From the NCBI GenBank assembly GCA_964615185.1, contig CAZTOS010000031.1:1-24434 (forward strand): DNA of 24,434 nt, given 5' to 3'. This document shows positions 1 through 24,434 of this stretch, piece after piece. Made by a program: the position numbers and the translations under genes. This stretch comes from an uncultured Thermococci archaeon. Its GTDB lineage: Archaea > Methanobacteriota_B > Thermococci > Thermococcales > Thermococcaceae. Below the pieces are notes generated by a model. The model ran no database searches. It was not told where the DNA came from and saw nothing but the letters and a program-made list of their open reading frames with translations. Within the stretch, counting starts at the first letter, position 1. Each line of letters opens with the position of its first letter.

Positions 1-854
1 TGGAAAAAGTTTTGTGGTTGCTTTACTTTGCAGGCTTTTTAAAGAGGATGGATATAAAGTAGCACCTTTCAAAACCTTAAACTTAACTCCAGTAACTTAT
101 GTCAAAAATGGAAAAGAATTTGGATATGCCCAAGCATTGCAAGCTATAGCTGCTGGACAAGAGCCAGACTATAGAATGAACCCGTATACTCTAAAGCCTT
201 TGGGCAATGGTAAGTTCGATATATTTTTAGAAGGTGAATGCATTAGAAGAAATTATGATCCAAGAAAAGAGTTTATAAAAGCAAGTCTAAAGTCAATGTT
301 AGGATTTAAAGAAGAATTTGAATACATAAAAGAGGCTGCAAGAAGGTCTTTAAAAAGCTTATCAGAAGAGTACGACATTATCTGTATCGAAGGCTCAGGA
401 CCAGCAAAACTCTTTGGTTTTGGGCCTTTTAGTGAATTGCTTGAGATAGCTAATATGGAAACTGCTAAAATTGCTGATGCTCCTGTTGTTTTCGTCACTG
501 ACAATTTAGATTCAGTTCCAGGAGCGCTATCTTATCTAGAAGAAAAGGAAAGAGAAAGAGTGAAAGGTGTGATACTAAACAAATTTAGAACCGATGAACT
601 TTTGGGCATGGGAATAGAAGAAAAATATATAAAACTTGGAATAAGTAGGATCAAATTAGTTTTACCAGAAAAGGATTGGAAAGGATATCTTAGGGGTTAT
701 TCCATATCTTCCAGAGTTGGCAGAACTTCCGGACTTAGATCCTCTTGTGCCCTCGCCAAAAGTCCCTTTTGATATTTGGGAAGAAGTAATAAAAGACGTT
801 TCAAAAAAAGTGAGAGAATACATTGATATGAGAAAAATTTACAAGATTATATAA
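1..854 (+). pseudogene. CobQ (cobyric acid synthase)-like P-loop protein, synthetase domain only; 5' end outside window; frameshifted near 660-663
   Basis: Frame from base 2 reads GKSFVVALLCR..KVAPFK..AQALQA..RMNP..IEGSG..GVILNKF. Removing one T from the T4 run at 660-663 continues VYQKRIGKDILGVIPYLPELAELPDLD..VREYIDMRKIYKII* (TAA 852-854), which is CobQ-like; the ORF-track tail is not. Confidence 0.75.
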
Positions 855-876
855 GGGCTGTTTCACAAATGGTTAA

Positions 877-1174
877 GATACTGTCGGGATAAGCAGTGAG
901 GCGTTAGGGTTAAGTTGCTGACAAAACATTCACTCGCAAAAATAATTTACCAGCCAAAACTCCTCGCGATGAGGAAACAAAGAAATTTTATTGCAGTTGA
1001 CGAGAGAATGACAAAAATCAACAGGGAGAAAAGATACCTTTGGGCAGCAATTGACGTGTTTTTCTGTTTGCTTTCTGGTATAATTTTGCCTGGCATCATT
1101 CTCGGTTAATGCTCCCCTGGTGGGGTAACTGAATGGCTCCAAGAGGTGATGCCAAAATTTGCCCTAACAGTATC
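877..1174 (+). mobile_element. Internally deleted IS6-family element (Thermococcales type) with both terminal inverted repeats
   Basis: Left end GATACTGTCGGGATAAG (877-893); right end reverse complement GATACTGTTAGGGCAAA (1158-1174); first 8 bp identical, 12/17 overall. Transposase fragments FIAVDE..KINREKRYLWAAIDV and, in other frames, FLFAFWYNF and EWLQEVMPK. Confidence 0.85.
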
Positions 1175-1183
1175 ATTCTTGGA

Positions 1184-1199
1184 AGGGAAAACTTTAAAT
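1184..1199 (+). promoter_or_regulatory. Candidate BRE-TATA promoter of trpS
   Basis: GGGAAAAC followed by TTTAAAT matches the Thermococcales BRE/TATA pattern; an alternative TATA-like TTTTTAAAT lies at 1213-1221. Confidence 0.55.
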
Positions 1200-1222
1200 T
1201 CTCCTCTTGCATTTTTTAAATC

Positions 1223-1252
1223 ATGCTCGGTGATTGTTTTTGGCTTAGCTAA
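1223..1252 (+). other. Candidate 9-codon upstream ORF MLGDCFWLS in the trpS leader
   Basis: ATG lies 24 nt after the TATA box (leaderless-start geometry); contains one TGG codon; ends 65 nt before the trpS ATG. Confidence 0.3.
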
Positions 1253-1317
1253 TGTTGAACTCAAAACTCTTTTACTTGGGTTAGTTTGTTTTATCAAAGC
1301 TTTTGGAGGTGCTTTTG

Positions 1318-2472
1318 ATGGCTGAATTCAAGGTTACGCCATGGGATGTCGAAGGAATGGTGGATTACGACAAGCTGATAAAGGAATTTGGAACACAACC
1401 GTTAACAGATGACCTTTTGGAAAAGACAGCCGTGCTGACAAAGAGTGAACTGCCGCTCTACTTCAGGAGAAGGTTCTTCTTCTCCCACAGAGATTATGAC
1501 TTAGTCCTTAAAGACTACGAAGAGGGAAGGGGCTTTTTCCTGTATACGGGAAGAGGTCCGAGCGGGCCGATGCATATTGGTCACATAATTCCTTTCTTCG
1601 CAACGAAATGGCTTCAGGAGAGATTTGGAGTCAATTTATATGTTCAAATCACGGATGATGAGAAGTTCCTATTTAAGCCAAATCTAAGCTTTGAAGACAC
1701 CAAGAAATGGTCTTATGATAATATTTTGGACATAATTGCAGTTGGCTTTGATCCAGATAAGACTTTCATATTCCAAGACAGCGAATTCACGAAGATTTAT
1801 GAAATGGCTATTCCAATAGCGAAAAAAGTGACATACTCAATGGCTAAGGCTGTTTTCGGCTTTACAGAACAGAGCAAGATTGGAATGATTTTTTACCCAG
1901 CAATTCAAGCTGCTCCAACGTTCTTTGAAAAGAGGAGATGCCTAATTCCAGCGGCGATAGATCAAGACCCGTACTGGAGAATTCAGCGCGACTTTGCTGA
2001 GAGCTTGGGGTATTACAAAACTGCCGCACTCCACAGCAAGTTCGTTCCTCCTTTGACTGGATTGGAAGGGAAGATGAGTGCTTCAAAGCCAGAAACAGCT
2101 GTTTATTTAACAGATGATCCAGAAGAGGCGGGCAAAAAGATCTGGAAGTTTGCTTTAACAGGCGGTCAGCCAACGCTGAAAGAGCAGAGAGAAAAAGGTG
2201 GAAATCCGGAGAAGTGTGTTGTCTTCAAGTGGCTCGAGATATTCTTTGAGCCAGATGATAAGGCTCTGCTTGAGAGATACCACGCATGTAAGAGCGGAGC
2301 TTTACTTTGTGGAGAATGCAAGCGCTATCTCATAAAGAAAGTTCAGGAATTCCTTAAAGAGCACCAAAAGAGAAGGGAGAAAGCTAAAGGTGAACTTGAG
2401 AAGTTTAAATACACTGGAAAACTTGCAAAAGAGCAGTGGGACAAAGCAATCCCAGAGCCTCTGAGGAAGTGA
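1318..2472 (+). CDS. trpS: Tryptophanyl-tRNA synthetase (archaeal type)
   Basis: YTGRGPSGPMHIGH (HIGH), AIDQDPY, KMSAS and CGECK motifs; SD GGAGGTG at 1305-1311 favours ATG 1318. Confidence 0.97.
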   Translation: MAEFKVTPWDVEGMVDYDKLIKEFGTQPLTDDLLEKTAVLTKSELPLYFRRRFFFSHRDYDLVLKDYEEGRGFFLYTGRGPSGPMHIGHIIPFFATKWLQERFGVNLYVQITDDEKFLFKPNLSFEDTKKWSYDNILDIIAVGFDPDKTFIFQDSEFTKIYEMAIPIAKKVTYSMAKAVFGFTEQSKIGMIFYPAIQAAPTFFEKRRCLIPAAIDQDPYWRIQRDFAESLGYYKTAALHSKFVPPLTGLEGKMSASKPETAVYLTDDPEEAGKKIWKFALTGGQPTLKEQREKGGNPEKCVVFKWLEIFFEPDDKALLERYHACKSGALLCGECKRYLIKKVQEFLKEHQKRREKAKGELEKFKYTGKLAKEQWDKAIPEPLRK

Positions 2473-2496
2473 TTTTTTCTTTTGTTTTATGTTTTT
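2473..2496 (+). terminator. Oligo-T terminator after trpS
   Basis: TTTTTTCTTTTGTTTTATGTTTTT immediately follows the stop codon. Confidence 0.6.
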
Positions 2497-2504
2497 AATA
2501 TAAC

Positions 2505-2599
2505 AGCATGAGAATTTTAAGTTCTCAGGGTTTATAAATAGTTGAGAAATATAAATTCGCAATCTTTATAAATATCTGAGAACTTAAAATTCTCATGCT
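2505..2599. repeat. Perfect 24-bp inverted repeat flanking two TTTATAAA boxes
   Basis: AGCATGAGAATTTTAAGTTCTCAG (2505-2528) is the exact reverse complement of 2576-2599; TTTATAAA at 2531-2538 and 2565-2572. Confidence 0.95.
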
Positions 2600-3751
2600 T
2601 GAAGAAATTGCTAAGTTTAATTCATGGTGGGAAAATAGAGAAGATTATCACATCAAGCTGTGGAGATCTCAGGGATACAGGTGGAGACCGAAGTGGATTG
2701 ATGAGCTTTCTTTGGAACCTTTTTCTCTCAATTTTGTCCTTGGGCCGAGACAAGTTGGGAAGACAACGGGGATAAAAATTTTGATTTCAGAGCTTATTAA
2801 AAAAGTTGAACCTGAGAGAATTCTTTACCTCAACTGTGAAATTTTCCCGACTTTATAACACTTAGAAAGCTCATTGAAGAGTTCCTCAAAGAGGAAAAAG
2901 AGCCTTTTGTATTCCTTGATGAGGTCACAAGTCTAAGAGAATGGTGGAAGGCCATCAAACCATTGATAGATGCTGGTGAGCTTGAAAATGCGGTTATTAC
3001 AGTCACTGGTTCAAGTGCTTTGAAGGTTAGACGAGATATGGAGCTGTTTCCGGGGCGGAGAGGGAAAGGGAAAACAGTTGAAGTCCTGCTCCTCAATTTC
3101 AAGGAATTTCTCAATGTCCATGGGATTAAAAAGTGGAGACTTCGTTATGATGAGGTGCTGAAGCTTTTTGACAGGTATCTTCAAGTTGGTGGCTTTCCTG
3201 GAAGCATAAATGGCATGCCAGTTGATGACATTTTGAGCTCATATGTTGGCGAATTTGTTCGCTTTGGCAAGAGCTTGGAAATAATGAAAGAAGTGTTTTC
3301 TTCTTTAATGCTCACCATTCCCTCTGCAACAAGCTTTCGTTCTTTAGCTGAAAAAACCTCAGGATACTCATACAAAGTCATACAAGATTATCTTGAATTT
3401 CTCAGAGATTTATATGTTCTTGAGTTTGCTTATCTCAAAGAAGGTTCCCGGGTTCTGTACAAAAGAGAAAAGAAAATATTCTTCAGAGACCCTCTTCTCC
3501 TAAGGCTGTTTTCTTTATGGAGTGGAACTAAGCCTGTAGAATCTGCGATTTATGAAAATATAGTTCAAGAACATCTATACCGGAAATTTGGTGAAATTTA
3601 CTATTACAGAGATAGGTATGAGATTGATGCCATTGCTGATGGGCTTAGGGTTGAAGTTAAGGCTGGGAAAGCTCACCGCAAGTATCCGCGAAATGTCATT
3701 GTGCTTGAGAAAGAAGACATTCCAAGGTTTCTAATCGAGCTGTTCTCTTAA
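2595..3751 (+). pseudogene. AAA_14/DUF4143-type ATP-binding protein, split by a -1 frameshift at ~2842-2848
   Basis: Frame 1 has NSWW and Walker A GPRQVGKTT. The -1 frame from 2849 reads DFITLRKLIEEFLKEEKEPFVFLDEVTSLREWWKAIK (Walker B) and joins TGSS..FPGR..GGFP..KKIFFRDP..EIDAI..VEVK. Confidence 0.85.
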
Positions 3752-3834
3752 GCAAAAACTTTTGTGAACTCCCTCTTTACCGAGGCATTGAACAGAGTTA
3801 TAAATGCTGAATCCTAATGTATCACGGTGGTCAC

Positions 3835-4500
3835 ATGATCCGCTTGCCCTTTAGAGATGGCTTTTATGAAGTCAATCCGAGCAAGATAATATGCCTCGGA
3901 AGGAATTATGCCGAACACGCAAAGGAGTTAGGTCATGAGGTTCCAAAAGAGCCTGTAATTTTCTTAAAACCTCCTTCCGCTTTGATAGGGCCGAATCAAA
4001 CTATAATCTTGCCACGAAAGAGCAGAGAAGTTCACCACGAAGTTGAGCTTGCCGTTATTATAGGGAAAAGAGGAAAAGACATCCCAAGAGAAAGAGCCAT
4101 GGATTATGTGCTGGGCTACACGGTTTTCATGGATATTACTGCGAGAGATCTGCAAAGCGAAGCGAAAAAGAAGGGTCTCCCTTGGACAGTTGCTAAAGGC
4201 TTTGACACCTTTGCACCTATTGGACCAAGGATTGTTCCAAAGGAAGAGCTTGATCCAAGCGACCTTGAGATAGGGCTGAGGGTTAACGGAGAAGTTAGGC
4301 AGCTCTCAAGGACAAGCAAGATGATTTTTAAGATTCCGGAGATAATCGAGTACATCTCAAGCATAATGACGCTTGAAAAGGGTGACATAATTGCAACGGG
4401 AACTCCAGAAGGAGTAGGCCCTCTAAGGAACGGCGACATTGTGAAGGCCTGGATTGAAGGGATTGGAGTTTTAAAAGAAAATGTGTTGGCGGAGAGCTGA
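3835..4500 (+). CDS. Fumarylacetoacetate hydrolase family protein
   Basis: KIICLGRNYAEH, FLKP, HHEVELAVIIG, DITARDLQ, KGFDTFAP, GDIIATGTP motifs; SD GGTGGT before ATG 3835; TTATAAAT at 3798-3805. Confidence 0.95.
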   Translation: MIRLPFRDGFYEVNPSKIICLGRNYAEHAKELGHEVPKEPVIFLKPPSALIGPNQTIILPRKSREVHHEVELAVIIGKRGKDIPRERAMDYVLGYTVFMDITARDLQSEAKKKGLPWTVAKGFDTFAPIGPRIVPKEELDPSDLEIGLRVNGEVRQLSRTSKMIFKIPEIIEYISSIMTLEKGDIIATGTPEGVGPLRNGDIVKAWIEGIGVLKENVLAES

Positions 4501-4788
4501 CCTCCTCCCCTTTGCGAGGGTTTCAGCGACTTGCCATTGACGGGGAGGTTTGCGGGCTCATAACCTACTCCCGTTGCCGGTTTCGGTTCAGCCCGCAGGC
4601 CGGGTCTTCGGCCAATTACCCCTACCGCAGAGCGGCTCGGGGTTATTGTTCAGATGCCGCCTTTCAAAGTTTTTACGGCCACGCCGGGTGGCGTGGAATG
4701 TGGACGCCTATCGGCGTCGCATATCCAAACGGATAGGCCATGATGAAACTCTTTGAAAGAGTTTGTCCTCGGTGGCCTCTTCGAGGCC
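4497..4788 (-). ncRNA. Stand-alone structured RNA (~290 nt), omegaRNA/reRNA-like
   Basis: GC-rich island with stems at 4774-4788, 4746-4764, 4722-4735, 4703-4718, 4679-4696, 4618-4643, 4598-4613 and 4551-4597; own BRE-TATA upstream; ends at an IS605 right end. 5' end approximate. Confidence 0.7.
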
Positions 4789-4804
4789 TTACTACGTTGC
4801 AGAG

Positions 4805-4819
4805 TTTAAAAGAGTTTCG
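4805..4819 (-). promoter_or_regulatory. BRE-TATA promoter of the structured RNA
   Basis: Minus strand CGAAACTCTTTTAAA about 17 nt upstream of the first hairpin. Confidence 0.6.
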
Positions 4820-4888
4820 GTGCTTAAAGGCTAATTAGGTAGTGGTTCGTACCCCGCCCTAAAGGGCGAGGCTTGAAAAAAGTCAATA

Positions 4889-5281
4889 CTATGCTGATTT
4901 CTTTTCCCTTAGCTTTACAGAAATCCACTGCATCTTATTTTCTTCATTTTTAACGACCAAAACGTAGCCTCCTTGTGAAATCTTGACATCGTTGAATTCA
5001 ACTGTTTTCACATGCTCCCAAGCTTTGTAATATTCGAAGTGCTCTCCCCGCTTCATTTTCTCAAAGTTTTCTTTGGTTAGAATGTAAACGCTTATCTTTC
5101 CGTTGGCTTTTATGTATCCATTCAGTATTGAGTCTCCAAGGAGGTGGTACACCTTATATTCATTGAGGTTTGTTTTCCATTCGTAATTGAAGTTTCTGTA
5201 GTGGGATATGACAAAATACCCCAGTGCTCCCAAGAGAAGCACCCCTGCAAATGCCACCAAAATGATTCCTTCTTTCTTCAT
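4889..5281 (-). CDS. Hypothetical protein with N-terminal membrane anchor and small beta-rich domain
   Basis: 130-aa ORF, hydrophobic N-terminus, SD GGTGA, upstream AAACTTTTAAG promoter-like motif. Confidence 0.8.
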   Translation of the reverse strand: MKKEGIILVAFAGVLLLGALGYFVISHYRNFNYEWKTNLNEYKVYHLLGDSILNGYIKANGKISVYILTKENFEKMKRGEHFEYYKAWEHVKTVEFNDVKISQGGYVLVVKNEENKMQWISVKLREKKSA

Positions 5282-5321
5282 ACTATCACCGAAAAGAGTA
5301 AAGAGAATCGGCTTAAAAGTT

Positions 5322-7527
<2,206 letters not shown>

Positions 7528-7550
7528 GTCACACACTATATTTACTACTA

Positions 7551-7572
7551 TCATAAAGTTTATAAATTTTAC
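7551..7572. promoter_or_regulatory. Candidate bidirectional promoter shared by tnpB and the right-end RNA
   Basis: Palindromic TTTATAAA at 7559-7566 with A-rich BRE-like flanks on both strands; 31 nt from the tnpB ATG, 28 nt from the first RNA hairpin. Confidence 0.6.
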
Positions 7573-7587
7573 ATTATAGTTAGTATT

Positions 7588-7708
7588 GATGATGCCTAAC
7601 GGCATGTCCGTTGGGAGGAGGGCTCTCTGACCGGGCCGTATGCGGTCTACCGCAACCGAAGTTCCCATGTTGGGAACCCCTGTCCTTCAGGACGGGGAGG
7701 AAGGTCAG
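7588..7708 (+). ncRNA. Compact omegaRNA-like scaffold (~120 nt); predicted guide continues from 7709
   Basis: Hairpins 7595-7615, 7641-7654, 7661-7677, 7678-7697; CTGACC (7627-7632) is complementary to terminal GGTCAG (7703-7708), as in the omegaRNA pseudoknot. 5' end approximate. Confidence 0.72.
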
Positions 7709-8775
7709 TCCAAAATTGCTATAACTCCCTTCCACTTCTTTCCAAAGCATTCACTCGCTATGACTTTCTTTCCAGTCAGCTTTTCCAAAAGCTTAATCCC
7801 ACCATCGCACTTCTTAAACCCTGTTGCTATACCCACAGTAAAGCCTTCAATTTCCTTAATCCCAACTCTCTTCACATTGCTTGGTTCAATCTTCTCTCTA
7901 AACTTCCAGAGTATTCTCCTCGGGTCTAGCAAAAGTTCTCGTTCAATCTCCTCAAGGATATCACTGTATGCCCACTGGAATTCTTCTTCTCTCTTTTCTT
8001 CCTTCCCAAAAAGAGTAAACTTTCCAGTCTGCCATTCTCTGAGGAAATAGCGGGCAGCTTCTTCGATGTCAACCTCCCCTCCCTTTCTAAGTAAACCTTT
8101 CTTTCTGCCAATTGCCTCTAAAATCTGCTCTTCACTTTCAAACTCTTGGATATCATATTTCTCAGTCAAAGCTTCTTTTCTGGTCTCAAGAATACGTTTA
8201 ATAAGCTTTAACGCTGGCTTTACTGGGTCTTCAATCTTGTCCGCTGGAAAGCCTCCCCTAATGACTAGCTCATCAAAATCGTCTATTGGAACGACTCCTG
8301 GCGAATCTATGAGCCAAATTTTCTTGCTTAGCCTTATAAGCTGTTTCCCTTTTGTGTATCCGGGAATTGGGGCAACACCAACAGCATGTTTACCCTTGAG
8401 AACATTAATTATCGTGCTCTTTCCGACATTTGGATAGCCAACTAACGCAACTTTAACTTTTTCTTTTCCTTCATCAAATAGCTCTTTTGCTATCTTTTTG
8501 ATTTCTTTCCTTAGCATCCCTGTTCCCTTTCTCTCTCTTGCACTGATAAAAACCATAGGAACATCGCTTTTTCTCTTATAATCCTCAGCCCACTCTTTAG
8601 GAACTAAATCTGCTTTGTTCATAGCTATGAGCAGTTTTTTCCCGCTTTCCCTCACTAATTTCTCAACCTTTAGATTTCTCGTTCCAATTGGATCTCTTGC
8701 ATCAACTACCTCAATTACAATATCAGCTTCGTCTATTACTTCTCTCACTACCCTCCATGCTTTTCTCTGTTTCAT
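7705..8775 (-). CDS. Circularly permuted GTPase, RbgA/YlqF family
   Basis: EVVDARDP, then NKADL (G4) preceding GYPNVGKS (G1), PGYT (G2) and DSPG (G3). Confidence 0.93.
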   Translation of the reverse strand: MKQRKAWRVVREVIDEADIVIEVVDARDPIGTRNLKVEKLVRESGKKLLIAMNKADLVPKEWAEDYKRKSDVPMVFISARERKGTGMLRKEIKKIAKELFDEGKEKVKVALVGYPNVGKSTIINVLKGKHAVGVAPIPGYTKGKQLIRLSKKIWLIDSPGVVPIDDFDELVIRGGFPADKIEDPVKPALKLIKRILETRKEALTEKYDIQEFESEEQILEAIGRKKGLLRKGGEVDIEEAARYFLREWQTGKFTLFGKEEKREEEFQWAYSDILEEIERELLLDPRRILWKFREKIEPSNVKRVGIKEIEGFTVGIATGFKKCDGGIKLLEKLTGKKVIASECFGKKWKGVIAILD

Positions 8776-9064
8776 CTCGCACCACCGTTATCTCAAATAT
8801 CACAGTCCCTCCATCGGTATAAGGCGGTCCGGGATCAAGGCATTGCACATAGGCTTTATCTCCTTTCCCTAGGCCAATTTCGCTTGGCTTAACTCCTTTT
8901 CTAAGTGCTACTATATAAGGTATTAGTGAGGCAAATGCATGAGTGCATATCGCATCTGTTTCCTCTAACTTTACTTGTGGCCCTTCAATAACTATTTTGT
9001 CCCCAACTTTGAATACTGGGCATTTTCCCCTAATTTTTATAGCTCTTATGACCAGTTTTTCCAT
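8723..9064 (-). CDS. TIGR04076-like small Cys-containing protein
   Basis: RGKCPVFKVGDKI, ICTHA, QCLDPGPPYTDGGTV; SD GGTGGTGG before ATG 9064. Confidence 0.75.
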   Translation of the reverse strand: MEKLVIRAIKIRGKCPVFKVGDKIVIEGPQVKLEETDAICTHAFASLIPYIVALRKGVKPSEIGLGKGDKAYVQCLDPGPPYTDGGTVIFEITVVRDETEKSMEGSERSNRRS

Positions 9065-9165
9065 ATCCACCACCGAAATGTAAATAAGATTTGAGATTAA
9101 AAATTACTTCGAAATATATGGGATATTAACTGTTAATGACGATAACTTTAATGGTGGTGCTTATT

Positions 9166-10590
9166 GTGGCTGAAGACATTGAAGAAAAGATCAGAAAACT
9201 TAGAGAGTTAGGAAGGGCTCCACTTCAGCGAGAAACAAAACCTACAAAACCTATTCCTCTTGCTGAGTCTCAAAAGAAAATCTCCAAAATTGGGGCTTTG
9301 AGAGAAAAAGAAAGAAAGAAGAGGATACTAATTGGAGCATTTGTTATAATTGTAATCATTTTGATTGCTTCTATTGGTATCTACACCCTCATCCAAAAAC
9401 AACAAACGAAAAAACTTGAAGCAATAAAACAAGCGAAAATAGCTGAGGTTAATACCTATTTCAAAGGTGAACTGGCAAATGATACTGTAAAATTTGAATT
9501 AATCAAACGGATAAAATCTGCCAAAAGTATTGAGGAGCTTAATAAGATTAATGTAAAAGCAGCATATGAGAAAAGATTGGCTGAAATACGAAAACAAAAA
9601 GAGGTAGAAAGCAAAAAGAAAGAAGTTGAGGAGTTAAATATGCTAAAAAGTCAGCAGATTATAGTAATTACTCAGGCATTTGACCAGTTGCTATCACAGC
9701 CTCTACCTGAGGATATTAGAACTGAAGCCATCAATATATTGAACGAACTCAAACAAAGAGTTAATGAAGCTAAGACCAAGGAAGAAGTTCTTTCTGTTGA
9801 TCCAAATCCATACTTAACTAACCTTTGGAAGAAGTATTACTTTTACTTGATTGACGCAACTCCGACACAGCAAGTTATTCTCAGAAAGGATAATGAGTCT
9901 CATATTTATACAAAAATCGAAGCTAAGCAAGTTTTAGGAAAAATAACTGATTATCATGAGTTAATGAAATACAGTGTTGAGAAAGTTGAGATGGTTAAAA
10001 TGGCACTAGTGGTGAAACGGGAGAATGTTGTGGGAGCATTTTTGTCTTCAGGGGATAAGATAAAAATCTATGCCAAAAACCAGACGAATGGGAAATATTT
10101 TGAAATTGCTGATGAAGGTTATTTAGATTTGATATTACTTCCAACTTCAGCTGGCCAAATATCACTCAGTGAGTCTCAAGGAGAGGGGAGTTCAATTTCG
10201 TCCTCATCTTCAACAGAGTATACCACGTCTCAATCGACATCATACAATGTTGGAGAAGAATCTCTTTCAAATTCTCAATCAAATACTAATCAATATTCCA
10301 CAACCCAATCAAGTAGTGAAAGTTCAAGTGCATATTACAATTATAATGTTAATCTTGCTGAAGTTTTAAAAGCGATAGCTGCCGGGAAAATTAATGCTCC
10401 GGATGATGTGAAAGAACAGCTCTCCAAATATGGATGGAAAATTATTAATTTAGAAAACGATACAAGAATGCTTGTACTTGATCCTAATACTGAAGTATTT
10501 GTTATTTTCGAAGTTCCCTCAGATTTTGTCCCAAAGATATTAGAGTATAAAAATGAAATATACATAGTAAAAATTGAAACTGGGGGGTAA
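9166..10590 (+). CDS. DUF515-like membrane-anchored coiled-coil protein (pilus-cluster associated)
   Basis: EDIEEKIRKLRELG start, single TM helix, coiled coil, Ser/Thr-rich insert; SD GGTGGTG before GTG 9166; heads the ATPase-TadC cluster. Confidence 0.75.
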   Translation: MAEDIEEKIRKLRELGRAPLQRETKPTKPIPLAESQKKISKIGALREKERKKRILIGAFVIIVIILIASIGIYTLIQKQQTKKLEAIKQAKIAEVNTYFKGELANDTVKFELIKRIKSAKSIEELNKINVKAAYEKRLAEIRKQKEVESKKKEVEELNMLKSQQIIVITQAFDQLLSQPLPEDIRTEAINILNELKQRVNEAKTKEEVLSVDPNPYLTNLWKKYYFYLIDATPTQQVILRKDNESHIYTKIEAKQVLGKITDYHELMKYSVEKVEMVKMALVVKRENVVGAFLSSGDKIKIYAKNQTNGKYFEIADEGYLDLILLPTSAGQISLSESQGEGSSISSSSSTEYTTSQSTSYNVGEESLSNSQSNTNQYSTTQSSSESSSAYYNYNVNLAEVLKAIAAGKINAPDDVKEQLSKYGWKIINLENDTRMLVLDPNTEVFVIFEVPSDFVPKILEYKNEIYIVKIETGG

Positions 10591-10593
10591 TCT

Positions 10594-11460
10594 ATGAGAA
10601 AATTTCTGATCTTGTTATTTTTGTTAATATTGATTGAATTAAGCCTTCCATCGGTAAGTGGTAGTCCCATTGGAGAGTTATCAATGAATTTAAATGTTAC
10701 CTTAGTAAATCCTACCCCTTTTTCAAAATTCGTGATTGTGAATCCCCAATATAGCTACACACTATACAGAGAATCCTATAGGGGGATAGAGAAGTTAAAT
10801 TCTTTGCCCGGATTTTGGATAGATCCATATGAAAGTTTAAAGGTCAATGTCATGATAAACGAAACAATACTGATTCCGGCAAATTATACATCTAAGACCA
10901 CCAACATTTTCCAGGGGATAGTGTATCCAAAACTCGTTGTATCTCCAAAAATGCTTAAAATCTCTGATGTTATTATGGGGGATATTATGATTGTAAAGTA
11001 CCATGGAAAAGTCGAACTTAGGATTGAGAATTCGCCTTATGACGGGAACTATGTTTTTGCAGTAGGCATGCCTGTAATTTTTGTAGAAGCAACGCACTAT
11101 GATTTTAATCCCGAATATACCATGTGGTTTAAGGATTATTCCGCATTCTTGAAATCTTACCTCTCTCTCAAAACATATAGCAACAAGTCTATGGGAATTT
11201 TAAACACTACTAAAAAGAATTTTGTATTGTTTTCCCTTTCTGATAGGTTAATTACTGGCAAAGCAGTAAGAGAAAGTGTTCAGCTTAGAAACTATGATAA
11301 AGATAAAGTTGATTTCCCGATATGGGTAATATGGCTTGGGGAAAGTAGTATTGATATAAGTTATCAGGTAAAGTGGGAGAATGTAAAAAGGGTGAGTTCC
11401 AGTGGAAGAAAAGAAAAAGAAAAAATCTGGGTTATTTTGGATAAACGAAATATTGAATAA
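10594..11460 (+). CDS. Hypothetical secreted protein of the pilus cluster
   Basis: 288-aa ORF with signal peptide MRKFLILLFLLILIELS; SD GGGGGT; operonic position. Confidence 0.8.
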   Translation: MRKFLILLFLLILIELSLPSVSGSPIGELSMNLNVTLVNPTPFSKFVIVNPQYSYTLYRESYRGIEKLNSLPGFWIDPYESLKVNVMINETILIPANYTSKTTNIFQGIVYPKLVVSPKMLKISDVIMGDIMIVKYHGKVELRIENSPYDGNYVFAVGMPVIFVEATHYDFNPEYTMWFKDYSAFLKSYLSLKTYSNKSMGILNTTKKNFVLFSLSDRLITGKAVRESVQLRNYDKDKVDFPIWVIWLGESSIDISYQVKWENVKRVSSSGRKEKEKIWVILDKRNIE

Positions 11461-14400
11461 AGGTGCAACTCCCCTTGAGGATCTCCTTAAAGAAGAATCT
11501 GGTAAGGGGGGGATTGAGGAGAGAGAAAAGAGTAGTTTACCAATTTTTTATGAAACTTCTGAGGAGTCTACATCCGATACACTGATAAAGTCTACTCCAG
11601 AGGCTTCAATTGCACTCCAGCGAATTTTAGGAGAAGCTCAATCTCAACAAAGAAAACTGCCTTTCTTAGCTCCTGAAAGTGAGATTGAAGTATTAGCGGA
11701 GTATGGAAATGTGAGGATAATAAAAGCTAAATGGGAACCAGTGCCCATTTATGAGCTCAAATTACCCAAACTCAGCAATGAAGAGAAAAAGCTACTCAAC
11801 ATGATTAAAGATAGAGCTGTTGTGCAAATTAGGGTAAATCCAGAGAGTATCCCAGATATTGAAGAGAGAAGAAGGATATTCTTTAAGGCAATAAAACAAT
11901 TGGCTAAAGACATGGCGCCAACGTTTTCTGAAGGAAAAATTGAGTTGTTTGCTCAATTGATTGTTCAAGATATGATTGGTTACGGAAAGATAGATCCGTT
12001 GGTGAGAGATGATAATCTCGAAGAAATTATGGTTATCGGGGTGAGAAAACCAGTATATGTATGGCACAGAAAATTTAACATGTGCAGAACAAATATTGTT
12101 TTTGAGAGTGAAAGGGAACTCTTAAATATCATAGAGAGAATTGCGAGAGAAGTCGGTAGAAGAATTGATCAACAAAGCCCGCTTTTAGATGCTCGTTTAG
12201 CAGATGGGAGCAGAGTAAATGCTACAATCCCACCCATAAGCTTGGATGGTCCTACTTTAACAATTAGAAAATTCAAAAAAGACAAATTGACTATTATCGA
12301 CTTAATTAGATATGGTACGTTTAGCTTAGACATCGCTGCGTTACTGTGGATTTTTGTCGATGGCTTAGGAGTTAAGCCTGCAAACATTCTTGTAGCTGGT
12401 GGAACTGGTTCTGGTAAAACAACTACATTGAACTCCCTTGCAATGTTTATACCTCCTAATGAGAGGGTTATCAGTATAGAGGATACAGCAGAATTGCAGT
12501 TGCCCATTGAGCACTGGGTTAGATTAGAAACAAGGCCACCAAATATTGAAGGAAAGGGAGAAATCACAATGGATGATCTTGTTAAGAATACATTGCGTAT
12601 GAGACCTGATAGGATTATTATCGGTGAGGTAAGAGGACCTGAAGCAAGAACAATGTTTACAGCAATGAATACGGGACATAATGGAGCGTTATATGATTTC
12701 TCAATAATACAGCTTTCTGATGGAAGATTTGAATTAATCGGCACGCTTTGTAACAAATTGTTTGAGAGATACAAGGAGAAAATAAGAACGTACAAAGATT
12801 TGGAGTACATTGAGCTGGAGGAAAAGGATCGCTTTAATGTTGTTAGCGTTGGACCCGATTTGAAGTCTGGCACTCATACGGTCTCAAAGATATGGAGAAG
12901 GAAAGTAAGGGAAGGAGAGAAGCTTATGAAAATTACGACAAGGACAGGCAATGAAGTTATCCTCACAAAAACTCATCCATTCTTTGTGTTCTCTGATGGT
13001 GATGTCGTTAGAAAAGAGGCAGCAAAGCTCAAGGTTGGGGATAGGGTTGCAGTAATGATGAGACCTCCAAAGGTGCCAAATAGGGGTTACAAAGTCTCTC
13101 TGGAAATGTATTCAGGGATAAGTCGCTACTACCTTGTTCCGAATGGAAATGGGGATATTCGGATTTTAGGAAAGAGATACAAGAAAGTGAAGAACAATGG
13201 AGTACCCCCAGAGGATGCTGAATATCTTATGTCAATAAACTCAGCACCTGTAAAAATCGTTAGAGAGCTTGATGGCAGGCTTTCATATATCGCTGGGGTT
13301 ATTCTTGGAGATGGGTACATATCTTCAAATGGCTATTATATATCTGCAACATTTGATGACGAAGGGTATATGAGTGCGTTCATAAATGCCGTAAAGGAGT
13401 ATCTTCCAAATTCAGAACCAGCTATAAAAGACAATGGAACGAGCAAAGTCGTAACCTTTGGTTCCAAGATATTTGCTGAGATGCTATCAAGGATATTCTC
13501 AATTCCAAAGGGCAAAAAATCAGATGGCTGGAACGTACCTGATGCTGTGTTACACAGTGAGGATTTTATAAGGCATTTTATAGCTGGTCTCTTTGATGCC
13601 GATGCATACGTTGATAGCAAAGGTCCTTCAATAATGCTAATAACGAAAAGCGAAAATGGTGCAAGAAAGATATGGTATGCTCTCCAAAGGCTTGGTATTA
13701 TAAGCACGGTATCAAAACAAAAGAATAGAGGCTTCAAAGAAGGCTATATCTTTAGAGTCATAGTAAGAGGCATTGAGGACTTGAAAAAGTTCTATGAGCT
13801 AATTCCTCTTCAAAATACCAAGCGTAGAGAAGAACTCCGGAAGATTATAGAGAACAAGAAGAACTATCGCGGAAATCATGTTTATCGCATACCAATTTCC
13901 AGCAAGATGATAAAGCCGTTGAGGGAAAGATTGAACTTAACTGTGACAGAGCTCTCCAAACTGGCCTCAACCTATGCGGGAGAGAAAGTTTCGGAAAGCT
14001 TAATCAGGCATATTGAACATAACAGAGCATCTGAAATCAGACGCTCAGCTCTCAAAGGAATAGCGTTAGCTTTTCAGAGGGTTGCTCGGGATATTAACGA
14101 CTCAGAAGCATGGGCATTTGCAAAGAGACTCGAGCTCCTTGCTGATGGGGATGTTTACTGGGATGAAGTTGTTAGTGTCGAAGAAGTTGATCCAAAGGAA
14201 CTTGGGATAGAGTATCTCTATGATCTTACGGTTGAGGATGACCACAACTATGTTGCAAATGGTATTTTGGTATCCAATTGTATGGGAACAATACACTCTA
14301 ATTCAGCAAGAGAGACTATTATAAGGCTTGAAAGCCCTCCAATGAATGTTCCAAGGATTATGATACCTGCACTGGATATTATAATAATGCAGGTAAGATA

Positions 14401-14776
14401 TCATAGCAGAAAAAGAGGAACCTTAAGGAGGATAGTTGAAATTTCCGAGGTCTCGGGGATTGAAGGAGATAGTGTCCAGCTTAATACATTATACAAATAT
14501 GATCCAGCAAAAGATACACTTGTCTCGACAGGAGTGCCGAGTAGGTTCATGAATACACTCTCTCAGTTTTCTGGATTCACTTTGAAGGAGTTGGAATTTG
14601 AAAAGGAGAAGAGAAAATTAGTGTTGGAGTGGTTATTGGAGAAAGGCATTAGATCACTATCAGAAGTTGGGCAGTATATACGACATTTCTATATTGATCC
14701 AGATGAACTTCTAAAAACTATTGAACAAGAAGCATCTTCCATGGAACTTGCAAATAAAGTTAAGGAGTTTATATAG
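11402..14776 (+). CDS. klbA: Type IV pilus/type II-IV secretion assembly ATPase (KlbA/CpaF/VirB11 family), intein-containing
   Basis: DARLADGSRVNA, Walker A GGTGSGKTT, IEDTAEL, LRMRPDRIIIGEVRG; spliced junction TGHNG/CMGTIH. Confidence 0.93.
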   Translation: MEEKKKKKSGLFWINEILNKGATPLEDLLKEESGKGGIEEREKSSLPIFYETSEESTSDTLIKSTPEASIALQRILGEAQSQQRKLPFLAPESEIEVLAEYGNVRIIKAKWEPVPIYELKLPKLSNEEKKLLNMIKDRAVVQIRVNPESIPDIEERRRIFFKAIKQLAKDMAPTFSEGKIELFAQLIVQDMIGYGKIDPLVRDDNLEEIMVIGVRKPVYVWHRKFNMCRTNIVFESERELLNIIERIAREVGRRIDQQSPLLDARLADGSRVNATIPPISLDGPTLTIRKFKKDKLTIIDLIRYGTFSLDIAALLWIFVDGLGVKPANILVAGGTGSGKTTTLNSLAMFIPPNERVISIEDTAELQLPIEHWVRLETRPPNIEGKGEITMDDLVKNTLRMRPDRIIIGEVRGPEARTMFTAMNTGHNGALYDFSIIQLSDGRFELIGTLCNKLFERYKEKIRTYKDLEYIELEEKDRFNVVSVGPDLKSGTHTVSKIWRRKVREGEKLMKITTRTGNEVILTKTHPFFVFSDGDVVRKEAAKLKVGDRVAVMMRPPKVPNRGYKVSLEMYSGISRYYLVPNGNGDIRILGKRYKKVKNNGVPPEDAEYLMSINSAPVKIVRELDGRLSYIAGVILGDGYISSNGYYISATFDDEGYMSAFINAVKEYLPNSEPAIKDNGTSKVVTFGSKIFAEMLSRIFSIPKGKKSDGWNVPDAVLHSEDFIRHFIAGLFDADAYVDSKGPSIMLITKSENGARKIWYALQRLGIISTVSKQKNRGFKEGYIFRVIVRGIEDLKKFYELIPLQNTKRREELRKIIENKKNYRGNHVYRIPISSKMIKPLRERLNLTVTELSKLASTYAGEKVSESLIRHIEHNRASEIRRSALKGIALAFQRVARDINDSEAWAFAKRLELLADGDVYWDEVVSVEEVDPKELGIEYLYDLTVEDDHNYVANGILVSNCMGTIHSNSARETIIRLESPPMNVPRIMIPALDIIIMQVRYHSRKRGTLRRIVEISEVSGIEGDSVQLNTLYKYDPAKDTLVSTGVPSRFMNTLSQFSGFTLKELEFEKEKRKLVLEWLLEKGIRSLSEVGQYIRHFYIDPDELLKTIEQEASSMELANKVKEFI
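12686..14278 (+). mobile_element. KlbA intein (531 aa), Ala1 type, with LAGLIDADG endonuclease and HTH insert
   Basis: Starts ALYDFSIIQLSDG; block B TKTHPFF; motifs IAGVILGDG and IAGLFDADA; block F YLYDLTVEDDHNYVANG; ends VSN followed by Cys+1. Confidence 0.93.
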
Positions 14777-14800
14777 TAGTGTTCATGGTTAGTTTATAAC

Positions 14801-15874
14801 ATGGTGGTGGCATTGGACATTAAGGTAAAACTACTCCGTGTTCTTGAAAGAATTGGGGAGGTAACTATAGAAGTTAGTGAAAAGCCTATTAGAAGAGTTC
14901 CAAAAGGTAGAAGTCTTCAAGAGCAAATAGCCCTTTTGAAACAATTAAAGAAAGAGATTGAAACAGAGGAAAAGGAAGAGGAAGAAATACCTATTGAAGA
15001 GATACTGGAAATGAGACTTGAAGAAATTCAAAGTCCCTTGTCCAAAAGACTTACAGATGCTGTTTTAAAATATTTCAGAGGTCCAGTTGAATTAATAACA
15101 AAATCACTTAAAGGCCTTGATAGAGATCTGTATAGGGCAAATATGCGAATTTTTAAGGAAAGATATGTAGCCCTGATGTTGATTTTATCTTTTTTAGCTG
15201 GAATCTTTTCTTTTATTTTTGCAACCCTCGTTATGGTACCTATCAGCATAGCATTTATGATTGGCTTATTGGGTTTTATCATTACCTTTGTGTACATGCG
15301 TCATTATCCCAAAGTTGTCTGGAGAAACAGGGTAGCTGAAGTAGAAAAGGCACTCCCTTATATACTAAGACACATGGCAGCATTATTAAGTGCAGGAGTA
15401 GGTATAGCCGAGACATTAGTTTCAATTTCTCGGGCTGATTACGGAGTGGCCTCTGAGGAATTTGCAATTGTTGTAAGAGAGATGCAAACAGGATCATCCT
15501 TTGAGGAGGCGTTAACAAACTTTGAAAGGAGGATGAATTCAGAGAACATTAGTAGGGTTGTAAAACAAATTTTAAGGGCAATAAGATTTGGTGGTAACTT
15601 AGCTGAGATTCTTTACAAAATGGCTGAGGATTTTTCTTTTGAATACAGGATGAAATTAGTTGATTATGTTCAAAAAATTGGTGGAGTGGCTTTTGTTTAC
15701 ATGTTTATCACGACTGTTATGCCAACACTGTTAATTGTAGCAGTTTTGGCAGCTTCTATAATGGCAAAAAGGCTTATATTACCAATCTCAGGCTTGGCAG
15801 TGATACTAATTTTTGGTTTCCCCATGCTGGCGTTTGTGATGATTGTCATGATAAAGCGTAGAGAACCGAGGTGA
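14801..15874 (+). CDS. Type II secretion system F family (TadB/TadC-like) platform protein
   Basis: EKALPYILRHMAALLSAGVG..GSSFEEAL..FGGNLAEIL with multiple TM segments; follows the ATPase. Confidence 0.9.
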   Translation: MVVALDIKVKLLRVLERIGEVTIEVSEKPIRRVPKGRSLQEQIALLKQLKKEIETEEKEEEEIPIEEILEMRLEEIQSPLSKRLTDAVLKYFRGPVELITKSLKGLDRDLYRANMRIFKERYVALMLILSFLAGIFSFIFATLVMVPISIAFMIGLLGFIITFVYMRHYPKVVWRNRVAEVEKALPYILRHMAALLSAGVGIAETLVSISRADYGVASEEFAIVVREMQTGSSFEEALTNFERRMNSENISRVVKQILRAIRFGGNLAEILYKMAEDFSFEYRMKLVDYVQKIGGVAFVYMFITTVMPTLLIVAVLAASIMAKRLILPISGLAVILIFGFPMLAFVMIVMIKRREPR

Positions 15875-16798
15875 ATGTCAATGAGAAGATACTCATTCCG
15901 CCGATGGAGGATTATTGTCTATTTGATCTCCAAGATGATCCCTGAAAAAGTCTTAAAAAGGTATGAGTTCTTACTTTATTCCGCGGGAATAAAGTTCTTG
16001 GCTGAGGAATATATAACAATCTCAATTTTGTCTTCTTTTGGTGTGTTAATAGGCACATATTTTGTTACCAAAAATATCCTCTATGCTCTTCTTGGATGTG
16101 TGATGGCACTGATTTTGCTTCTTATAGTCTATCCAAACTGGAGGATTTCAAAAAGGATAGCTGAAATGGAACAAATGTTGCCAGATGCGTTTTTTTATCT
16201 TGCCAGCACCTTGAGGGCAGGAGTCTCTTTTCCAGAAGCATTAGAAGACATTACAAGAACAAAATTTGGAGCATTGACTGAAGAATTTAGAAGAACAGTT
16301 GAAGAGGTGAAAAAAGGAAAATCAATCGCTGAAGCATTACGGGCACTTGCCCTTAGAAATAAAAGATCCCCAATTATTTATCGTTCAATGATGATTATAA
16401 TTGAAGCACTGGAAAGAGGAGCCCCCATGGCGGATATTCTGGTGTATGTAGCAAATGATGTAAGAGATATACTTCGAATAAAACATGAAAGAAAGGCATC
16501 AACAGGTATGCAGGCAATGTTTTTCATAGCATCAAGTGGTTTTGTTGGGCCTTTAATAGTTGGGATGGTTTCTCAACTTGCTGCCGGATTAAGTGCTCCA
16601 GGAATGGGGGTAGTATTGCCGGTAGATGAATTGAAGACAATTTTAATGCTTTTTGTCATAATCCAGGGTGTGATTTCTGGAATAGGCATTGGGATCATAA
16701 GAGAAGGTAGCTATTTCAGTGGGATTAAATACAGTATACTTTTAGCTATAATGGCAGGTGTGGTATTCAAAGTTGCAACCAGCATAAAAATACTCTGA
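15875..16798 (+). CDS. Second type II secretion system F family (TadC-like) protein
   Basis: EQMLPDAFFYLASTLRAGVSFPEAL..GAPMADIL; start may be ATG 15881 given SD spacing. Confidence 0.9.
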   Translation: MSMRRYSFRRWRIIVYLISKMIPEKVLKRYEFLLYSAGIKFLAEEYITISILSSFGVLIGTYFVTKNILYALLGCVMALILLLIVYPNWRISKRIAEMEQMLPDAFFYLASTLRAGVSFPEALEDITRTKFGALTEEFRRTVEEVKKGKSIAEALRALALRNKRSPIIYRSMMIIIEALERGAPMADILVYVANDVRDILRIKHERKASTGMQAMFFIASSGFVGPLIVGMVSQLAAGLSAPGMGVVLPVDELKTILMLFVIIQGVISGIGIGIIREGSYFSGIKYSILLAIMAGVVFKVATSIKIL

Positions 16799-16853
16799 AA
16801 CAAAGAAAAATTGAAAATTTGAGACTGAAATATTCTTAATGGAAAAATGGACT

Positions 16854-17321
16854 CTATTTATTTCCTTTTTGTACATCTACTATCTCAATTTCAAAGATTA
16901 AGGTTTTTCCAGCCAGTGGATGGTTGAAGTCTAATGTGACATTTTCTTCTCCAACATCTGCAATCTTTGCTATACCACTATCCGTCATGACATACATGTC
17001 TTTAACTGGTTCTATTCCTGCATTCTCAAAATCTGAACGGGGAATATTAATGATGAGATCTTCCCTGGGCATTCCATATCCAAGTTCCGGGGGGATTGTT
17101 ACGGTTTTCTTTTCCCCAACTTCCATTCCGATTAAGGCTTCATCCAGTCCGGGAATTAGTTCACCAACTCCAACATTAGCGCCTATAGGCCCATATTTGC
17201 GATCTTCAACGTAAATACCTGCTTTCTTTGCGATGTCCTCATAACTTGTATCAAAAATTTCTCCATCTTCGAATTTTCCAACGTAGTTAAAAACTACAAA
17301 ATTTCCTTTTTCAACCTTCAT
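16854..17321 (-). CDS. Short FKBP-type peptidyl-prolyl isomerase (SlyD-like)
   Basis: YVGKFEDGEIFDTS, LIPGLDEALIGM, DFNHPLAGKTLIF; SD GGTGA before ATG 17321. Confidence 0.95.
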   Translation of the reverse strand: MKVEKGNFVVFNYVGKFEDGEIFDTSYEDIAKKAGIYVEDRKYGPIGANVGVGELIPGLDEALIGMEVGEKKTVTIPPELGYGMPREDLIINIPRSDFENAGIEPVKDMYVMTDSGIAKIADVGEENVTLDFNHPLAGKTLIFEIEIVDVQKGNK

Positions 17322-17448
17322 TTTCTTCACCAAACTTCCTTGATAATCCCCATAGTGATAACACCTTTATAACGTTTTTGGTTAATATTATACAATTTTG
17401 GGAAAAGTATATATACAATGCCGATGATCAATGTCTGGAGGTTATATT

Positions 17449-17745
17449 ATGGGATATTTTGCTGAAATGCTTAAGAGAGAGTTTGAAAGGCTTGATGTTA
17501 AGGATATCTACACTACCAAGCTTGGAAATAGGAATATAGAGATTCTTGAAGTTAGTGTTTATGACACTAAGTTTCTTGCCATGTTTCAGAGTGAAGAGAG
17601 GAAGCACGGGTTATATCTTTGGTCCTTGATAATAACAAGTGCAAATAATACGAGGACGATTCAGGGCATGGATAGGCTTGATACTTTAAAGATGAGAATT
17701 AAAGAGAATGTGAGAGCAATAATGGAAGGCATGGAAAAGAGTTAA
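17449..17745 (+). CDS. Hypothetical protein (98 aa)
   Basis: SD GGAGGT at 17437-17442; BRE-TATA GAAAAGTATATATA at 17402-17415. Confidence 0.8.
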   Translation: MGYFAEMLKREFERLDVKDIYTTKLGNRNIEILEVSVYDTKFLAMFQSEERKHGLYLWSLIITSANNTRTIQGMDRLDTLKMRIKENVRAIMEGMEKS

Positions 17746-18239
17746 TCTTCCGGAAGCAAGTAGTAGAGGTAGTGCGGTCTATTTGTAAATTCATCTATGA
17801 AGACTACAACGCCGTTCTTTGGTGGCTTTAGGTAGTGAACTTCACCTTTTTTTGTTGTTACAGCAGCAAATGCATCACTTTTTCTTACCCTATTGCCAAC
17901 ACCGGCTATCAAGGTTACTACATAACCCTCAACAGGTAGGATCATTAATTCATCTCCTTTGTGCAATCTAATTTCTGTTCTCCTATCTGGTAAAACAATT
18001 ATGGCATCGCAGAGCATTTTGTGGTCGTATTTATCAACATAAAAGTGAAATCTATCATACACATCTTTTTTCAGAATTTTTGCTTTTTCTTTGTCTATAA
18101 ACTCTGGAATCCTCTCGCCTTTTTTGAGTCTCACTTCAATGTTTTCCTGAATGATTATGCAGTCAGCTTTAGCTTTTCCCTCTTTATCAAAGCAATCTTC
18201 GTATGAAGATTCCACATATAACCGAGGTATTCTCTCCAT
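17742..18239 (-). CDS. DUF2118-like protein (biotinyl/lipoyl-fold-like C-terminus)
   Basis: PVEGYVV..VGNRVRKSDAFAAVTTKKGEVHYLKPPKNGVVVFIDE; upstream GGTGA and AAAAAGTTTTA. Confidence 0.7.
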   Translation of the reverse strand: MERIPRLYVESSYEDCFDKEGKAKADCIIIQENIEVRLKKGERIPEFIDKEKAKILKKDVYDRFHFYVDKYDHKMLCDAIIVLPDRRTEIRLHKGDELMILPVEGYVVTLIAGVGNRVRKSDAFAAVTTKKGEVHYLKPPKNGVVVFIDEFTNRPHYLYYLLPED

Positions 18240-18311
18240 GCATTAGTCACCTAACTTTTTCAATAATGTAAAACTTTTTAAGTTTATCTATCATAACTAC
18301 TTCCGATTGAA

Positions 18312-19151
18312 ATGGTGCGAAAGGTATGGGTGTTGTTTTTGGCGTTATTTTTGCTAATGTCATTGATGATGAGCGGTCAGGCCAAAATAGGAGAAATTTC
18401 AAAAGGCTCTCAAAATTATCACTGGGTTGGCATGTTTTTTGGAATTATCGTAATAGCGGCGGGCTTTATTATTCTCCAAATACTTCTGAGCTGGCAGGAT
18501 CTTCCTACAAAAGGTAGGAATGAGGGAATCAATTGGCAAATAATAGTTGCAATTTTTGCTGGAACGTTGGTGCTTTCTTTACCCTTGCTTTATGTGGTTT
18601 CTAAAGCTAAGCTCTCTCCGATGATGGCAAATAATACCACCACACAAGGGGTGTATGTTGTTAACGGGAGCTATCACGTTTCATACTATGAAAAATACTT
18701 TAGAAACCCAGTTTTTCTCGGAAATCCGAACATAAAAATTATTCTTTATGGATTTTTTGGCACAATATCAGTAGCGTTGATATACCTCTCAATGGCATTC
18801 TACAAAGACTTAAGTGCTAAAAGGAGGATAAAGAAACTTAAGGAGGAAGTTCAAGAGTTTGATAGAAAGCTTAGGGAGGAAGGGATTTCATTCATTGGAG
18901 ATCCCAAAGATATCGTCGTTAAGCTATACAAAAATGCCGTCATATGGCTTGAAATTTTGGGAATTCCCTATAAAGAAAGCTGGACTCACTGGGAGCATGC
19001 AGAGAGGGTAAAATACAAGCATGATGCATATGTTGAACTTGCACGGCTTTTTGAAAAAGCCAAGTATGCTCCAGAAAAAGTGACAATGGAAGATGCTAAA
19101 AGGGCTTATGAACTTTACCTAATAATTAAGGGTGAGGGGCATGAGGATTAG
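18312..19151 (+). CDS. Membrane protein with C-terminal DUF4129-like domain
   Basis: Several TM segments; SWTHWEH..LARLFEKAKYA motif; precedes MoxR/DUF58. Confidence 0.8.
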   Translation: MVRKVWVLFLALFLLMSLMMSGQAKIGEISKGSQNYHWVGMFFGIIVIAAGFIILQILLSWQDLPTKGRNEGINWQIIVAIFAGTLVLSLPLLYVVSKAKLSPMMANNTTTQGVYVVNGSYHVSYYEKYFRNPVFLGNPNIKIILYGFFGTISVALIYLSMAFYKDLSAKRRIKKLKEEVQEFDRKLREEGISFIGDPKDIVVKLYKNAVIWLEILGIPYKESWTHWEHAERVKYKHDAYVELARLFEKAKYAPEKVTMEDAKRAYELYLIIKGEGHED

Positions 19152-19551
19152 TAAAGCGTTGTTTCTTGCAGTCCCGTTTGCCTTAATGGCATTTTTGGCT
19201 GGCTCTTATTTGATAAGATGGTTGGGTGTTATGATAGCGGGAGTTATTCTAATTGTGGTTCTCTTTGGCTTGGAACTTCAAAGTGAATACGTCCCGAGAA
19301 GAAAGCGAAACTTGATTTCCGGAAAAAGTGAGCTTGAGAGATTGACTTCTGTTGTGAAGAGAGCTAAAAAAGGGAAGATAGCGAGAGAAATTATTGCAGA
19401 GGAAATCCAGGAGATTTACGCTCTCCTTTCTGATGAAAATCCTAACGAGGCATTGGAACTCATTTATTCTGAAGGAGACTTTTATGAAAATCTGAAAAAG
19501 GCCTTGGAAATTGTGGAGGCGGATTTGAATGAAGATAGAAGAGGTGCATGA
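19141..19551 (+). CDS. Hypothetical membrane protein
   Basis: SD GGTGAGGGG before ATG 19141; two N-terminal TM helices; overlaps both neighbours. Confidence 0.8.
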   Translation: MRISKALFLAVPFALMAFLAGSYLIRWLGVMIAGVILIVVLFGLELQSEYVPRRKRNLISGKSELERLTSVVKRAKKGKIAREIIAEEIQEIYALLSDENPNEALELIYSEGDFYENLKKALEIVEADLNEDRRGA

Positions 19552-20482
19552 AAAGGGGAAGAGGATATTAGATGAAGTCGGGAAAGCGATAGTTGGCAAG
19601 GAGGAGGTTCTCAAGCTCATATTAACAACAATCCTTGCAGATGGTCATATTTTGATTGAAGACTTGCCGGGATTGGCAAAAACACTCATGGCAAAGAGCT
19701 TTGCAACAGCCTTAGGAGTTAAGTTCAGAAGGGTTCAGTTTACCCCTGATTTACTGCCCTCAGATATTTTAGGTGTAAGCGTCTTCAACCAAAAAACATT
19801 AGAATTTGAATTCAAGAGGGGCCCAATTTTCACAAACATATTATTGGCTGATGAGATTAACAGAGCTCCGCCAAAGACTCAATCCGCACTATTGGAGGCA
19901 ATGCAGGAGAGGCAGGTGACGATTGAAGGTAAAACGTACTATCTGGAGAGGCCTTTTGTTGTTATTGCAACCCAAAACCCAATAGAGCAGGAGGGAACTT
20001 ATCCCTTACCAGAGGCTCAGCTCGACCGTTTCCTCGTCAGACTTAGGGTCGGCTATCCAACAAAGCAAGAAGAAATTGAGATCCTCAAGAGGAGGATTGA
20101 GAGAAAAAAGGAGGAAGTTGATATTAATCCAATAGTAACCCCAGAGGAGGTCGTTAAGATGCAAAGGGCTGTTGAAGATGTTTATGTTAGTGATGCAATT
20201 TTGGAATACATAACTAACATCGTCAAGGCTACGAGGGAAAACAAGAGGGAGATTGAGATTGGAGCTTCTCCGAGGGGAAGCTTGGCTTTGCTTAAGTTAT
20301 CAAGAGCGTATGCTGCTTTAGAAGGAAGGGATTATGTGATTCCAGATGATGTTAAGAAAGTTGCAGTGCCTGCTTTAAGTCATCGTTTGATACTAAAGAG
20401 AGAGCTCTGGTATACGAGAGTCAGCCAGGAGAGTGTCATGGAGAGGATTTTGGAGAAAGTTCCCGTTCCGAAGTTTGAGTAA
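19529..20482 (+). CDS. moxR: MoxR-family AAA+ ATPase
   Basis: DLPGLAKT, RVQFTPDLLPSDI, LADEINRAPPKTQSALLEAMQE, YPLPEAQLDRF, GASPRGS. Confidence 0.95.
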   Translation: MKIEEVHEKGKRILDEVGKAIVGKEEVLKLILTTILADGHILIEDLPGLAKTLMAKSFATALGVKFRRVQFTPDLLPSDILGVSVFNQKTLEFEFKRGPIFTNILLADEINRAPPKTQSALLEAMQERQVTIEGKTYYLERPFVVIATQNPIEQEGTYPLPEAQLDRFLVRLRVGYPTKQEEIEILKRRIERKKEEVDINPIVTPEEVVKMQRAVEDVYVSDAILEYITNIVKATRENKREIEIGASPRGSLALLKLSRAYAALEGRDYVIPDDVKKVAVPALSHRLILKRELWYTRVSQESVMERILEKVPVPKFE

Positions 20483-20493
20483 AGGGGAGTCCT

Positions 20494-21732
20494 ATGGAAA
20501 AGAAGTTCCAGCCTACAGGAAAGGCAGAGCAGCTGTTGTTTGCATTGTGGCTCTCAGTCATGGCAGCTTTCTTCATGCTACGCTGGGATATGATTTACCT
20601 TACGTTACCAGTCCTCTGGCTGTTTTTCATTGCAATATCCTTCTTTAAGCCGAGGCTTGATGTGGAAATTCAGAGAATCCTGCCCCATGATCGAATTCTT
20701 GAAGGGACTGAAGTAGAGATAAAGCTGAAAATTAAGGCAAATGAAAGAATACCAAGCTTAAAAATTGTGGATGATTTACCAAAAGGTCTTGAGCTTGTCA
20801 AGGGTAGAAACGAGTTTTTGCTCTCCTTTACAAGAGGCGAAGAAAAAGAGATATCTTATAAAGTTAGGGTCAAACGCGGCATTCATGAGTTTAATTTCAT
20901 TAAGCTCAGCTATCAAGACCCATTTGGCTTTTTCAAGATAGAGAAAACAATTGATTTGTATGATGAGCTTATCGGAGTCCCTACAATTGAAGATGTTGTA
21001 ACCCCTTATTCAACTAAGGGCACAAAGGTTACAGTTGGACCTTTGCCTTCTCCAAGAATAGGGGAGGGAGTTGAGTTCCACGCCGTTAGGGAATATCAGC
21101 CCGGTGATCCATTAAAGATAATCAACTGGAAAGCAACTGCAAAGATTGGGAAAATAATGAGCAACGAGTATGAAAGTGAGAGGAAAGTTGATGTAATCTT
21201 AATCGTTGATGCAACATATAAAGGTGAGAGCGTCTTTGATAATTTAATAAGGGTTGCTGCTTCATTTATGCTTGACTGTCTCAACAATGGAACAAGTTTT
21301 GGGCTTTTGCTGGCTGAAGAAGTTCCATTGTGGATTAGAGTAGATTATGGAAAGAGGCATTTTTTCAAATGTATTGACTTTTTGAGTATGGCAAAGCCCG
21401 ATAAGAACAACATGATAGCCTATCAAGTTGAGCATTTAGTTAGGAGCAGGTTTCCAGCGAGGGCGCAGATCCTCTACTTTTCTCCACTCATAACTGAGGA
21501 GGGAAGAGAAGCTTTAAGGATGTTATACCGCTATGGTTACAGGGTTATGGTCATAAGTCCGAATCCATACTCGGCAGTTAAGCCTAAGAGCGAGGAAGAA
21601 GCTTTAGCTTTAAAGATACTCCAGCTCAAGAGAAAGGCCCATTTAAGAAAACTTGCTGCGTATGGTATAATAGTAGACTGGGACGTTAATAAACCTCTTA
21701 AAACAGCGATAGCGGAGGTAGTCAAGATATGA
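20494..21732 (+). CDS. DUF58 (vWA-like) protein, MoxR partner
   Basis: GEGVEFHAVREYQPGDPLKIINWKATAK signature. Confidence 0.92.
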   Translation: MEKKFQPTGKAEQLLFALWLSVMAAFFMLRWDMIYLTLPVLWLFFIAISFFKPRLDVEIQRILPHDRILEGTEVEIKLKIKANERIPSLKIVDDLPKGLELVKGRNEFLLSFTRGEEKEISYKVRVKRGIHEFNFIKLSYQDPFGFFKIEKTIDLYDELIGVPTIEDVVTPYSTKGTKVTVGPLPSPRIGEGVEFHAVREYQPGDPLKIINWKATAKIGKIMSNEYESERKVDVILIVDATYKGESVFDNLIRVAASFMLDCLNNGTSFGLLLAEEVPLWIRVDYGKRHFFKCIDFLSMAKPDKNNMIAYQVEHLVRSRFPARAQILYFSPLITEEGREALRMLYRYGYRVMVISPNPYSAVKPKSEEEALALKILQLKRKAHLRKLAAYGIIVDWDVNKPLKTAIAEVVKI

Positions 21733-22145
21733 AGATTGGGATAAGATTTTCCCCGATACCTTTAATACTTTTGACATCCATTCTGCTCAGCTATCCCAAG
21801 CTTCTACCCGTTTTAGTCTTGGCTTTACCGGCATTTTTGTCTTACTTCCTCGGAGTGCTATTTTTAGTGGCTTTCATAATTTTGCTCCTTTACTACAAAA
21901 TTGGGGGGATGTTTGGTGTTCTTTTAGTTTCTCTGGCTCTGCTCTTTGTGGAATCTGCATATTTGGATAGAGAAAAAGCGCCGAGAGAGCATTATCTGAT
22001 TTTAGCAGTTTCAGTTCTCTTAGCCCTGCCGACCTATTTGTTCATCAGAACTCTGGCAGTTGCAATGCCCCGTTTTGAAGTTACGGCGATAGCGATGCTT
22101 ATACTTCTCGTCTTGTATGCATTTTCGAAAGTTGTGACCGATTAA
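21729..22145 (+). CDS. Hypothetical integral membrane protein
   Basis: 138-aa hydrophobic ORF; ATGA overlap with the DUF58 gene. Confidence 0.85.
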   Translation: MKIGIRFSPIPLILLTSILLSYPKLLPVLVLALPAFLSYFLGVLFLVAFIILLLYYKIGGMFGVLLVSLALLFVESAYLDREKAPREHYLILAVSVLLALPTYLFIRTLAVAMPRFEVTAIAMLILLVLYAFSKVVTD

Positions 22146-22240
22146 GGATTGAGTAATTTGTTTTTTACTTTTCCAATTTGACTTATTTCGTGTTGATTAT
22201 GTTCATTTGTGTTATGTTTTTGTGTTAATATATGACAATG

Positions 22241-22255
22241 GAAACAGTTATATAG
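22241..22255 (+). promoter_or_regulatory. Candidate BRE-TATA
   Basis: GAAACAGTTATATAG. Confidence 0.45.
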
Positions 22256-22290
22256 TACTTCTGCATATAGTATTATTGATAATCTTAACC

Positions 22291-22687
22291 AAAGCAATTA
22301 ACCAAAAAGAGGCAGAATTGCAGAAGCTTTATGCTGAACTCGACAGGACTAAAAGTGTTGAAACTCTTGAGAAGCTTGAGGATGGGGTTCAACCTTTCAA
22401 ACTGGCAGTTTGAGTGCAACAAGAATATATGTTATTTGACAAGTTACAGACCAGAATTACGAGATAACCCAGATGATCCAATTATTGAAGAGTACTTTTT
22501 ACTTTATGTTAGACCATACTGTCTGGCATGCTGTAATGGAGGGGATGTAGGAAGTACGTGCCTATGGTCAAACAGACACTGTAGTGGGTGCTTTGCTCCA
22601 GATGCTTCAGCCTCCCAGTATTTCCCATGGGTAAATCGTCCATATCAAATGGAAATATGGCCAGAGTACGGGAGGAGATTAGGATGA
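22291..22687 (+). pseudogene. Fragmented gene: coiled-coil piece plus Cys-rich C-terminal piece in another frame
   Basis: KAINQKEAELQKLYAELDRTKSVETLEKL in one frame; GFNLSNWQFEC..EYGRRLG* (8 Cys) in another, ending in an ATGA overlap with the next gene; no convincing SD/start. Confidence 0.5.
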
Positions 22688-23748
22688 AATTTTTTAAACT
22701 CGTCTTATTTTTTATTTTTGCACTCATAGTGTTGGGACTTTTTGCTAATGAGCCATTTGATAAAAACAACACGAATTTAAAGAATCTGAACAAAACGAAT
22801 ATCTCTGAAATTTTGCCAAGTTTAATAGACAATAAAACAAACATGTATCTCCCTGAAACTAACAATACAGTTTCAAATGAGACGAAAACTGAGTACAAGA
22901 TTGTTGCAGTTCCAGCGTCAAAAAATATGACTTTTGAAGAAGGGGAGAGGGTTAATTTTACTTGTCCTGTAAAGGTTGAAGTTTTTGAATGGTTCTGGGA
23001 GACGCATACGAGTTTGAACAATGTAACATTTACAATTTATACCAAAAATGGAGTTGTCAATTTCACTTTAAAGGGCGTTAATGGGGAGTATGCCTGTTTT
23101 CCGGAGGGTCTCTTCCTCATTTCGTATTATCCAGATGGGCTTGTTAGATCGCGGGTACTATTTTTGGATTATAACTTAAGTGTGCGGTGGGAGAAGATTG
23201 TTGAGGGTGGCATACCGTTTTTTGAATACTATGAGGATGGGGTCTTGATTTTCTCGAACAGGCCTACCAATGTGGATCCTTATAATATTCCTCCCGCTAT
23301 CTATGGTGTTAATCTTTCCAGTGGGGAAGTTCTTCTTTATCTCAAGCTCATGGGGAAGGATATTTCTAATTTAAAGATTTTTGATGGGAAGGTTTATTAC
23401 GCCTCATACCGTCCAGTCAGTTCTGAGCAGAAGACTTACGTTTATGTCAGCGTTTACGATTTAAAGAGTAGAGAGTACAAGTTTAAGCAGGTTCAAGCAG
23501 AAAATGTTGATCATTACATTCTTGGGGCTGATTTGAAAATTGATGTGAATGATAGATTCGTGGTGTTAGCTTATTATTTATCGGATTGGATGGCCAGGAG
23601 TGATTTGAGGCTTTGTGTCTTCACCAGTGATCTTGAGCTCATAGGGTGCAAGAAAATTTACGCCACACCATGGCATATGAAGCTTGAAGGTGATACGGTT
23701 TACATAGAAGGAGACCCAAATGCTTACAAAATAGTGGAAAATAACTAG
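22684..23748 (+). CDS. Secreted/membrane-anchored protein, probable beta-propeller, many N-glycosylation sequons
   Basis: SD GGAGGAG at 22671-22677; signal MKFFKLVLFFIFALIVLGLFA; NxS/T-rich linker; blade-like motifs VRWEK, YGVNLSSGEVL, VYDLKSRE. Confidence 0.8.
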   Translation: MKFFKLVLFFIFALIVLGLFANEPFDKNNTNLKNLNKTNISEILPSLIDNKTNMYLPETNNTVSNETKTEYKIVAVPASKNMTFEEGERVNFTCPVKVEVFEWFWETHTSLNNVTFTIYTKNGVVNFTLKGVNGEYACFPEGLFLISYYPDGLVRSRVLFLDYNLSVRWEKIVEGGIPFFEYYEDGVLIFSNRPTNVDPYNIPPAIYGVNLSSGEVLLYLKLMGKDISNLKIFDGKVYYASYRPVSSEQKTYVYVSVYDLKSREYKFKQVQAENVDHYILGADLKIDVNDRFVVLAYYLSDWMARSDLRLCVFTSDLELIGCKKIYATPWHMKLEGDTVYIEGDPNAYKIVENN

Positions 23749-24434
23749 ATGCTCCAGCTCCCCTTTTTCTTTAGCACTTCTCTTGCTCTTAAGAGCCCCT
23801 GCCTGACGCAGTCCTCCAACGGTATCCTCTTTGCATAATACGCTAAAAATCCGCCAGCAAAAGCATCTCCAGCTCCTGTCGGATCAACGATTTTCTCTAT
23901 GGGCAAAGCTTTGAATTCCGCAAACTTCTCTCCATCATAGATGAGGACTCCATTTTCTCCTCTGGTTATCACAACGATTTTGGCTCCCCATTCATGTAGA
24001 ACTTTCGCTGCTTCTTTGATGTCCTCTGTTTTTGTTATCACTTTTGCTTCTCTTTCGTTTGGGAAAATTATCTCTGCATTTTCCACTATCTTTTTCAAAA
24101 GCTCAGTTTTCGTTTTATAGTCCTCCATATAAGTTGGGTTGAAGTCGAGGCTTATTCTTTTGCCTTTTAGGCGTTTAACTAATTTTAGCTGCTCTCCTGG
24201 GGGAATTGGTGCTATGTGGAAAACATCGGCACCCATGTATTCCTTCGGAATTTCAATTTCACCCATCCTTTGAGCAACGCCCATATCAACGGGAGCGTCA
24301 ACACTTCCATCCTCATGATATATCATGTAAATGTGAATTGTCCTCCCTTCGAGGATGTGAACTCCTCTAATATCTAAAATTTCGCTCAGCGTTTTTAACC
24401 ACTCTTCTGGAAAATCCCTGCCAACTTTTGTGAC
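23745..24434 (-). CDS. PfkB/ribokinase-family kinase, 5' end outside window
   Basis: DFNP, PNEREA, ITRGENG, DPTGAGDAFAGG; frame stays open to the window edge (VTKVGRDFPEEW..). Confidence 0.93.
   Translation of the reverse strand, partial: VTKVGRDFPEEWLKTLSEILDIRGVHILEGRTIHIYMIYHEDGSVDAPVDMGVAQRMGEIEIPKEYMGADVFHIAPIPPGEQLKLVKRLKGKRISLDFNPTYMEDYKTKTELLKKIVENAEIIFPNEREAKVITKTEDIKEAAKVLHEWGAKIVVITRGENGVLIYDGEKFAEFKALPIEKIVDPTGAGDAFAGGFLAYYAKRIPLEDCVRQGLLRAREVLKKKGSWSI

Follow-up and report, generated by a model that had tools for sequence, protein, structure and literature searches.

A protein-less IS200/IS605 element of Thermococcales with an omegaRNA-type core and an apparently undescribed 5′ RNA domain

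Introduction

The window analyzed here (the whole 24,434-nt stretch of contig CAZTOS010000031.1 from an uncultured Thermococci archaeon) contains, next to an FAH-family hydrolase gene, a short stretch with an archaeal promoter and a strongly folding predicted RNA. The question raised by this locus is whether the stretch is a mobile element whose RNA would guide a TnpB protein encoded elsewhere, a mobile element that moves at the DNA level only, or a host RNA gene. The preliminary description, made from the letters alone, favored a derivative of the IS605 group with an orphan guide RNA and offered a domesticated small RNA as the other choice. Protein-less elements of this kind, PATEs, were defined in Haloquadratum (PMC3119063), and work on Geobacillus stearothermophilus describes PATEs as often encoding omegaRNAs that need TnpB in trans (Meers et al., 10.1101/2023.03.14.532601). 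The features of the locus are collected in Table 1.

Table 1. Features of the element and its surroundings; positions are those of the window.
Feature	Position	Strand	Remarks
FAH-family hydrolase gene, interrupted	3817..4500	+	PF01557, E 2e-74; C-terminal RSILC replaced by S-stop
Predicted guide (host flank)	4477..4496	-	antisense to last codons of the FAH-family gene
Whole protein-less IS200/IS605 element (PATE)	4497..4881	-	385 bp; no target-site duplication; empty allele and multiple copies with differing flanks
Right end: shortened subterminal hairpin (4520-4507) and terminal TCAG (4500-4497)	4497..4520	-	conservation stops after TCAG in compared element ends
OmegaRNA-type core, ~153 nt	4497..4649	-	common to 3′ ends of cognate tnpB genes
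GACC-loop hairpin in core	4613-4598	-	predicted pseudoknot with terminal GGUC
5′ RNA domain, ~133 nt, five stems	4650..4782	-	P1 around four hairpins; between promoter and scaffold
Closing stem P1	4780-4771 with 4661-4652	-	two mismatches in the window copy
Four hairpins inside P1	4764-4746, 4738-4719, 4718-4703, 4696-4679	-	
Palindrome straddling predicted start (about G4782)	4774..4788	-	3′ arm is the 5′ strand of P1
Archaeal promoter: BRE 4820-4814, TATA 4811-4804	4804..4820	-	TATA 27-31 nt before predicted start in 50/53 full copies
Left-end subterminal hairpin	4852..4871	-	same hairpin at left ends of tnpA/tnpB-carrying elements; Rfam sot0042 terminal-hairpin match, E 0.011
DNA guide CAAG, left end, foot of hairpin	4872..4875	-	covaries with target, 59 left ends
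Target tetranucleotide TGAC, host DNA	4882..4885	-	present in empty alleles L035 and L037; TnpA target, predicted TnpB TAM
130-aa gene upstream of element, without Pfam family	4889..5281	-	overlapped the FAH gene end before insertion

Results

Bounds and insertion site of the element

The bounds of the element were set by comparison with empty sites. The neighboring FAH-family gene was searched in 41 genomes of the family, and 29 loci besides the window’s own were inspected. The element was absent from all 29, six of which belong to relatives of the same genus. At one empty locus (L035, genome G091), both flanks are joined exactly, so that the element occupies exactly 4497–4881 and was inserted 3′ of TGAC without target duplication. 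Judged from these alignments, 4497–4881 is a recent and precise insertion of a protein-less IS200/IS605 element.

The traits that mark a PATE were found one by one. At 385 bp, the element is too short for a transposase and has no protein gene; it carries subterminal palindromes at both ends of the kind common to IS605-type elements and lies 3′ of a fixed short target, which is specified by a DNA guide adjoining the base of its left-end hairpin. The longest sense open reading frame has 22 codons, in agreement with the preliminary description, which had seen no credible frame. A 74-codon frame is present on the opposite strand.

Every landmark that had been listed (TTGAC, left-end hairpin, BRE-TATA, stems, GGAGGAGGTCAG, flank, and T-tract) was found again on the minus strand where it had been placed. 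TTGAC, which had been taken for the target, occupies 4886–4882, and its last four bases are indeed the target. The fifth base is variable. Across 59 distinct left ends, the target can be predicted from the tetranucleotide next to the hairpin base: CAAG is preceded by TGAC or TGAT in 23 of 24 cases and by TTAC in none, and AAAG is preceded by TTAC in 27 of 35 cases (one of them also TGAY), with eight showing neither. The family target is therefore the tetranucleotide TGAC, and the T before it is incidental. Guide and target of Y1 elements follow a base-by-base pairing rule. The AAAG/TTAC combination is the guide/target pair given for IS608 (PMC5027513). In the six same-genus empty alleles, TGAC precedes the guide in two and TGAT in four.

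On the minus strand, the terminal GGAGGAGGTCAG ends at 4497. The right-end hairpin stops 10 nt before the element boundary; for omegaRNAs, PMC10278001 gives as a criterion a 3′ subterminal hairpin no more than about 10 nt from where the scaffold ends. The shortened form of the right-end hairpin recurs in several copies with differing flanks and also in tnpB elements.

The insertion altered a host gene. The FAH-family protein ends in SILC in 28 of the 29 relatives; here, the conserved RSILC is exchanged for a single S, and the terminal TCA of the element, read on the other strand, is the stop codon. In 5 of the 29 relatives, the 130-aa gene is directly convergent with the FAH gene.

Copies and their distribution

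BLAST searches, together with a profile made from the 5′ part, gave 20 hits in the source genome. Inspected by eye, eight comprise the promoter, the 5′ domain (incomplete in one of them), the core, and the right end, four are cut by contig ends, and eight are decayed or deleted, with promoter or core lost. Several of the promoter- or core-less hits share one deletion junction. Since these eight have also spread, spread does not need the RNA. The flanks of the copies are unrelated. The preliminary description had proposed looking for copies with different flanks and copies downstream of tnpB genes; the former were found, and the core recurs at tnpB 3′ ends.

Among 99 Thermococcales genomes, 72 have matches to the element. 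An exact-pattern scan of a species-genome collection gave 20 stretches, all from Thermococcus, Thermococci, or Thermococcaceae, and plasmid and phage collections gave no match. The window copy has a mosaic makeup: The 5′ part is nearest to a copy on contig C4 (94/99 and 120/131 positions identical, with only 113/154 in the core), and its core is nearest to a copy on contig C5 (149/154), with which it also has the P1 mismatches in common (38/38).

Promoter and predicted transcript

Promoter spacing was assessed in 53 distinct full copies, chosen for having the 5′ domain, core, and right end. In 50 of them, a TATA box stands 27 to 31 nt ahead of a conserved G (29 to 30 nt in 47), compared to 1.2% in the background, and 44 copies have a BRE-like motif with it; mean column identity among full copies is ~70%. 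The promoter of gene-less copies has the same position after the left end as that of tnpB-only elements. In the tnpB elements that use this left-end promoter, an ATG follows the TATA box by 33 nt in 20 of 22. Because of the TATA spacing, transcription of the window copy would start near G4782.

The predicted RNA is ~286 nt long from start to right end (246 to 314 nt in the family, median 301). Since published omegaRNAs span 79 to 466 nt (PMC10278001), this length is not unusual. The region 4473–4790 folds with −133.8 kcal/mol (z −5.2; 0 of 100 shuffles as stable), and the 5′ and 3′ parts have z values of −4.8 and −2.9 (0 of 200 shuffles each). The palindrome at the predicted start is paired in 90.7% of cells in 27 copies, and its covariation is marginal (25 of 500 shuffles). 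ARAGORN detected no tRNA-like RNA in the window.

Beyond the right end, the RNA would run through the flank (4496–4482, minus strand) into the T-tract at 4481–4473, where the preliminary description had transcription ending at guide length. Guide and T-tract together correspond, in reverse complement, to the codons at the end of the FAH gene. The T-tract itself is the reverse complement of host Lys-Glu-Asn codons and is largely present in empty alleles. A run of at least four T starting 10 to 25 nt after the right end follows 7 of 54 distinct full copies, compared to 13.1% of random genome positions. The terminator role of the tract was therefore rejected: It is preexisting host coding sequence, and such runs follow other copies at chance frequency. 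A terminator scan built for bacterial signals found none. A U-tract terminator is not needed, because AmaTnpB is reported to cleave with 59 nt of 3′ padding (PMC10278001). The 20-nt guide has zero to three mismatches to the six same-genus empty alleles; elsewhere in the assembly, no TGAC-adjacent match longer than 7 nt was found.

The 3′ omegaRNA-type core

The preliminary description had treated the whole ~290 nt as one guide-type scaffold. This holds for the 3′ ~153 nt, which are common to the 3′ ends of tnpB-carrying elements and overlap their last codons; the 5′ ~133 nt form a separate module that belongs to gene-less copies. In 27 gene-less copies, 95.3% of cells in the core structure are paired, and 28 both-side changes were counted, compared to 8.5 in shuffles (0 of 500). 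In 49 of 53 copies, a GACC loop can pair with the terminal GGUC, and three more copies show GGCC (52 of 53 in total). This supports a predicted pseudoknot whose pairs are nearly invariant, so that covariation gives no proof of it.

The core thus has the makeup of an omegaRNA: a scaffold homologous to the 3′ region of tnpB elements that ends at the element boundary and is followed by a variable 3′ guide. That the locus derives from IS200/IS605 and has both a promoter of its own and a scaffold of the omegaRNA type is borne out by its ends, its copies, the TATA spacing, and this shared core. An RNA of this type would be transcribed, bound by TnpB, and used for TAM-dependent cleavage.

The 5′ RNA domain of gene-less copies

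Between promoter and core lies a domain of five stems. Over its 34 pairs in 26 copies, 88.9% of cells are paired, compared to 35 to 51% with slid partners. Both-side changes number 26, compared to 13.5 in shuffles (0 of 500). Nine pairs show a both-side change, compared to 7.2 in shuffles, which is not above the control (96 of 500). These controls overstate the support, since a single member of the set served to define the structure and the copies have a common ancestry. The long-range closing stem P1 (92.7% paired) keeps 9 to 10 of its 10 pairs in 44 of 53 copies, compared to 68 of 1060 shuffles. P1 of the window copy is absent from the full-length minimum free energy fold. In copies L019 and L024, the 3′ strand of P1 is lost, and the start-site palindrome, with altered bases, is perfect.

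With a covariance model, the domain was detected in 52 of 133 genomes of the phylum, all of one family, and in 0 of 36 genomes from five other families. No credible match was found in or before tnpB in 56 tnpB-carrying loci; two strong hits were separate gene-less copies nearby. A role as leader of intact tnpB genes, which was considered, was thus not found in these loci. Comparative alignment indicates that the 5′ ~133 nt is a covarying five-stem module confined to gene-less copies.

Descent of the domain from tnpB coding sequence was assessed in five tests, four negative and one weakly positive. Nhmmer found nothing in either direction, and the covariance model found nothing credible. A sliding-profile scan gave no collinear order; 4 of 52 windows, overlapping and uncorrected, reached p 0.02. 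One global-alignment test gave z values of 1.8 to 3.1 in eight of eight tnpB ends, which are not independent, a weak signal. Resemblances noted by eye (to start codons and to the zinc-finger region) were mutually incompatible and were discarded.

Presence of the domain was compared with that of cognate tnpB (E at most 1e-40), which was detected in 45 of 52 genomes with the domain and in 20 of 47 without it, the counts coming from related genomes that are not independent. In seven genomes with the domain, no cognate tnpB was found; five of these are near-complete. Of the 11 copies in these five, one keeps TATA box, core, loop, and right end as judged by pattern match, and the 11 share no flanks. 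Read from sequence, such decay in genomes with no cognate tnpB detected fits a dependent parasite and not a domesticated RNA. Genomes with the domain and no cognate tnpB found hold other TnpB-family genes.

Partner proteins

The source genome has one Y1 TnpA gene, intact-looking, on contig C16, upstream of an open tnpB and within the same ends as the element. Cognate tnpB is intact on C56, open on C16, frameshifted on C27 and C1, and cut short on C42, and the open frames on C16 and C56 carry the same core at their 3′ ends. In C56-type related elements whose left end could be inspected, target and guide are TGAC and CAAG; the left end of the C56 copy itself lies off the contig. Since the genome has TnpA and an intact cognate TnpB, use of the gene-less RNA by TnpB in trans is plausible. 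Mobilization by Y1 TnpA in trans may likewise be supposed, as the many different flanks imply past movement.

The tnpB in the window (6421–7527) is of another type, with 27% identity over 277 aa to the cognate type and its own HgcC-like RNA. The earlier view that the element belongs to a different TnpB clade was thus correct, and its partner is encoded elsewhere in the genome. We inspected 36 cognate frames. All 33 that are free of stops have Gly at the RuvC-II glutamate position, as well as G[IV]DLG and an invariant later Glu, and 31 of the 33 have the RuvC-III NAD. Glycine at this position, a downstream Glu, and the NAD fit the description of RIIr-5 (PMC10691335). The partner is probably a TnpB of clade RIIr-5, an assignment by motif for which RII-r3 and smaller rearranged branches are also candidates. 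One RII-r5 ortholog is reported to be active (PMC10278001), and by analogy with this published class the cognate TnpB would be active too.

Discussion

We consider the locus to be a non-autonomous IS200/IS605 element (PATE) that exploits the proteins of its autonomous relatives, with a probability of about 0.7. This reading draws on the insertion after TGAC, the Y1-type ends, the dispersed copies, the conserved promoter spacing, the shared core, and the presence of TnpA and intact TnpB genes in the same genome. In the proposed cycle, TnpA acting in trans would very probably move the element by single-strand peel-and-paste. RNA from the element’s promoter would in all likelihood start near 4782 and run through the right end into the flank. 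A TnpB supplied in trans would then, quite plausibly, bind the 3′ core, take the flank as guide, and cut TGAC plus flank on chromosome copies without the element, and repair from the occupied copy would restore it. The last step is possible but less secure: The 5′ domain may take the place of the lost tnpB frame, folding compactly so that the 5′ end is paired, its most likely role being to shield an RNA that is not translated from degradation in the heat before TnpB binding and trimming. The RuvC domain is described as trimming 5′ extensions and ignoring 3′ padding, and AmaTnpB as trimming its mRNA (PMC10278001). Several observations count against the explanation as a whole: the P1 mismatches and the shortened right-end hairpin of the window copy, the lack of an Rfam match over its core, the near invariance of the pseudoknot pairs, the hits that have lost promoter or core, the number of 5′-domain pairs with a both-side change, and the Gly at the RuvC-II glutamate position of the cognate TnpB.

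An element that moves with TnpA in trans and whose RNA no longer works with TnpB, that is, a plain DNA-level MITE or PATE, seems unlikely to us, although several observations are in its favor. Its structure would be kept by recent copying, gene conversion between copies, and the mutational perfection of palindromes. The spread of deletion derivatives without promoter or core, the mosaic window copy (C4-like 5′ part and C5-like core), and the P1 mismatches that it has in common with the C5 copy all agree with such processes. However, these would not be expected to maintain promoter spacing in 50 of the 53 full copies, whose mean column identity is about 70%, or the long-range P1 in 44 of 53, and they leave the decay of copies where cognate tnpB was not found unaccounted for.

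We regard it as improbable that the 5′ domain works as a switch or as a functional RNA in its own right, gating or biasing TnpB loading. The start-site palindrome and P1 are mutually exclusive, so that read-through transcripts and those from the element’s own promoter would fold differently. Both structures are conserved with one strand in common, copies L019 and L024 retain a perfect palindrome after the loss of the P1 3′ strand, and a stretch of tnpB mRNA is reported to inhibit AmaTnpB (PMC10278001). Against this, the covariation of the palindrome is marginal, the TATA spacing places the start in the palindrome loop with the 5′ arm probably untranscribed, and no Rfam family matches the 5′ domain.

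A domesticated host RNA at a fixed site, for instance, an antisense regulator of the FAH-family gene, is very improbable and largely refuted: The strong fold, the own promoter, read-through that would be antisense to the FAH gene 3′ end, and the growth effects of overexpressed PATE-derived RNAs in Halobacterium (PMC4615843) speak for it, but all 29 relatives examined lack the element here, the insertion removes the conserved C terminus of the FAH-family protein, and the 11 copies in genomes where no cognate tnpB was found share no flanks. The small-RNA choice offered in the preliminary description is thus not upheld, given also the unrelated flanks and the decay described above.

Returning to the PATE that exploits its relatives, we tentatively suggest a more specific history, which we regard as doubtful in its full form. 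The 5′ domain may have evolved in the gene-less lineage as a surrogate of tnpB mRNA that stabilizes or gates the guide RNA and outcompetes the cis-processed guide for TnpB of either target type (TGAC or TTAC). If this is so, the domain would be a parasite-specific RNA adaptation to the use of an RNA-guided nuclease in trans and a natural thermostable leader for the engineering of TnpB guides. The domain is a conserved RNA fold present only in elements that lack the tnpB gene. The locus offers a well-delimited natural test case for the use of PATE omegaRNA in trans, for which the TnpA, the TnpB, the target, and an empty allele are known. In addition, it leads to a TnpB clade of hyperthermophiles whose active site is rearranged and for which TGAC and TTAC TAMs and scaffold boundaries are predicted; this clade could provide a heat-stable editor.

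Among the closest described RNAs are the sot0042 and HgcC families, which are reported to be tnpB 3′-end or PATE RNAs (PMC4615843 and PMC4247193). Of seven gene-less siblings compared with sot0042 (RF02656), two aligned over the whole model (E 4e-6 and 1e-5), two weakly (E 0.14 and 2.3), and three not at all. Family siblings scored 15 to 37 bits with sot0042, the best gene-less one 34.5 compared to a gathering threshold of 88, and 18 to 41 bits with HgcC (RF00062), the best gene-less one 38.1 compared to 50. The window copy matched no Rfam family at threshold, with no core match and no HgcC match; with sot0042, it matched by the left hairpin only (last 23 model positions, 18.5 bits). The sibling 3′ core aligns with sot0042 from the same first stem and aligns with HgcC at the 3′ end; the 5′ domain lies outside both models. 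Of T. kodakarensis HgcC1 to HgcC5, HgcC4 and HgcC5 are described as transcribed away from transposase genes (PMC4247193) and may or may not be members of the gene-less family.

Thermococcales also have the P. abyssi repeats sRk48/sRk52 and sRkB/sRkC, with a BRE/TATA promoter and structured 130- to 343-nt RNAs that are related to tnpB 3′ ends (PMC3124441). A comparison with described Pyrococcus small RNAs had been proposed in the preliminary description. Compared by eye with the supplementary alignments of that report, the P. abyssi RNAs differ from the present family in sequence and end in AACGG rather than TCAG. Their 5′ parts resemble tnpB coding sequence in these alignments, and for the 5′ domain described here no such resemblance could be demonstrated. 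SisTnpB1 is a further TnpB for comparison (10.1101/2023.03.06.531077).

The class of element is already known, namely, PATEs that carry an omegaRNA, and only its 5′ RNA domain looks undescribed: The accessible literature gave no account of the family or the domain, and a prior description elsewhere is possible. PATE RNA VNG_R0052, which shares a motif with HgcC, is reported to be expressed in Halobacterium (PMC4615843). Like published PATEs, the element encodes no protein, has subterminal palindromes at both ends, makes no target duplication, and follows a short target motif; like those with omegaRNAs, it carries one that would need TnpB in trans. As far as the accessible text of those reports goes, it is unlike them in having two target types, TGAC and TTAC, within one RNA family and, above all, in placing a conserved ~133-nt domain of five stems between promoter and scaffold.

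Structure and diversity of the element family

The omegaRNA scaffolds at the 3′ ends of cognate tnpB genes, the clade sharing the core of the 385-bp gene-less element, have a recurrent structural feature. Of 36 distinct scaffolds linked to tnpB, 31 have one core stem closed by a K-turn or K-loop signature with tandem GA/GA, which is irregular among gene-less copies. Its presence in the tnpB-linked scaffolds suggests that the cognate omegaRNA is bound by L7Ae. Immediately 5′ of many cognate tnpB genes lies an ORF of ~50 amino acids; judged by eye, its product looks like a ribbon-helix-helix (RHH) protein, and a Pfam search with it gave no match.

Deletion derivatives were also observed. Terminal-only elements of ~50 bp have a single hairpin common to left and right ends. 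Another subfamily in the source genome (G000) retains the 5′ domain but lacks the greater part of the omegaRNA core and, in most copies, the promoter as well. Its copies have a common deletion junction, and it apparently spread after that deletion.

Other features of the window

The C-terminal SILC of the FAH-family gene, conserved in 28 of 29 relatives, was lost through insertion of the gene-less element (terminal bases at 4497–4500). The HgcC-like RNA (48.2 bits against the HgcC model; 60.4 bits for a gene-less sibling on G000:C114) is located upstream of and divergent from the window tnpB, instead of at its 3′ end. One intergenic region holds a long, AT-rich and nearly perfect palindrome that yields spurious miRNA-model matches. 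Finally, a 1124–amino acid ORF resembling secretion or pilus ATPases appears, from its translation inspected by eye, to be interrupted by an intein that includes a homing-endonuclease domain.

Locations of the features described (Cn, contig n of G000; Lnnn, numbered loci)
Feature	Location	Strand
HgcC-like RNA	window 7618-7710	+
tnpB partner of HgcC-like RNA	window 6421-7527	-
FAH-family gene	window 3817-4500	+
AT-rich palindrome	window 2505-2600	
ATPase-like ORF	window 11402-14776	
Cognate tnpB, K-turn/K-loop signature	L069, L073, others among L070-L177	
Cognate tnpB, ~50-aa upstream ORF	G000:C56, C27, C42, C1; L158, L161, L169	
Terminal-only elements	G000:C32 ~14415-14452; G000:C13 ~26050-26091; L041	
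Core-less subfamily	G000:C106, C35, C2, C38, C34	

Comparison with known systems

The P. furiosus HgcC is described as antisense relative to its transposase gene (PMC4247193). L7Ae binding, suggested here for the cognate omegaRNA, has been demonstrated for P. abyssi sRk52 and sRkB/C (PMC3124441). RHH-TnpB pairs have been considered possible toxin-antitoxin modules (PMC10691335); here, however, the ~50–amino acid ORF and cognate tnpB are enclosed by intact transposon ends. The terminal-only elements resemble core deletions described in Haloquadratum (PMC3119063).
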